The notes below the pieces were generated by a model. It saw nothing but the letters and a program-made list of their open reading frames with translations. It was not told the DNA's origin and did no database searches. From positions 4,512,001-4,576,000 of the forward strand of contig OZ245817.1 of NCBI GenBank assembly GCA_965228475.1: a DNA stretch of 64,000 nucleotides. The letters are read 5' to 3'. Both the position numbers and the translations under genes were made by a program. Numbering within the stretch: the stretch's first letter is position 1; every line of letters starts with the position of its first letter. This document shows positions 1 through 64,000 of the stretch, one piece after another. Origin of the DNA: Myxococcota bacterium. Its GTDB lineage: Bacteria > Myxococcota_A > UBA9160 > JAFDDA01.

Positions 1-889
1 CGCGATCCGAGGAGAAGCCCTTGTGGTACTTCACGTCGCCGGAGCCGAAGGGCGTCTCGAGCAGCGGCGAGTCCTCGAACTCCGAGAAGATCGATGCGTA
101 GCTCTTGCCGAGGATGTTCGAGAGCACGTTCAGCCGCCCGCGGTGGGCCATGCCGAGCACGATCTCCCGCACGCCCTGGTCCGGCGAATCCTCGACGAGG
201 GTGTCGAGGATCGGGATCATGGATTCCGCACCTTCCAGGCTGAAGCGCTTCTGCCCGAGGAACTTGGTGTGGAGGAAGCGCTCGAACTGCTCCGCCGCGG
301 TGACCTTCTCGAGGATGCGCAGCCGTTCGTCGCGCGTGAACTCCGTGTGGTTCTCCGACTCTTCGACGCGCTGCTGGAGCCAGGCCTTGCGGTCCGGATT
401 CTGGAGATAGGTGAACTCGACGGCGACGCGGCGGCAGTACGTCGCCTTCACGCGTTCGAGGATGCGCCGCAGGGGCTGGGTCGGTCCGCCCGGGAGATCG
501 CCGGACATGAACTCGCGGTCGAGATCCTCGGGCGTGAAGCCGTAGTGGGCCGGGTCGAGCTCCGGGAAGTAGCCGACGTCCTGGTCCGCGAGCGGATCGA
601 TGTCGGCGATGCGATGCCCGCGGGCGCGGTACATGTGGATCATGCGAAGCGCGCGCGCGTGCTTCTGTGCGGCTTCCGGGGAGAGCTCACCTCCCGAGCG
701 GCTCGCCGCACCGCTCGCGGCGGGCGTCGAGTGGCGGAACACCTCGGACCACTCTTCGCCGAGCGAGTCCGGGTCGACCTGGTACTGACCGCGGAGGTCT
801 TCGACGAAGCCGGCGTTCATGCCGAGCGAAGCGAGCGGATCTTCCTCCGCCGGGCTGGCGTTGGCCGTTCGCGACTTCCCATCCTTCAT
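1..889 (-). CDS. sucA: 2-oxoglutarate dehydrogenase E1 component, N-terminal part (runs off window start)
   Basis: Manual reverse translation from ATG at 889 gives MKDGKS...MNAGFVEDLRGQY...YRARGHRIADIDPL...KFLGQKRFSLEGAES...GMAHRGRLNVL...GSGDVKYHKG, the hallmark SucA motifs. Absent from the ORF track because there is no stop in the window. Confidence 0.96.
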   Translation of the reverse strand, partial: MKDGKSRTANASPAEEDPLASLGMNAGFVEDLRGQYQVDPDSLGEEWSEVFRHSTPAASGAASRSGGELSPEAAQKHARALRMIHMYRARGHRIADIDPLADQDVGYFPELDPAHYGFTPEDLDREFMSGDLPGGPTQPLRRILERVKATYCRRVAVEFTYLQNPDRKAWLQQRVEESENHTEFTRDERLRILEKVTAAEQFERFLHTKFLGQKRFSLEGAESMIPILDTLVEDSPDQGVREIVLGMAHRGRLNVLSNILGKSYASIFSEFEDSPLLETPFGSGDVKYHKGFSSDR

Positions 890-1101
890 GACGCGCCGAT
901 CCCCTCTCGTTCGTCTTCCCGGGCAAACTAACCCATCGGTTCGGCCGGGCGCTGGCTCAAGGCACCCCGCCCTGGTGGGTTCCCCGGACGGCCACGGGGG
1001 TTTCCCGGGCGGCTCTCGCGGCCCCCTGGAATGGACGTCGACAGGGCCGCTCGGGTTCAGTGTAGACTGGGCGGAACGAGCACGCGTGAGGAGGACCGAC
1101 C

Positions 1102-1656
1102 ATGATGCTCCGAACCCTCGCCGCCGCCGCCGCTCTCTCGCTCCCCCTGGCCTGCGGACCCGACCCCGAACGAAGCGAAGCCGACGCCCTGCCCGACGTC
1201 GCGGCGGCCCCGGCGCCCTTCTCGGGCACCTTCCGCGTCAGCGGGCGGACCATCGACGAAGCGAGCGGTGCCGCCCGGGACATCGCCGGCACCATCGTCC
1301 TGGCCCAGGAGGGCGAGAACTACACGGCGAGCTTCGAGCTCGAGACGCTCTTCCCGACCCCCGACGGCAGCGCCACCGAGGCCCAGGTGGTCGGAACCGG
1401 CAAGGGTCAGCTCGAGAGCGGAGAGCTCGTCGGGACGGCCGAGACCCAGATCATCCTGGCCCAGGTGCCGGGGGTGGACGCGGACTTCGCCTTCCTGCCC
1501 CGACAGTACGGCCCCCGCATCACCTCGGAGTCCCGGACCCGGGTGAACCGCGACGGGTCGCTGACGATCGAGATCCAGAGCCGGGCCGCCGAAGGCGAGA
1601 GCTACCGCGCCACGCGGACCACCGTCCGCGGCACGCGGATCTCGCCGAGCCGCTAG
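1102..1656 (+). CDS. hypothetical lipoprotein
   Basis: GAGGAGG SD; signal peptide with lipobox-like PLAC; beta-strand-rich mature part. Confidence 0.75.
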   Translation: MMLRTLAAAAALSLPLACGPDPERSEADALPDVAAAPAPFSGTFRVSGRTIDEASGAARDIAGTIVLAQEGENYTASFELETLFPTPDGSATEAQVVGTGKGQLESGELVGTAETQIILAQVPGVDADFAFLPRQYGPRITSESRTRVNRDGSLTIEIQSRAAEGESYRATRTTVRGTRISPSR

Positions 1657-1678
1657 CCGGGCTCGCCGGGCAGGACGG

Positions 1679-2890
1679 TCAGCCCTCCGCGAGGAGGGCG
1701 TCGATCTCGGACTCGCCGAGGCCGGCCTCCGCGAGCACGGCCCGGGTGTCGGCTCCGAGCGGCGAGGCGGCCGCCGGGCGCCGCAGGTCGTGGCCGTCGA
1801 TGCGGATCGGGCAGGTGATCGTCTCGAAGCGCCCGGCCTCGGCGTGCTCGAGCTCGTGGAAGTAGCCGTGCTCCCGGGCGCTCGGGTCGTTCGGGACCTC
1901 GTCGATCCGCTTGACCGGCGCCCAGATCAGCCGGGCCTCGCCGAGCACCTTCTCCCACTCCTCGAGGGTCCGCTTCACGAAGGTGGTCTCGAGCTCCGTC
2001 ACCAGCTCCGCGGCGTTGGCCGTGCGCGCCCAGCCGTCCGCGAAGCGCTCGTCGGCGAGGAGGTCCTCCCGGCCGATGGCCCGACAGAACGTGTCCCAAT
2101 AGCGGTCCGGCTCGATCATGCAGAGCATGAGCCAGCGGTCCTCCCCCGCGACGGGGTAGGTGTTCCAGAGCGGGTTGGTCGGCGCCTTGCGATCGTGGCG
2201 CTTCGGGGCCTGGCCGGTCACGAGCGAGTTCGCGGCGTCGTTGCCGAGGATGTGCAGGGCGGTGTTGCGCAGGGAGACGTCGACGTAGGTGCCCTTCCCC
2301 GTCCGCTCGCGCTCGCGCAGTGCCGCGAGCACGCCGACCACGAGGTTGCTCGCCGCCGCGTGGTCGCCGATTCCGGGCCGCTGCATCGAAGGCGGAACGC
2401 CCTCGTCCCGGATCAGGTCCATCAGCCCGCCGCGGGCCCAGTACGCCGTGTAGTCGAAGGCCGGCTCGTTCTCGCGCGGCCCGCCGAGGCCGTACCCGCT
2501 GATGCCGCCGATCACGAGGGAGGGCTTTCGCGCGAGGAGCGTCTCGTGGTCGAGCCCGTACTTGCGGCGACGCTCGGGCAGGAGGTTCGTGATCATCACG
2601 TCGGCGTCGTCGATCACCCGAAGCAGGGCCTCGCGCACGTCGGCGCGCCGCAGGTCGAGGGCGACGGAGCGCTTGCCGCGGTTGTCCATCTGGAACGCCG
2701 GGGATTCCGGGAAGTCCGAATCGAAGCCCTGGAAGGCGGGCCGGCCCTTGCGGTAGATCTCGCCGTTCGGGACCTCGACCTTCACGACGTTGGCGCCGAG
2801 ATCCGCGAGCATCGCGCCCGCCGCCGGGACGGCGACGAAGCTCGCCACCTCGACGACGCGAAGATCGGAAAGCAGGCCGGTCGAACTCAT
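1679..2890 (-). CDS. family III CoA-transferase (CaiB/BaiF)
   Basis: LSDLRVVEVASFVAVP..LADLGANVVKVE, NRGKRSVALDL, ISGYGLGGP..PAFD; start after AAGGAGG SD, overlapping the upstream stop. Confidence 0.93.
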   Translation of the reverse strand: MSSTGLLSDLRVVEVASFVAVPAAGAMLADLGANVVKVEVPNGEIYRKGRPAFQGFDSDFPESPAFQMDNRGKRSVALDLRRADVREALLRVIDDADVMITNLLPERRRKYGLDHETLLARKPSLVIGGISGYGLGGPRENEPAFDYTAYWARGGLMDLIRDEGVPPSMQRPGIGDHAAASNLVVGVLAALRERERTGKGTYVDVSLRNTALHILGNDAANSLVTGQAPKRHDRKAPTNPLWNTYPVAGEDRWLMLCMIEPDRYWDTFCRAIGREDLLADERFADGWARTANAAELVTELETTFVKRTLEEWEKVLGEARLIWAPVKRIDEVPNDPSAREHGYFHELEHAEAGRFETITCPIRIDGHDLRRPAAASPLGADTRAVLAEAGLGESEIDALLAEG

Positions 2891-3957
2891 GCAGCACCTC
2901 CTTGGCTCGAAGCGGGCTCCCATTCTACCCATGCGCCGTGGTGCTGTGCGCGCCCGAGCAGGCGATCCTCTCCGCCGGGCCACGTCCGCAGGCGGATCTC
3001 GACGTACTTCATGTGGGGCGGCTCGCTGCGCAGCCAGGCGAGCGGCGCCCGCGGCGTCGCCCGGGCGCCGGCGGCCTCCACGGCCGCCCGGATGCGCTCC
3101 TGTTCGGGGCGCGGGACGTACCACCACATGGTCGAGTGGTGAAGCACCGTCGCCTGGCCCTCGGGGAGCTCCGCCAGCTCGCGCTCGACGAAGTCGCCCG
3201 CGAAGGCCTCCTCGATGGGCGCCGGGCCGGGCAGCGCCTTCGCGGCGCCGTCCAGGAGCGCCAGGCGATCGGTCTGGTCGGCCCAATAGAAGCTCTGAAT
3301 GAAGCGGAGCTGCTCGGGATCCGTCGCGTCGATGGGCGCGAGGTCGCAACCCTTGCGCGAGGCGATCTCGACCGGCGTGTCGAGCGCCGGCGCGGGCCCG
3401 CTCCAATCGCAGGCGAGAACGAGCGGCGCCTTCGGATCGCCCCAGCGGTGGGGACCGAGTTCGTAGCGATAGCGATCCCAGTACAGGATCAGGCCGGCGC
3501 TGCTCCCGATCTCCCGCAGCCGGAGCGGGAGTCCGGTCTCGCGCGCCACCTGGAGAAAGCCCCCGAGCAGACCGCAGCAGCGGCGCACCTCGTTCGTCTG
3601 CACCTGGCGCTTCATGCGCGGCGCGATGTCTTCGAGGTGTTCGTCCATGGCCGCGATGAAGGCGTCGCCGAGCTCCGGCCAGCGCGGCGTGCCGCCGCCG
3701 AAGGGGTGGAAGCGCGCGAGCTCCGGGGCCTTGCCTTCGAGCAACAGGCCCTGCACCGCGCCGAGCACGCGCTGGGGCATGGCGTCCAGGACGGGATGGC
3801 CATCGAAGTGCTCGAGCAGACGCTCGGTGGGCCCGTGCGCAGCGAGGTCGTCCGCGCAGCGCTCCATCAGCCGCCCGGCGATCCCGGACGTCTCCGCCGA
3901 GGTGACGGCCTGCTGGCGAAGCGCACCCAGGAGGGCCTCGAAGCGTTCCGGGGACAT
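2887..3957 (-). CDS. DUF2332 family protein
   Basis: QTNEVRRC, EIGSSAGL, GCDLAPID and C-terminal HHGAWVEW motifs typical of DUF2332. Confidence 0.85.
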   Translation of the reverse strand: MSPERFEALLGALRQQAVTSAETSGIAGRLMERCADDLAAHGPTERLLEHFDGHPVLDAMPQRVLGAVQGLLLEGKAPELARFHPFGGGTPRWPELGDAFIAAMDEHLEDIAPRMKRQVQTNEVRRCCGLLGGFLQVARETGLPLRLREIGSSAGLILYWDRYRYELGPHRWGDPKAPLVLACDWSGPAPALDTPVEIASRKGCDLAPIDATDPEQLRFIQSFYWADQTDRLALLDGAAKALPGPAPIEEAFAGDFVERELAELPEGQATVLHHSTMWWYVPRPEQERIRAAVEAAGARATPRAPLAWLRSEPPHMKYVEIRLRTWPGGEDRLLGRAQHHGAWVEWEPASSQGGAA

Positions 3958-4310
3958 CAGGGGGCGGGAGCCAGGACTGCGAGAACGAGCAGGCGGCCGG
4001 CGCCACTGTTCCGGATGCCGTGGGGCACGCCCTCGGGCGCGACCAGCATCACGCCGGCGGACATGGGCACCTCCTCGCCCTCGAGCAGGAAGATGCCCTC
4101 GCCTTCGAGGACGTGATAAACCTTGTCCATCCCTTCGTGGGAGTGGAGCGCGTGCTCCTGCCCCGGCTCGAAGGCGTTCAGGCCGACCATCACCCGGTCG
4201 GACCGGAAGATCGTGGCCTTGCCCATCTTCTCCGGGTTGTAGACCGCGTAGCGTTCCGGGCGAAGAGGGACGGGATGGTTCGCGGGGGGATCGAGGGGTT
4301 GGTCCGCCAT
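3957..4310 (-). CDS. cupin domain protein
   Basis: HALHSHEGMDKVYHVLEGEG...PEGVPHGIRN cupin motifs; start at ATG 4310 with TAACAT 7 nt upstream. Confidence 0.88.
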   Translation of the reverse strand: MADQPLDPPANHPVPLRPERYAVYNPEKMGKATIFRSDRVMVGLNAFEPGQEHALHSHEGMDKVYHVLEGEGIFLLEGEEVPMSAGVMLVAPEGVPHGIRNSGAGRLLVLAVLAPAP

Positions 4311-4344
4311 GGCGACGATGTTATCGCGCGAGCCCGAACCGGCC

Positions 4345-5241
4345 ATGACGCTCGAGGAGTGGCGCGCGGCCGGCGCCGAGTTCCGCTTCAACGGCCGCCG
4401 CATCTTCTACGCGAGCGAGGGCCTCGGTGCCCAGGGCGAGGCCCTCGTCCTGGTCCACGGTTTCCCGACGGCGTCCTGGGATTGGCACCGCGTGTGGGGT
4501 CCGCTCGCGGACCGCTTCCGCGTGATCGCGCCGGACATGCTCGGCTTCGGGTTCAGCGAGAAGCCGGACCCGCACGTCTACTCCATCGCCGAGCAGGCCG
4601 ATCTCCACGAAGACCTGCTCGACCTCCTCGCCGTCGACCGCGTCCACATCCTCGCGCACGACTACGGGGATACCGTGACCCAGGAGTGGCTCGCGCGCGC
4701 CGTCGAGGGAACGGCCCGGCAGAAGATCCAATCGGTGTGCCTGCTGAACGGCGGGCTCTTCCCGGAGGTCCACCGCCCCCGCTTCGTCCAGAAACTCCTC
4801 GCCGGGCGCTTCGGGCCCTGGTTCTCGAAGCTCAGCAACGAGCGGGGCTTCGCGCGCAGCTTCTCGGCCGTCTTCGCCGAGGACACGCGGCCGACGCGCG
4901 CCGAGCTGCGCGACTTCTGGCGCCTGCTCACGGAGAACGACGGCCACCGCATCGGACACCTGCTGATCCGCTACCTCGAGGAGCGTGAGACGAACCGCGA
5001 GCGCTGGGTGGGGGCTCTCGTCGAGGCGAAGCAGCACGGCATCCCGCTGCGCTTCGTCAACGGCGCCGAGGACCCGGTCTCCGGCGCCCACATGCTCACG
5101 CGCTATCGCGCCGTGGTGCCCGACGCCGACTGGATTTCCCTCGACGCCATCGGCCACTATCCCCAGGTCGAGAGCCCGAAGGGCGTGCTGCGCGCGTACT
5201 TCGGCTTCTTGCGCCGCCACGGATTCCTACCCGAGGAGTAG
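4345..5241 (+). CDS. alpha/beta hydrolase, epoxide-hydrolase/MEST-like
   Basis: HGFPTASWDW oxyanion motif, DMLGFGFS, AHDYGD (Asp nucleophile), GHYPQ; start uncertain (4309-4345). Confidence 0.88.
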   Translation: MTLEEWRAAGAEFRFNGRRIFYASEGLGAQGEALVLVHGFPTASWDWHRVWGPLADRFRVIAPDMLGFGFSEKPDPHVYSIAEQADLHEDLLDLLAVDRVHILAHDYGDTVTQEWLARAVEGTARQKIQSVCLLNGGLFPEVHRPRFVQKLLAGRFGPWFSKLSNERGFARSFSAVFAEDTRPTRAELRDFWRLLTENDGHRIGHLLIRYLEERETNRERWVGALVEAKQHGIPLRFVNGAEDPVSGAHMLTRYRAVVPDADWISLDAIGHYPQVESPKGVLRAYFGFLRRHGFLPEE

Positions 5242-5249
5242 AACGCCCC

Positions 5250-5630
5250 ATGGAACCCACCCTGCTCTTGACCTGCGCCGCGATCGGATTCTTCGCCGGA
5301 GGCATCGGCGGCCTGCTCGGCGTCGGCGGCGGCATCATCATGGTGCCGGCCTTCATCCGCTTCCTCGACCTGCCCGCTTCCCATGCCGTGGCGACCTCCA
5401 TCACGGTGATCGTCTTCATCTCGCTCTCGGCGGCGCTGAAGCATCACCAGCAGGGCAGCACGCAGTGGGGGATCGTCGCCCTGGTCGTGGTGACCTCCGT
5501 GGTGGGGAGCTGGCTCGGGGCGGCCTTCACCGACGACGTGCCCGAGCGCACGCTGCGCCTCGGCTTCGCCGCCTTCCTCATGGTCGTCTCCCTCGACATG
5601 GCCAGCCGGGCCTGGAAGCTCCCGCACTAG
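5250..5630 (+). CDS. half-size sulfite exporter TauE/SafE (TSUP) family membrane protein
   Basis: GGLLGVGGGIIMVP, AVATS motif, about 4 TM helices in 126 aa. Confidence 0.8.
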   Translation: MEPTLLLTCAAIGFFAGGIGGLLGVGGGIIMVPAFIRFLDLPASHAVATSITVIVFISLSAALKHHQQGSTQWGIVALVVVTSVVGSWLGAAFTDDVPERTLRLGFAAFLMVVSLDMASRAWKLPH

Positions 5631-5640
5631 CGACGCGTTC

Positions 5641-6225
5641 TCAGGAGGGACAGGGCGGCAGGCTCAGGGCGACGATGTCCGGCTTCGCATCCTCGTCGAA
5701 CATGCCGATCACCGTGGCGAAGCGCTGCACGGCGTAGACCTCGTGGCGCGCGCGGTGGGCCCGGTTGATGACGTCGCGGTCGTCGTGTCGTTCGGGCTGC
5801 ACGCAGGTGACGCTGCCCTTCCGCAGCATCTCGAGCTTCGCACCCGCGAGGCCGTGCGCCTCTTCCTTGGTGCCGGGCATCGTCACCCAGGGCGTGCCCT
5901 CGATGTCGACGACCCAGAGGCGGAGGTCTTCCGTCGGCGCCTTCAGGACGATCACCTCTTCGAGTTCGGACATCACCGCGTAGGCCGCCAGGAAGAACAC
6001 CACCGGCGTGACCAGGAGCGCCAGCATCCGTCCGGTGCGATGGCGGCCGATCATCAGCCAGGCACCGAGCGCGAGGGCGCCGAGGCCACCCAGGAGGTTC
6101 CCGCCTTCGGGCCAGTCGTAGGGGCCCGCGTGCTGCAATCGGACCAGGAAGACCGCCACCCCGAGCGCCAGCATCAGACTTCCGAGGGGCCGCGCCAGGC
6201 GACCGGCGACACCGCTTTCACTCAT
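5641..6225 (-). CDS. membrane protein with C-terminal DUF2255/split-barrel-like domain
   Basis: Starts MSESGVAG after GGGAG; 3 hydrophobic segments, then EEVIVL...LRLWVVDIEGTPWV. Confidence 0.6.
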   Translation of the reverse strand: MSESGVAGRLARPLGSLMLALGVAVFLVRLQHAGPYDWPEGGNLLGGLGALALGAWLMIGRHRTGRMLALLVTPVVFFLAAYAVMSELEEVIVLKAPTEDLRLWVVDIEGTPWVTMPGTKEEAHGLAGAKLEMLRKGSVTCVQPERHDDRDVINRAHRARHEVYAVQRFATVIGMFDEDAKPDIVALSLPPCPS

Positions 6226-6820
6226 CTCGTTTCTCCCGTTCTTCTTTCGTGGGCGCGGCGTCCTCGCCCCGGCGAAGAGCCAGGGCGTGGAAGGCCGAGG
6301 GTACGTCGTGATGGCACTTCGTGAGAAGGGCCGTGATGGCGAGCTGATCGATGGCGCAGACGACGAGAAAGAGCGCCGCGAAGCGGAAAACGGCGGGCTG
6401 GTCGAAGAGCAGGAGGAGCGGGACGCCCACGCCCATGAGCACGGCGTCGAGCTTCGCGGCGAGGGTGTGGAAGCCCGGGACTTCGCCGTAGCGGACGGTG
6501 GCGATGGCGGTCGGCGCGAGCAGGCAGACGAGCGCGAGCGCGACGTAGCCCGCCTCGCGCCGCACGATCTCCGGCCAGAGCCAGTAGGCCGCGAGCGGGA
6601 AGGAGGCCCAGATCGCGAAGTCGGCCCACTGGTCGAGCCGCGCGCCGAACTCCGACTCGAGGCCGTAGCGCCGCGCGACGACGCCATCGAGCACGTCCGA
6701 GAGCAATGCGAGGGCGAACAGCGCGAGGAACGGCGCCATCGCGCCCGTCCACGCGAGCCAGAGCAGCACGGGCGCGCTCGCCAACCGGAAGCTGCTCAAG
6801 GCGTTCGGAACTCGCGACAT
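6218..6820 (-). CDS. CDP-alcohol phosphatidyltransferase family protein
   Basis: PNALSSFRL and DVLDGVVARRYGLESEFGARLDQWAD signature. Confidence 0.9.
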   Translation of the reverse strand: MSRVPNALSSFRLASAPVLLWLAWTGAMAPFLALFALALLSDVLDGVVARRYGLESEFGARLDQWADFAIWASFPLAAYWLWPEIVRREAGYVALALVCLLAPTAIATVRYGEVPGFHTLAAKLDAVLMGVGVPLLLLFDQPAVFRFAALFLVVCAIDQLAITALLTKCHHDVPSAFHALALRRGEDAAPTKEEREKRDE

Positions 6821-6822
6821 CC

Positions 6823-7227
6823 CTAGGCCTCTTGGCGGACGCTTCGCATCGCCCGGCCGAGGGCCGCCAGGGCGAAACCGGGGAGCGAGAAGGCCAGGGC
6901 CATCGCAACGCCCGCGCGCCAACCGTAGCCACTCGGGCTGACCTCACTCCAGACGAGGTGGCTCAGTGCGACGTAGAAGGCGTAGACCGTGGCCGCGGGG
7001 AGGATCCAGGGGCGCTCGGCCCAGAAGGCCCAGGCCGCGACGGAGAAGATTGCCCAGTGCAAGGGCGCCGTGGCGATCGCCCAGAAGCCTCGGACCTCGA
7101 AGCCGAACCAGACCTCGACCTCGCGCACCTCGGGCAGGAACAGGTCGCGGTAAACGAGGAAGACGACCGTCGCGGCGCAGAAGACGGCCAGGGCGCGCAT
7201 CCAACCGCGCGCCGCGCGCGGCGTCAC
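6823..7227 (-). CDS. hypothetical membrane protein (about 4 TM)
   Basis: GTG start overlaps ggt stop (GTGA); hydrophobic, Trp-rich C-terminal part of ORF 6823..8184. Confidence 0.7.
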   Translation of the reverse strand: MTPRAARGWMRALAVFCAATVVFLVYRDLFLPEVREVEVWFGFEVRGFWAIATAPLHWAIFSVAAWAFWAERPWILPAATVYAFYVALSHLVWSEVSPSGYGWRAGVAMALAFSLPGFALAALGRAMRSVRQEA

Positions 7228-8735
7228 CGCACTTCCATCGCGCTGCCACCGCGGCGCGGGTCGCCCGCACCGTCGCGCCCGGGCTCGACGGCATGGACGC
7301 CGCCGAAGTAGACGTCGCGCTCCGGCCAGGCGTTCAGCGGTCCGAGCCCCGCGACGAGCCGCGCGGCCTCCGCGTCGACCGCCTCCGGCTCCGCCTGGAT
7401 CCGCTCGCCGTCCCAGTGCACGCGCGGCGCCTCGACGGCGTCCCGCGCGGACAGTCCGAAGTCGACCACGCTCGAGAGCACCTGGAAGATGGCCGTGCGG
7501 ATGCGCTTGCTGCCTCCGCTCCCGACGACGAGCCGCACGCGATCGTCTTCGAGCAGGACGCTCGGCGCCATCATCGATGCGACGCGCTCTCCGGGCGGGC
7601 TCGCGTGGAACCCGTCCGGGTGGAGATCGTCCTCTCCGAGCATGTTGTTCAGCATGATGCCCGTCCCGGGGACCACGTAGCCGGAACCCTCGCCGTTGCT
7701 CGTCGTCAAGCTCGCGACGTTGCCCTCGCGGTCGGCGACGGAGACGTGGGTGGTCCCGCGCTGGAACCGTCGGACGCGGCCCGTACCGCCTTCGAGCGCG
7801 ACGGCATCGGTCGAGAACGAGGGCACCTCGCCGGCCGCCCGCAGGCTCTCGACCTCCTGCATCACCGAGATCCACGCAGCGAGGTGTTCCGGGGAACCGA
7901 AGCGCACTCCGGCGAGGTCGATCTTCTCGAGCAGCGAGAAGGAAAGCGCGATGAGCGCCCCGCCGAGCGAAGGCGGCGGGTTCGTCAACACGCGCTGTCC
8001 ACGGTACTCGAACGAGAGAGGCTCCCGCGCGATCACGCGGTACGCCGACAGGTCCTCCCGTGTGACCAGGCCCGCTCCGCCATCCATGTCCTCGACCAGC
8101 CGCTCGGCCGTCACGCCTTCGTAGAAGCGCGAGCCGAGATCCTCCGGCAGGTTCTCGAGCGTCTCGGCCAGATCGGGATTGCACAGGAGCTCGCCTTCGG
8201 CGGGCGTGCGCCCCTTCGGCGCGAAGATCGCCGCGGCGCCGGGCGTCAGCGTGAGGATCGGCGCGAGGAGCGAGAGGAAGTACGCCTGGCGCGCGTTCAC
8301 CGGGACGCCCTCCCGGGCGAGCCGGACCGCCGGCGCGACGACCGACCGCAGCGAGAGCCGGCCGAGGGTTTCGTGGACCTGGAGGAATCCGGCGAGGTTG
8401 CCCGGAACGGCCACCGAACCGAGCCCCACGTTGAAGGTCTGCTCGGAGGCGGGGAACCGGAGGGTCACGGGGACGAAGTGGGGCTCGACGTCGGCCAGGG
8501 CCCGGCCACGCCCCGGAGTGTCGACGAAGAAATCGTAGACGCGGGCCCGGCCGTCGGCGGTGCGCGCCAGGAGGAAGCCACCGCCGCCGAGGCTCGTCAG
8601 CGCCGGCTCGGCCGCGGCGGCCGCGAAGCCCGCCGCCACCGCCGCATCGAAGGCGTTGCCGCCGGCCGAGAGGATCTCGGCCGCCGCCGCCGTGACGAGG
8701 GGGTGTCCGCTCGCGACCCGCCCGGAGCCGCCCAT
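7224..8735 (-). CDS. ggt: gamma-glutamyltransferase family protein (no signal peptide)
   Basis: ILSAGGNAFDAAVAA, SLGGGGF, VAVPG, TTHVSVAD (Thr nucleophile), LNNMLGE, GDPRRGG. Confidence 0.92.
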   Translation of the reverse strand: MGGSGRVASGHPLVTAAAAEILSAGGNAFDAAVAAGFAAAAAEPALTSLGGGGFLLARTADGRARVYDFFVDTPGRGRALADVEPHFVPVTLRFPASEQTFNVGLGSVAVPGNLAGFLQVHETLGRLSLRSVVAPAVRLAREGVPVNARQAYFLSLLAPILTLTPGAAAIFAPKGRTPAEGELLCNPDLAETLENLPEDLGSRFYEGVTAERLVEDMDGGAGLVTREDLSAYRVIAREPLSFEYRGQRVLTNPPPSLGGALIALSFSLLEKIDLAGVRFGSPEHLAAWISVMQEVESLRAAGEVPSFSTDAVALEGGTGRVRRFQRGTTHVSVADREGNVASLTTSNGEGSGYVVPGTGIMLNNMLGEDDLHPDGFHASPPGERVASMMAPSVLLEDDRVRLVVGSGGSKRIRTAIFQVLSSVVDFGLSARDAVEAPRVHWDGERIQAEPEAVDAEAARLVAGLGPLNAWPERDVYFGGVHAVEPGRDGAGDPRRGGSAMEVR

Positions 8736-9640
8736 CAGCCGCCGTCGCCTTTGCCGGTCTGGCGCGCCAGGGCTTCGCTCCCCGCGAGGTCGTCGACGAA
8801 CTGCCGCGCCGTCCGGCCCGAGCGCGAGGAGCGGTCGAGGGCGAAGCGCAGGGCCTCGGCCCGGAGGCGATCGGGGGGCACCTCGAGGCCGGCCTGCTTC
8901 GCGTAGTGCTCGACGATCTCGAGGTACGTCGGCTGCTTGAACCCGTAGAAGCCGAGCAGCAGACCGAAGCGATCCGAGAGCGCGAGCTTCTCCTCGACCG
9001 CCTCGCCCATGCGCAGCTCGCCGTCCTCGTCGAGATGGGCGCCGGCCGAATCGCTGCGCAGCTCGGGCATCAGGTGGCGGCGGTTGCTCGTCGCGACGAC
9101 GCGGACGTTCTCGGGCGGCGCTTCGACGCTTCCCTCGAGCGCCGCCTTGAGTTCCCGGTAGCTCGACTCCTGGTGATCGAAGGAGAGATCGTCGCAGAAG
9201 AGCAGGAAGCGGTAGGGCTGGCCGCGCAGCAGGGCGACGACTTCCGGCAGGTGCATCAGGTCGGCCTTGTGGACTTCGACGAGCCGCAGGCCGCGCTCGC
9301 CGAACCTCGGGACCAGGCCCTTCACCGCCGAGCTCTTCCCGGTGCCGCGCTCGCCGAACAGGAGGACGTGGTTGGCGGGCAGGCCCCGGACGAACTGTTC
9401 GGTGTTTCGCACGAGCTTGGCGAGGGCCGAATCGATGCCGAGCAGGTCGTCGAGGTCGAAGGTCGCGGGGTCCTGGACGGGGACGAGACGCCCTGCGCCG
9501 GCCACGACCTCCCAGCGGAAGACGTGAACCGTCTCGAACACGGCCGGATCGAACTCGGGCCCGACCGCCCGCGCGAGCGCGCGCTCGGCGAGGCGGAGCA
9601 CCCGCTGGAAGCTGTCGAGGAGTTCCGAGGCCCGGCCCAT
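8735..9640 (-). CDS. DUF815 family AAA+ ATP-binding protein
   Basis: ANHVLLFGERGTGKSS Walker A, FCDDLSF, ATSNRRHL, EEKLALSDRFGL, RSGRTARQF. Confidence 0.92.
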   Translation of the reverse strand: MGRASELLDSFQRVLRLAERALARAVGPEFDPAVFETVHVFRWEVVAGAGRLVPVQDPATFDLDDLLGIDSALAKLVRNTEQFVRGLPANHVLLFGERGTGKSSAVKGLVPRFGERGLRLVEVHKADLMHLPEVVALLRGQPYRFLLFCDDLSFDHQESSYRELKAALEGSVEAPPENVRVVATSNRRHLMPELRSDSAGAHLDEDGELRMGEAVEEKLALSDRFGLLLGFYGFKQPTYLEIVEHYAKQAGLEVPPDRLRAEALRFALDRSSRSGRTARQFVDDLAGSEALARQTGKGDGG

Positions 9641-9761
9641 GGCGGCGGATTGTAGACCCCGCCCGGCCGCCGGGCTCGCAGGAAGCGCAGCCCGACTCGC
9701 AGGCCAGCGCCCCGCGCCCACGCCCAGGGACGGCCGTAGACGGAAGCCGTAGACTCGGCAG

Positions 9762-9998
9762 GTGCCCCGGAACCGCGAGATCGACGCCGCCGAAGCCGCC
9801 CGCGTAGGACTTTGCGTCCGCTGCCGCCACGCCGGGCAGCAGGACAACCCACGCGGCAGCCGCTTCTGGCGCTGCCTTCGCGCCGAGAGCGACCCGCGCC
9901 TGCGGCGCTACCCCCCGATCCCCGTCGCGGCCTGCTTCGCGTTCGAGGCGGACGGATCGGCGCCGGAGGACCCTGCGGGGCTCGAGGACGGGGGTTGA
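9762..9998 (+). CDS. small Cys-rich hypothetical protein (possible metal-binding)
   Basis: GLCVRCRH...FWRC...YPPIPVAAC, four Cys; TAGACT 6 nt before GTG. Confidence 0.65.
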   Translation: MPRNREIDAAEAARVGLCVRCRHAGQQDNPRGSRFWRCLRAESDPRLRRYPPIPVAACFAFEADGSAPEDPAGLEDGG

Positions 9999-10198
9999 GG
10001 AGGCCGGGGCGCCGGGCGGGAAGAAAGCGTGCGAATCAGCGCGGCGGGTACTTCGACGTCGGCAGCGGCTGCGAGAGCGGGAGCGTGTCCGGGTCTTGAC
10101 CGGTCCGGCCCCTGGTGCGACTCCCGACCTCCTCGCCTGCTGAGTGCCCCTCGGCCCCCTCCGGGTTCCACCCGCGGCGATCGTGCTAGCGTCGGCCC

Positions 10199-10675
10199 GT
10201 GGCGGACGGACCCGAACTCGGCGAAAAAGCTCCGGACTTCACCCTCGAGTCGACCGCGGGCGCGGTCTCCCTCGGGGAACGGCTCGCGAAGAGCGCCGTC
10301 CTCCTCGTCTTCTACCCCGGCGACGACACGCCCGTCTGCACCCGCCAGCTCTGCGACTACCGGGACAACCTCTCGGTCTTCGAGGGGCTCGGCGTCGACG
10401 TCCTCGCCCTGAACACCCAATCGCTCGATTCCCACCGGGCCTTCGCCGAGAAGCACGACCTCCCCTTCCCGATCCTCGCCGACGAGGACGGAGCGGTCTG
10501 CAAGGCCTACGGGGCGACCGGGCTCCTCGGCATGACGAAGCGAGCGCTCTTCCTGATCGACCGGGGCGGCATCGTCCGCTACCGCCACGTCGACTTCCCG
10601 ATGTTCCGCCGCAAGGCCAGCGAGCTCGAAGACATCATCTCCTCGCTCGGCGGGACGGACCTCGGGGATGGCTGA
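10199..10675 (+). CDS. peroxiredoxin, BCP/PrxQ-like
   Basis: APDFTL, FYPGDDTPVCTRQLC (PxxxTxxC), RALFLID. Confidence 0.9.
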   Translation: MADGPELGEKAPDFTLESTAGAVSLGERLAKSAVLLVFYPGDDTPVCTRQLCDYRDNLSVFEGLGVDVLALNTQSLDSHRAFAEKHDLPFPILADEDGAVCKAYGATGLLGMTKRALFLIDRGGIVRYRHVDFPMFRRKASELEDIISSLGGTDLGDG

Positions 10676-10710
10676 GCCCCACCAAGAGGAATCATGAGGC
10701 AGGAGAAATC

Positions 10711-11247
10711 ATGAGGCGCTGGTTCATTCTCTCGGCGATCGGACGCGACCGCCCGGGCCTCGCAGCCCAGCTCGCACAGCTCGTGCTCGATTGCGACGCG
10801 AGCCTCGACGACTCCCGCATGACCATCCTCGGCAGCGACTTCGCGATGATCCTCCTGTGCTCGTCCTCGAGCGACGAGGCCGCGGACCGGCTCGCCGTCG
10901 GCGCCAAGCAGCTCGAGCGGGATCACGGCCTCACCATCCTGATGCGGCACCTCGACGAAGGCCCGCGCCCGACGCTGCCCGCCGCCGACCACGTGCTCTA
11001 CCGCCTCGAGGCGGCGGGGGCGGACAAGGCGGGGATCGTCGCCGGCGTGTGCGGCGTGCTCGCGGAGCAGCGCGTGAACATCGCCGAGCTTTCGACGCGG
11101 AGCCGGCCGGGACCGGGCGGCGCGCCGCACTACGAGATGCAGCTCACGATCGAGGTGCCCGAGGACGTCGACCTCGGCGGCCTGCGGGCGGCGCTCGACG
11201 CCTGCGCGGACCGGCTGGTGATCGATCTGCTCCTGGCGCCGGCCTAG
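10711..11247 (+). CDS. tandem ACT-domain protein, GcvR-like
   Basis: AGGAG SD; GRDRPG and GADKAGIV ACT starts; DSRMTILGSDFAMIL. Confidence 0.85.
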   Translation: MRRWFILSAIGRDRPGLAAQLAQLVLDCDASLDDSRMTILGSDFAMILLCSSSSDEAADRLAVGAKQLERDHGLTILMRHLDEGPRPTLPAADHVLYRLEAAGADKAGIVAGVCGVLAEQRVNIAELSTRSRPGPGGAPHYEMQLTIEVPEDVDLGGLRAALDACADRLVIDLLLAPA

Positions 11248-11271
11248 CCAGCGCCGCAGGAGCGGAGCCCG

Positions 11272-11961
11272 CTAGGGCTCGCGCGTCATGCGCTTCTCGA
11301 TCTCCGCGATGTCCTCGTCGCTCCCGTCCCGGAACTCGGCGACGTCGCCCCAGCGGTCGGGCATCGCGACTTCGAGCTTCTCGAAGAAGTTCTCGAGGAA
11401 GCGGTAGGTCAGTCCCCAGACGATGTGCCGGCCCGGCTCGCCGACCAGGATGCCGGGAAAGCGCAGCCCGCGAATCCCGTAGTGGGTGCGCCGTTCCGGA
11501 TCGAGCAGGTCTTCGATGGGGAACCAGAACGCCTCGGCCACCTCGTGGTTCGGCTCGAGCGGCGCCGGGTCGCGGACGGCGTAGACGTAGGCCGAGATCA
11601 CCATCGGGATCTCCCGCCCGGCGTGGCGGCCGCGCAGGTCGTCGAGCTGGCCGAGGAGTTCGGCGCCGGCCAGGGTGACCGAAACCTCTTCGAGCGTCTC
11701 GCGCTCGGCGGCGTGGCGCGGGCCTTCGTCGCTCTCCTCGACGCGCCCTCCCGGGAAGGCCATGTGCCCGGACCACGGGTCGCCCGCGAACTCGGCGCGC
11801 TCGATGAACAGCACGTCGAGGCCGGGCCCGTCCCCGCCGGCCGGCCGCAGCACCATCGCCACGGCGGCGCGCCGCTTTCGCTGCCCGTCTTCGGTCTCGC
11901 CGGATTCGAGCTGCGCCGGATGCTTCGCGAGGGCCCGGCCGATCGACTCGAAGTCCTTCAC
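11272..11961 (-). CDS. Nudix CoA pyrophosphatase
   Basis: AAVAMVL, RAEFAGDPWSGHMAFPGGRVE..AAERETLEEV Nudix box, IVWGLT. Confidence 0.9.
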   Translation of the reverse strand: MKDFESIGRALAKHPAQLESGETEDGQRKRRAAVAMVLRPAGGDGPGLDVLFIERAEFAGDPWSGHMAFPGGRVEESDEGPRHAAERETLEEVSVTLAGAELLGQLDDLRGRHAGREIPMVISAYVYAVRDPAPLEPNHEVAEAFWFPIEDLLDPERRTHYGIRGLRFPGILVGEPGRHIVWGLTYRFLENFFEKLEVAMPDRWGDVAEFRDGSDEDIAEIEKRMTREP

Positions 11962-12001
11962 GCGAACCCTCGGGATCCGCTCTCGACCGATTCGAAACCC
12001 C

Positions 12002-13525
12002 TCACCCCGCGCAATCGAGCTCGACGTGGACGATGCGTTCTTCGGGGGCGTCCCCCGAGCCCTCGCGCCGCTGGCCGAGGTAGAAGCTGCGGGCGTCGGG
12101 CACGAGGCTGATGCCGGTGGGCGCACCCCAGGCGGCGGTCTCCCCGAGATCGACGCGCTGGCCGCCGCCCTGGGTCGGCCCCCAGACGACTTCGGTCTCC
12201 TGGAAGAGGCCAGCGTCGTCCGCCAGGGCGCGTGCGTAGACCGGCGCGACGGCGAAGCTCACGGCGTCGGGCAGCAGACCCGAAGCGCTCGCCCGCCGGG
12301 CACTCGCCGCCACGTACCAGCCGCCGTCGGTGTTGAAGGATGCCCCGCCGATTCCGGCGACGCTCTCGCCGAGCGCGAGCGCGGATTCCGTCGCCGGGTC
12401 GACGGCATCGATCCGCGCGGGCCCGAGCGGATTCCCCCGAGCGAACACCAGGGCGCGCGCGTCGGGCGACCACGCCAACGGCGCCAGCCAGTCCGCCCCG
12501 CCCTGGGCGAGCGTTCCGACGCCGCCGAGCTGGAGCGAACCGTGGCCCGAGACGAGGCCGCCGGACACCGCCCGGTAGCGTCCGCCCTCGCCCCGCGACC
12601 ACGCGAGCGTGTTCGGGGAGGGCCCGAAGAGCGCCCCTTCGTCGGGGCCGGGCTCGTAGGTGATCCGGCGCGACTTCACGCCGCGGAGCGCCGCCGAGGT
12701 GTTCAAGAGATGGAGTTCGGTGTTTCCCGGGCGGCGCCAGCTCACGTGACGGTCCGTGTCGAAGGCGACCGAGGCGCCGCCCCGGCTCGGCGCGGGCCGC
12801 CGGTTGTTGCCGGGCTCGCCGCAGGTGAGGCAGGCGTGCTCGCCCGAAGCGAGCGTCATCCGATGGATCTGCCGCCGGCCTTCGGGGCCCGGGGCATCGT
12901 AGAAGAGATGGTTCCCCTCGGCGTCGAGGCGCGGGTGTGCCCCGGTCTCGTGGACGACCGCAACGCGGCTCGCACGCGGCGAACACTCGGGCAGGGGCAC
13001 CGTGTCGATCGTCGCGTCGTGGTCGAACACGGCCCGTCGGTTCGCGTCCGTCCGCGTGGGTTCCTCGGCACCGAGGGACGCGGAGAGCGCCGAGGCCGAA
13101 AGGAGTACGAGCCCGCCGCCCAGGACCGCGAGCAGCACGGCGCCGACCTGGGCGCCGAGGCCGCCCACGGGAACCTGCCGGCGGGCGGCCCAGGCGAAGG
13201 CCGCGGCCAGGAGCAGGAACACGAGGAGGAAGGAAGCGACCGGACTCGGCGGAAGCTGCAGCAGCGCGAGCGCGAGGGCGGGCCATGCCACGAGCCCCGC
13301 GCTGGCGGCGCGGGCGAAGCGCGCACCGCGGTCCGGCTCGTCCTGGGGGCGGCGGTCGAGCAGGTGCGCGACCAGCAGCACGACCAGCCCCCCGGCCAGC
13401 GCGCCGAGCCGCACCCACAGACGCGCCGGTTCGTCCGGGTGTTGCGAGACGAGGCTGGCGACCGCCAGGGCACCCAACGCACCGGGGCCCAGACCCGAAA
13501 AGAAACACCAAGCTCGCCAGAACAC
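12002..13525 (-). CDS. membrane-anchored protein with N-terminal TM bundle and TolB/PD40-like beta-propeller
   Basis: About 5 hydrophobic segments, then HPRLDAEGNHLFY, CLTC, RPAPSRGGASVAFDTDR, AWSPDARALVF repeats; GAGGGGG SD. Confidence 0.65.
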   Translation of the reverse strand: MFWRAWCFFSGLGPGALGALAVASLVSQHPDEPARLWVRLGALAGGLVVLLVAHLLDRRPQDEPDRGARFARAASAGLVAWPALALALLQLPPSPVASFLLVFLLLAAAFAWAARRQVPVGGLGAQVGAVLLAVLGGGLVLLSASALSASLGAEEPTRTDANRRAVFDHDATIDTVPLPECSPRASRVAVVHETGAHPRLDAEGNHLFYDAPGPEGRRQIHRMTLASGEHACLTCGEPGNNRRPAPSRGGASVAFDTDRHVSWRRPGNTELHLLNTSAALRGVKSRRITYEPGPDEGALFGPSPNTLAWSRGEGGRYRAVSGGLVSGHGSLQLGGVGTLAQGGADWLAPLAWSPDARALVFARGNPLGPARIDAVDPATESALALGESVAGIGGASFNTDGGWYVAASARRASASGLLPDAVSFAVAPVYARALADDAGLFQETEVVWGPTQGGGQRVDLGETAAWGAPTGISLVPDARSFYLGQRREGSGDAPEERIVHVELDCAG

Positions 13526-13584
13526 ACCACCCCCTCGCCGGATGCGAATGTTACCACCCCCGCCGCGCGCTACCGTCGCGCGCG

Positions 13585-14805
13585 ATGCCCCTCCCCCCCG
13601 CCACCTCGCCGGCCGACGCCGCGCGCCTGATCGCCCTGGCCCGGAAGGACCGCGCGGCGGCCTCCGAAGCGCTCCTGGGCCTCCCGGTGGACGATCAGGT
13701 GGCCCTGGTCTGCCAGTCCCCGCTGGGCGAGCGGGCGGGGCTGCTCTCCCTGGTGCCGAAGCCCGAGGAGGTCATCCCGCGCATCCCCGAAGCCGAGCTC
13801 TGCTTCATCGTGAAGGCCGCGGGGCCGAGCCACGCCGGCTGGATCGTCGAACACGCGAGCCCGGAGCAGCTCGTCGCCTGCGTCGACCTCGATGGCTGGG
13901 ACGGTGCCCGGTTCGCGCCGGGGCGTTTCCGCGATTGGTGGCTCGCCGCCGCCGACGCCGGCCCGGAGACCCTGCTCCGCTGGCACGGGAGCCTCGACCC
14001 CGAGCTCCTCGTGCTCGAACTCCAGGGCCGCATCGAAGTGACCCAGAAGCCCGACGACGCCACCGAGCGGGAAGGCTGGGCACCGCCGCCCGGATCCCAG
14101 ACCCTCGACGGGGACTTCCACTACCGCCCGCTCCGCGAAGGCGACGACCTCGCCGAGCTCACGATGCTCCTGAAGTGCCTCTACGAAGCGAACTACGCGG
14201 ACTACTTCCGCGTGATGCAGGGCCCGCGTCACGAGCTCCCGATCGAGACCGAGGAGTGGGCCCTTCGCTGGCGGACGGGCCGGCTCGAAGACCTCGGCTT
14301 CCCGTCGCGCGAAGACGCCGCGGCGCTCTTCGCGAGAATCGAGCCCGAGGAGCGCGGCGAACTCCACGACGATGCCGCCGTGCTCGACGTGGCCGGCTTC
14401 CGGTTGCCCGTCTGGTTCCCGAAGGTCCCGATCGCCGTCGATGCGGAACACGCCGTGCTCGCGGCCGCCGCGCGGCTCCCGGAATCGCTGCGCGAAGGCT
14501 TCCTGTACCGCCTGATGGCCGTCGCGAACAAAGTGGCCGTGGCCTACGGCCTGCCGCTCTCGGACGTCGAATCCGTCCCCGCGGCGATGGACGAAGCCGT
14601 GCGCATGACGAGCCGCGGGCTCGAGGAGATCGCGCGCGCGAACGGCGTGGCGACCGAGGAGGTCCTGCGCAGGACGTCGCTCGAGCGGCTCTTCCGCGTG
14701 GGTGCCTCGTTCCATCCCGAGAAGGCCGAACGCGTGCTCGAACTCGGAGAAGCTCCCCTCGAAGAGAAGCCCGGAGCCGACGACGCGGCCGAAGCGGAGA
14801 GCTGA
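13585..14805 (+). CDS. DUF6178 family protein
   Basis: ASPEQLVACVDLDGW, DPELLVL, EEWALRWRTGRLEDLGFP, ANKVAVA, LFRVG pattern. Confidence 0.78.
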   Translation: MPLPPATSPADAARLIALARKDRAAASEALLGLPVDDQVALVCQSPLGERAGLLSLVPKPEEVIPRIPEAELCFIVKAAGPSHAGWIVEHASPEQLVACVDLDGWDGARFAPGRFRDWWLAAADAGPETLLRWHGSLDPELLVLELQGRIEVTQKPDDATEREGWAPPPGSQTLDGDFHYRPLREGDDLAELTMLLKCLYEANYADYFRVMQGPRHELPIETEEWALRWRTGRLEDLGFPSREDAAALFARIEPEERGELHDDAAVLDVAGFRLPVWFPKVPIAVDAEHAVLAAAARLPESLREGFLYRLMAVANKVAVAYGLPLSDVESVPAAMDEAVRMTSRGLEEIARANGVATEEVLRRTSLERLFRVGASFHPEKAERVLELGEAPLEEKPGADDAAEAES

Positions 14806-14836
14806 CCGGGCAACGAGAACCGATGCCCGAAACGAA

Positions 14837-14869
14837 GAACGCCCGCGAACCGACGGCTCGCGGGCGTTC
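14837..14869 (-). terminator. intrinsic terminator between convergent DUF6178 and histone genes
   Basis: 12-bp stem GAACGCCCGCGA / TCGCGGGCGTTC, followed on the minus strand by TTCGTTT. Confidence 0.75.
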
Positions 14870-14889
14870 CAGACTCTCGAGAGCGGCGA

Positions 14890-15108
14890 CTAGATGTCGA
14901 CGGCCTTGATGGTCTTGCGCTTGTTGCCGATCGCGCGCGCCTCGGCACCCTTGATGATGTCGCGGACGTGCGCGTCGAGCGCAGCGTAGAACTCACTGCT
15001 CACGTTGCACTTCTTGGTCGCGCCCTTGGTGCGCGACTTCGAGATGATGAGCTCCGCCGGCTTGCTGCTGCGGCGACGCGTTGCCTTCTTCTTCTTACGA
15101 GCTGCCAT
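14890..15108 (-). CDS. bacterial histone-fold protein (alpha3-truncated type) with basic N-terminal tail
   Basis: LIISKSR-x-NVSSEFYAALDAHVRDIIKGAEARAIGN-KRKTIKAVDI: alpha1-L1-alpha2-L2 layout with the terminal RKT-x4-D histone motif; GGAGG SD. Confidence 0.85.
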   Translation of the reverse strand: MAARKKKKATRRRSSKPAELIISKSRTKGATKKCNVSSEFYAALDAHVRDIIKGAEARAIGNKRKTIKAVDI

Positions 15109-15188
15109 GTTCCGTTTCCCTCCAACGTCGGTGCCGGTTCACGGCGACCGCGTGTTCCCCCCTCGGCTTGCCCGAGGTTCCGGGGCCG

Positions 15189-15222
15189 ATCATAAGCAAC
15201 TTTCCGTCGGGGGCAACGGAAA
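15189..15222 (-). promoter_or_regulatory. putative sigma70 promoter of the histone gene, overlapped by an inverted repeat
   Basis: Minus strand TTGCCC-16nt-TATGAT; TTTCCGT-N8-ACGGAAA palindrome (15201-15222) straddles the -35. Confidence 0.5.
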
Positions 15223-15316
15223 AACGGCCGAAATCGGGCGCGGGAAGCCGCCTGGAGCCCGTTCTCGAAATCGCTTCCGAGACGACTCCGCCGGCCGGTT
15301 CGCTAGTTTCGCTTCC

Positions 15317-16189
15317 GTGCGGGACGTGAGCCAGGCATCGGAGCAAGCCGCGAAGCAGGCCGATTACGGCGCGGCGCGGAGCGAGTTCTTCACGCGCCCG
15401 GAACTCGACGGCGTGCGGCTCCATGCACTGCACTGGGGTGACCCGGATGGGCCGGCCATCGTGCTCGTCCACGGGGGCGGGGCCAACGGGCATTGGTGGA
15501 AGCAGCTCGCGCCCTCCCTCGCGAACGGCGCCCACGTGGTCGCGCTGGACTTTCGCGGGCACGGGGATTCGGACTTCCCGGAACGGCTCGCCGAAGGCGA
15601 CTTCCAGAGCGATCTTCATGCCTTGCTCGACCAGCTCGAAGCCCCGGACGCCGTTCTCGTGGGCCATTCCATGGGCGGAGAAGTCGTTCTACGCGTGGCC
15701 GCCGGCGGCCGTGCGACGCCCCGGGGCGTCGTCCTGCTCGATCTCGCGCGGGGCCGCAGCGACCGGGCCCGCCGCCTATTGCGGCGGGCTCTCACGATCC
15801 GTCACGCCTACCGGACGCGCGAGGAGGCCATCGAGCGCTTCCGCTTCGTCCCGCCCGCCGTCCACGTGGAGGAGGCGCTCCGGAACGAGATCGCCTCCCA
15901 CTCCGTCCACGCGGATGCCGGGGGGCGCTGGAGCTTCAAGTCCCACCGGGGCTGGATCGATGCGATCCCCTCGGACGAAGCGCGCCCGAGCGACGTGGCC
16001 TGCCCCGTGCTCTTCCTGCGCGGCGACGAGAGCGGAATCTGCAGCGAGGACGGGGCCCGCGAGCTGGTCGGGGCCCTGCCGCACGGGCGGCTCGCGACGA
16101 TCCCGCGCGCGGGGCACCACGTCCATCTCGACGCACCCGAGCCCACGGCGCGCGAGATTCGCCACTTCCTCGCCGGCCTTCCGCGCTGA
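15317..16189 (+). CDS. alpha/beta fold hydrolase
   Basis: LVHGGG, DFRGHGDS, GHSMGG nucleophile elbow, AGHHVHLD; GTG 7 nt after TAGTTT. Confidence 0.9.
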   Translation: MRDVSQASEQAAKQADYGAARSEFFTRPELDGVRLHALHWGDPDGPAIVLVHGGGANGHWWKQLAPSLANGAHVVALDFRGHGDSDFPERLAEGDFQSDLHALLDQLEAPDAVLVGHSMGGEVVLRVAAGGRATPRGVVLLDLARGRSDRARRLLRRALTIRHAYRTREEAIERFRFVPPAVHVEEALRNEIASHSVHADAGGRWSFKSHRGWIDAIPSDEARPSDVACPVLFLRGDESGICSEDGARELVGALPHGRLATIPRAGHHVHLDAPEPTAREIRHFLAGLPR

Positions 16190-16298
16190 GGCCCACCCCG
16201 GGTCGCCGACGGTCCGGCAGCGCGGATCCCCGCCAGGAGGCCGGGGGCGGGGTGTATGATGCCCGCGTCCGGCGCCTTTCGCGCCGCGGGAGCCCGAC

Positions 16299-17705
<1,407 letters not shown>

Positions 17706-17706
17706 G

Positions 17707-18120
17707 CTAGGCGCCCTTCGGGCCGCGCCGTTCGCGGTAGGCCGCCTCCCAGTCGCGGCCATCGAAGCGTTCCGGCGCGAGCGCGGCGAGACGTTCGAGC
17801 GTCATGCCGTCGAGGCAGCGCACGTTCACGTCGATCTTGTCCGGGTCCGAGCGCGCGACGTAGAACGGTGCGACCCCGCACTCCCGGCAGAAGTGGTGCT
17901 GCGCGCGCCCCGTCCCGAAGCGGTACGTCGCGAGCGGCGGGGCTTCCCCGAGCAGGCGGAAGCGTTCGCGCGGCACGTACCAGTGGACGTAGGCCTTCTT
18001 CGTACAGATCGAGCAGTTGCAGACCTCGACGCCCGCGAGCTCGGCTTCGACCTCGAAGCGGACGGCTCCGCAGTGACAGCCGCCCTGGTGGAGCGGCGCG
18101 GCGGGTTCGTTCGAGGCCAT
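17707..18120 (-). CDS. GFA/CENP-V family Zn protein
   Basis: GGCHCGAVRF, CNCSIC, FCRECG. Confidence 0.92.
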   Translation of the reverse strand: MASNEPAAPLHQGGCHCGAVRFEVEAELAGVEVCNCSICTKKAYVHWYVPRERFRLLGEAPPLATYRFGTGRAQHHFCRECGVAPFYVARSDPDKIDVNVRCLDGMTLERLAALAPERFDGRDWEAAYRERRGPKGA

Positions 18121-18333
18121 GGAGCACGAGTCTAGCTCCTGCCGACGGCGCGCGAGGCGGTTGCGTGCGGGCTGCGCGCCGGTTGCCGAGGGAGCCCGAG
18201 ATCGGCCATCGCGGCGTCAAGACGCTCCGCACTTCCACCGATCCAGATGGGGAGTCACCCGGATTCCCGCGGACCTGCCGCGGAGCCCTGCGCCCATGAG
18301 CGGACGCGTCCGCCGTGAATTCGGAGTTTCCCC

Positions 18334-19149
18334 ATGCGTTTCTCGCGACCCCTGCTCTCGCTCTCGCGAGCCTTCGTGCTTTCCCTGGCGCTGCCGTTCT
18401 TCGCTTCACCGGCGAGCGCGAGCCTCTTCCTTTCCACCACGGGCAACGCGGCGCTCCCCGGGCTGAGCTTCAGCGGAGACGACGTCGCGCTCTGGGACGA
18501 AGCCGGCGCCAACGCGAGCCTCGCCCTCGACGATGGGAACTTCTCGGGCAACGAGAACATCGACGCCTTCCACCGCCTCGACTCGGGATCCTTCCTGATC
18601 TCCACCTCTGGAAACGCCACGCTCGGCGGACTCACCTTCGGAGACGACGACATCGTCCTCTACGACCCCGGCTCGGACACCGCGTCTCTCGCGTTCGACG
18701 GGGGCGCGCTCTTCTCGAACGGCAACGAGGACGTGGACGCCGTCTCGGTGCTGAGCAACGGGAACCTGCTCCTCTCGACGCGAGGCAACGCGACCCTCGG
18801 TGGGCTCACCTTCCGGGACGGCGACCTCGTCGAATACGACGCCGTGAACGACGTCGCGACGCTGTTCTTCAGCGAAGACCTCTTCCTGGCCGGTGAGGAC
18901 GTCGACGCGGTGCATGCCTTCGCGGACGGGACGCTGCTGATCTCCACCCAGGGCAACGCTTCCCTGGCCGGGCTCGCGTTCGGGGACGACGACGTCGTGC
19001 GCTACGACCCGCTCGGCGGAACCGCGGCCCTCACCTTCGACGGCGCCCACTTCGCGAGCGCCTTCGAGGACGTGGACGCCGTGGCCGTTCGCGAAGCGCC
19101 CCTCCTGGCGCTGTTCGCGCTTCCGCTCCTGCTCGCCCGCCGCAACTAG
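18334..19149 (+). CDS. secreted acidic repeat protein (4 x ~57 aa) with PEP-CTERM-like C-terminus
   Basis: Signal peptide ending ASA; four copies of ST.GNA.L.GL.F...D...(Y/W)D...E(D/N)(V/I)DA; C-terminus VREAP + hydrophobic + RRN. Confidence 0.75.
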   Translation: MRFSRPLLSLSRAFVLSLALPFFASPASASLFLSTTGNAALPGLSFSGDDVALWDEAGANASLALDDGNFSGNENIDAFHRLDSGSFLISTSGNATLGGLTFGDDDIVLYDPGSDTASLAFDGGALFSNGNEDVDAVSVLSNGNLLLSTRGNATLGGLTFRDGDLVEYDAVNDVATLFFSEDLFLAGEDVDAVHAFADGTLLISTQGNASLAGLAFGDDDVVRYDPLGGTAALTFDGAHFASAFEDVDAVAVREAPLLALFALPLLLARRN

Positions 19150-19208
19150 CGGAAGGGGTCGGACGCCGGCATCGCCGAAGTCGGCCCGGCTCGGGTAGTC
19201 TCTCCGGC

Positions 19209-20231
19209 GTGAGAACGCTCGACTTCCGCAGCGACACCGTCACGCGCCCGACCGCCGCCATGCGCGAGGCCATGGCCCGAGCCGAGGTGGGCGACGACGT
19301 CTACGGCGACGACCCGACCGTGAACCGCCTCCAAGAGGTCGCCGCCGAGCGGCTCGGCATGGAGGCCGCACTCTTCGTGCCCTCGGGAACGATGGGAAAC
19401 CAGGTCTGCATCCGAACGATGACCCGGCACGGCGACGTCGTCCTCGCCGGGCACGGCGCCCACGTCCTGCGTTTCGAAGCGGGCGGTGCCGCAGCGCTGG
19501 CCGGCGTGCAGATCGAGACGATCGGAAGCGGAGGCTTCTTCGACGCCGACGATCTCGCCGCCGCCATCGCGCCCGACGAGCAGCACTACGCACCCACCAC
19601 GCTCGTCACCGTCGAGAACACCCACAACACCGCAGGTGGCCGCGTGTTCCCGCTCGAGGCCGTGCGGGCCGTGGGCGAGAAGGCCGCAGAGCGCGGCCTC
19701 GCCCGCCACCTCGACGGCGCGCGGCTCTTCAACGCGGTGGTCGCCACCGGCGTGCCGGCCCGCGAATGGGCCGCGCACTTCGACACGGTGACGTTCTGCC
19801 TCTCGAAGGGGCTCGGCGCACCGGTGGGCTCGATCGTCTGCGGCTCCGCAGAACGCATCGCGCGCATCCACCGCGCGCGGAAGCTCCTCGGGGGCGGCAT
19901 GCGGCAGGTCGGCATCCTGGCCGCCGCGGGCGTTCACGCCCTCGAACACCACGTGGACCGGCTGGCCGACGACCACGCGAACGCGACGCGCCTCGCCGAA
20001 GGCCTCGCGGCGCTCGGGCTCGAGCTCGTCGCCCGCCCCGAGACGAACATGGTCTACTTCCGCGTCGACGACGTGATGGGCTTCCTGCGGGAGACGCGGG
20101 CGCGCGGGCTCTGGATCAACCCGATCGACCCGGAGGTCTTCCGCGCCGTGACGCACCTCGACCTCGATGCCGACGACATCGAAGACGCCCTCGGCCGGCT
20201 GGCCGAAGCGTTGAAGGCCCTGCGGAACTAG
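19209..20231 (+). CDS. ltaE: low-specificity L-threonine aldolase
   Basis: DFRSDTVTRP, GDDVYGDDP, PSGTMGNQ, ENTHN, HLDGARLFNA, CLSKGLGAPVGS, GGGMRQ. Confidence 0.95.
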   Translation: MRTLDFRSDTVTRPTAAMREAMARAEVGDDVYGDDPTVNRLQEVAAERLGMEAALFVPSGTMGNQVCIRTMTRHGDVVLAGHGAHVLRFEAGGAAALAGVQIETIGSGGFFDADDLAAAIAPDEQHYAPTTLVTVENTHNTAGGRVFPLEAVRAVGEKAAERGLARHLDGARLFNAVVATGVPAREWAAHFDTVTFCLSKGLGAPVGSIVCGSAERIARIHRARKLLGGGMRQVGILAAAGVHALEHHVDRLADDHANATRLAEGLAALGLELVARPETNMVYFRVDDVMGFLRETRARGLWINPIDPEVFRAVTHLDLDADDIEDALGRLAEALKALRN

Positions 20232-20234
20232 CCC

Positions 20235-20945
20235 CTAGTTCTGTTCGACGATGTCGAGGAGCTCCACGTCGAAGTGCAGCGCCGCGCCCGGCTTGATGTG
20301 GGGCGGGGCGCCGCGGTCGCCGTAGGCGATCGACGACGGGCAGATCACGCGGGACTTGCCACCGACGCCCATACGCTGGAGCGCCTCCGTCCAGCACGGA
20401 ATCACGCGATTCAGCGGAAAGACCGCCGGCGTACCGCGCTCCTTCGAGCTGTCGAAGACCGTGCCGTCGCGCAGCGTACCGTGGTAGTGGACGCTCACCG
20501 TGTCGGTGGCGGCGGGCTTGCGATCGCTCCCCGGCTCCACCTCGATGTAGACCAGGCCCGAGGGCGTCTTCACGGCGCCGGCCTCGCCGGCCTGCCCCTC
20601 GACCCACTCCTGGGACGCGAGCTTCTCGGTCTCCGCGCCCGCCGACTGCCGCTCGCGGAAGAGCGCGGCCAGGCGCTGCTGGTACTGGTCGACCTCCACG
20701 GCGGCGTCCTTGCCCTCGATCGCATCGGTGGCGCCGGCCTTCACCGCCTGGCGCTCGCGCTCGCTCAGCTGGAACTCGGCCGCGCGCTTCATCACGAAGT
20801 ACCCGAGCGAGTAGAAGGCCTTGTCGTCCTCGGTCTCGAGGGCGGGCGCTTCCGCGCTCTCGGCACCCTGCTGCTGCGCCGGGCAGCCGGAGAGGAAGAT
20901 CAGGCTGGTCACGGCGAGACCGGTGGCGAAGATCCTGGATTGCAT
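20235..20945 (-). CDS. fkpA: FKBP-type peptidyl-prolyl isomerase (FkpA/Mip-like), lipoprotein
   Basis: Lipobox LSGC; YSLG N-domain; VHYHGTLRDGTVFDSS, VIPCWTEAL, AYG, LHFDVELL; AAGGA SD. Confidence 0.9.
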   Translation of the reverse strand: MQSRIFATGLAVTSLIFLSGCPAQQQGAESAEAPALETEDDKAFYSLGYFVMKRAAEFQLSERERQAVKAGATDAIEGKDAAVEVDQYQQRLAALFRERQSAGAETEKLASQEWVEGQAGEAGAVKTPSGLVYIEVEPGSDRKPAATDTVSVHYHGTLRDGTVFDSSKERGTPAVFPLNRVIPCWTEALQRMGVGGKSRVICPSSIAYGDRGAPPHIKPGAALHFDVELLDIVEQN

Positions 20946-21101
20946 CGCGGTTCCTTCGGTGATGACCCGGACGGCGGGCCCGGGGAACGCCGGAGTGTAG
21001 GGGACCGCCGCCCCCATCGCTGGGCTTCGCGCGGTTCTTCGGGTCGCAGGACTCAAGCCGGGCGCCCGTCCGAGCCATGAGTCCATCTTGGGGGTGCGCG
21101 T

Positions 21102-21533
21102 TTGAGGATCGAAGCGATTCAGGGAGCCTGGCCGGTCCATCGGCCGCTGCCCATCGTGCGCCTGCGAAGCAGCGCAGCCGCCGAGATCCAACCCTCCCGG
21201 AACCGGATGATCGCCGCGACCGGCGCCGCGCCCAACGTCCGGGCCCCCGCCCCGACGAGGCAGCTCACACCGGCGGAGCGCGAGCTCATCGGCGCGGGCG
21301 AGGGTGTTCGGCCTCCGGCCACACCGACGGCGCAGGCCGTGGAGGCCCGAATCCGCGCCGAGCGAGCCGAGTTGCCGCCGCCGAGCCTCGCGATCCGGCC
21401 GGGCGACGGGCCGCAGGAGAGCTCGCGGGCCGCCGCGCGGCAGGGCTTCGGCGAGGAAGTCGCGCGCAGCTACGCCCGAGCACACGAGGCGGAGGCACGG
21501 GCGAGCGACCGCCGCATCGACCTGCGTGCCTGA
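21102..21533 (+). CDS. hypothetical protein ending in RRIDLRA
   Basis: Best-looking ORF filling the fkpA-fdhD gap; TTG start after GGGGTG; no recognisable domain. Confidence 0.5.
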   Translation: MRIEAIQGAWPVHRPLPIVRLRSSAAAEIQPSRNRMIAATGAAPNVRAPAPTRQLTPAERELIGAGEGVRPPATPTAQAVEARIRAERAELPPPSLAIRPGDGPQESSRAAARQGFGEEVARSYARAHEAEARASDRRIDLRA

Positions 21534-21556
21534 GCCGCATCGACCTGCGCGCCTGA
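21511..21556. repeat. 23-bp tandem duplication including the stop codon of the 21102 ORF
   Basis: GCCGCATCGACCTGCGTGCCTGA (21511-21533) followed by GCCGCATCGACCTGCGCGCCTGA (21534-21556), one mismatch. Confidence 0.9.
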
Positions 21557-21597
21557 GCCACTTCGACAGCCCCGCGCGAGCCCGTCATTCTCCGGGC

Positions 21598-22419
21598 GTG
21601 GAACGAGACCACCCCACGCTGGCGCGGGTCGGCCGCACTCGGGTCGATGCCGGAACCCTCACTCGCGACGACGATACCGTCGCCTGCGAAGGCCCCCTCG
21701 AGATCCAGATCGAAGGGCACTCCCTCGCCGTGGTCATGCGCACCCCGGGGCACGACGTCGAACTCGCGACGGGCTTCCTCTTCACCGAGCGCGTACTGGG
21801 CGGGCCCGACGAACTCGTCTCCGTACACGCCTACTCGAGATCGCGCGACGAGGAAGAGGATCACGTGGTCCGGGCCGTGCTGCGCGCGGACGTCCAGCCG
21901 GACGTCGAGCGCCTGAAGCGAAACCTCTTTGCGAGTTCGAGCTGCGGCGTCTGCGGCAAGGCGACCCTCGAGAACGCCCTGGCCCACGCTCCCGCGCTCG
22001 ACGACCCCGCGCGGTTCCCGGCCTCCTACTTCGAACCCCTGCCCGAGGCCCTGCGCACCGCGCAGGAAGGCTTCGATCGCACCGGTGGACTGCACGCGGC
22101 CGCGCTGTTCTCGCCCGAGGGCCGAAGGCTCGTGGTGCGCGAGGACGTCGGGCGTCACAACGCCGTCGACAAGGTGGTGGGCGTCGCGCTTCGAGAGGGC
22201 CTCACGCCGCTCACCGGACACGTCCTCATGGTCTCCGGGCGCATCTCCTACGAGATCGTGCAGAAGGCCCTCGCCGCTCGGATCCCCGTGGTCGCGGCGG
22301 TGTCGGCCCCGACCTCGCTCGCCGTCGAGCTCGCCGAAGCGTCGGGGATCGCGCTGGTCGCCTTCCTGCGCGGGCCGCGCTTCGCGGTCTACGGCGAGCG
22401 GGACCGCGTCGTAGGCTAG
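21598..22419 (+). CDS. fdhD: formate dehydrogenase accessory sulfurtransferase
   Basis: EGPLEI, MRTPGHDVELATGFL, SSCGVCG, TGGLHAA, EDVGRHNAVDK, SGRISYEIVQKA, SAPTSLAV. Confidence 0.96.
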   Translation: MERDHPTLARVGRTRVDAGTLTRDDDTVACEGPLEIQIEGHSLAVVMRTPGHDVELATGFLFTERVLGGPDELVSVHAYSRSRDEEEDHVVRAVLRADVQPDVERLKRNLFASSSCGVCGKATLENALAHAPALDDPARFPASYFEPLPEALRTAQEGFDRTGGLHAAALFSPEGRRLVVREDVGRHNAVDKVVGVALREGLTPLTGHVLMVSGRISYEIVQKALAARIPVVAAVSAPTSLAVELAEASGIALVAFLRGPRFAVYGERDRVVG

Positions 22420-22440
22420 AATTTCCGGCCGAGGAGGCCC

Positions 22441-24750
22441 GTGGCACGCTCCGGAGACGACCAGGACAGCCAGGCCGCGGGAGGCCTGGGAGCGCTCACC
22501 AGCGCCCTCGAGCACACCGCGCGCGGGCCGGGGTTCGTCCGCGGCATCCGCTCGTTCCTGGGCGTCAACCAGACGGCCGGCTTCGATTGCCCCGGGTGCG
22601 CCTGGCCGGACCCCGACGACCGGGCCGCCCTCGAGTTCTGCGAGCAGGGCGTGAAGGCCGTCGCCCACGAAGCCACGCGCCAGACCATCGGGGCGGAGTT
22701 CTTCGCGGCGCACCCGATCTCCGAGCTCCTCGAGAAACCGGGCTCCTGGCTCGAACGACAGGGGCGCCTCGTCGAGCCCCTCTACCGGGCGCCGGGCTCG
22801 GACCACTACCGCCCGATCCAGTGGGAGGAGGCCTTCGATCGCTGCGGCCGCGCCCTGCGCGCGCTCGACTCGGCGGACGAAGCCATCTTCTACACGTCCG
22901 GGCGAACGAGCAACGAAGCGGCGTTTCTCTACCAGCTCTTCGCCCGCCGCTTCGGAACGAACAACCTCCCGGACTGCTCGAACATGTGCCACGAGTCGAG
23001 CGGCGTCGGGCTGACCGAGGCGATCGGCGTCGGCAAGGGCACCGTCACGCTCGCGGACTTCGATCAGGCCGACGCGATCTTCGTGGTCGGGCAGAACCCG
23101 GGCAGCAACCATCCGCGCATGCTCGCGACCCTCCAGGCCGCGAGCCGGCGGGGCTGCCGGATCGTGAGCATCAACCCCCTGCGCGAGCGCGGCCTCGTGC
23201 GCTTCGCCCACCCGAAGGAGCCCCTCGCGCTGCTCGGCAGGAGCACGCCGATCGCCGAGCGGTTCCTCCAGGTCCGGGTCGGCGGCGACGTCGCGCTGTT
23301 CAAGGCGCTCGCCAAGGAAGTGCTCCAGGCCGAAGCCGGCGCTCCCGGCACGGTGCTCGATCGCGGCTTCCTGTCCGAACACACCGCGGGCTTCGACGCC
23401 TACCGGGAAGCCCTCGAGGCCATCCCGCTGACGGAGCTCGTCGCGGCCTCCGGCGTTCCCCAGGAAGAGATCGAAGAGGCAGCGCGGATCTACTACGAGG
23501 CCGAACGCGTGATCGTCTGCTGGGCCATGGGCGTGACGCAGCACGCGCACGGCGTCGCGAACGTCCAGGAGATCATGAACCTGCTGTTGCTGCGGGGGAA
23601 CATCGGCAAGCCCGGTGCGGGGCCGTGCCCGGTCCGAGGCCACAGCAACGTCCAGGGCGACCGCACGATGGGCATCCACGAGCGGCCCGCCGCGGCCTTC
23701 CTCGACCGGCTCGAGGAGGAGTTCCGCTTCTCCCCGCCGCGCGAGCACGGCGTCGACACCGTCGGCGCGATCGAAGCGATGCGCGACGGCCGCGGAAAGG
23801 TCTTCTTCGGACTCGGCGGGAACTTCGTCGTGGCGGCTCCGGACACCCCGGTGGTCGAACGCGCCCTCGAACGGACCGACTTCACCGCCTTCGTCGCGAC
23901 CAAACTGAACCGCTCCCATCTGCGGACCGGACGGGAATCCCTGCTCCTGCCGTGCCTCGGCCGGACCGATCGCGACGCCCACGCGGGCAGCGACCGCTTC
24001 GTGAGCGTCGAAAACTCGATGGCCGTCGTGCACCGTTCGGCGGGCCGCCTGACTCCGGCGGGGCCCGAGCTGCGAAGCGAACCCGAGATCGTCGCGGGCA
24101 TCGCTCACGCCACCCTCGGAAGCGAGGACGGGATCGACTGGCTCGCCCTCGGCGCCGACTACGACCGCATCCGCGATCACGTGAGCCGGGTGGTGCCGGG
24201 CTTCGAAGACTTCAACCGGCGGATCCGCGAGACCGAGGGCTTCGTCCTGCCTCGCGCGCCGATGGAGCGCCGCTTCGAGACCGCCTCGGGCAAGGCCGAG
24301 TTCAAGGTCCACACCCTCCCCCCGGACCCGCTCGCGCCGGGCCAGTTCCTGATGATGACCCTCCGCAGCCACGACCAGTACAACACGACCGTTTACGGCG
24401 ACGACGACCGCTACCGCGACGTCCGGGGCGGGCGGCGCGTCGTCCTGATGCGCGAGGACGATGCCCGGAGTGCCGGCCTCGGCGAGAACGACGCGGTCAC
24501 CCTCACGAGCCACCATCGGGGCGAGACGCGATCCCTCGACGGCTTCCGCGTGGTCTTCCACGATCTGCCCGCGCGCTGCGTCGGCACCTACTTCCCCGAG
24601 GCGAACCCGCTCGTCCCGCTGGCCCAGCGCGACGAGCGAAGCCGGACGCCCGCCTACAAGTCCGTCGTCGTGACCCTCGCGGCGTCCCCGTCCGACTCCG
24701 CCGGCACCTCCCGCTCTTCGGACCCGGAGGCCACGCCGGGCGCGCCGTGA
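22441..24750 (+). CDS. FdhF/YdeP family molybdopterin oxidoreductase
   Basis: AAGGLGAL, GFDCPGCAWPD, EFCEQG, YTSGRTSNEAAF, NNLPDCSNMCHE, RGHSNVQGDRTMG, TLRSHDQYNTT; GAGGAGG SD. Confidence 0.93.
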   Translation: MARSGDDQDSQAAGGLGALTSALEHTARGPGFVRGIRSFLGVNQTAGFDCPGCAWPDPDDRAALEFCEQGVKAVAHEATRQTIGAEFFAAHPISELLEKPGSWLERQGRLVEPLYRAPGSDHYRPIQWEEAFDRCGRALRALDSADEAIFYTSGRTSNEAAFLYQLFARRFGTNNLPDCSNMCHESSGVGLTEAIGVGKGTVTLADFDQADAIFVVGQNPGSNHPRMLATLQAASRRGCRIVSINPLRERGLVRFAHPKEPLALLGRSTPIAERFLQVRVGGDVALFKALAKEVLQAEAGAPGTVLDRGFLSEHTAGFDAYREALEAIPLTELVAASGVPQEEIEEAARIYYEAERVIVCWAMGVTQHAHGVANVQEIMNLLLLRGNIGKPGAGPCPVRGHSNVQGDRTMGIHERPAAAFLDRLEEEFRFSPPREHGVDTVGAIEAMRDGRGKVFFGLGGNFVVAAPDTPVVERALERTDFTAFVATKLNRSHLRTGRESLLLPCLGRTDRDAHAGSDRFVSVENSMAVVHRSAGRLTPAGPELRSEPEIVAGIAHATLGSEDGIDWLALGADYDRIRDHVSRVVPGFEDFNRRIRETEGFVLPRAPMERRFETASGKAEFKVHTLPPDPLAPGQFLMMTLRSHDQYNTTVYGDDDRYRDVRGGRRVVLMREDDARSAGLGENDAVTLTSHHRGETRSLDGFRVVFHDLPARCVGTYFPEANPLVPLAQRDERSRTPAYKSVVVTLAASPSDSAGTSRSSDPEATPGAP

Positions 24751-27700
24751 CGGGGCTCTTCCAGGACGTTCGCGGCGCCGAGCGTCGCCGGTTCCAGTTC
24801 TTCTTCGCACTCTCGGCCCTGCTCGGCGCAGCCCAGGTCGTCGGCATCACCGGCTCCGAGGCGCTCTTCCTCGCCGTCTACGGCGTCGAGTGGCTGCCGC
24901 ACACCTTCGTCGCCGCCGCCTGCTTCACCGTCGGCATGTCCTGGCTCTACGCCTCGGTCGTCGGCCGCGCCCGCAACGACTCGCTCTTCGAGCGCATGCT
25001 GATGATCTCCGCCCTCGTCCTCGCCGGAATGACGGCCGGCCTCGCGGCGGGAATGCAGTGGCTCCTGCCCGTCCTCGTCTGCCTCTACTGGGCGAACTAC
25101 GCGATCTTCCTCAATCACTACTGGACGTTCACCGGCGACTACTTCGACACCCTGGCGACCAAGCGTCTCTTTCCGCTGTTCACCGTCGGTGCGAGCCTCG
25201 GCAGCATCGGCGGCGGCGTTCTGGCCGCGGGCGCGGTGCGCGTCGCGCCCCCCGAGAGCCTGATCGGCCTTTGGGCCCTGTGCCTCGCCGCAGCCGCCGT
25301 GCTCCTGCATCGCAACCGTCAGCGCCTTCGACGCTGGGGGCCGCTCGAGCTCGAAGAAGCGGACGACACCTCGCTGCAGGGCATCCAGGGCGCGCTGGGC
25401 CTGATCCGGCAAACGCCCCTCGGCCGGCGCCTCGCCCTCTCGGCCGTCGCGATGGTCCTTTCGCTGTTCGTCCTCCAGTACCTCTACAGCGACGTCTTCA
25501 CCCGGACCTTCACGAACGCCGAGGACCTCGCCTTCTTCTTCGGCGTCTACCTGGTCGTCACCAATCTCGTCGAGGTCGCCGTCGAGGTCTGGGTGACGCC
25601 GCGTCTGATCCGCCGCTTCGGCGTCGCGACCACGAACGTCCTCCACCCCCTGCTGACCGTCCTTTCCTTTGCAGCCCTCGCCTTCGACTATCGCCTCGGC
25701 GCGGCGGTGCTCGCCCGGGCCAACCGCGAGATGGTCGAGAACGCGATGGCCGGACCGGTGCGGAACCTGGTCTACAACGCCCTGCCCCACTCGGTGCGCG
25801 GCCCGGCGCGCGCCTTCTTCGAAGGCATCGTCGTCTACTCGGGCATGGCCGTCGCCGGCACGGTGCTGATCCTCCTGACCGGACGCCTCTCTCCGGCGGC
25901 GCTGTGCGCCGCGGGCGGAGCGATCGCCCTGCTCTACCTCGCGGCCAACCTCGGCGTGCGGCGGCAGTACCTGCGGACCCTCGTCGCCGAGCTGCGCGAA
26001 GGACGGATCGACCTGGAATCGCTCTCGGACGAGCTCGGACGCTGGGAACTCTCGCGGCTCGCGGAGCTGTGGCGGACCATGCTCGAAGCGCGCGACGACC
26101 GCGCGGCCTCCCTGGCGAGCCAGCTCGCACCTCAGCTCGCGGCGCGCGGCGCGGTCTCCACCCTTCGCGCGGGGCTCGACCACGACGACGCGATCGTGCG
26201 CCGAGCCTGCGTGGCGGCGCTCGGTGTAGCCGGGGGAGCGGCCGGCCAGGGTGCAGCCGACGACGCGGTCCTGCTCGCGCTCGAGGACGAAGACGCCGGC
26301 GTGCGCAGGGCCGCCGTCGAGGCCCTCCCTCCGGTGATCCGGACCCGCAGCCAGGAAACCGCGCTGCGCCGCCGGCTCGGGGATGCGAACCCCCGCGTCC
26401 GAGCGGCGGCGGCCGTGCGGCTCGGAGCCGACGGCGAGGCGACCCTCGCCGAGATGCTCGCGGCTCGGGAGACGGACACGGTCTGCGCCGCCCTCGGGCA
26501 TCTCCCTCCGCCCGCGCTCGAGAAGGCCCTCGAGACCCTCGACGAGAGTGAACCGTCCGTTCTCGCCGCGGGCCTCGAGGCCGCCGTGCGTCAACTCGAC
26601 CCGGTTCCGATCGACGCCACCCGCCTCGCCACCTGGGCGAAGCACGACGATGCCGCCGTGCGCGCGGCTGCGGTCCACGCCCTCGGCACGCGCCGCGAAC
26701 CGCAGGTTTCGGAGACCCTTGCCGAGACCCTCGGCGACGCCGCCCGCACCGTCCGGTTGACCGCGGCCGAGGCCCTCGGCAGCCGCGGCTCGGAAGGTGC
26801 GGCGGCGGCCGAGCCGAAGCTCCGGTCGACTTCCACCCGCGCCATCGAGGGCGCGATCCTCGCGATCGCCGCAACCGGGCTTCCGGAGGGCAAGGAGCGC
26901 TTGCGAGAGGAGCTCGCACATCGCGTGCGCGAATCGTGGCGCGCTCTCCTCTGCCTGAACCAGCTGCCGGAGGACGACGAGACCCTCCCGGGACGCTTCC
27001 TGCGCATCGCCCTGGCCGACGCGCTCGCCCGCAACTGGGGCCTCGCGTTCTTCCTGCTCGAACACACGGAAGACCGATCGCTCATGCGCAGCGTGGAGAA
27101 GGCCCTGCGCTTCGCGACGGCGCGAGGCCGCGGCTCTGCCCTCGAGGTGCTCTCGAACCTCGGCGACCGAGAGACGGCACGGCTCCTCGTGCTGCTGGCC
27201 GAGCCCGCCGAGGTCGCCGACAAGCTGAGCGAGGTCGAGGAAGACCTCGAGGTCCCGACGGACACCGAAGGCGCTCTGGCCCTCGCACGCGGCTCGGCGC
27301 ACCCCTGGATCACGGCATGCTTCTCACTCCCGGAACGCTCGGGTCCGGAACGGAACCGGCTGGAGGACGTCATGGAGAAACTTCTCGGTCTGAAGCAGGT
27401 GCCGCTCTTCGCGCACTTCAGTCTCGAGCAGCTCGAAGGGATCACCCGCGTCACCCAGGAACGCACCTACCGTGCCGGCGAGCTCATCCTCGAAGAGGGC
27501 GCACCGGGCGGCGAGCTCTACGTCGTGCTGGCGGGATCCGTCCGTGTCTGGAAGAACCACTCGACGCCCGAGGCGATCGACCTCGGCACCATGGGCCATG
27601 GCAGCTACTTCGGCGAGATGGCGATCTTCGACGACAAGCCGCGCAGCGCGACCATCGTGGCCGACCAGGACACCCGCGTCCTGATGCTCGGCGGAGAACG

Positions 27701-27815
27701 CCTGAAGGAGTTCGTGATGCAGGCGCCCGAGATGGCCTTCCAGATCCTCTCCGTCCTCACGACCCGCATCCGTGAGGTCGAAGGGCGGCTCGACCAGGTG
27801 CTTCGGGAGCGCTGA
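24747..27815 (+). CDS. Npt/TLC-like MFS transporter fused to HEAT repeats and a cNMP-binding domain
   Basis: GTG overlaps the upstream stop. About 12 TM region with FLAVYGVEWLP and YFDTLATKRLFPL; HEAT repeats (D.D..VRRAA..AL); C-terminal LKQVPLF..GSYFGEMAIFDDKPRSATI. Confidence 0.85.
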   Translation: MTGLFQDVRGAERRRFQFFFALSALLGAAQVVGITGSEALFLAVYGVEWLPHTFVAAACFTVGMSWLYASVVGRARNDSLFERMLMISALVLAGMTAGLAAGMQWLLPVLVCLYWANYAIFLNHYWTFTGDYFDTLATKRLFPLFTVGASLGSIGGGVLAAGAVRVAPPESLIGLWALCLAAAAVLLHRNRQRLRRWGPLELEEADDTSLQGIQGALGLIRQTPLGRRLALSAVAMVLSLFVLQYLYSDVFTRTFTNAEDLAFFFGVYLVVTNLVEVAVEVWVTPRLIRRFGVATTNVLHPLLTVLSFAALAFDYRLGAAVLARANREMVENAMAGPVRNLVYNALPHSVRGPARAFFEGIVVYSGMAVAGTVLILLTGRLSPAALCAAGGAIALLYLAANLGVRRQYLRTLVAELREGRIDLESLSDELGRWELSRLAELWRTMLEARDDRAASLASQLAPQLAARGAVSTLRAGLDHDDAIVRRACVAALGVAGGAAGQGAADDAVLLALEDEDAGVRRAAVEALPPVIRTRSQETALRRRLGDANPRVRAAAAVRLGADGEATLAEMLAARETDTVCAALGHLPPPALEKALETLDESEPSVLAAGLEAAVRQLDPVPIDATRLATWAKHDDAAVRAAAVHALGTRREPQVSETLAETLGDAARTVRLTAAEALGSRGSEGAAAAEPKLRSTSTRAIEGAILAIAATGLPEGKERLREELAHRVRESWRALLCLNQLPEDDETLPGRFLRIALADALARNWGLAFFLLEHTEDRSLMRSVEKALRFATARGRGSALEVLSNLGDRETARLLVLLAEPAEVADKLSEVEEDLEVPTDTEGALALARGSAHPWITACFSLPERSGPERNRLEDVMEKLLGLKQVPLFAHFSLEQLEGITRVTQERTYRAGELILEEGAPGGELYVVLAGSVRVWKNHSTPEAIDLGTMGHGSYFGEMAIFDDKPRSATIVADQDTRVLMLGGERLKEFVMQAPEMAFQILSVLTTRIREVEGRLDQVLRER

Positions 27816-27820
27816 ACCCG

Positions 27821-28846
27821 TTGCCGGTCACTTGCCGGCTGCCGATACCCTTCAAGGCACTCCCGCCAACGGCCGATCCCGAGGTGGTGAAGCTCCAGAT
27901 CCAGGAAGTGATGACCAAGGACGTCGAGTCCGTCGGCCCCGAGGCCGGCGTGGACGACGTCCTCACGCTCATGTTGGAGCGCCGCATCTCCTGCGTCCTG
28001 GTCTGCGAAGAAGGCATCCCGCTCGGCGTGATCAGCGAACGCGACTTCGTGCGTCGACTCTCGGAGAGCCTCGAAGGAAGGCCACTCCCCGAAACGGCGG
28101 GCCAGCTGATGTCGAGCCCGCCCGTGACCGTGGAGCAGTTCTGGAGCGTCGACCGGGCGATGGAGGTCGTCCAGGAGAAGCGCATCCGCCGCCTGCCGGT
28201 CGTCGACCGCGCGGGAGTCCTGGTCGGGCTCGTCACCCAGACCGACCTCCTCGATGCGCAGCACATGCGGCTCGCGCGAACCGTCGAGGTTCGGACGCGC
28301 GAACTTCAGGCCGCGAACGATCGCCTGCGCGCCCTGTCCCTGAAGGACGGGCTGCTCGAGATCGGAAACCGCCGTGCGATGAACGAGATGCTCGAGAAGG
28401 CGCACCGCCTCGCCGAACGCTACGACCGCCCCTACTCGGTGGTCCTTGCGGACGTCGATCACTTCAAGGCCTACAACGACTACTACGGGCACCCCGAAGC
28501 GGACGAGGTCCTGAAGCGGATCGCGAACGCCCTGTGCGAGACCGCGCGCGCCTCGGACACGGTGTTCCGCTACGGCGGCGAAGAGATCCTCGTGCTGCTT
28601 CCGGAGACCGCGATCGAGGGCGCACGCACGATGGCCGAGCGCGTCGTGGCAGCGGTGCGGGCCCTCGACATCGCGAGCGAGCCGACCGCCGAAGGCTTCG
28701 TCACGGTGAGCTGCGGCATGGCGTCCTCGCACACCGCCGACGGCGGCCCCTCGGCCTGGCTCGACGTCCTCTCGCGCGCGGACGCATCGCTCTACGATGC
28801 CAAGCGCTCCGGGCGCAACCGGGTCGGAGCGGTTTCGCCTTCCTGA
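27821..28846 (+). CDS. CBS-pair + GGDEF diguanylate cyclase
   Basis: Two CBS domains (VMTKDV, LMSSPP), coiled-coil linker, DGLLEIGNRR, DVDHFKAYND, RASD I-site, RYGGEEI; true start may be GTG near 27884. Confidence 0.9.
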   Translation: MPVTCRLPIPFKALPPTADPEVVKLQIQEVMTKDVESVGPEAGVDDVLTLMLERRISCVLVCEEGIPLGVISERDFVRRLSESLEGRPLPETAGQLMSSPPVTVEQFWSVDRAMEVVQEKRIRRLPVVDRAGVLVGLVTQTDLLDAQHMRLARTVEVRTRELQAANDRLRALSLKDGLLEIGNRRAMNEMLEKAHRLAERYDRPYSVVLADVDHFKAYNDYYGHPEADEVLKRIANALCETARASDTVFRYGGEEILVLLPETAIEGARTMAERVVAAVRALDIASEPTAEGFVTVSCGMASSHTADGGPSAWLDVLSRADASLYDAKRSGRNRVGAVSPS

Positions 28847-28929
28847 CACCCGCCGCGCGTCCGGCGCCGCGGCGCGCAGCGGCCGGGCCTACGCTTGATC
28901 GCGTCACCGAATTCGCCAAACTCCGTCTC

Positions 28930-29433
28930 GTGATCAAGATCGCGATGAGCACGCGGATCGCGGCCGACCGGGCCCGGATCTGGTCGGCGCTGGCCGACGG
29001 CTCGGAGCGGGTCCGCTGGGATGGCCCCCTCGAGGCTCCGCTCGACGTCGCGCCCGACCATCCCCGCCCGGGGGATCACGCGCGCTGGCGCTACCGCCTG
29101 AACGGGATGCCGGTGATCCTGAGCGAGCGCACCCTCGAAGTGGTGGAGGGCAAGCGCCTCCGCTCGGCCGTGGCCCTCGGCCCCTTTCGTTTCGACCTCG
29201 CCTACACGCTCGAGCCGGACCCCGACGGCCGGCGCATGCGGCTCTCGGCGGTGCTCGCCGCCTCCAACGTCGTGCCGGTGGTGGGCGGCGTGCTCGACCG
29301 CTTCGCCGTTCGGCGGATCGCGAGCGAACTCGTCGCCCGCCTGCTCTCGGACGTGCGGGCGCACTGCGAAGGCGTTCGGCCCGAGGCGCCGGCACCGGTC
29401 CCCACCCCACGCCTGGCAAGGGAGAACGGATGA
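28930..29433 (+). CDS. SRPBCC (START/polyketide cyclase) family protein
   Basis: TRIAADRARIWSALAD..RW N-terminal pattern and C-terminal helix; stop overlaps the next ATG. Confidence 0.7.
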   Translation: MIKIAMSTRIAADRARIWSALADGSERVRWDGPLEAPLDVAPDHPRPGDHARWRYRLNGMPVILSERTLEVVEGKRLRSAVALGPFRFDLAYTLEPDPDGRRMRLSAVLAASNVVPVVGGVLDRFAVRRIASELVARLLSDVRAHCEGVRPEAPAPVPTPRLARENG

Positions 29434-29918
29434 AGACCCTGCTTCGCATTCTCGGTCTCGGGCTCCTGGTCGTTCTGATCGGGACCGCGGGGCTGGCCAT
29501 CGCCGCGCGCTTCAACGACGGCCCGCTCGCGATCTTCGCAGGGGGCCCTTTCTCGGAGGGGGAACTCGTCGAGCTGACCTGGCACGACGCGACGTTCCTG
29601 GCCGACGTCGAAGAGCTCGAGTGGCAGCTCGAGGAACCCCCGCGCTCGCGCATCACCTGGGTCGTCGTCCACGACCGCATGGCCTACATCCCGTGCGGCA
29701 TGCCCGAGTTCCGGCTCTGGAAGCAGTGGCCCCACGAGGCGGTGCAGGACGGGCGCGCCATCTTCCGGATCGACGGGAAGCTCCACCGGCGCCATCTCGT
29801 GAAGGTCGACGACCCTGCGCTCGAAGCGAAGCTTCGCACCCAGACCGGCGAGAAGTACGGCGTCGAGGACTACCCGGGCGAACTCTGGTTCTTCCGCGTC
29901 GATCCGCGGCGGGGCTAG
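29430..29918 (+). CDS. membrane-anchored hypothetical protein, DUF2255/split-barrel-like
   Basis: N-terminal TM; DGPLAIFAGGP, RSRITWVVVHDRMAYI, WPHEAVQDGRAIFRIDGK, LWFFRVDPR; GGAG SD. Confidence 0.65.
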   Translation: MKTLLRILGLGLLVVLIGTAGLAIAARFNDGPLAIFAGGPFSEGELVELTWHDATFLADVEELEWQLEEPPRSRITWVVVHDRMAYIPCGMPEFRLWKQWPHEAVQDGRAIFRIDGKLHRRHLVKVDDPALEAKLRTQTGEKYGVEDYPGELWFFRVDPRRG

Positions 29919-29930
29919 CGCGGCAGGCCG

Positions 29931-31280
29931 CTACCCGGCGGCGCGCACGCTCTCGCCGAGGATGTCGAGCAGCTCCTCGAGATCCTCGTCCGGGATGTTC
30001 ACGGAAGGCGTCACGTAGACCACGTTCCCGAGCGGCCGCAGGTAGGCCCCGCGCCGCCGCGCCTCCTCGAAGACCCGCCAGCCCGCCTCGGCCAGGTACC
30101 CGGAAGCCCCCGCCAGATCGAGAGCGCCGATCATGCCGAGCGTTCGCACGCGCTCGACGTGGGGCAGTCGGCCGAGCTCGCGGAAGGTGCGCGCGATCTT
30201 TTCGGCCTTGCCCTTCGCCTGATCGATCACCCGCTCCTCTTCGAACACGTCGAGGACGGCCAGGGCGACGGCGGCGCCGAGCGGGTTTCCGCAGAAGGTG
30301 TGCCCGTAGTAGAAGGCACGGTCGTTCTCGCCGAGGAAACCTTCGAAGATGCGGGACGAAGAGATCGTCGCCGCCATCGGGAGCGTTCCGCCGACGAACC
30401 CCTTCGCCATGCACAGGACGTCCGGGGCGACCCCGGCGTGATCCGCCGCCCACATGGGCCCGGTGCGGCCGTAGCCCGTGAAGACCTCGTCGAAGATCAG
30501 GAACGTGTCGTGCGCGTCGCAGATCTCGCGGGCGCGGCGCAGGTACTCCGCGTCGTAGATCCGCATGCCCGAAGCGCCCTGCACCATCGGCTCGAGCACG
30601 ACGGCGGCGATGCGGTCGGCGTGGCGTGCGACGGTCTCCGCGAGGGCCTCGGCCGCCGCCTCCGCACCGACGGCCGGATCGCCCGGCGAAGGAACGTGGT
30701 GGCACTCGAGCAGCGCGCCCTCGAAGGGCTTGCGGAACACCTCGACCCCGCCGAGGGCCGTCACGCCGAGGGTCTCCCCGTGGAAGGCGCCCTCGAGGGA
30801 GACGAAGGCCTTTCGTCCGGGCCGCTCGTTCTGCGCCCAGAACTGGATCACCTGCTTCATCGCGACCTCGACCGAGGTCGAGCCGTTGTCGCTGAAGAAG
30901 ACGTGGTCGAGCCCTTCGGGTGCGATCTTCGAAAGCCGCGCCGCGAGCTCCGCGGCCGGCGCGTGGGTGATGCCGGCGAGCGCCGCATGGCAGAGCTTGT
31001 CCGCCTGGTCCTTCAGCGCCGCGACCACGCGCGGATGGTTGTGGCCGAGGGTCGAGGTCCACCAGGAGGCGTTGCCGTCGATGTAGCTGCTGCCGTCGAC
31101 GTCGTGGAGACGGACCCCGGAGGCGCGCTTCACCACGATCGGGTCGATCCGCTTCCGGTAGTCGTCCATCGCCGTGTAGGGGTGCCAGAGGCACTCCTTG
31201 TCGAGGGCGACGATGTTCTCGCGCTCGCCGGGGATCACACCCCCCGGCGAGCCGCCCTTGTCACGTTCGTCCCGTGACAC
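29931..31280 (-). CDS. bioA: adenosylmethionine-8-amino-7-oxononanoate aminotransferase
   Basis: WHPYT, DGNASWW, SDNGSTSVEVAMK, FHGET, VQGASGM, DEVFTGYGRTG, AKGFVGG, LRPLGNVVY. Confidence 0.92.
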   Translation of the reverse strand: MSRDERDKGGSPGGVIPGERENIVALDKECLWHPYTAMDDYRKRIDPIVVKRASGVRLHDVDGSSYIDGNASWWTSTLGHNHPRVVAALKDQADKLCHAALAGITHAPAAELAARLSKIAPEGLDHVFFSDNGSTSVEVAMKQVIQFWAQNERPGRKAFVSLEGAFHGETLGVTALGGVEVFRKPFEGALLECHHVPSPGDPAVGAEAAAEALAETVARHADRIAAVVLEPMVQGASGMRIYDAEYLRRAREICDAHDTFLIFDEVFTGYGRTGPMWAADHAGVAPDVLCMAKGFVGGTLPMAATISSSRIFEGFLGENDRAFYYGHTFCGNPLGAAVALAVLDVFEEERVIDQAKGKAEKIARTFRELGRLPHVERVRTLGMIGALDLAGASGYLAEAGWRVFEEARRRGAYLRPLGNVVYVTPSVNIPDEDLEELLDILGESVRAAG

Positions 31281-31283
31281 GCG

Positions 31284-32312
31284 CTAGAGCACGGCCTCGG
31301 CGAGAACGCGGAGGGAGTCGGGCCGGGCGCCGCCGATCAGCATGTCGGTGACGGGCGATTCCTTCCACGCGGCGAGCCGGTCCCGGATGCGGTCCGCCGG
31401 GCCGACCAGGGCGACCTCGTCGACGAGCGAGTCCGGCACGGCCGCGAGCGCTTCGCCCTTCTTCCCGTCGAGGTAGAGATCCTGGATCGTCTTGGCCTCG
31501 GCCTCGTAGCCGAGGCGGATGGCGTAGTCGTTGTAGAAGTTCTTGCCGCGCGCGCCCATGCCGCCGATGTAGAGCGAGAGCATGCCCTTCACCGGCACCC
31601 GGCACTGGTCGAGATCGTCGCCCATCACGCAGGTCACGAACGGCGCGATCGAGAAGTCGGCGAGGCTCTTGCCGCCGCCGGCCTTCGCGAAGCCCTTCTC
31701 GAGCGCGGGCTCGAGCAGGTCGAAGCGCTCGGGGTTCATCCAGACGGGAATCAGCCCGTCGGCGACCTCGGCGCTGCACGCGATCCCCGCCGGCCCGATC
31801 GACGCCGTGAAGATCGGCAGGTCTGCGCGGCCGTGCAGGATGCTCTTCAGCGGCTTGCCGAGACCCGAGGACTTCGGCCCGTCGTAGGGCACCTGGTAGT
31901 GCTCGCCCTTGTGCTCGACCGGCGCTTCGCGCGCGAAGATCTTGCGCAGGATGTCGATGTACTCGCGCGTGCGCGTGAGCGGCTTCCCGTAGGCCGTGCC
32001 GTGCCAGCCTTCGACGACCTGGGGGCCCGACGGCCCGAGGCCGAGGATGAAGCGCCCCCCGGAGAGCTGATCGAGCGTCATGGCGGTCATCGCCGTCATG
32101 GCCGGCGTGCGCGCGGGCATCTGCATGATCGCCGTGCCGAGCCGGATCTTCGTGGTCTGGGCGGCGATCCAGGTGAGCGGCACGATCGCGTCGGAACCGT
32201 AGGCCTCCGCCGTCCAGATGGAATCGAAGCCGAGGTTCTCGGCCTCCTGGAAGAGTCCGACGTCGAGGGTGAGCTTGGCGCCGGAGTAGCCGGCGGTGAG
32301 ACCGAGTCGCAT
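31284..32312 (-). CDS. LLM-class, probably F420-dependent oxidoreductase
   Basis: [52 protein letters not shown] (Rv3520c-like pattern); AAGGAG SD. Confidence 0.9.
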
Positions 32313-32379
32313 GGGGGGCTCCTTGGGTTCTTACGCGGGGCGCAGGTTCGGCCCATTGAGGGGCGGCGCGCAGGGTAGC

Positions 32380-34926
32380 CTACTCGGCGTCCTCGGTCGG
32401 CGTCGCGTCGATGGGGAGGTCGATGATGAAGCGCGCGCCGTGGCCTTCCTGGGAGGAGACCACCATGCGCCCGCCGTGGCGCTCGATGATCTGGTGCGAC
32501 ATGGAGAGGCCGAGGCCGGTGCCCTTGCCGGGCTCCTTGGTCGTGTAGAAGGGGTCGAAGATCCGGCCCTGGACCTCGGGCGACATGCCGGGGCCGTCGT
32601 CCTGGAACTCGAGCCGCACGCCGTCGCCCTGACGCGAGCTCGCGATGCGGATCTCCCCGCCCTTCTCCTCCATCGCGTCGCAGGCGTTCATCAGCAGGTT
32701 CATGAAGACCTGGTTCAGCTGGCCCGCATTGCAGCGCACGCGGGGAAGGTCGCCGTACTCGCGGCGCACGGTGATGACGTCCTTCAAGCGCGGCTCCATC
32801 AGCGTGAGGGTGCGGTCGATCTCTTCGTGGAGGTCGACCTCCTGCACCGCGGTCTGGTCCATGCGCGAGAAGGTCTTGAGGTCGAGGACGATCTGCTTGA
32901 CGCGGTTGGTGCCTTCCTGGCTGCGCGAGAGCAGCTTGCCGATCGCGGCGCGGGCCTTTTCTTCGTCGGCGCCGCCCTTCTCCGCGTTCACCAGCCGGTT
33001 CACGTAGTCGTCCATGAGCTGGAGGTTCGCGTGGACGAAGCCGATCGGGTTGTTGAGCTCGTGGGCCACGCCGGCGACGAGCTGGCCGAGGGACTTCATC
33101 TTCTCGGCCTGCACGAGCTGCTGCTGGGTGGCGCGCAGCTCCGCCGTCCGGTCCTCGACGCGCGCCTCGAGCGTCTCGTTCAGCTTGGCGATCTCGTCGT
33201 AGGCCTGGGCGTTTTCGATCGCGATGGCCGACTGGTTCGCGAGGGTCCGCAGGAGCTGACGGTCGTCCGGACCGAGGCGCTCGCCGGTGATCTTGCGTCC
33301 GACGGCGATCACGCCGAGCAGATCCACGCCGAACAGGATCGGCACGAGCAGCTCCATCTCGAGCGTGTCGAAGACGTCGCGGCAGGCCTCGCGCGCCTCG
33401 GGGTCGGGCTCGTCGTCGAAGTCGCGGCGCGCGAGCTCCTCGCGGCGCATCCAGAGGTGTTTCCAGATCGGGTGCGAAGCCGGGATCTCGCTCGCGAGCG
33501 AGGGCTCGTCCCAATCGCCGCGCCAGGCGGTGGGGCGCAGCACGCGCTCGTCGTCGTCGAGCAGGAGCACCATCGCGCGCTCGACGCCCATGGTGTCCGT
33601 GAGCGCGATCAGGATGCGGTCGCCGATCTCCCGGAGCGAGAGCATGGAGACCATCGCCTCGGAGATCTCCCGGACGGCCTGGCGGTAGGTCGCGCGGTCG
33701 CGGTCGAAGGTGCGGTCCACGACGCGCTGGAGCGAATTTCGGATCGGGTTGAAGAGCAGGATCGCGACGAACAGGAAGCCGACCTGGAAGGCCGGCGCGC
33801 GCGCGTTCACGTCGAAGCTCACGATCAACGCGTCCGAGAAGGCGATCAGGACGGCGTAGACGCCGGTGATGGCGACGCTCGCGAGGCCGTAGGCCACCGA
33901 GGACTTCGCCGCACCGCGAATGTCGAACAGGTCGCGGCGCAGGATCCCGTAGGCCACCGCGACGGGGAAGATGAACAGCCAGACCATCGCGTAGTAGAAC
34001 GGAAGCGACGTGCGCAGGAAGTACTGCGCGATCAGCACCAGGATGACGGGAACGAAGGAGGCGAGCGCGCCGATCAGCATGACGTCGGCGCGCGCCGTGA
34101 CGTCCGGATCGTGCTCCCGGCGGCGCTCGACGACCAGGCTCACCAGGCCCGCCAGCGAGAAGCCGAAGCCCGAGAGGAAGGAGAGCGCCGGAGCGAGCAT
34201 GGGCGGAATGCCGAGCGGCTCCTGCAGGAAGAAGAGCCCGGCGATGGTCGCCGCCACGGCGTAGGGCAGGAGCTGGATGCGGCGATGCCGGACGATCCAG
34301 TGCGGCTCGAACGGGTAGGTCGTGAAGAGATGGAAGGCCGCCGCCCCGAGCAATGCGTTGTTCAGGACCATTCGCGGATAGGCGAAGGGGACGTTGTCCA
34401 CGCGCACGGCCGTGAAGAGCGCCGTCGCCATGGCGGAACAGAACAGGAGCAGCGTCCAGGCTTCGACCCGGCCCGGCCGCGAACGCCAGACCGCCATGCC
34501 GATCGTGAGGTAGACGAGGCCGACGCCGAGGATCGCCATCTGCAGGATCGTCGAGACGGGCCCGATCGAACCCGGAGGCTGCGGCGCAAGGGGGATGTCG
34601 AGCCGCCGTCCGTTCGACTTCTCGATCGTATAGACGTTGGTCTGCCCTTCGGTGAGCGCCATGCGGCCGCGGCTCGTGAAGCTGCCGAGCAGGTTGCCGT
34701 CGAAGGCGATCAGGCGGTCGCCGGCCTTGATGCCCTTCTGCGCGGCTTCCGGGCTCGTGCCCTGGACGATGAAGACGCCACCGACGGTGGCGATCTCGAG
34801 CGGCCACTCGGGCGCGGGGGCCCGCACGTAGTGGGCCATCACGTTGTGGAACAGGGCGAGGGCCGCCCAGGCCATGAAGGCGAAGGCCGTGTAGCGGCGC
34901 AGGCGCAGGGTCGCGGACGGGTTCAT
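32380..34926 (-). CDS. membrane sensor histidine kinase (PDZ - multi-TM - GAF - HisKA - HATPase)
   Basis: SPEAAQKGIKAGDRLIAFDG (PDZ), about 8 TM, GAF (LVPILFGVDLLGVI..LANQSAIAIEN), AHELNNP, NQVFMNLLMNA, DDGPG, DPFYTTK, GTGLGL. Confidence 0.92.
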   Translation of the reverse strand: MNPSATLRLRRYTAFAFMAWAALALFHNVMAHYVRAPAPEWPLEIATVGGVFIVQGTSPEAAQKGIKAGDRLIAFDGNLLGSFTSRGRMALTEGQTNVYTIEKSNGRRLDIPLAPQPPGSIGPVSTILQMAILGVGLVYLTIGMAVWRSRPGRVEAWTLLLFCSAMATALFTAVRVDNVPFAYPRMVLNNALLGAAAFHLFTTYPFEPHWIVRHRRIQLLPYAVAATIAGLFFLQEPLGIPPMLAPALSFLSGFGFSLAGLVSLVVERRREHDPDVTARADVMLIGALASFVPVILVLIAQYFLRTSLPFYYAMVWLFIFPVAVAYGILRRDLFDIRGAAKSSVAYGLASVAITGVYAVLIAFSDALIVSFDVNARAPAFQVGFLFVAILLFNPIRNSLQRVVDRTFDRDRATYRQAVREISEAMVSMLSLREIGDRILIALTDTMGVERAMVLLLDDDERVLRPTAWRGDWDEPSLASEIPASHPIWKHLWMRREELARRDFDDEPDPEAREACRDVFDTLEMELLVPILFGVDLLGVIAVGRKITGERLGPDDRQLLRTLANQSAIAIENAQAYDEIAKLNETLEARVEDRTAELRATQQQLVQAEKMKSLGQLVAGVAHELNNPIGFVHANLQLMDDYVNRLVNAEKGGADEEKARAAIGKLLSRSQEGTNRVKQIVLDLKTFSRMDQTAVQEVDLHEEIDRTLTLMEPRLKDVITVRREYGDLPRVRCNAGQLNQVFMNLLMNACDAMEEKGGEIRIASSRQGDGVRLEFQDDGPGMSPEVQGRIFDPFYTTKEPGKGTGLGLSMSHQIIERHGGRMVVSSQEGHGARFIIDLPIDATPTEDAE

Positions 34927-35073
34927 GCGACTTCCGGGCACGGGCCGAGGGCGGCTACCGGCGACGTGCGGCCGAGAGGTTAGCCTGCGCGCGCCACACT
35001 GTCCGGGGCCCTCTGGAGGGCGTCGGCTGGCAAGTAGAGCCCGGGCTCGCGCCCCTGGCCCCGTGGAGGTCGG

Positions 35074-35472
35074 CTAGCGCCCCTGGCGGCGCATGACCTC
35101 CATCTCGAGCTTGCGGAGCTCGGCGGCCGGTTCGCTGCCCCCGATGTTGTAGCCGCGGGCGTTCAGCGAGTTGACCTTCCAGCTCGGGTCGGTCTCCCCG
35201 GCCCGTTCGGCCATCAGGAGCGGCATGCCGCGCAGCGGAAGCACGGGAGCCTTGTCGCGCGCGGCGCACGTGGCGCCGCGTTCCGTCTGGACCGCGGCCG
35301 GTGAAGCCGGCGGCGGAGCCAGGGCGGGATCGTAGGAGAAGAACTCTTCGGCACCGGCGCCGTGCGAGGAGGCCTCGCTGGCCTCGGTGATCCGCACGCC
35401 GGGCGACGTCAGGAGCAGCATCGCGGCAAGCGACGCGAAGCCGAGAGAACGAAGGAGCGAAGCAACGCGCAT
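35074..35472 (-). CDS. hypothetical exported protein
   Basis: GGAGG SD; signal-peptide-like N-terminus; C-terminal SLNARGYNIG. Confidence 0.6.
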   Translation of the reverse strand: MRVASLLRSLGFASLAAMLLLTSPGVRITEASEASSHGAGAEEFFSYDPALAPPPASPAAVQTERGATCAARDKAPVLPLRGMPLLMAERAGETDPSWKVNSLNARGYNIGGSEPAAELRKLEMEVMRRQGR

Positions 35473-35650
35473 GACGACCTCCGTGGTAACCTCCACCACG
35501 TTCTGAGGCATCGACCGGATCCCCGCTGCACTTGACCCCTCTCGAACGCTCGCCCCGCCCGCTCCTGCCGCCCGCTTGCCGAGGGACCGCACGTCGTCTG
35601 CCGCCGCCGAGACGGTCGGCAGCGGGAGCAGAAGACCGGAGGCCCACGGT

Positions 35651-36685
35651 TTGCGGCTAGTCACCTTCGAGCGCGGCGACCGCGGGACGGAGCCCGCCGC
35701 CCACGCCAGCGAATCCGCCCTCGGCCTCGACCCGGTCGAGGCGGGGCGGCCGGGCGCGCGCCGCCTCGGGGCCGTGCGGGCCGCCGGTCCGTGCGCCGGA
35801 CAGGTCGTGGATCTGAACCGCGCACTCGCGATGCGGCTCGCCCAGGAGGACCACGGCGCGCCCGAGGCCGAGGCGGATGCGAACCTGCCGCCGAACTCCC
35901 TGGAGTTCCTGCGGCGCGGCGAAGAAGCCTTCGCCGCCGCCCGGGAGGCCCTCGCCTTCGTCGACGAGGCGCTCGAGCGCTACGACCCGCCGGATCTCGC
36001 ACGCGCCGGCGTGCTCGAAGACCCGAAGCGGATCACCCCGTGCGCGCCGGTCCCGCGCCCGGGAAAGATCGTCGCGGTGGCGCGCAACTACGCGGCCCAT
36101 GCTGCCGAGTCCGGCAGCGAGCCGCCGGCGGAGCCCGTCCTCTTCCTGAAGGCGCCCTCGGCCGTCGTCGGCCCCGGCGACGAGATCCGCCTGCCCGCGG
36201 CGAGCGAGGCCGTCGACTACGAAGGCGAACTCGCCGTCGTGGTCGGGCGCAGCCTCTTCGAGGTCGACGAAGCGGAGGCCCTCTCTGGGGTGGCGGGCTA
36301 CTGCGTCGCCAACGACGTCTCCGCCCGGGATTTCCAGGGCACGCGCGGGCAGCACTTCATCGGGAAGTCCTGCGACACCTTCGCGCCCCTCGGCCCGCTG
36401 CTCGTGACGCCCGAGGAGGTCGGAGACCCGCAATCGCTCTCGCTCGAGACCCGGCTCTCCGGGGAAGTCGTGCAGGCGGCCAGCACCAAGGAGATGATCT
36501 TCCCGGTCGCGCGCCTGCTCGCCTTCGCCTCCCGGCTGATGACCCTCGAGCCCGGCGACGTGCTCCTTACCGGAACGCCGGCCGGTGTAGGACGAAGCCG
36601 CGTCCCGCCGCGCTTCCTGCGGCCGGGCGACGTCGTCGAGGTCACGATCGAACGGATCGGGACGCTACGGAACCACGTCCGCTGA
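35651..36685 (+). CDS. fumarylacetoacetate hydrolase family protein
   Basis: TTG start (MRLVTF) after GGAGG; KIVAVARNYAAH, DYEGELAVV, NDVSARD, GKSCDTFAP, TGTPAGVG. Confidence 0.92.
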   Translation: MRLVTFERGDRGTEPAAHASESALGLDPVEAGRPGARRLGAVRAAGPCAGQVVDLNRALAMRLAQEDHGAPEAEADANLPPNSLEFLRRGEEAFAAAREALAFVDEALERYDPPDLARAGVLEDPKRITPCAPVPRPGKIVAVARNYAAHAAESGSEPPAEPVLFLKAPSAVVGPGDEIRLPAASEAVDYEGELAVVVGRSLFEVDEAEALSGVAGYCVANDVSARDFQGTRGQHFIGKSCDTFAPLGPLLVTPEEVGDPQSLSLETRLSGEVVQAASTKEMIFPVARLLAFASRLMTLEPGDVLLTGTPAGVGRSRVPPRFLRPGDVVEVTIERIGTLRNHVR

Positions 36686-37903
36686 CGCGCGCTCGTCGCG
36701 CCGAATCCCCAGGTCGACATCGAACCCGACCACGACGCTCCCGAGGAGCTGGCCGAAGAACCAGGGCAGGTCGCGCCCGTCGAGCGGGCTCGTGTAGTTG
36801 GCGACCCAGTGGCGCCCCTCACCGAGGGGCACGCTCGCGGCGAAGGCCGTATCGCCCTGGGAGGGCAGGTCCGCGAGAAGCACCGTGCGGCGCTCCTCGG
36901 GCAGGATCTCGTAGATCGCCGTGCGCTTGCGCGTGGCGGAGTAGCGCACGAGGGACCAGGCCAGGGCGAGCCGCTCGGGGAGCCAGCCGCCGGCAGGGAA
37001 CGGGCCCGAGAGGCTCCGGCGCGCGATCGCGAAGAAACGGCCGCCCTCCTGCACGATCAACGGCGAGTCGTGGCGGTAGCCGGTGGGCGTGCAGTCCCAG
37101 CGGTCGAGTCGGGTGGCCGGCGCCGTGCAGACGAGGCTCCCGCGGCTCTCGATCCGGACGAGGGCGACGAGGCTCCCGTCTTCCGCGAAATCGAAGGCGC
37201 ACTCCGAGGGGCCGATGGCATCGATGGGGGAAGCCTCGCCGGAGACGGAGTGGAAGTTCCTTCCGTCCTCGGAGACGAGCAGCCGCACCGACCCCGAGTT
37301 GCCGAAGTCCTCGTAGAGCTCCGCACCGTGATAGACGCTCATCCAGGCGAGGCCGGCGTGCTCGCGCAGGCGCCACACGATGTGCCCCTCCTCGAAGATC
37401 CGCTCGGACGCGGACCACGCGCCGTCCGCGCCGCGCTCGGTCACGTGGATCCAGCGCGGCTTGAAGGCGAAGGGGTCGTCGCCGAGCTCGACGAAGTAGA
37501 GGCGCAGCGTGCCGCGGAAGGCGAGGAAGCGCGGCTCCCGCAGGTCCGAGCGCGGCAGGTCGATCTCGTGCTCGAGCCGCCAGTCCGAGCGGTCCGGGCT
37601 CGAAAAGATCAGCAGGCGCGCCTCGTCCGTCGCGAAGTGATGGGGCGCGGTGCGCACGGCCAGAAAGAAGAGGCCCTCGAAGCGCGCGGCGTCGAGGTTG
37701 TTGGTGGAGCCCTGGATCTCGACGCCGGCGGGCAGGCCGGGCCCCGGCACGAGCGGAAGCACCTCCCCGACCCCGAGGCCGGGCAGCCGTTCGGGCTCGA
37801 AGGCGTGCGGCTCATCGCGGGTGACGCCGTAGAGACCGAGGAAGGAAACGAGAACGAGGAGGAGGGCCAGGAGCCCGAGGAGCGCGCGAATGAAGCGACC
37901 CAC
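36665..37903 (-). CDS. membrane-anchored hypothetical protein, probable sialidase-like beta-propeller
   Basis: N-terminal TM; NNLD, DLREPRF, SEDGRNF (Asp-box-like), LPSQGDTAF, NYTSP. Confidence 0.6.
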   Translation of the reverse strand: MGRFIRALLGLLALLLVLVSFLGLYGVTRDEPHAFEPERLPGLGVGEVLPLVPGPGLPAGVEIQGSTNNLDAARFEGLFFLAVRTAPHHFATDEARLLIFSSPDRSDWRLEHEIDLPRSDLREPRFLAFRGTLRLYFVELGDDPFAFKPRWIHVTERGADGAWSASERIFEEGHIVWRLREHAGLAWMSVYHGAELYEDFGNSGSVRLLVSEDGRNFHSVSGEASPIDAIGPSECAFDFAEDGSLVALVRIESRGSLVCTAPATRLDRWDCTPTGYRHDSPLIVQEGGRFFAIARRSLSGPFPAGGWLPERLALAWSLVRYSATRKRTAIYEILPEERRTVLLADLPSQGDTAFAASVPLGEGRHWVANYTSPLDGRDLPWFFGQLLGSVVVGFDVDLGIRRDERASADVVP

Positions 37904-37918
37904 CGCGGCGCCGACGGC

Positions 37919-38437
37919 TCAGGAAGCTTCCGGGCGGTAGCGCAGCAGGACGCGTTCGCCCGAGGCCAGCTCGCGGCGCATCTTGTCCGCCCAGCGGCTG
38001 ATCTCCTTCGGGTACTTCCGGGCGTAGACCGCGAGGATGCGTTCGAGCAGCGCCGGGTCGTCGTCCGTCCGGCCGACGGCGTCGAACTTCGGGGCCTGCC
38101 GGAAGGCTTCGTTCTTCCCGCCGCGCCAGCGGCCGTGGTCGCCCACCCAGATCCGAGTGCGCGTTCGCCCGGTGGCGATGGCCGTCGCCTTCCAGCGGTC
38201 GCTCGCCGTCGACGAGACGACCTCGCCGTCGAGCCACGCGAACCAGATCTCGCCGTGGCATCGGCTCTCGGTCCCATCCCGCTTCAGGGGAGACACGTAG
38301 ACGTAGGGGCTCGTCTCGAGCGCGGCGACGGGCAGCCCGGCCTTCTCGTGATGCGCGGCCCGCGCGCCGAAGGGCGCGGCGAGCGTTGCGAGAGAACCGG
38401 CCACGAAGGCCCGGCGCGTGAGATCGAACGAACTCAA
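37919..38437 (-). CDS. Tat-exported DUF2255/pyridoxamine-oxidase-like protein
   Basis: TTG overlaps the cysH stop; TRRAFV twin-arginine motif with ARA cleavage site; YVYVSPLKRDG..EIWFAW..KY..RVLLRY. Confidence 0.65.
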   Translation of the reverse strand: MSSFDLTRRAFVAGSLATLAAPFGARAAHHEKAGLPVAALETSPYVYVSPLKRDGTESRCHGEIWFAWLDGEVVSSTASDRWKATAIATGRTRTRIWVGDHGRWRGGKNEAFRQAPKFDAVGRTDDDPALLERILAVYARKYPKEISRWADKMRRELASGERVLLRYRPEAS

Positions 38438-39204
38438 ATCCCCGACCCTCCGGATTCCTCCCCGACGTGGATCCCGCACTCGCGGGTCTCGGGGTTCTCC
38501 CACCACCAGCGGCCGGCGCGCGGGTCGTCCCCGGCTTCGATCGCCCGGGAGCACGGCGCGCAGCCGACGGAAGGGTACCCCTCCTTGTGGAGGCGGTTGG
38601 TCGGAACGTCGCGGTCGCGAACGTACTGCCAGACCTGGTCGTGGCTCCAGTCCGCGATCGGATTGATCTTCACGATGCCGCCATGGGCGAGATCGATCTC
38701 GACCTTGCGCGTCTCGCTGCGCGTCACGTTCTGATCCCGGCGCAGGCCCGAAACCCAGGCGTCCATGTCCGCGAGGTAGCGGCGCAGCGGCTCCACCTTG
38801 CGCAGGCGACAGCAGAGCTGGCGCTTCTCGATCGATTCGTAGAACAGGTTCATCCCGTGCTCGCGGACCATGCCCTCGACCGCTTCGGAGATCGGGAAGA
38901 CCACCTCGACGGGCTTCCCGTAGCGGTCGCGGATCCGGTCGATCAGATCGAACGTCGCCTGGTGGACCCGCCCCGTATCCAGGGTGAAGACGCGGGCGGT
39001 CGGCTCGATGCGGTGCATGAGGTCGAGCAGGACCATCCCCTCCGCAGCGCCGAAGGAACAGGACAGCGACAGGCGGGGATGAAAATTCTTGATTGCCCAA
39101 CCGAGGATCTCTTCCGGCCCCCAGGACTCGAAGGCACCGGCCTCGATGTCTCGAAGGATGCCAGAATCAATGGGTTTCTCGTGGACGGGTTCGGCGGCGG
39201 TCAT
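38434..39204 (-). CDS. cysH: adenylylsulfate/phosphoadenylylsulfate reductase, [4Fe-4S] APS-reductase type
   Basis: SFG, LDTG, CCRLRKVEPL, SGLRRDQ, GYPSVGCAPC, RAGRWWWE, ECGIH; CC plus CxxC cluster ligands present. Confidence 0.94.
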   Translation of the reverse strand: MTAAEPVHEKPIDSGILRDIEAGAFESWGPEEILGWAIKNFHPRLSLSCSFGAAEGMVLLDLMHRIEPTARVFTLDTGRVHQATFDLIDRIRDRYGKPVEVVFPISEAVEGMVREHGMNLFYESIEKRQLCCRLRKVEPLRRYLADMDAWVSGLRRDQNVTRSETRKVEIDLAHGGIVKINPIADWSHDQVWQYVRDRDVPTNRLHKEGYPSVGCAPCSRAIEAGDDPRAGRWWWENPETRECGIHVGEESGGSGI

Positions 39205-39248
39205 CGTGGTCCGGGAGCGTAAGCGGGATCGGCGGACCCTGCAAACCC

Positions 39249-39277
39249 ATAAACACAGCAATGCTGACGGTATTTAT
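39249..39277. promoter_or_regulatory. AT-rich palindromic operator candidate upstream of cysH
   Basis: ATAAACAC-N13-GTATTTAT (1 mismatch) with inner CAGCA-A-TGCTG, conspicuous in a GC-rich background. Confidence 0.5.
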
Positions 39278-39334
39278 CGGCGAAGGCATCCGTCCCGGCT
39301 CACACCGGCGGAGGGCCTCGCCGATAGGCAACTC

Positions 39335-40063
39335 GTGAGCAACGAAGAACGCGCCACTCCCGAGGGCGGTGCCGGAAGCGGCATCCGCGGGTTCGAGGCC
39401 CTCGAACTCGAACTGCTCCGCCGCCAGGCGGGCGGGGCGGCGCATACCTTGAACAACCTGTTCACGTCGCTGCTCGGCGAGGTCGCGCTGCTCGGCGACG
39501 AGTGCAAGGAGGACCCGGCGGTCCTCGACGCGGTGGCCTCCCTCCACGCCCAGCTCGAACGCTGCGTCCGCACGGTGCGCAACGGGCTTCCCGGGCGAGC
39601 GGCCGAGAGCCGCGAGGCGGAGGTCGACCTCGGCCTCCTGCTCTCCCACTGTCGGCGCGTCCTCGACGGAACGCTCTCGCGCTCGACCACGCTGCGCTGG
39701 AACGTTCCGGACGCATCGTGGGTCGTCCGCGGCGACCCGCAGCAGCTCGAGACGCTGATCCTCGCGCTCACCTTCCGCGCGTCGGACCTGGTGCCCGGCG
39801 GCCCGGCCGAAGTCGCCGTCTCTCTGGCGGATGGCCCCGGCCCGAACCAGCTCTCGCTCCACCTCGACGTCGAGGCCCCGGAGCTTCCGCGCGATGCCCG
39901 CCAGCGCCTGGTCGACCCCGCCCTCGCCGGCGCCCGGGCCGATGCCGAGGCCCTGCGCGCCCTGCACGCCATCGCCGATGGGCACGGAACCCATCTCGGG
40001 ACCGAGCGGACCGGCCCCGAATCGCTCCGGCTTTCCCTTCCGTTCGAACGCCTCGACGCCTAG
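39335..40063 (+). CDS. histidine-kinase-like protein with intact H-box and degenerate ATPase domain
   Basis: AGGAAHTLNNLFTSLLG H-box; VRGDPQQLETLILALTFRA lacks the N-box Asn; no DxGxG or GxGLG boxes. Confidence 0.7.
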   Translation: MSNEERATPEGGAGSGIRGFEALELELLRRQAGGAAHTLNNLFTSLLGEVALLGDECKEDPAVLDAVASLHAQLERCVRTVRNGLPGRAAESREAEVDLGLLLSHCRRVLDGTLSRSTTLRWNVPDASWVVRGDPQQLETLILALTFRASDLVPGGPAEVAVSLADGPGPNQLSLHLDVEAPELPRDARQRLVDPALAGARADAEALRALHAIADGHGTHLGTERTGPESLRLSLPFERLDA

Positions 40064-40070
40064 CCGCCCT

Positions 40071-40376
40071 TCAATCGCCCCGCAGATGTTCCTCGACGAC
40101 GCGGACCTTCTCGGCGGCGCTCGCCACCCGATCGCGGCGTTCGTCGATCTTGATGACGGTCGAAACGCGCGGCGCACCGGCGGCGAAGACCGCCTCCTGC
40201 ATCCGCTCGATCAGCGCGAACACGGCGGGTAGCTCCCCTTCGAGCGTCGTGAACATCGCGCCGAGTTCGACGGCGACCTCGTCCTGCTCCCGAGCGACGC
40301 GCAGCGCCTCGGCGACGTGGCGCCCGACGCTCGCTCCCTCTCCGATCGGCGCGATGCTCACTGCCACGATGGCCAT
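40071..40376 (-). CDS. MTH1187 family thiamine-binding protein
   Basis: VAVSIAPIGEGASV..YV-like, LGAMFTTLEGE, GAPRVSTVIKIDERRD; GGAGAGG SD. Confidence 0.9.
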   Translation of the reverse strand: MAIVAVSIAPIGEGASVGRHVAEALRVAREQDEVAVELGAMFTTLEGELPAVFALIERMQEAVFAAGAPRVSTVIKIDERRDRVASAAEKVRVVEEHLRGD

Positions 40377-41923
40377 GGATCCTCTCCTTCCCTCCCCTTC
40401 GGCGGCGGCGCCGGACGCACTGCGTCCGGGTCCCGCACGGCGGCGGCGAGCTCCGCGTAGCTGCGCCCGAGCCGCGGATGCAGGCGGTCCCCCGCCAGCT
40501 CGGCCAGCGGCTCGAGGACGAACGGCCGCTCGTGCAGACGCGGATGCGGCAGCTCGAGGGACGCCTCCGCGAGAATGCGCCCTCCGTGATCGAGCAGGTC
40601 GACGTCGAGCGTCCTCGCCGCATTGCGGTCCGGGCCCCGCTCGCGGCCCCGCTCGCGCTCGATCGCGAGGGCACGCGCGAGCAGCTGCGCCGGTTCGAGG
40701 CTGGTCCGGACGTGGACGGCGGCGTTCAGGTAGGGCTCCTGCGGCGGCGGACCGACCGGATCCGTCTCGTACAGATGCGAGCACGCCACCACTTCGATGC
40801 CCGGGGTCGCCTCGAGGGCGCGCACCGCCGCAGCCAGGTGCGCGCGGCGATTCCCGAGGTTGCTGCCGAGCGCGAGGAAGGCCTCGGAGGCCGCGTCGCC
40901 GAAGGCCCCATGGACCGGCGCGCCGGTCGCCGTGGCGCGGGTGAAGGGCACGACCCCGGCGAGCTCCGCTTCGCGAACGGCGCACGCGGGCATCGCGCAG
41001 CGGCTGCACATCACCGCGCGGCACGGGTCGAAGTGGACGATCCCTTCGCTCGCGCGCCCCGCCGCCTCGCGAACCGCCCACTGCACGCGGGCATCGATGC
41101 CGTGCAGCCGCTCGGCGTCGAAGTAGCGCGGGACGGTCAGGTGCAGATCCGTGTGGACGAAGTCTCCCGAGCGCCACGCCCGGAGCGAGTGCACGTCGAT
41201 CCAGCTCGGCTCGCGCGCGTCGTCCAGGGCGGCGACGATCCCGTCGAGCAGCGGGTCGTCGGCCTCGTCCATCAAGCCACCGATCGCCTCGCGCACCAGC
41301 GCGTAGCCCGTTGCGAAGACGTGGGCCGCAACGCACAGGGCGACGACCGGGTCGAGCCACAGCCAGCCCGTGACCCACACGGCGAGCAGGCCGCCGATCA
41401 CGCCCGCGCTCGTGTAGACGTCGGCGAGTACGTGCTTGCCGTCGGCTTCGAGCGCGAGGGAGCCCGTGCGGCGGCCGGTGCGCACGAGGTGCCATCCGAG
41501 CGCGCCGTTCGCGATGGCTGCCAGCGAGAGCAGTGCGAGGCCGGTGTCGAGCCTCGCCACCTCCGGGCCCGCCAGGAGTTCGCCCAGGGCTTCCCAGAGG
41601 ATCGCCGCGCCGGCGACGGCCACGAGCGCACCCTCAACGCCCGCCGAGAAGAACTCGACCTTGCCGTGGCCGTAGGGGTGATTCGGGTCCGGCGGCCGCG
41701 CCGCCACGCGCAGGCTGAAGAGGAGCATCCCCGCCGCGGCGACGTTCACGAGGGATTCGACGGCGTCCGAGAAGACGGCGGCCGAACCGGTGATGCCCGT
41801 GGCGACGAACTTCGCGCCGCAGATGGCGATGCCGGCGAACAGGGCCAACCGGCCCGCCGCGAGCCGCTCTGCATCCCGCCCGCCCGTGGCTTCGCCCTCG
41901 CCGGGCTCCTTCCGCGACCTCAT
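40358..41923 (-). CDS. folK: fusion: cation diffusion facilitator transporter + HPPK (FolK)
   Basis: CDF motifs SDAVESLVN, PPDPNHPYGHGKVE, ADGKHVLAD, LDP, HFDPC. Continues in frame into LALGSNLG, LYETDPVG, YLNAA, ARTLDVDLL, LPHPRLHERPFVLEPLAEL. Confidence 0.88.
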   Translation of the reverse strand: MRSRKEPGEGEATGGRDAERLAAGRLALFAGIAICGAKFVATGITGSAAVFSDAVESLVNVAAAGMLLFSLRVAARPPDPNHPYGHGKVEFFSAGVEGALVAVAGAAILWEALGELLAGPEVARLDTGLALLSLAAIANGALGWHLVRTGRRTGSLALEADGKHVLADVYTSAGVIGGLLAVWVTGWLWLDPVVALCVAAHVFATGYALVREAIGGLMDEADDPLLDGIVAALDDAREPSWIDVHSLRAWRSGDFVHTDLHLTVPRYFDAERLHGIDARVQWAVREAAGRASEGIVHFDPCRAVMCSRCAMPACAVREAELAGVVPFTRATATGAPVHGAFGDAASEAFLALGSNLGNRRAHLAAAVRALEATPGIEVVACSHLYETDPVGPPPQEPYLNAAVHVRTSLEPAQLLARALAIERERGRERGPDRNAARTLDVDLLDHGGRILAEASLELPHPRLHERPFVLEPLAELAGDRLHPRLGRSYAELAAAVRDPDAVRPAPPPKGREGEDPWPSWQ

Positions 41924-41945
41924 CGCGTGAAGCTACTATCCGGCG
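41924..41945. promoter_or_regulatory. bidirectional leaderless promoter (overlapping -10 boxes)
   Basis: Plus strand TACTAT (41934-41939)-6nt-GTG; minus strand TAGCTT (41930-41935)-6nt-ATG; no SD for either gene. Confidence 0.6.
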
Positions 41946-43220
41946 GTGTCCGACGTCACCCTGCTCCCCGAGATCGTGACCGGCATCCCCGGCCCCCGCT
42001 CGCGCGAACTCGCGAAGCGACTCGCGGCGGTGGAGAGCCGGAACGTCACGTGCCTCACGCCCGGCGCGCCGATCTTCTGGGAGCGGGCCTCCGGCGCGAA
42101 CGTCGTGGACGTCGACGGAAACCGCTTCGTGGATCTCGGCGGCGGCTTCGGCGTGGCGAACGTCGGCCACGGACACCCGCGCGTCGCCGGGGCCGTGGCG
42201 CGGCAGGCCGAGACGCTTCTTCACGGCATGGGCGACGTCCACCCTTCCGCCGTGAAGGTGGATCTGCTCGAGGCCCTCACCGCGCGCTTCCCGGGCGGCG
42301 AACCCGCCCGCGCCGTGCTCACGAGCTCCGGCTCCGACGCCGTCGAGACCGCGTTGAAGACGGCGCTGCTCGCGACGGGGAACCCGGGCGTCGTGGCCTT
42401 CGACGGCGGCTACCACGGCCTCTCGCTCGGCGCCCTCGACGCGACCGCGCGCGAGGACTTCCGCGCCCCGTTCATCGACCGGCTGCCGGGTGCCACGGTC
42501 TTCGCCCGCTACGGAGACGCCGACGACGCCGCGCGAGCCGCCCGCGCGGCCGGCGTCGCGATCGGAGCCGTGCTGGTCGAACCGGTCCAGGGCCGGGGCG
42601 GCGAGCGCGTTCCCCCCGAAGGATTCCTGCGCGCCCTGCGCGCGCTCTGCGACCAGAACGGTTGGCTCCTCATCGTCGACGAGGTCTACACCGGCTTCGG
42701 CCGGACCGGACGCTGGTTCGCCTGCGAGCACGAAGACGTCGTGCCGGACCTCCTCTGCCTCGGCAAGGGCCTCGCTTCGGGCATGCCGCTCTCGGCCTGC
42801 ATGGGCCCGGCCCGCGTGATGGACGCCTGGCCCCTTTCCGAAGGCGAAGCGCTCCACACCCAGACCTACCTCGGGCACCCGCCGGGCTGCGCCGCCGCCC
42901 TCGCATCGCTCGCGGTGCTCGAGGAAGAGCGCCTCGTCGAGCGCTCGGCGCGGCTCGGGGCGGAGGCGCTCGCGGCACTCGAACGCGACACCCGCGGTGT
43001 CTCGAACGTGCACGAGGTCCGCGGCCTCGGGCTGATGATCGGCATCGAGTGTGCTTCGCCGGAAGTGGCGCTGGCGGCGGTCACGCGCTGCCTCGAGGCC
43101 GGCGTGATCCTCCTGCCCTCGGGCGAGGACGGCCGGGTGCTCTCCATCACGCCGCCGCTCTCGATCGGCGAGGAGGCGCTCCGCTTCGCGCTCGGCGTGC
43201 TGGTCGGGAGCCTCTCGTGA
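41946..43220 (+). CDS. class III (omega-type) PLP aminotransferase
   Basis: PGPRS, DVDGNRFVD, VGHGHP, SGSDAVE, GGYHG, VEPVQGRGG, DEVYTGFGRTG, LGKGLASGMP. Confidence 0.92.
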   Translation: MSDVTLLPEIVTGIPGPRSRELAKRLAAVESRNVTCLTPGAPIFWERASGANVVDVDGNRFVDLGGGFGVANVGHGHPRVAGAVARQAETLLHGMGDVHPSAVKVDLLEALTARFPGGEPARAVLTSSGSDAVETALKTALLATGNPGVVAFDGGYHGLSLGALDATAREDFRAPFIDRLPGATVFARYGDADDAARAARAAGVAIGAVLVEPVQGRGGERVPPEGFLRALRALCDQNGWLLIVDEVYTGFGRTGRWFACEHEDVVPDLLCLGKGLASGMPLSACMGPARVMDAWPLSEGEALHTQTYLGHPPGCAAALASLAVLEEERLVERSARLGAEALAALERDTRGVSNVHEVRGLGLMIGIECASPEVALAAVTRCLEAGVILLPSGEDGRVLSITPPLSIGEEALRFALGVLVGSLS

Positions 43221-44347
43221 ACGGCGACCCGGCACGCCGCGCGATCGACTCCGCGATCTGTGCGTGGATGCGGGAGCCCGGCGCCCTCGACGCCTCCGCC
43301 GAAGCGACCGAAGCCCGCTTCGAGGCGCTCGCCCTCGAACTCTTCGCCTTCCAGTACGCGCACTGCGAACCCTACCGGCGCTTCTGCGACGGCCGGAAGC
43401 GAACGCCCGAGAGCGTCCGTGGCTGGCGCCAGATTCCGCCGGTCCCGACCGGCGCCTTCAAGGAGATGGCGCTGCGCTCCTTCCCGGCAGCGCGGGAGCG
43501 GCACGTCTTCCGGACGAGCGGAACCAGCACCGAGGCGCGCGGCACGCTGCACCTCGACACGCTCGAACTCTACGAGGCCTCCCTGCTCGCGAGCTTCCGG
43601 GCGGGCCTCCTTCCGGATCTCGAGAGCCGGGCGATCGCCCTCCCCGTCCTCGCCCCGAGCGCCGAAGCCGCGCCGGATTCCTCGCTCTCCCACATGTTCG
43701 CGACGGTCCTGCGCGAGCTGCCCCTGGCCGGCGGCGGCTTCTTCCTTCCCGAGGGAGACGGGGCGGACGGGTCGAGCTGGGATGCCCCGCTCGCGCGCCT
43801 CCGCGGATTCGCGGAGGGCGGCGACGCGGTCGCGCTCTGCGGTACGGCCTTCGCCTTCGTCCACGCGACCGACGCCCTCGCCGAGCGCGGCGAAGCGATC
43901 CCCCTCCCGGACGGCTCTCGCGTGATGGAAACCGGCGGCTTCAAGGGCCGCTCGCGGGAGGTCCCGCGCGAGGAACTCCACGCCTCGATCACGCGGGCGT
44001 TCGGCGTCCCCGGCGAGCGGATCGTGAACCAGTACGGCATGACCGAGCTCGGCAGCCAGTTCTACGATTCCGTCCTGCGCCGGCCCGGCGAGCCCCGCCG
44101 CAAGCTCGCCCCCCCGTGGACGCGCGTGCGTCTCGTCGACCCGGCGACGGGCGAGGACGCCCCTGACGGCGCGCCCGGGGCGATCGTGCTCTACGACCTC
44201 GCGAACACGGGAAGCGTCTTCGCCCTGCAGACCGCGGACCTCGGCCGGAGCGTCGACGACGGCTTCGAGGTGATCGGACGAGAGCCAGGCGCCGAAGCGC
44301 GCGGCTGTTCCATCGCCGCGGATGCGATGCTCGCCGGCGCGCGATGA
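43217..44347 (+). CDS. luxE: LuxE-like acyl-protein synthetase
   Basis: GTG overlaps the upstream stop; FAFQY, IPPVP..FK, FRTSGTS, METGGFKGR, YGMTELGSQ, DLAN, QTADLG, GR..AEARGCS (acylated Cys). Confidence 0.85.
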   Translation: MNGDPARRAIDSAICAWMREPGALDASAEATEARFEALALELFAFQYAHCEPYRRFCDGRKRTPESVRGWRQIPPVPTGAFKEMALRSFPAARERHVFRTSGTSTEARGTLHLDTLELYEASLLASFRAGLLPDLESRAIALPVLAPSAEAAPDSSLSHMFATVLRELPLAGGGFFLPEGDGADGSSWDAPLARLRGFAEGGDAVALCGTAFAFVHATDALAERGEAIPLPDGSRVMETGGFKGRSREVPREELHASITRAFGVPGERIVNQYGMTELGSQFYDSVLRRPGEPRRKLAPPWTRVRLVDPATGEDAPDGAPGAIVLYDLANTGSVFALQTADLGRSVDDGFEVIGREPGAEARGCSIAADAMLAGAR

Positions 44348-45537
44348 TCGCGAACCTGAGAGCGACGGGCGCCGCCCTCGGCGCCCTCACCCCCGAGGAG
44401 GTCACCGCCGGCCTCGGCCGGTTGCTCGACGCGTGGTCGCGCCCGGACTCGGCGGAGCGGAGGGAGCTCGCCGGCGCGCTGCCCGATACGTCGGGCCTTT
44501 CTTCGGCGACCGTCGCCGCCGGCCTCGACCGCGCGCTCGCGGGCTGGAACGCGGCCGCGCTCGAGCGCCTCGTCGAAGCGGAACTCGGGCAGCTGCCGAG
44601 CGAGCCGCTCCCGGGCATCACCACCGTCGTGCACGGCGGCGTGATCCCGATGCCCGCCCTCGTCGATCTCCTCGCACCGCTCCTGCTACGCGGTGCCGTC
44701 CTCGCGCGCCCGGGTCGGCACGATCCAATCACGCCCAGCCTCTTCCGGCGCAGCCTCGAAACCCACGCGCCCGCCCTCGCCGGGGCCATCGGCGTCGCGA
44801 GCTTCGGCCGGGAAGACGAAGGCGCCTGGCGGGAAGCTCTCTCGGCGGAGCGGGTCTGCATCACCGGCGGCGACGCGGCGGTCGCGGCGGTGAGGGAGAA
44901 GCTCGGCCCCGGGACGCGGCTCGTCGCCCACGGCGACAAGTTCTCCCTCGCCGTGCTCGGCCCCGACGCCGCGGACCTCGAGGCCGCCGCCCGCGCCCTC
45001 GCCGAAGACGTCGCGCTCTGGGACCAGCTTGGGTGCCTCTCGCCGGTCGCCTGCTGGGTGATCGGCGCGCCGGACCGGAGCCAGGCCTTCGCAGCCTGCC
45101 TCTCCGCCGCCCTCGGCGGACGCGAACGCGCATGGCCCCGCGGTGCGGTCGACCCCGCCTCCCGCGCGGCCATCGCCCACGAACGCGCGGAAGCGGAGAT
45201 GCGCGCCGCCGCGGGCCGCGCCGTCGCCCTCCACGCCGAGGACGCCTTCACCGTCGTCGCCGAAGCGGACGCCGCCCCGCGCCCGGCGCCCCTGCACCGC
45301 TTCGTGCGTGTGCACCCGAGCGCAACCCTCGCCGAGACGCAGGAAGCACTCGCGCCCCTTGCGGACCGCGTCGCCGGAATCGCACAGCTGGGGTTCGGCG
45401 ACCCTGAGCAGTTCGAGCAGTTCGCCGCCGCGCTCGGCGCCACGTGGACGGCGCCCTTCGGCCGCCTCCAGGCCCCGCCGCTCCACTGGGCCCGCGACGG
45501 CCTCGGCCCCCTGCGCGCGCTCCTGACGGACCGCTAG
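44344..45537 (+). CDS. luxC: LuxC-like acyl-CoA/acyl-protein reductase
   Basis: ATGA overlap; TGGDAAV, HGDKFS, ALAEDVALWDQLGCLSP (catalytic Cys), GRLQAPPLHWARDG. Confidence 0.82.
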   Translation: MIANLRATGAALGALTPEEVTAGLGRLLDAWSRPDSAERRELAGALPDTSGLSSATVAAGLDRALAGWNAAALERLVEAELGQLPSEPLPGITTVVHGGVIPMPALVDLLAPLLLRGAVLARPGRHDPITPSLFRRSLETHAPALAGAIGVASFGREDEGAWREALSAERVCITGGDAAVAAVREKLGPGTRLVAHGDKFSLAVLGPDAADLEAAARALAEDVALWDQLGCLSPVACWVIGAPDRSQAFAACLSAALGGRERAWPRGAVDPASRAAIAHERAEAEMRAAAGRAVALHAEDAFTVVAEADAAPRPAPLHRFVRVHPSATLAETQEALAPLADRVAGIAQLGFGDPEQFEQFAAALGATWTAPFGRLQAPPLHWARDGLGPLRALLTDR

Positions 45538-45551
45538 CGGAGCCTCGGCGC

Positions 45552-46349
45552 CTACTCCGGGTCTTGGAAGTTCGGCGTGCGCTTGGCGAAGTTCGCCTGG
45601 ACGGCCTCGATCTGATTGGGCGACCCGAGCAGGCCGCGCTGGGCCTTTTCCTCGAGCAGCAGGCCGTCTTCCGTCGTGGCGCGGACGGACTGGTCGAGCA
45701 GCGCCTTGCCGGCGCGAATGGCATCGGGCGACTTGCTCGCGATCTCCTTGGCGAGGGTCATGGCCTCGGCGTGGGGATCGTCCGCGGTGCGCGTGGCGAG
45801 GCCGAGCGTCACCGCCTCGGTTCCGGGAACGCGCCGACCCGTGAAGGTCAGCTCCTTCGCCACGTCGAGCGGCACGAGATCCCGCAGGAGCTGGGTCCCC
45901 GCCATGTCCGGGACGAGGCCCCAGCGGATCTCCATGACGGAGAACTGCGCGTCGGGGGCGACGATCCGCAGGTCCGCGCCCATGGCGATCTGGAAACCGC
46001 CGCCGAAGGCGTAGCCGTGGACGGCCGCGATGACCGGGACCGGGATCTCCCGCCAGATCCACGCCGCGCGCTGGGCGATGTTCGCCGGGCTCTCCTCGAC
46101 GCGCTCGAACAGGTTCACGGCGGTCTCGCCGCCCTGGAAACTCGGGAAGTCGAGGCCGGCGCAGAAGGCGCGGCCCTCCCCGGAGAGCACCACGGCGCGG
46201 ACCGAGCGGTCCGCCGCCAGCTCGCGCCCGGTTGCGATCAGGGCCTCGAACATCGCCCCGTCGAGGGCGTTCAGCTTGTCGGTGCGCACCATGCGGACGT
46301 CGGCGACGCCCCCGGAGACCGCGACGGAAACGCGCTGGGAGTCGGACAT
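45552..46349 (-). CDS. enoyl-CoA hydratase/crotonase family protein
   Basis: KLNAL, FCAGLD, GGGFQIAMGAD, EIRWGLVPDMAG; GGAGG SD. Confidence 0.93.
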   Translation of the reverse strand: MSDSQRVSVAVSGGVADVRMVRTDKLNALDGAMFEALIATGRELAADRSVRAVVLSGEGRAFCAGLDFPSFQGGETAVNLFERVEESPANIAQRAAWIWREIPVPVIAAVHGYAFGGGFQIAMGADLRIVAPDAQFSVMEIRWGLVPDMAGTQLLRDLVPLDVAKELTFTGRRVPGTEAVTLGLATRTADDPHAEAMTLAKEIASKSPDAIRAGKALLDQSVRATTEDGLLLEEKAQRGLLGSPNQIEAVQANFAKRTPNFQDPE

Positions 46350-46378
46350 CGGAACCTCCGCTTTCGGTGGAGCTGGCT

Positions 46379-47020
46379 CTAGTCTTCCTGGCCGGGGTAG
46401 GCGAGCAGCGCCAGGTGGCGCGCGCGCTTGATCGCCAGGCAGACTTCGCGCTGCTGCTTCGCGGTGTTACCCGAGATGCGGCGCGGGACGATCTTGCCCG
46501 TCTCCGTCAGGAAGTAACGCAGGGTCTTCGGGTCGCGGTAGTCGACCTCGAGCGTCTGGTCCGTCGTGAGACGGGAAACCTTGCCGCGAACGACCGCCTG
46601 ACCCGAGCGCGCCTTCTGCTTCTGCAGGCGCCGGGCCTTCTTGCGGGCCTTGGCGCGCAGCCGGCCCTTGACCGTCTGGGGTGCGCGGGGCCGATCGCCG
46701 CGGTCGCCCGGACGTCCACGTCCGCCGCCGCGCGGGCCGTCGCCGCGGAAGCCGCCGCCGCCGCCGCCGGGACCGTCGCTGCGGAAACCACCGGGGCCGT
46801 CGCCGCCGCCGCGCGGGCCGCTCGGGGGTCCATCGCCACCGCCGCGGGGGCCACTCGGGGGGCCGTCACCGCCGCCACGCGGGCCGCTCGGGGGCCCGTC
46901 GCCGCCACCGCGGGGGCCGCTCGGAGGTCCACCGGCCGGACCGCTCGGCGGACCGCCAGCGCCGCGCGGGCCTGCGGGGGGAGTGGGGCGCGATTCGTCG
47001 CCGGAGTTCTCTTCGGACAT
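46379..47020 (-). CDS. rpsR: 30S ribosomal protein S18 with long Gly/Pro/Arg-rich N-terminal extension
   Basis: [55 protein letters not shown] before MSEENSG. Confidence 0.92.
46795..46930 (-). repeat. 33-bp coding tandem repeat, ([11 protein letters not shown])x4, in rpsR
   Basis: Four identical peptide copies with differing synonymous codons. Confidence 0.85.
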
Positions 47021-47088
47021 GGTCGTTCTCCTGCGCCACCCGCCCGCGCGTTGCGCGCGGACCTGGTTTGGGGATGGCGAGCGGCGGC

Positions 47089-47117
47089 AGGGTAAGGGAG
47101 CCGGACCGCGGGCGCAA
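47089..47117 (-). promoter_or_regulatory. putative sigma70 promoter for rpsR
   Basis: Minus strand TTGCGC-17nt-TACCCT. Confidence 0.5.
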
Positions 47118-47195
47118 AGGGCCGGGAAGGGCCCGGGCACTCGAGGGGCAACACATCGTTTCCAAAAGGCTTTCGCCGAGTGACGCACGCCCCGA

Positions 47196-47222
47196 CATAG
47201 GGTACTCTGCAGGTCCTGTATG
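47196..47222. promoter_or_regulatory. probable Rrf2/SufR operator upstream of the suf operon
   Basis: Imperfect palindrome CATAGGGTAC-N7-GTCCTGTATG about 70 nt upstream of the Rrf2 gene. Confidence 0.5.
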
Positions 47223-47289
47223 AAGCGGGACCGCCACGGTCCCCTATCCCAGACGCTCTCTTCCGCGAGAGGCCCCGGAGGCCCGAGCC

Positions 47290-47799
47290 ATGCTCCGCAT
47301 CAGCAAGATCACCGACTACGGCATCGTCTTGCTGACCGAGCTGGCGCGCGCGGAAGCCGGCACGTTGCACGCCGCGCGCGAACTCGCGGAGACCGCGCAG
47401 CTTCCGCTCCCGGTGGCGAGCAAGACGCTGAAGGCGCTCACGCGGCGCGGCCTGCTCGCATCGCACCGCGGCGCCAAGGGCGGCTTCCGGCTCTCGCGCG
47501 CGCCGGAGGAGATCTCCGTCGCCGAAGTGATCGACGCCCTCGAAGGCCCGGTGGCCATGACCGAGTGCAGCGTCGCCGTCGGCGAGTGCCAGCGCGAATC
47601 CATCTGCGGCGTGCGCGAGCCGTGGCAGCAGATCAACTCGGCGATCCTGAGCACGCTCGAGGGCGTGACGCTGCGCGACCTGATCGTCGGACCCCGCTCT
47701 CCGATCCAACTCGAACCTTCGACGCTCGAGCGCAGCGCGGACGAATCGCTCCCGCGCAGCGCCAGCGCATCCGGCCCCACCGAGAGGAACCATGTCTGA
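47290..47799 (+). CDS. Rrf2-family SUF Fe-S cluster assembly regulator
   Basis: [28 protein letters not shown]-x6-C-x5-C. Confidence 0.9.
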
Positions 47800-49234
47800 A
47801 GCCCTCGAACGCATCACGAAGCAGGAGTACAAGTACGGCTTCGTCACGGACATCGAGCAGGACACCGTCCCGCCCGGTCTCGACGAAGGCGTCATCCGCT
47901 TCATCTCGGCCAAGAAGGAAGAGCCCCAGTGGCTGCTCGACTGGCGGCTCGAGGCCTTCGCGCGCTGGCAGCGCATGGCGGACGAGGAGCCGACCTGGGC
48001 GATGGTCGACTACCCCGAGATCGACTACCAGGCCATCTCCTACTACGCGGCGCCGAAGGAGCAGAAGAAGCTCGAGAGCCTCGACGAGGTCGACCCCGAG
48101 CTGCGCGCCACCTACGACAAGCTCGGCATCTCCCTCGACGAGCAGAAGCGCCTGGCGAACGTCGCCGTCGACGCGGTCTTCGACAGCGTCTCGGTGGCCA
48201 CGACCTTCAAGAAAGAGCTCGAGAAGCACGGCATCGTCTTCTGCTCGTTCTCCGAGGCCGTGAAGAACCACGGCGACCTCGTACGCGAGTACCTGGGCAC
48301 CGTCGTGCCCCAGGGCGACAACTACTTCGCCGCCCTGAACTCCGCCGTCTTCAGCGACGGCTCCTTCGTCTACATCCCGAAGGGCGTGCGCTGCCCGATG
48401 GAGCTCTCGACCTACTTCCGGATCAACGCCGAGAACACCGGACAGTTCGAGCGCACGCTGATCGTGGCGGACGAGGGCTCCTACGTCTCCTACCTGGAAG
48501 GCTGCACGGCACCGCAGCGGGACGAGAACCAGCTCCATGCGGCGGTCGTCGAGCTCGTGGCGCTCGGCGACGCCGAGATCAAGTACTCGACCGTCCAGAA
48601 CTGGTATCCGGGCGACGCGGAAGGTCGCGGCGGGATCTACAACTTCGTGACCAAGCGCGGCGCCTGCCGCGGCGCGCGCTCGAAGATCTCCTGGACCCAG
48701 GTGGAGACCGGCTCGGCCATCACCTGGAAGTACCCGAGCTGCATCCTCCAGGGCGACGATTCGGTCGGCGAGTTCTACTCCGTGGCGCTCACGAACAACC
48801 GCCAGCAGGCCGACACCGGCACGAAGATGATCCACATCGGCCGCAACACGAAGAGCACGATCATCTCGAAGGGCATCTCCGCCGGACGCGGGCAGAACAC
48901 CTACCGCGGCCTGGTGAAGATCAGCCCCAAGGCCGCGGGGGCACGCAACTATTCGCAGTGCGATTCGCTGCTCCTCGGCGACCAGTGCGGCGCGCACACC
49001 TTCCCCTATCTCGAGGTGAAGAACGACGCCGCCACCGTCGAGCACGAGGCCACGACCTCGCGCATCGGGGAAGACCAGCTCTTCTACTGCCGCCAGCGCG
49101 GCATCTCGGAAGAGGATGCGATCTCGATGATCGTGAACGGGTTCTGCAAGGAAGTCCTGCGCGAGCTCCCCATGGAGTTCGCCGTCGAAGCCCAGAACCT
49201 CCTGGGCGTCAGCCTGGAAGGATCGGTGGGTTAG
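47792..49234 (+). CDS. sufB: Fe-S cluster assembly protein SufB
   Basis: [56 protein letters not shown]. Confidence 0.98.
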
Positions 49235-49245
49235 TGGGAGACGCG

Positions 49246-49991
<746 letters not shown>

Positions 49992-49995
<4 letters not shown>

Positions 49996-51281
49996 ACCCC
50001 GTCGAGCACTGGCAGGAGCGCTTCGCCGCGCAGGGCCCTTCGGGCATCGAAGCCGCGCGGCGCAAAGCCCTCGACCACTTCGCGGCCGAGGGCTTCCCGG
50101 GGCGGCGGAACGAGGAGTGGAAGTACACGAACCCCGCGCGCATCGCGAAGACGGCGTGGGAGGCGGCCCCCCGGAGCTTCGAACTCGACCGCGAGACTCT
50201 CGAGTGGCTCTCCTCGCCAGTCTTCGCCTGCAGCGTCTTCGTGTTCGTCGACGGGCGCTACGTGGCCGACCTCTCGGCCCCGGCAGCCCTCGGCGGCCAG
50301 CTCGGGTTCTCGAACTTCGCCGGAGGCCCCGAGGAGGCGTTCATCGACTCCGTCGGCAGCGCGGTGACGCCCTTCGGTGCGCTCAACACGGCCTTCTTCG
50401 AGGACGGCGCCCACGTGCGCATCGCGAAGGGCAGCCACATCGAGGAGCCGATCCACCTCGTCTTCGTGAACACCGGCGGAGACGACCCGGTCTCGAGCCA
50501 CCCGCGCGTGCGGGTGGAGGCGGCAGCCGGCAGCCACGTCATGGTCATCGAGGACCACGTGAGCCTCGCCGGCGGCGCGACCTTCACCAACGGCGTCACC
50601 GAGATCGACGTCGCCGAGAACGCGGCGGTGGACTGGATCAAGATCCAGCGGGAGGATCCCTCGACCTTCCACGTCTCGGAGATGCGCGGCAACGTCGGCC
50701 GTGACGCCCGGCTCTCCGCGGCCACGCTCTCCTTCGGCAGCGCTCTCCTGCGCAACGACGCCCGCGTGCGGCTCTCGGCGCCGGGCGCCCACTGCGATCT
50801 TCGCGGCCTGTTCGTCGCCGGCGGCAGCCAGCTCGTCGACAACCACACCTGGGTCGACCACGCGGAGCCCCACTGCACGAGCGACGAGCTCTACAAGGGC
50901 ATCCTCGACGGCCAGGCGCGCGGCGTGTTCAACGGGCGCGTCGTGGTGCGGCCGGACGCCCAGAAGACCAACGCCGCCCAGCAGAACCCGAACCTGCTGC
51001 TCTCGCGCGATGCCGAGATCAACACCCAGCCCCAGCTCGAGATCTACGCCGACGACGTGAAGTGCAGCCACGGCTCGACCGTCGGCCAGCTCGACGAGGC
51101 CTCCCTCTTCTACCTGCGCTCGCGCGGCATCCCCGAGCACGACGCGCGGAACCTCCTCATGCGCGGGTTCGTCTCCGAGATCACGAGCGCCCTCGCCGTG
51201 CCGGCCATCGGCGCGCGGGTGGACGACCTCGTCGTCGAGCGGCTCGGCATCGCGCGCGACCTCCCGAAGGAGGACACGTGA
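49992..51281 (+). CDS. sufD: Fe-S cluster assembly protein SufD
   Basis: EEWKYT, ALNTAF, VFNGRV, PQLEIYADDVKCSHG, FYLRSRGI. Confidence 0.95.
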
Positions 51282-52510
51282 CGCATCTCACCCCGGAGGA
51301 CGTCACGCGGCTGCGCAAGGATTTCCCGGTCCTCGAGCAGGAGGTCCACGGCAAACCGCTCGTCTACCTCGACAGCGCTGCGACCGCACAGAAGCCCCGC
51401 GCCGTGATCGACGCCGTCGCGCACCACTACGAGCGCGACAACGCGAACATCCACCGCGGCGTCCACGCCCTGGCCCAGCGCTCGACGGACGCCTACGAGG
51501 GCGCCCGCACCAGGCTCGCGCGCTTCCTCGGGGCGGGGGACGCCAAGGAGATCGTCTTCACGCGCGGCACGACCGAGGCCATCAACCTCGTGGCCTGCGC
51601 CTTCGGTGCGCAGGAAGTCGGCGCCGGGGACGAGATCCTCGTCACCGAGATGGAGCACCACTCGAACATCGTCCCGTGGCAGCTCCTCTGCGAGCGCACG
51701 GGCGCGAAGCTCGTCGTGGCCCCGATCGACGAACGCGGCCAGCTCGACGTCGACGCCTTCCGGGCGCGCCTCTCCTCGCGCACGAAGGTCGCGGCCTTCG
51801 GACACGTCTCGAACGCCCTGGGCACGATCAACCCCGTCGAGGATCTCGTCGCCCTGGCCCGCGGCGCCGGCGCGGTGACCGTCGTCGACGGTGCCCAGGC
51901 CACGCCGCACCTCGCCGTCGACGTCGCCGCCCTCGGCTGCGACTTCTACGCCGTGAGCGGCCACAAGATGTTCGGTCCGACCGGCATCGGCGCCCTCTAT
52001 GGCCGGGCGGAGCGGCTCGAAGCCATGCCGCCCTGGCAGGGGGGCGGAGAGATGATCCTGACCGTCACCTTCGAGGGCACGGAGTACGCCGACGTGCCGC
52101 ACAAGTTCGAAGCGGGCACGCCGAACATCGCCGGAGCCGTCGGCCTCGGCGCCGCGGTCGACTACCTCGAAGCGATCGGCATGGAGCGGATCGGCGCCTG
52201 GGAGCACGAACTCCTCGCCCACGGAACGGATCTCCTCACGAGCATCCCCGAGGTGCGCCTCATCGGCACCGCCGAACACAAGGCCGGCGTCCTCTCCTTC
52301 CTGATCGATGGCGTCCACTCCCACGACGTCGGGACCATCCTCGACATGGAAGGCATCGCGGTCCGCACCGGCCACCACTGCGCCCAGCCGGTGATGGACC
52401 ACTTCGGGGTCGCGGCCACCACGCGCGCCTCCCTCGCCTTCTACAACACCAAGGAAGAGCTCGACCGCCTCGCGGCCGGCATCCGCAAGGTGCTGGAGAT
52501 GTTCGCGTGA
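51278..52510 (+). CDS. sufS: cysteine desulfurase SufS
   Basis: YLDSAATAQKP, EHHSN, SGHKMFGPTG, FEAGTP, RTGHHCAQP. Confidence 0.97.
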   Translation: MTHLTPEDVTRLRKDFPVLEQEVHGKPLVYLDSAATAQKPRAVIDAVAHHYERDNANIHRGVHALAQRSTDAYEGARTRLARFLGAGDAKEIVFTRGTTEAINLVACAFGAQEVGAGDEILVTEMEHHSNIVPWQLLCERTGAKLVVAPIDERGQLDVDAFRARLSSRTKVAAFGHVSNALGTINPVEDLVALARGAGAVTVVDGAQATPHLAVDVAALGCDFYAVSGHKMFGPTGIGALYGRAERLEAMPPWQGGGEMILTVTFEGTEYADVPHKFEAGTPNIAGAVGLGAAVDYLEAIGMERIGAWEHELLAHGTDLLTSIPEVRLIGTAEHKAGVLSFLIDGVHSHDVGTILDMEGIAVRTGHHCAQPVMDHFGVAATTRASLAFYNTKEELDRLAAGIRKVLEMFA

Positions 52511-52965
52511 GCGACCTCCGCGAGCTCTACCAGACGACGATCCTCGACCACGGGAAGTCGCCGCGAAACTTCGGGCCGCTCTCCGCGGCGAACCGGACGG
52601 CGGCCGGCCACAACCCGCTGTGCGGCGACAAGCTCACGCTGTACCTCGAGGTGGAGGACGATCACATCCGGCACGCCGCCTTCGAAGGCTCGGGCTGCGC
52701 GATCTCGACGGCCTCGGCTTCGATGCTGACGGAGGCGGTCGAGGGAAAGACCGTGGCCGAAGCTACCGCGCTGTTCGAACGATTCCACGAATGGGTCGCC
52801 GGGCAGGGCGAAGCGGACATCGCCTCGGAGGAGGCGGCCGACCTCGGCAAGCTCGCCGTGTTCGGCGGCGTCCGGGAGTTCCCCATGCGCGTCAAGTGCG
52901 CGACGCTCGCCTGGCACGCGATGAACTCGGCCCTCGGCACGGGCGATACGGTAAAGACGGAGTAG
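52507..52965 (+). CDS. sufU: SufU (NifU-like) sulfur transfer protein
   Basis: LYQTTILDH, NPLCGD, GCAIS, RVKCATLAW. Confidence 0.95.
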   Translation: MSDLRELYQTTILDHGKSPRNFGPLSAANRTAAGHNPLCGDKLTLYLEVEDDHIRHAAFEGSGCAISTASASMLTEAVEGKTVAEATALFERFHEWVAGQGEADIASEEAADLGKLAVFGGVREFPMRVKCATLAWHAMNSALGTGDTVKTE

Positions 52966-52967
52966 AC

Positions 52968-53309
52968 ATGTCGGACGCCACGGAAACCCCGCAGGCCGCA
53001 CAGGCGGCATCTCTTCGCGACCGCGTCATCGAGGTCTTGAAGACCTGCTACGACCCCGAGATCCCCGTCGACATCTACGAGCTCGGCCTGATCTACGAGG
53101 TCGCCACCGACGAGGCCGAGGGCAAGGTCGAGATCAGCATGACGCTCACCTCGCCGATGTGTCCGGTGGCCGAGATCCTGCCCCCCGAGGTCGAGTCCAA
53201 GGTCCGGCTGCTCGACGGCGTCTCCGCCGCGAAGGTCGAAGTCACCTGGGAGCCGCCGTGGAACCCGGGCATGATGTCCGAGGCGGCCCGCCTCGAACTC
53301 AACATGTAG
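52968..53309 (+). CDS. DUF59/SufT-like Fe-S maturation protein
   Basis: DPEIPVDIYELGLIY, MTLTSPMCP, WEPPW..MSEAAR. Confidence 0.93.
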   Translation: MSDATETPQAAQAASLRDRVIEVLKTCYDPEIPVDIYELGLIYEVATDEAEGKVEISMTLTSPMCPVAEILPPEVESKVRLLDGVSAAKVEVTWEPPWNPGMMSEAARLELNM

Positions 53310-53311
53310 GC

Positions 53312-53731
53312 ATGGCCCGGGCCGTCCTCACCCACGTCGCGCTCCGCGTCCACGACATCGACGCGACGATCGCCTTCTACGAACGCTACGCCGGCTTCGA
53401 GGTCGCCCACGATCGCAGGGACGATTCGACCCGGGTCGTCTGGCTCGCCGAGGACGCGGCGGACCCGGACTTCGTGATCGTCGTGATGGCCATGCCGGCC
53501 GACGCCCAGCCCGAGAAGCGCCCGATCGACCACCTGGGGTTCGCCGTGGCCTCCCGCGAGGAAGTCGACCGGCTGGGAGCGCTCGGCGAGGCCGACGGCT
53601 GCCTGGTGCTCGCGCCCGCCGAGTACGGCCCGGTGGTCGGGTACATCTGCGAGGTCGCGGACCCCGACGGCAACGTCTGCGAGTTCTCGCACGGCCAGGC
53701 GATCCACCCGCGTCATCTGCCGAAGGCCTGA
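53312..53731 (+). CDS. VOC (glyoxalase) family protein
   Basis: THVALRV..FY, DHLGF, DPDGNVCEFS. Confidence 0.88.
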   Translation: MARAVLTHVALRVHDIDATIAFYERYAGFEVAHDRRDDSTRVVWLAEDAADPDFVIVVMAMPADAQPEKRPIDHLGFAVASREEVDRLGALGEADGCLVLAPAEYGPVVGYICEVADPDGNVCEFSHGQAIHPRHLPKA

Positions 53732-53735
53732 CGCG

Positions 53736-54599
53736 CTAGCGACGGCGCCGCGCGGAGACCACGGCCAGGCCCGCGAGCAGTGCCAGCCAACCGAGCGACG
53801 GCTCCGGCACCGCGCTCACGAACGTCGGCACGCCGAGGCCATCCGTGAAGCGCACCTCGAGGCGGGCGACGATCGGAAGGATGTTGCCCAGCGCGGTGAC
53901 CCGGGACGGCGTCACCAACGAGAACTGCTGCGTGCCGACGCTGCCCGTGCGGGTGATCGGGGTCCCCCCACTGGAGGTCGAGAGTGCCACCCAAGCCGTG
54001 CCGACGGTCCACGGCGCCGCGTCGAAGCCGAATCCGCCGACGGTGACCGGGGCCGTCCCGCCGAGGCCGACGTTCAAGGCGGCCAGATCGAAGGGAATCG
54101 TCACGATGTTCGGAACGACCTGCAGATTCACCGTGCCGGCCAGGCCCATGAAGCCGCCGAAACCCAGCTGCCCCGCGCAGGCGACCCCGTAGGTCAGCGG
54201 GCCGCCCGAACAGGGCGGTTCTCCAGGCAGCCCCGCTCCCCCGCCGACCGAGAACGTCGCGGCCAGGTTCGAGAGCTTCGACGCGGTGACCCCGGCGATG
54301 GCGGTGGAAACCCCGTAGTCGATCCCGACGAAGGGCGTCGCGAGCGTGGCCAGCCCCGCCGCCAGGCCGATCGTCCCGGCCGTTTCGTCGACCGTGACGG
54401 TGCCGACCCCGGCCGCGATCGGGCCGTAGACGAAGGCGCAGCTGTAGCAGCCGCCGGGGAGCATCTTCAGCCCGACCATCTCGATCGAGAGCTCGAGCTC
54501 GACCGGCCGCGCGACGGGCGCCGCCTCGGCCGTGTCGACGTCGAAGGCCGTTCCCGCGAACGAGAGTACGAGGAAGAGGACGACGACGGATCGCGTCAT
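53736..54599 (-). CDS. PEP-CTERM exosortase target protein
   Basis: Signal peptide (AEA), Gly/Thr-rich body, C-terminal VPEP + TM helix + RRRR; GGAGG SD. Confidence 0.88.
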   Translation of the reverse strand: MTRSVVVLFLVLSFAGTAFDVDTAEAAPVARPVELELSIEMVGLKMLPGGCYSCAFVYGPIAAGVGTVTVDETAGTIGLAAGLATLATPFVGIDYGVSTAIAGVTASKLSNLAATFSVGGGAGLPGEPPCSGGPLTYGVACAGQLGFGGFMGLAGTVNLQVVPNIVTIPFDLAALNVGLGGTAPVTVGGFGFDAAPWTVGTAWVALSTSSGGTPITRTGSVGTQQFSLVTPSRVTALGNILPIVARLEVRFTDGLGVPTFVSAVPEPSLGWLALLAGLAVVSARRRR

Positions 54600-54746
54600 G
54601 GCGCCTCCCATGCCTCGGTGGACGGGCCCGGCAAATGGGCGCTCGAGGCCGCCCCATTCTATCACCACCGGGTATCATGCAGGGCGAGCGCCCTTGTGAC
54701 CGGATCCGGCGTAGAACGCGCCCCGACCCGGAGGAGTGTCGGCTCC

Positions 54747-55715
54747 ATGAGCGACCGAGTGGAAGGCAACCCCGTGGGCCCGGCCATCGATGCGGAGCGC
54801 GTGCTCGTCACCGGCGCCAACGGCGCCCTCGGGCGCCAACTCTTCGCAGCCCTCGCGGGCGGCAAGGGGCGCGCCGCGGCGGTCGTCCGCTCCGAGAACG
54901 CCGCGGACACCCTGCGCGAGCTCGACGAATCGATCCGCCCGGAGATCCGCACCGTCAGCTACGTCGACACGGACGGGCTCGCGCGCGCCATGGAAGGCCG
55001 CGACCTCGTCGTCCACCTGGTCGGCATCCTCAAGGAGACGAAGCACTCGCGCTATCGCGACGCGCACGAGAAGGCCACGGCGGCCGTGGCCGCGGCCGCC
55101 GCCAAGAACGGCGTGAAGCGCGTCGTCTACCTCTCGATCCTCGGCTCCGAACCGGGCGCGGAGAACCGCTGCCTCGCCTCGAAGGGGCGAGCCGAGCAGC
55201 TGCTGCTCGGCCACGAGGTTCCCGCGACGGTGATCCGGCTCCCGATGGTGCTCGGCCAGGGCGACGCGGCGTCCCGCGCCCTGCGCGGCCAGGCCCACGC
55301 GAAGGTCCTCCCCCTGATCGGCGGCGGGCGCAGCCTCGAGCAGCCCATCGATGCGGACGACGTGATCGCCGCGGTGCTCGCCGCGGCGGTGAACCCCGCC
55401 CTCGACGACCATGCACTCGACCTCGCCGGCCCGGAGTCTCTCCGGCAGCGCGAACTCATCACCCGCGCCGCGGCCCTCTACGGAAAGAAGCCGCGCATCG
55501 TCTCGCTGCCCGAAGGCGCCGTGCGCTTCGGCGTCCACCTGCTCGAACGCTTCTCCGGCGAACCGCCGATCACCAGCCCCATGCTCGACGTTCTGCTCCA
55601 CGACGATCACATCGACCCGGAGCCCGCCGCTCGCGCCCTCGGAATCCGTCTGACCCCCCTCGATGAAATGCTCGCGCGCCGGGTCGGACCCGACGCGCCG
55701 GGAGCCCCTGCTTGA
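54747..55715 (+). CDS. NAD(P)-binding atypical SDR (NDUFA9-like)
   Basis: VLVTGANGALG, VHLVGI, SKGRAE, QPIDADDV, DLAGPE. Confidence 0.85.
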   Translation: MSDRVEGNPVGPAIDAERVLVTGANGALGRQLFAALAGGKGRAAAVVRSENAADTLRELDESIRPEIRTVSYVDTDGLARAMEGRDLVVHLVGILKETKHSRYRDAHEKATAAVAAAAAKNGVKRVVYLSILGSEPGAENRCLASKGRAEQLLLGHEVPATVIRLPMVLGQGDAASRALRGQAHAKVLPLIGGGRSLEQPIDADDVIAAVLAAAVNPALDDHALDLAGPESLRQRELITRAAALYGKKPRIVSLPEGAVRFGVHLLERFSGEPPITSPMLDVLLHDDHIDPEPAARALGIRLTPLDEMLARRVGPDAPGAPA

Positions 55716-56698
55716 CCACCGAGACCCCGGCCCCCGAAGCCGATCCGACCGTCCCCGAAAAGCCGAAGCCGAGCCTCGCCAAGCGCGTCCTGCCCTGGGT
55801 CGTAACCCTCGGCTGCTTCGCCTTCCTCTACACGCGCATGGCGGGCCCCGCCGCTCGCGAGGGGCTCTCCGTCGCCGAGTACCTCGGGCGCGTGTTCTCC
55901 CAGGTGAGCTGGACTTCCTGGCTCGCGCTGATGGTTCCCTACTCGCTGCTGTTCTTCCTGATCGACTCGCTCGTCGTCTGGCGGACGATCAACTGGTTCA
56001 ACGCGCGCGTCGCCTACACGGACATCCTGCCGGTGCGCGCGAGCACGTACATCCTCTCGATCCTGAACGAGCAGCTCGGCAAGGGCGCCATGGCCGTGTA
56101 CCTGAACCGGCGCGAGGGCGTTCCGGGCTGGAAGCTCGGCTCGAGCATGCTCTTCATCATGGTCTGCGAGATCTACTACCTCTGCGCCTGGGCGAACGTC
56201 GGGGCGGCCCTGCAGCGGGAGTCGCTGCCCGACGTCTTCGACGCCCTGCCCCTCGTCGGCGCGGTCATGCTCGTGCTCTTCGCCATCGGGTACCTCTACT
56301 TCCGCGGCAAGATCCTCCCGAACTTCAACCTGCGCGACCGCCACATCATGACCGCCTTCAGCCAGGCGCGGCTCTGGCAGTACCTGACGATCATCGTGCT
56401 GCGCTCGCCCGCGCTGCTCGCGGCGGTCTTCGTCTACTCGCGAGCGCTTTCGCTGTTCGGCGTCGAAGTCTCGATGCTGCAGATGCTCGGCTACCTGCCG
56501 GTGATCTTCTTCGGCGCGGCCGTTCCGGGGCCCTTCCGCGCCGTCGCCATCTCGATGTGGGTGATCCTCTTCCCGGACCACCCGGCCGAGATGTCGGCCT
56601 TCGGGCTCGTCCAGCACAACTTCTTCATCTTCTTCAACGCCGCGATCGGCCTCGTCTTCATGCGGCGCGCCAACCGCGAGATCTTCGGCAGCGCATGA
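55712..56698 (+). CDS. multi-pass membrane protein (lysylphosphatidylglycerol-synthase-TM/flippase-like)
   Basis: About 8 TM segments, translationally coupled to the SDR; family call tentative. Confidence 0.6.
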   Translation: MTTETPAPEADPTVPEKPKPSLAKRVLPWVVTLGCFAFLYTRMAGPAAREGLSVAEYLGRVFSQVSWTSWLALMVPYSLLFFLIDSLVVWRTINWFNARVAYTDILPVRASTYILSILNEQLGKGAMAVYLNRREGVPGWKLGSSMLFIMVCEIYYLCAWANVGAALQRESLPDVFDALPLVGAVMLVLFAIGYLYFRGKILPNFNLRDRHIMTAFSQARLWQYLTIIVLRSPALLAAVFVYSRALSLFGVEVSMLQMLGYLPVIFFGAAVPGPFRAVAISMWVILFPDHPAEMSAFGLVQHNFFIFFNAAIGLVFMRRANREIFGSA

Positions 56699-57120
56699 GT
56701 TCGAGGCAGGCGGCTCTCGACGCCTTCGCGGCCATGCCGCTCACCCTGAAGGGCACCACGAGCTTCTTCGTCGTCTTCGGCGTGGGGTCGCTCGTCGTGG
56801 CGGCGCTGCCGGGCCTCGAGCACCGCGTCGGCGGCGAGACCCTCGGCCAGGGAGAACTCTTCGCGAGCGGCTACGGCGCCTTCGCCATCGGGACGGGGCT
56901 CACGCTCGGTCTCGCCGCGGCAGGGCTCCTGCGCCGGGCCCGCTGGGCGATTCCGCTGACCGCGGCGGCCTACATCCCCCTCGCGCTCGGCGACGCGTGG
57001 TTCGCGGCGGAGCCCCGCATCCTCTGGCAGTCGGCCTGCGCGCTGGCCTGGGCGCTCGGCAGCGGCGCCTACCTGCTCGGGACGCGCGGCTCGCAGGCCT
57101 ACTTCGACGCGTCGCCCTGA
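56695..57120 (+). CDS. hypothetical membrane protein (about 4 TM)
   Basis: ATGA overlap; hydrophobic C-terminal part of ORF 55663..57120. Confidence 0.7.
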   Translation: MSSRQAALDAFAAMPLTLKGTTSFFVVFGVGSLVVAALPGLEHRVGGETLGQGELFASGYGAFAIGTGLTLGLAAAGLLRRARWAIPLTAAAYIPLALGDAWFAAEPRILWQSACALAWALGSGAYLLGTRGSQAYFDASP

Positions 57121-57133
57121 CGCCTCGGCCCGC

Positions 57134-57685
57134 TCAGGGCGACGGCACCGTGCGCCAGCGCTGCGCCATCGACCAGAGCGTCGTAGCGAACAGGAGACAG
57201 CCCGCGGCCCAGACGAGGGTGTCCCAGGGCCACGGCGCGCCGAGCGCGTCGCGGACGAGCGGCGTCCCGAGGAACACGTAGTAGGCGATCCCGTTCCAGC
57301 GGCCGACCGGGTTCGGCCGCAGCGGCCGCCCGGCGCCGACGCGCGAATCCACCACGTACTGCGCGAAGGCGATGCCCACGGCCACGGGCAGCGCCGCCGG
57401 CGCGAGGCCGCGCGCGGCCAGAGCCGCCATCCCGGCGACGTTCAGGAGGGCGTCGGTCGCGTGATCGAGCAGGCCGCCGAGGCTCGACGCCTGACCGAAG
57501 CGGCGCGCGAGGCCACCGTCGGCGAAGTCGCTCGCGCAGGCCGCGACGAACAGCGCGAGGCCGAGGACGGCCTGCTCGCGCAGGATCGCGAGCACGAGGA
57601 AGGGGACGAGCGCGAGCCGCAGCAGCGTCAGCGCGTTCGCCCAGGTCGCGAGCCGGGGCGGTTCGGGCGTCTGGTCGTCGGTCAT
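57134..57685 (-). CDS. CDP-alcohol phosphatidyltransferase family protein
   Basis: ANALTLLRL, DFADGGLARRFGQASSLGGLLDHATD. Confidence 0.9.
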   Translation of the reverse strand: MTDDQTPEPPRLATWANALTLLRLALVPFLVLAILREQAVLGLALFVAACASDFADGGLARRFGQASSLGGLLDHATDALLNVAGMAALAARGLAPAALPVAVGIAFAQYVVDSRVGAGRPLRPNPVGRWNGIAYYVFLGTPLVRDALGAPWPWDTLVWAAGCLLFATTLWSMAQRWRTVPSP

Positions 57686-57746
57686 GCACCCGCTACTCTG
57701 CCAGACCGCGGCACCGCTGGCAGCGCGCCCTTTTTCGAGGCACCCG

Positions 57747-58088
57747 ATGAGACGACGGACCTGGCTCCCCCTCGCGGCTTCCCTCCTGCTCACCGCCTGT
57801 GGCGGTGGCGGGGATGCCGAAGACCCCACGAAGCGCGGGCGTGCCGTCTACCTCGGGAACTGCGTGGCCTGCCACAACCAGAACCCGAAGCTCGCCGGGC
57901 CGATCGGCCCGGCCGTCGCGGGCTCGAGTCTCGAGCTGCTCGAGGCGAAGGTCCTGCGCAACGAGTACCCGCCGGGCTACACCCCGGCGCGCACCACCAA
58001 GGCGATGGTCCCGCTGCCGCACCTCGAAGCGGACCTCCCGGCGCTGGCCGCGTATCTCGGCAGCGTCGCCCCCGCCTCGATCCCCTGA
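57747..58088 (+). CDS. monoheme c-type cytochrome lipoprotein
   Basis: Lipobox LTAC; CVACH heme motif; GP; distal Met (KAMVP). Confidence 0.88.
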   Translation: MRRRTWLPLAASLLLTACGGGGDAEDPTKRGRAVYLGNCVACHNQNPKLAGPIGPAVAGSSLELLEAKVLRNEYPPGYTPARTTKAMVPLPHLEADLPALAAYLGSVAPASIP

Positions 58089-58102
58089 GCCGCCCCCCAA
58101 CG

Positions 58103-58133
58103 AAAAGAGGGCGCCCCGGATCGGGACGCCCTC
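58103..58133 (-). terminator. intrinsic terminator of the PuuD-like gene
   Basis: Minus strand GAGGGCGTCCCG-ATC-CGGGGCGCCCTC followed by TTTT. Confidence 0.8.
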
Positions 58134-58155
58134 CAGGTTCGTTCCGTGCGGCGGG

Positions 58156-58860
58156 CTAGTTCAGGACCGTGCCCAGCACGTAGAGCACCAGCGTCAGGCC
58201 GAGGCCCGCATGGATCGTGCCCGAGACGCTGCCGAGCGGCTTCTGCGTCGCCGCCGGGCCGTTGAAGGCGTTGTACTCGACGAAGAGGATCACGATGCCC
58301 GCGGCGATCCAGTAGACGAGATCGTTGGTGCCGTTGTGCAGCCAGCTCATGTGGCTCGCCGAGCCCATGAAGAAGAGCATCGGGATCGAGAAGAGCGTGT
58401 TGGTGCGCGAGGCGCGGCCCGCGAGGGCGGCCTTGTCCGGCGTGCCGGGGACGGGCTCGCCGCCCGCCGCGACCTGCTCCGCGCTCTTGATCGCGTAGTC
58501 GCGCTGGGCGGGCCAGATCACGAACCACACGTTGTACCACATGAGTGTACCCATCACGCCGCCGGTCAGGATGCGCGTCATGTAGCCGTCGCCGAGCCCG
58601 ATGCCCGAGTGCAGCTTCACGAGCACGATGAGCCAGCCCGTGATGAAGGTGAACATCGCGCCCCAGCGGAACCACCAGAGTGCCGACGGAACCAGGCCGC
58701 GCGTCATGGCGCTCTTCGCGCCGCCGCCGAGCTCGCTGCCGAAGAAGGGCGTCTGGATGAAGTTGAAGTAGTAGAGAACGCCGATCCAGGTGATGCCGGC
58801 CAGGAAGTGGAACCAGCGGAGCAGGAATTCGAAGCCCGCCTGGGTGGTGATGATGTCCAT
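58156..58860 (-). CDS. urate hydroxylase PuuD N-domain (Urate_ox_N) membrane protein
   Basis: RWFHFLAGITWIG, WWFRWGAMFT, MWYNVWFVIWPAQ, ASRTNTLFSIPMLFFM..SH. Confidence 0.85.
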   Translation of the reverse strand: MDIITTQAGFEFLLRWFHFLAGITWIGVLYYFNFIQTPFFGSELGGGAKSAMTRGLVPSALWWFRWGAMFTFITGWLIVLVKLHSGIGLGDGYMTRILTGGVMGTLMWYNVWFVIWPAQRDYAIKSAEQVAAGGEPVPGTPDKAALAGRASRTNTLFSIPMLFFMGSASHMSWLHNGTNDLVYWIAAGIVILFVEYNAFNGPAATQKPLGSVSGTIHAGLGLTLVLYVLGTVLN

Positions 58861-58934
58861 GGGTTGTCTCTTTCCCTGCCTTCAGTTGAGTAGGTCGGTC
58901 GAGTCCGTCGAACGGAACTCGACGTGGAGTCATT

Positions 58935-59861
58935 CTAACGGCTCCCCGCGGCGTTTCCGCTGGAGTTTCCGGCCCAGCGTGGCACGCGCGCGGTGATTCT
59001 CTCCCAGCCGAGTCGAGAGAACAGTGTTCTAGTTGATTCATCGTCGGCGCCCCGCCAGGCGAGGGCGCGCAGGTCGGTTCGCAGGCCGGGCACGTCCCGG
59101 CGCACCGTCGCGAGCTCGCGGGTGAGGAGCGCCCGGTCCCGGTGCTCGCGGATGCGCTCCGCCACGCGTGCGGCGCCGCGCAGGCCGATCCCGGCCCAGC
59201 GGTCGCCGGGCGGCGGGATGCGGTCGAGCGTTTCGAAGGCGCCGAGCACCGCCGCCGCGCCCTTGGCCCCGACCCCCGGCACGCCCGGCAGGCAATCGAC
59301 GCTGTCGCCGACCAGGCCGAGGTAGTCCGGGATCTGGCCCGGGTCGACCCCGAACTTCTCGCGCACGCCGCGCGCGTCGAGGGTGGTGTCCTTCGCGTTG
59401 TCGTAGAGCACGGCGCGGCCGTCCTCGGTGACGAGCTGCGCCAGATCCTTGTCGACGCTCACGACCCGCACGGACGCGCCGCGCGAGACGAGGCGGTCGG
59501 TCAGGGTGGCGATCACGTCGTCGGCCTCGAAGTTCGGCGCTTCGTGGACGGAGACGCCGAGCGCCGCCGCCGCCTGCTTGCACAGATCGAACTGCGCCTC
59601 GAGCTCGGGCTCCGGCTCGCCGCGGTCGGCCTTGTAGCCGGGCTCGATCTCGTTGCGGAAGCTCGTCATGGCGTGGTCGAAGCACATGCCGAAGTGGGTC
59701 GGCTCGTGTTCGCGCAGGTACTTCACGAGGCTCGAGGTGAAGCCGTAGGCCGCGCCGCACTCGGTGCCGTCCGGCGCCCTGCGCGAGGGCATGGTGAACC
59801 AGGAGCGGAAGATCCAGACGTGGCCGTCGACGAGATGGACGAGCGGTTCTTCCTCGCTCAC
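58935..59861 (-). CDS. stand-alone 5'-3' exonuclease / flap endonuclease
   Basis: LVDG..IFRSW, FRNEIEPGYKADR, FEADDVIATL, DKDLAQL, LVGDSVDCLPGVPGVGAKGA (H3TH). Confidence 0.92.
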   Translation of the reverse strand: MSEEEPLVHLVDGHVWIFRSWFTMPSRRAPDGTECGAAYGFTSSLVKYLREHEPTHFGMCFDHAMTSFRNEIEPGYKADRGEPEPELEAQFDLCKQAAAALGVSVHEAPNFEADDVIATLTDRLVSRGASVRVVSVDKDLAQLVTEDGRAVLYDNAKDTTLDARGVREKFGVDPGQIPDYLGLVGDSVDCLPGVPGVGAKGAAAVLGAFETLDRIPPPGDRWAGIGLRGAARVAERIREHRDRALLTRELATVRRDVPGLRTDLRALAWRGADDESTRTLFSRLGWERITARVPRWAGNSSGNAAGSR

Positions 59862-60487
59862 GCCGGCTCTCCGGCCATGTGCACGCGCCACTCGCGCATG
59901 AACCAGGTGATCCAGAGCAGGAGGACCGGCAGGCCTGCGGCCATGAGCGCCGTCTCGACTTCATGGGAGAACCAACCGGCGCGGCTCGCCAGCGCGCAGG
60001 AGAAGAACACGATGAACGCCGGCGCGTTGATGCCGAGCGGCCCGGTCGCGCGGGCGAGAGGTGCCACGTGCGCGAAGCCCTCGTCCATCCGGGCCTGCCG
60101 GACCGCCGACCAGTAGACCCCCGTCCCGACCACGATGTAGCCGCAGATCGCGAGGAACCAGGCCGGCGCGCTCGGGGTTCCGACCAGGCCGTTCAGGAAG
60201 AAGAGATAGCCCGGCAACGTCACGACGATCCAGGAGTCCGCGAGCCGCGGCACGGCGTTGCGGGCGATCGCGATGTGGGAGTAGATGATCCACGCGACGA
60301 TGGCGGACTCGAAGGTCAGCGCCGCCTGGACCCAGATGCGCGCAGCCCGCGCGTCTATGGGCCAGAGGCCGTCCATCTCGCCGAGGCTCGAGAAGAGATC
60401 TTCGAGCACCAGACCGATCAGGATGCTGAGAAAGGTGACGTAGAGCCCGGGGAACTGCGCGCGGATTCGTTCGCCTGCCTCGGTCAT
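59858..60487 (-). CDS. hypothetical membrane protein (about 6 TM)
   Basis: Hydrophobic ORF between proS and the exonuclease; stop overlaps the next GTG. Confidence 0.7.
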   Translation of the reverse strand: MTEAGERIRAQFPGLYVTFLSILIGLVLEDLFSSLGEMDGLWPIDARAARIWVQAALTFESAIVAWIIYSHIAIARNAVPRLADSWIVVTLPGYLFFLNGLVGTPSAPAWFLAICGYIVVGTGVYWSAVRQARMDEGFAHVAPLARATGPLGINAPAFIVFFSCALASRAGWFSHEVETALMAAGLPVLLLWITWFMREWRVHMAGEPA

Positions 60488-60493
60488 CGGCGG

Positions 60494-62206
60494 CTAGCGG
60501 CGCTCCTCGAGCACGTACTCGGCGACGATCTCGGCGGCGCGGTGAAGATCGAGCTCTTCCTGGTGGCCGTCCCGCCGGCGCGCGAGCTCGACCTTCTTGT
60601 TCTTGAGCCCCTTCGGGCCGACGGTGATGCGGTACGGGATCCCGACGAGCTCGGCGTCCTTGAACTTCACGCCCGGGCGCTCGTCGCGGTCGTCGAGGAT
60701 CACGTCGATGCCGGCGTCGCGCAGGGCGTCGTGGAGCTGGCCGCCGGCCTCGCTGGTCTCGACGTCCTTCGGGTTCAGGACCGTCACCACCACCTCGAAG
60801 GGCGCCACCGTCACCGGCCATTGGATGCCGGCCTCGTCGTTGTGCGCCTCGACCACCGCCGCCATCGCGCGGCCGACGCCGATCCCGTAGCAGCCCATCA
60901 CGATCGGGCAGGACTTCCCGTTCTGGTCGAGCACCGAGACGTCCATGGCCTCGGAGTAGCGCGTGCCGAGCTTGAAGATGTGGCCGATCTCGATCGTCTT
61001 GCGCACGGCGAGGGGCGACTGGCACATCGGGCAGGCCTCGCCGGCACGGACCTCGCGCAGGTCCGCCCAGCCGGCGACCTCGATGTCGCGCGCGACGTCG
61101 ACGCCGCGCAGGTGGAAGCCGTCCTCGTTCGCGCCGGTCGTCATGTCGCGCCGGCCCTCGAGCGCCGGGTCTGCCACGACCTTCAGGTCCTTCACGCCGA
61201 CGGCGCCGAGGCTTCCGGGCGAAGCGCCGAGCGCCTTGCGGATCTCTTCGTCGCCCGCGGGCCGCAGGTCGAAGACGCCCGTCGCGTCGATCAGCTTCTG
61301 CTCGTTCAGCGCGTGGTCGCCGCGCAGGAGCACGAGCCAGACCTCGCCCTTCACGACGTAGACGAGCGTCTTGATCTGACGCTCCGCCGCGGCGCCGCCG
61401 TCCATCTGGGCGAGGTCTTCGATGGTGCGGACGCCCGGGGTCGGGAACTTCTCCGGCGCGTCGAGACCGGCGCCGTCTTCGACCGCCGGAAGTTCGGAGG
61501 TCGCCTTCTCGAGGTTCGCCGCATAGCCGCACTTCTCGCAGGAGGCGACGAAGTCCTCGCCGGCGTCCGAGGCCTGCATGAACTCGATCGATTCCTTGCC
61601 GCCCATGGCGCCCGAGGACGCCTCCACCGCGAGCGCGTCGAGACCGATGCGGCCGAAGATCTTGCGATAGGCGTCGAAGTGCAGGCGGAAGGAGCGGTCG
61701 AGGCCCGCTTCGTCGACGTCGAAGGAGTAGGAGTCCTTCATCACGAACTCGCGCACGCGCAGGAGGCCCGACTTCGGACGCGGCTCGTCGCGGAACTTGC
61801 TCTGGAACTGGTACCAGACCTGCGGGAGCTGCTTGTAGGAACGCATCTCGCCGGCGAGGTGCGTGAAGATCTCCTCGTGGGTCATGCCGAGGCAGACGTC
61901 CACGCCGCGCCGGTCCTTCAGGCGGAAGAGCTCCTCGCCGACTTCGTCCCAACGCCCGCTGCGCTTCCAGACCTCGGCCGGATGCATGCACGGAAGCTCG
62001 AACTCCTGCCCGCCGATCTCTTCGAGCTCGTGGCGGATCACCGCGGTGATCTTGCGCGCAACGCGCTGCCCGAGCGGGAGCAGCGAGTAGCTCCCGGACA
62101 TGAGCTGGCGGATCAGCCCGGCACGCACGAGCAGCTTGTGACTGACCGCCTCCGCGTCGGCGGGATCGTCACGAAGAGTGGGAATGAAAGACTCGGACCA
62201 GCGCAA
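60494..62206 (-). CDS. proS: proline--tRNA ligase (bacterial type with INS editing domain)
   Basis: TTG start MRWSESFIPTLR; SHKLLVRAG, THEE, KFRDEPRP, REFVMKDSYSF, GSLG INS domain, IEIGHIFKLG, MGCYGIG. Confidence 0.97.
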   Translation of the reverse strand: MRWSESFIPTLRDDPADAEAVSHKLLVRAGLIRQLMSGSYSLLPLGQRVARKITAVIRHELEEIGGQEFELPCMHPAEVWKRSGRWDEVGEELFRLKDRRGVDVCLGMTHEEIFTHLAGEMRSYKQLPQVWYQFQSKFRDEPRPKSGLLRVREFVMKDSYSFDVDEAGLDRSFRLHFDAYRKIFGRIGLDALAVEASSGAMGGKESIEFMQASDAGEDFVASCEKCGYAANLEKATSELPAVEDGAGLDAPEKFPTPGVRTIEDLAQMDGGAAAERQIKTLVYVVKGEVWLVLLRGDHALNEQKLIDATGVFDLRPAGDEEIRKALGASPGSLGAVGVKDLKVVADPALEGRRDMTTGANEDGFHLRGVDVARDIEVAGWADLREVRAGEACPMCQSPLAVRKTIEIGHIFKLGTRYSEAMDVSVLDQNGKSCPIVMGCYGIGVGRAMAAVVEAHNDEAGIQWPVTVAPFEVVVTVLNPKDVETSEAGGQLHDALRDAGIDVILDDRDERPGVKFKDAELVGIPYRITVGPKGLKNKKVELARRRDGHQEELDLHRAAEIVAEYVLEERR

Positions 62207-62271
62207 GGAAAACCCCCGTTCGCGGCCGTAGGCTAACGCCTGGGAGTTCGCCGCGCCGCCAAGGGCCGAGG

Positions 62272-63414
62272 CTAGCGGCCGGCCAGGGCCAGAACGCCGG
62301 TGTACGTGAGCAGCTCCGTCGCGCCGCAGACCGGGCCGATCTCGTAGGCGCCGTGCATTCCGACGAGGGGCAGCTTGCCGAAGCGCTCTTCGAGGTAGGC
62401 GGCCTCGAGGCCCGGCACACCGAACAGGGCCGCGCCGCGCGCGCAGCAGTCGAGGTAGAGGCCGAAGTCCGCCGGGCCGGCGAGCGCTTTCAACATGCGT
62501 TTCAGATCTTCGCGCGCGCCGTGGGGTTCGCGCAGAACCAGGGCCGCGCGGTCGCCCGCCCGGACCGGCTCGGGCGAAGCGATCCCGCGCCGGGCCTCCG
62601 GGTCGAAGCCGACGACGTTGCGCACCCGGTAGTGGCCCGCGCGCAGCGCCGCGTCGGCGTCCTCCCCCTCGGGCCACGCCAGCAACACGAAGGCCGAGGC
62701 GCGACGGAGATCCTCGGCGAGCGGGCCGCGAGCGGCCTCGGTGAAGACGTCGAGGGCCGGGCGGCCATCGAGCTCGAGGATCCAGTGGCCGTCGGCGCGC
62801 GTCACCGTCATCGCGTCCGTCACGGGCTGGCAGGCCTGCGTCACGCCGGCGCGGAAACCCGCCCCGCCGCGAAGAATCATCCCCGCCACCGCGCCCTCGG
62901 CGGTCTCCCCTTCCGCCCAGCACGGCCCTTCGAAGGCACCTGCCCCGACGACGAGCGCATCGCCGCAGGCGGGCACGAGGGAGCCGAGCAGCGCCTCCGG
63001 CGAGACGGCCAGGCCATCCGGGAACAGCACGACGAGGTCTTCCCGGCGGAGGGGCGCCTCGAGGTAGTGGGCGAAGCGCTCGCCGGCGGACGCTTCGCGG
63101 CCGGCGACGTCGGCCAGCAGGAACGGCTCGGGGTCCCAACCCGAGAGCGCGAGCACCGAGACCCCGGCACCGCCCTCCTGGGCATCCCCGCCGACGAGGA
63201 CGCCCTGCGAACTCGCACCGACCGGCGCCACCCCGAGCACCCGCTCCGCCTCGGCCACCATCGAGGGCATGGCGGCAGCGTGGGCCGCGGTCGCGAACAG
63301 CAGCGCGCCGACGGGACGCTCGCAGGCGGCCTCGGCCATGGCCGTGGCGCACGCCTCGCGCACCGCGCGTTCGGGGTTCGACTCCCGCGATAGACCGGCA
63401 CCTGCCTGCAGCAT
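62272..63414 (-). CDS. FIST signal-transduction domain protein
   Basis: VGASSQGVL, VTQACQPV, ILELDGRPAL, RVRNVVGFD, CCARGAALF, GEIG-like YEIGP, TYTGV. Confidence 0.88.
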   Translation of the reverse strand: MLQAGAGLSRESNPERAVREACATAMAEAACERPVGALLFATAAHAAAMPSMVAEAERVLGVAPVGASSQGVLVGGDAQEGGAGVSVLALSGWDPEPFLLADVAGREASAGERFAHYLEAPLRREDLVVLFPDGLAVSPEALLGSLVPACGDALVVGAGAFEGPCWAEGETAEGAVAGMILRGGAGFRAGVTQACQPVTDAMTVTRADGHWILELDGRPALDVFTEAARGPLAEDLRRASAFVLLAWPEGEDADAALRAGHYRVRNVVGFDPEARRGIASPEPVRAGDRAALVLREPHGAREDLKRMLKALAGPADFGLYLDCCARGAALFGVPGLEAAYLEERFGKLPLVGMHGAYEIGPVCGATELLTYTGVLALAGR

Positions 63415-63689
63415 CGTCGAAGGATAGGACCTACCCGGGTACCCCCCAGGGGAATTCCGCCGAACTTTCTTGGCAGACAGTCGCCTGCGACGCCGGACCC
63501 CCGGTTTGCGCGGCGTTTCCTCCGCCGCTCGGCTAGAGTCGGCCTGCGGCCACGCGGAAACCCGTGTGGCATCCCCCCCACGCTAGTCTGCGACCCGTTC
63601 CGACTACGGCGGTCCCGGGTCGGGCCTTGGTGCATCCGTGCGGGGTGCATGGCTTTGGGCGCCCGAAGCGGGCGCATTGAGAGGAAGCG

Positions 63690-64000
63690 TTGGCGGACTA
63701 CGAGCTCATCGAGAAGGCGGCCGACCTCCGGGCGCTGTGCCGCCACCTCGAGAAGGAGCGCGTCGTCGCCTTCGACACCGAAGCCGACAGCTTCTACCAC
63801 TACTTCGACAAGACCTGCCTGATCCAGGTCGCGGACCGCAAGACCCACTGGCTGATCGACCCGCTCGCTCTCGGCGGCACGACCGAACTCGCGCCCCTGG
63901 CGCCGGTCTTCGCTTCGCCGGACGTGCGCAAGGTCTTCCACGCCGCCGAGTACGACATCTACATCTTGAAGCGCGACTTCGGCTTCGAGTTCATGAACCT
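63690..64000 (+). CDS. rnd: ribonuclease D, N-terminal part (runs off window end)
   Basis: Manual translation from TTG after GAGG: VAFDTEADSFYHYFDKTCLIQV..IDPL..KVFHAAEYDI..LKRDF (DEDDy exonuclease). Confidence 0.9.
   Translation, partial: MADYELIEKAADLRALCRHLEKERVVAFDTEADSFYHYFDKTCLIQVADRKTHWLIDPLALGGTTELAPLAPVFASPDVRKVFHAAEYDIYILKRDFGFEFMN

Follow-up and report, generated by a model that had tools for sequence, protein, structure and literature searches.

Three coupled genes in the 64,000-nucleotide stretch of DNA analysed here (the window) probably form a non-orthologous replacement of QueC and QueF, leading from 7-carboxy-7-deazaguanine (CDG) through 7-formyl-7-deazaguanine to 7-aminomethyl-7-deazaguanine (preQ1), the precursor of the tRNA base queuosine. 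They encode an aminotransferase (AT), a LuxE-like protein and a LuxC-like protein. In the route that we propose, the LuxE-like protein would activate CDG and load the acyl group onto Cys231 of the LuxC-like reductase, where NAD(P)H would serve to reduce it to 7-formyl-7-deazaguanine. The AT would turn this aldehyde into preQ1, and Tgt, QueA and QueG would then carry preQ1 to queuosine in tRNA. By analogy, the reaction types would be those already established for LuxE/LuxC and for class III transaminases. The route is proposed on these grounds: the QueC/QueF hole in a source genome which has FolE, Tgt, QueA, QueG and QueE-/QueD-like proteins; the exclusion of QueF in the Myxococcota order and in 41 outside genomes, both with QueE and QueA mostly retained, and within the Verrucomicrobiota; the adjacency to queE or queD and the placement in a toyocamycin-type cluster; and an AT without the arginines that bind omega-amino-acid carboxylates, together with Tgts without the queuine-type motif.

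Organization and conservation of the operon

The first gene (41946-43220, forward strand) has a GTG start and encodes a class III (fold-type I) PLP aminotransferase of 424 aa (PF00202, 323 bits). It is followed on the same strand by the gene of a LuxE-like acyl-protein synthetase of PaaK fold (43217-44347; 376 aa; PF04443, 62.5 bits for a cut-off of 24.9) and by that of a LuxC-like thioester reductase of ALDH fold (44344-45537; 397 aa; PF05893, 127.6 bits for a cut-off of 21). The start of the LuxE-like gene overlaps the stop of the AT gene in a GTGA, and an ATGA overlap joins the LuxC-like gene to the preceding LuxE-like gene. The coordinates of the open reading frames and the Pfam matches thus agree with the three coupled genes described in the first-pass annotation, which had also reported no luxA, luxB or luxD in the locus. 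This stands: Pfam identifies the flanks as a CDF-FolK gene and an enoyl-CoA hydratase gene, and a luciferase-fold gene on the other strand about 10 kb away (31284-32312) is an F420-dependent LLM oxidoreductase. It scores over the TIGR03559 cut-off and is not LuxA/B; it was the one luciferase-fold gene tested in the window.

The full AT-luxE-luxC order was present in 27 of 30 loci of the Myxococcota order, the other three being broken by contig ends. In 58 of the order's 61 genomes the AT immediately precedes the LuxE-like gene, and in two of the three exceptions the 3' half of the AT is found upstream, at a contig end. The linkage is not due to chance. Both the LuxE-like gene and the AT (at E<1e-100) occur in 61/61 genomes, and the presence of the LuxC-like gene was counted from 30 loci and 20 wider regions only. 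The trio is a single-copy core operon of this order, and the LuxE/LuxC module, non-luminescent and joined to a transaminase as it had been read at first, is conserved as a unit. Across 21 loci, the genes that recur next to the trio are folK, cysH and suf (the last recognised from their sequences); no que gene is among these neighbours, which counts against the CDG route. A search of viral contigs and phage genomes returned no relative of the LuxE-like protein. The LuxE/LuxC family comprises 841 clusters at 50% identity (E<1e-30, both clades described below counted).

The LuxE-like and LuxC-like proteins

In the LuxE-like protein, Lys243, Arg355 and Cys364 (in the motif RGCS) are invariant among 106 aligned homologues, and Cys231 of the LuxC-like protein (in DQLGCLSP) is invariant among 71, so the two cysteines noted as kept on first inspection are kept throughout. 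The LuxE-like protein is predicted to be an adenylating enzyme with a C-terminal swinging Cys364, activating CDG, and the LuxC-like protein to release 7-formyl-7-deazaguanine by means of its catalytic Cys231.

The LuxE-like model (pLDDT 93) is closest in fold to PaaK1/2, BT_0428, ClxA and NatL2, and its fold matches include PDB 3HGV, which we take to be EhpF. The EhpF/EhpG pair reduces phenazine dicarboxylate. According to the gene table of PMC11278526, EhpF, a PaaK-like AMP-binding protein, adjoins the ALDH-family EhpG in phenazine clusters. The likeness lies in an AMP-binding and ALDH-family pair in a heteroaromatic-acid pathway, and is weak at the level of the fold (TM about 0.55); the phenazine pair has no transaminase, whereas the trio has one.

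By sequence, the two proteins matched a single PDB entry, 7XC6, the LuxC-LuxE fatty acid reductase of Photobacterium phosphoreum (PMC9157457): the LuxE-like protein matched LuxE (chain E, E=1e-11) and the LuxC-like protein LuxC (chain A). The families, the adenylation Lys/Arg, the C-terminal carrier Cys and the reductase Cys are the same, but the LuxC-like protein is about 80 residues shorter than the 477 aa LuxC. The LuxE-like and LuxC-like proteins score far under the equivalog cut-offs (47.8 bits against 550 for NF052244 and 37.6 against 750 for NF052251, respectively), are coupled to a transaminase, and have a predicted heteroaromatic substrate.

As these fatty acid reductase subunits are the sole characterised sequence relatives, the operon could instead convert a fatty acid through a fatty aldehyde to a fatty amine for a lipid or a natural product. 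Such a sequence of steps has been proven in the making of tambjamine tails (10.1101/2025.08.11.669332), where TamA/TamH and TabQ/TabE/TabA take an activated acid to an aldehyde and an amine with a thioester reductase and an omega-transaminase. An AT without carboxylate-binding arginines also suits an alkylamine, and an envelope lipid could account for the core status of the genes. We nevertheless regard a fatty amine as very unlikely. The LuxE/LuxC equivalog scores are less than one tenth of the cut-offs, the LuxE-like model matches aryl-acid ligases best in structure, and LuxD was absent from the five genomes of the order tested, the source genome included. Unlike the tambjamine enzymes, which work with an ACP in biosynthetic clusters, the trio has the LuxE carrier Cys, no ACP, and the status of a single-copy core operon; neither an ACP nor a bipyrrole or lipid cluster context was found around its 21 loci, and no acyl-carrier, acyltransferase or lipid gene recurs among the neighbours examined. 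A fatty amine would also leave unexplained the adjacency to queE/queD and the exclusion of QueF (0/121, 0/41 and 0/8 against 165/193). The passage from an acid through an aldehyde to a primary amine, as first suggested, is likely right in view of the conserved transaminase-coupled unit; the fatty amine, omega-amino acid or diamine then named as products is disfavoured by the pattern of QueC/QueF absence, the que linkage and the lack of lipid-gene neighbours.

The aminotransferase

The PLP lysine of the AT is Lys274, conserved in the family alignment. Alignment to GabT structures places Leu159, Arg217, Tyr248 and Ser400 at the positions of Arg, Glu, Gln and Arg of the GABA transaminase. These GabT residues include the carboxylate-binding arginines and the Glu-Arg switch. 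The AT reaches no NCBIfam cut-off among the best 25 families listed (top score 308.8 of 639 bits). Judged by its sequence, it is a distinct class III subfamily and not an ordinary GabT or ArgD, the two enzymes that the first-pass annotation had named for comparison; we see it as a candidate 7-formyl-7-deazaguanine transaminase. Two observations count against the CDG route: in the tree, 5 of the 18 ATs that adjoin luxE/luxC fall into another subfamily, and a close match to this AT is absent from two of the five genomes tested.

Among characterised ATs, GabT, ArgD and putrescine transaminases come closest to this one, and ArgC falls below its cut-off in the source genome and in G008. The trio might replace a step of an amino-acid pathway (ArgB/C/D-like formation of ornithine, or aminoadipate to lysine) or catabolise amines in the reverse direction. 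Both are extremely unlikely: ArgC is over the cut-off in 3/5 carriers and ProA in 4/5, the source genome has a lysA-dapF-dapA-dapB run as well as an ArgD-like enzyme of its own, and the AT lacks the substrate-carboxylate arginine. Gap-filling in lysine, proline or arginine synthesis was ranked low on the finding of ProA, this dap run and the ArgD-like enzyme. Simple motif screens had missed ProA and DapF, both found by other searches, and HMM results alone were relied on. ATP-dependent adenylation favours the reductive direction (LuxE chemistry, PMC9157457), and the catabolic reading proposed at first is not supported by the QueC/QueF absence pattern and the queE/queD linkage.

Queuosine genes in the source genome

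The source genome is 96% complete in one contig, and encodes all four GUN tRNAs as well as Tgt, QueA, QueG and FolE, each over its NCBIfam cut-off. A second Tgt paralogue is present. Both Tgts keep the Cys, have no queuine-type GG[LS][AS]G motif, and look like ordinary preQ1-type enzymes. The QueE-like protein (79.5 bits) and two QueD-like proteins (53 and 59 bits) match the right families best but score under the NCBIfam cut-offs of 206 and 89, respectively, so that CDG synthesis here is a prediction. The search for QueC in this genome returned only a 58-position N-terminal match, and that for QueF a match that falls within folE. A QPTR/YhhQ transporter is present here (two of the five genomes tested have one), and salvage could thus supply preQ1 in this genome. 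An Rfam scan of the window and of three other que loci of the genome gave no match, and the lack of a preQ1 riboswitch there counts against the CDG route; in 11 loci of other phyla it gave tRNAs only.

Distribution of que genes across lineages

The distribution of the LuxE-like gene mirrors the absence of QueC and QueF in genomes that retain QueE and QueA. In the Myxococcota order, a QueE orthologue was found in 114/121 genomes (78/78 of the high-quality ones) and QueA in 30/32, with no QueF in the 121. QueC was over the cut-off in two genomes and split or partial in two more (at most 4/121); these four members, with QueC alongside the LuxE-like gene, count against the CDG route. Forty-one genomes of other lineages with the same LuxE type showed a similar picture: QueF 0/41, QueE-like proteins 36/41, QueA 37/41, QueC over the cut-off 1/41 and full-length QueC-family matches 4/41. 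QueF occurred in 165 of the 193 Verrucomicrobiota without the LuxE-like gene and in none of the eight with it, which are scattered over several LuxE branches. QueA was present in all seven newly found LuxE-bearing Verrucomicrobiota and in G159, and a full-length QueC-family match, under the cut-off, in one of five further Verrucomicrobiota; like the four such matches in the 41 outside genomes, it counts against the CDG route. Most genomes counted are MAGs, and related ones are not independent.

The nearest sister clade consists of luxE-luxC-SDR operons of Pseudomonadota and Bacillota, with about 40% identity and the same catalytic residues. They end in an SDR (alcohol), whereas the trio ends in a transaminase, and they co-occur with QueC/QueF: of nine genomes with this SDR-linked type, eight have QueF and eight QueC, a comparison confounded with phylum since all nine controls are Pseudomonadota or Bacillota. 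Proteobacterial QueE types escape the QueE profile A2 (4/9 controls), which was applied to carriers only. Both sister operons tested (2/2) lie under TPP riboswitches, so that members of the LuxE family must act on two or more substrates.

On plasmids of Azospirillum and Pantoea, relatives at this identity follow a TPP riboswitch and are accompanied by an SDR, the Azospirillum locus also having an NMT1/THI5 transporter, and they raise the prospect that the trio salvages an oxidised vitamin fragment, a thiamin pyrimidine or thiazole carboxylic acid, to the aldehyde and the amine. Such acids are named as orphan breakdown products in PMC11223231. This is very unlikely for the operon studied here, as the riboswitch-linked relatives form their own clade (support 99) with no adjacent AT, differ at fixed positions (e.g., Met160 versus Tyr, 56/56 versus 30/30) and occur in genomes that keep QueC/QueF. 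The window holds no TPP riboswitch, and the genome has a ThiC candidate (by motif only).

Linkage to queE, queD and a 7-deazapurine cluster

Outside the Myxococcota order, the genes of the trio adjoin que genes in several arrangements: queE-x-AT-gap-luxE-luxC (L113), queE-luxE-luxC (L171), AT-luxE-luxC-queD (L213), luxE-luxC-queD (L168, L172, L174 and L214, and L161 with an inserted transporter) and queE-AT (L194-L197). The QueE of L113 and the QueD of L168 and L213 pass the NCBIfam cut-offs. The AT lies directly 3' of queE in four Verrucomicrobiota (G155, G159, G160 and G161).

On a Pseudovibrio-labelled contig, AT, luxE and luxC sit in the place of QueC inside a 7-deazapurine cluster with folE, a queE-like gene, queD, adenylosuccinate lyase/synthetase, a PRTase, GMP reductase/IMPDH and a HAD gene; QueC was not found in the genome of this contig. 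The gene set corresponds to the toyocamycin signature set of 10.64898/2026.04.15.718813. The PRTase and nucleotide-tailoring enzymes, the two AT subfamilies that adjoin luxE/luxC, the lack of a close AT in 2/5 genomes and the two Tgt paralogues of the source genome would also suit a 7-deazapurine module that differs in detail, acting on a CDG nucleotide or on CDG in tRNA, pairing the reductase with various transaminases, or making another deazapurine. We consider this very unlikely, given that both Tgts resemble ordinary preQ1-type enzymes, that the LuxE-like protein has a small-molecule PaaK-type fold in which Pfam shows no RNA-binding domain, and that the AT itself is fused into operons with queE.

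A possible nitrile-free route to preQ1

The proposed replacement is predicted to start from CDG and end at preQ1 like the canonical QueC/QueF route (PMC13740343; 10.64898/2026.04.15.718813), with the same upstream FolE/QueD/QueE and downstream Tgt/QueA/QueG. The proteins are unrelated, the intermediate would be an aldehyde and not a nitrile, and no preQ0 would form. The trio would use one NAD(P)H and an amino donor where the canonical enzymes use two NADPH and ammonia; substrate, product, direction, cofactor (NADPH or NADH) and amino donor are all what we infer for it. No paper in the literature searched, with subscription journals and bioRxiv supplements outside its scope, ties LuxE/LuxC homologues to queuosine or preQ1.

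More broadly, there is probably a second way to make preQ1 de novo, free of nitriles and common to many mostly uncultured lineages (the Myxococcota order, Gemmatimonadota, parts of Verrucomicrobiota, Acidobacteriota, Vulcanimicrobiota, Armatimonadota, Sumerlaeota and others), with a heteroaryl carboxylic acid reductase at its core. This LuxE/LuxC-type reductase, free of CoA and ACP, would also have been recruited to a cluster for 7-deazapurine nucleosides and, within a derived clade, to thiamin-fragment salvage, and the LuxE/LuxC scaffold would in nature be mainly a heteroaromatic acid reductase. If so, queuosine synthesis, which is held to be completely mapped in bacteria, would gain a second route at its central step, and many genomes scored as Q-negative for want of queC/queF would be producers, which would redraw the map of where queuine comes from in soils, sediments and waters. 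One orphan cluster would be predicted to make an aminomethyl-deazapurine nucleoside, a phosphopantetheine-free carboxylic acid reductase would be on offer for heteroaromatic acids, and the large unannotated LuxE/LuxC family would gain a function.

A Core Operon of the LuxE/LuxC Type

The trio lies on the forward strand and comprises a class III aminotransferase (41946–43220, PF00202), a LuxE-like protein (43217–44347, PF04443) and a LuxC-like protein (44344–45537, PF05893). The first-pass annotation had described three overlap-coupled genes of these types, as borne out by the open reading frames, the GTGA (first and second genes) and ATGA (second and third genes) overlaps and matches over the Pfam cut-offs. 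The LuxE-like and LuxC-like proteins scored far under the equivalog cut-offs of NCBIfam for LuxE and LuxC, and the aminotransferase reached no NCBIfam cut-off among the best 25 families listed. The only solved sequence relatives of the LuxE-like and LuxC-like proteins were the subunits of the Photobacterium phosphoreum fatty acid reductase (7XC6). According to the available text of PMC9157457, true LuxE has Lys238, Arg355 and the C-terminal Cys364, and true LuxC has Cys296. This adenylation Lys/Arg pair, carrier cysteine and reductase cysteine are matched in the window by Lys243, Arg355 and Cys364 of the LuxE-like protein, invariant across 106 homologues, and by Cys231 of the LuxC-like protein, invariant across 71; both cysteines had rightly been reported as kept. 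The locus had also been described as devoid of luciferase and luxD. Indeed, LuxD was found in none of five genomes of the order, and the luciferase-fold gene about 10 kb from the trio encodes an F420-dependent oxidoreductase.

Tree labels and the sources of close homologues assign the organism to Myxococcota. Neighbourhood conservation of the triad, an early proposal for a check, was confirmed in its order. The LuxE-like gene and the aminotransferase (E < 1e-100) were each present in 61 of 61 genomes, with best matches adjoining in 58, and the complete order aminotransferase-luxE-luxC was seen in 27 of 30 loci, the other three being interrupted by contig ends. The trio is an operon of the core gene set rather than a specialised cluster, so housekeeping pathways lacking an acid-to-amine step were considered. 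The recurring neighbours folK, cysH and the suf operon (21 regions of the order) reflect vertical synteny. On the reverse strand, a single ORF (40358–41923) encodes a fusion of a cation-efflux (CDF) transporter and HPPK/FolK, parts that are apparently separate genes in several relatives. Another reverse-strand ORF (46379–47020) has a long repetitive Gly/Pro-rich N-terminus and a C-terminus resembling ribosomal protein S18 by eye, with no NCBIfam match at E < 1e-30.

A Gap in the Queuosine Pathway

The genome of the window, G000, is a single contig, 96% complete. FolE, Tgt, QueA and QueG were over cut-off, and the four GUN tRNAs were present. The QueE candidate is a radical SAM protein with QueE models as its best four families; its 79.5 bits fall short of the cut-off. 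Two QueD-like proteins, which also score under cut-off, are encoded next to folE. These tandem divergent QueD/PTPS-like genes (L052:3159-4574), upstream of folE and 35% identical to each other, possibly form a heteromeric QueD, or one member serves folate/pterin synthesis. Two bacterial-type Tgt paralogues (L051:2022-3092 and L220:5152-6192; 49% identity) were both over the TIGR00430 cut-off. Both retain the pocket cysteine, with motifs GGLGLGE and GGVSVGE, and neither shows the queuine-type GG[LS][AS]G given in the available text of 10.1101/2023.12.05.570228. In the same genome, the search for QueC gave nothing beyond a 58-position N-terminal match, and the sole QueF match fell within folE.

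The same pattern was observed across the order. A QueE orthologue was found in 114 of 121 genomes, including all 78 of high quality, and QueA in 30 of 32 tested, whereas QueF was found in 0 of 121 (control 6/14) and QueC in two of 121 over cut-off plus two split or partial (control 9/14). The order therefore apparently makes 7-carboxy-7-deazaguanine (CDG) and uses 7-aminomethyl-7-deazaguanine (preQ1) without the known connecting step. This carboxylate-to-aminomethyl change is precisely the chemistry that the trio should perform.

Four genomes of the order hold QueC alongside the LuxE-like gene, one of them in a separate queC-queE-queD cluster, and none has QueF. Salvage is an alternative that the QPTR transporter of G000 (found in two of five genomes tested) allows, but it leaves the retention of QueE in 78 of 78 good genomes unexplained. 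No riboswitch supporting a queuosine assignment was detected in the window, the que loci of G000 or 11 loci of other phyla. ArgC was over cut-off in three of five carriers. G000 and G008, a second carrier, had none over cut-off, and ornithine may arise there by another route. G000 has ProA, the DAP genes, a separate ArgD-like enzyme and an argH-like gene.

Linkage and Co-Occurrence in Other Lineages

A profile built from 73 diverse LuxE-like proteins detected at least 596 GTDB loci, the best 80 of which were kept: 31 of the SDR/NMT1 type, which ends in an SDR instead of a transaminase (four assigned by LuxC likeness owing to a contig end), and 49 others. The SDR type formed a single clade nested among the other LuxE-like proteins (FastTree, 88 rows, support 99; 30 SDR rows, one locus dropped).

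Most of the 49 other-type loci, including all those of the order, had no que gene within 6 kb. Physical linkage was seen as queE followed by a small ORF and the aminotransferase, then luxE and luxC after a gap of 1.4 kb (L113); queE-luxE-luxC (L171); aminotransferase-luxE-luxC-queD (L213); luxE-luxC-queD (L168, L172, L174, L214); and the latter with an inserted transporter (L161). Scores over NCBIfam cut-offs were obtained for QueE of L113 and for QueD of L168 and L213, and one slightly under for QueE of L171. In genomes G155, G159, G160 and G161 an aminotransferase of the same subfamily as that of the trio (48–50% identity) lies directly 3' of queE; the first three, close kin, also possess luxE-luxC-queD. 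A Gfo/Idh/MocA gene is immediately 5' of queE in L113. Acidobacteriota, Verrucomicrobiota and Vulcanimicrobiota records share luxE-luxC-aminotransferase preceded by a gene for a CoA-binding protein and followed by one for a Gfo/Idh/MocA oxidoreductase (L156, L167, L170).

Genomes were tested for 41 of the 49 other-type loci (five order-like and three near-duplicates of included taxa left out) and nine of the 31 SDR-type loci. QueF was present in 0 of 41 versus eight of nine, and QueC over cut-off in one of 41 versus eight of nine, a comparison confounded with phylum. Three further weak full-length QueC matches occurred among the 41, one being QueC-family by Pfam; QueE-like proteins were found in 36 and QueA in 37. 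Because of this confounding, a within-phylum test was performed on 201 Verrucomicrobiota genomes (90% completeness filter). Eight, including the centre genome G159, had a LuxE-like gene; three are close relatives, and the eight fall on several LuxE branches. QueF was found in 165 of the 193 genomes lacking the gene versus 0 of the 8 bearing it (Fisher p = 5e-7, overstated because kin are not independent). Among the bearers, QueA was present in 8/8 and QueC over cut-off in 0/5 tested, with one weak match.

A 16-kb contig labelled uncultured Pseudovibrio sp. carries a cluster (L208, G144:C77, 160–16056) with folE, adenylosuccinate lyase, queE-like, queD, aminotransferase, HAD, adenylosuccinate synthetase, PRTase, GMP reductase/IMPDH, luxE, luxC, P450 and subtilase genes. 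Apart from the aminotransferase, luxE, luxC, P450 and subtilase genes, this set corresponds to the toyocamycin signature families listed in the available text of 10.64898/2026.04.15.718813, where "lux" matches LuxR only. As neither QueC nor QueF was detected in this genome, the trio appears to occupy the place of action of QueC in a secondary-metabolite setting. The predicted product is an undescribed aminomethyl-deazaadenosine-like nucleoside.

Enzyme Features

In the alignment, Leu159, Arg217, Tyr248 and Ser400 of the aminotransferase replace Arg, Glu, Gln and Arg of GABA transaminase. Its subfamily formed a 21-row clade with six phylum labels (31-row tree, support 98/97), with Arg217 in 21/21 and Leu or Val at position 159 in 21/21. 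Five luxE/luxC-adjacent aminotransferases belong to another subfamily. The first subfamily is encoded elsewhere in two genomes of Gemmatimonadota and one of Acidobacteriota, and a close match was missing in two of five genomes searched.

The nearest folds of the LuxE-like model (pLDDT 93) were PaaK-type aryl-acid ligases (TM ~0.6). The NVWFKYV stretch of true LuxE is replaced by a polar SSL-x-x-M stretch, with Met160 in 56/56 homologues versus Tyr in 30/30 SDR-clade members. We infer that this stretch and Met160 line the acid pocket. LuxE-like domains fused to zinc alcohol dehydrogenase (P0128-P0132, P0173, P0180; two in the tree, sister to the SDR-linked clade) and LuxE-LuxC fusions (P0124, P0133, P0153, P0164) were also observed.

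A TPP riboswitch preceded both plasmid members of the SDR/NMT1 type scanned. In L096:6641-12767 and L097:6670-10307 it is followed by luxE-like, luxC-like and SDR genes, with an NMT1/THI5 ABC transporter in Azospirillum only. These operons appear to salvage a thiamin fragment by converting an acid to an alcohol, and their LuxE/LuxC-like enzymes may supply activating steps absent from the OarX tests of PMC11223231, which were negative.

Proposed Route to preQ1

In the proposed mechanism, CDG would react with ATP to give CDG-AMP and then a thioester on Cys364 of the LuxE-like protein. The acyl group would pass to Cys231 of the LuxC-like protein, hydride from NAD(P)H would yield 7-formyl-7-deazaguanine, and the aminotransferase would convert the latter into preQ1. 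The available texts describe 7-formyl-7-deazaguanine as a known compound given off by QueF variants (PMC13740343), the LuxE/LuxC acyl relay as established (PMC9157457), and thioester reduction with transamination as established for tambjamines (10.1101/2025.08.11.669332). No link between a LuxE/LuxC homologue and queuosine was found in the literature covered, which excluded subscription journals and bioRxiv supplements. The component families and the product are already known; the proposed route would be new. The trio probably leads from CDG to preQ1, a known cofactor-like base, without QueC or QueF.
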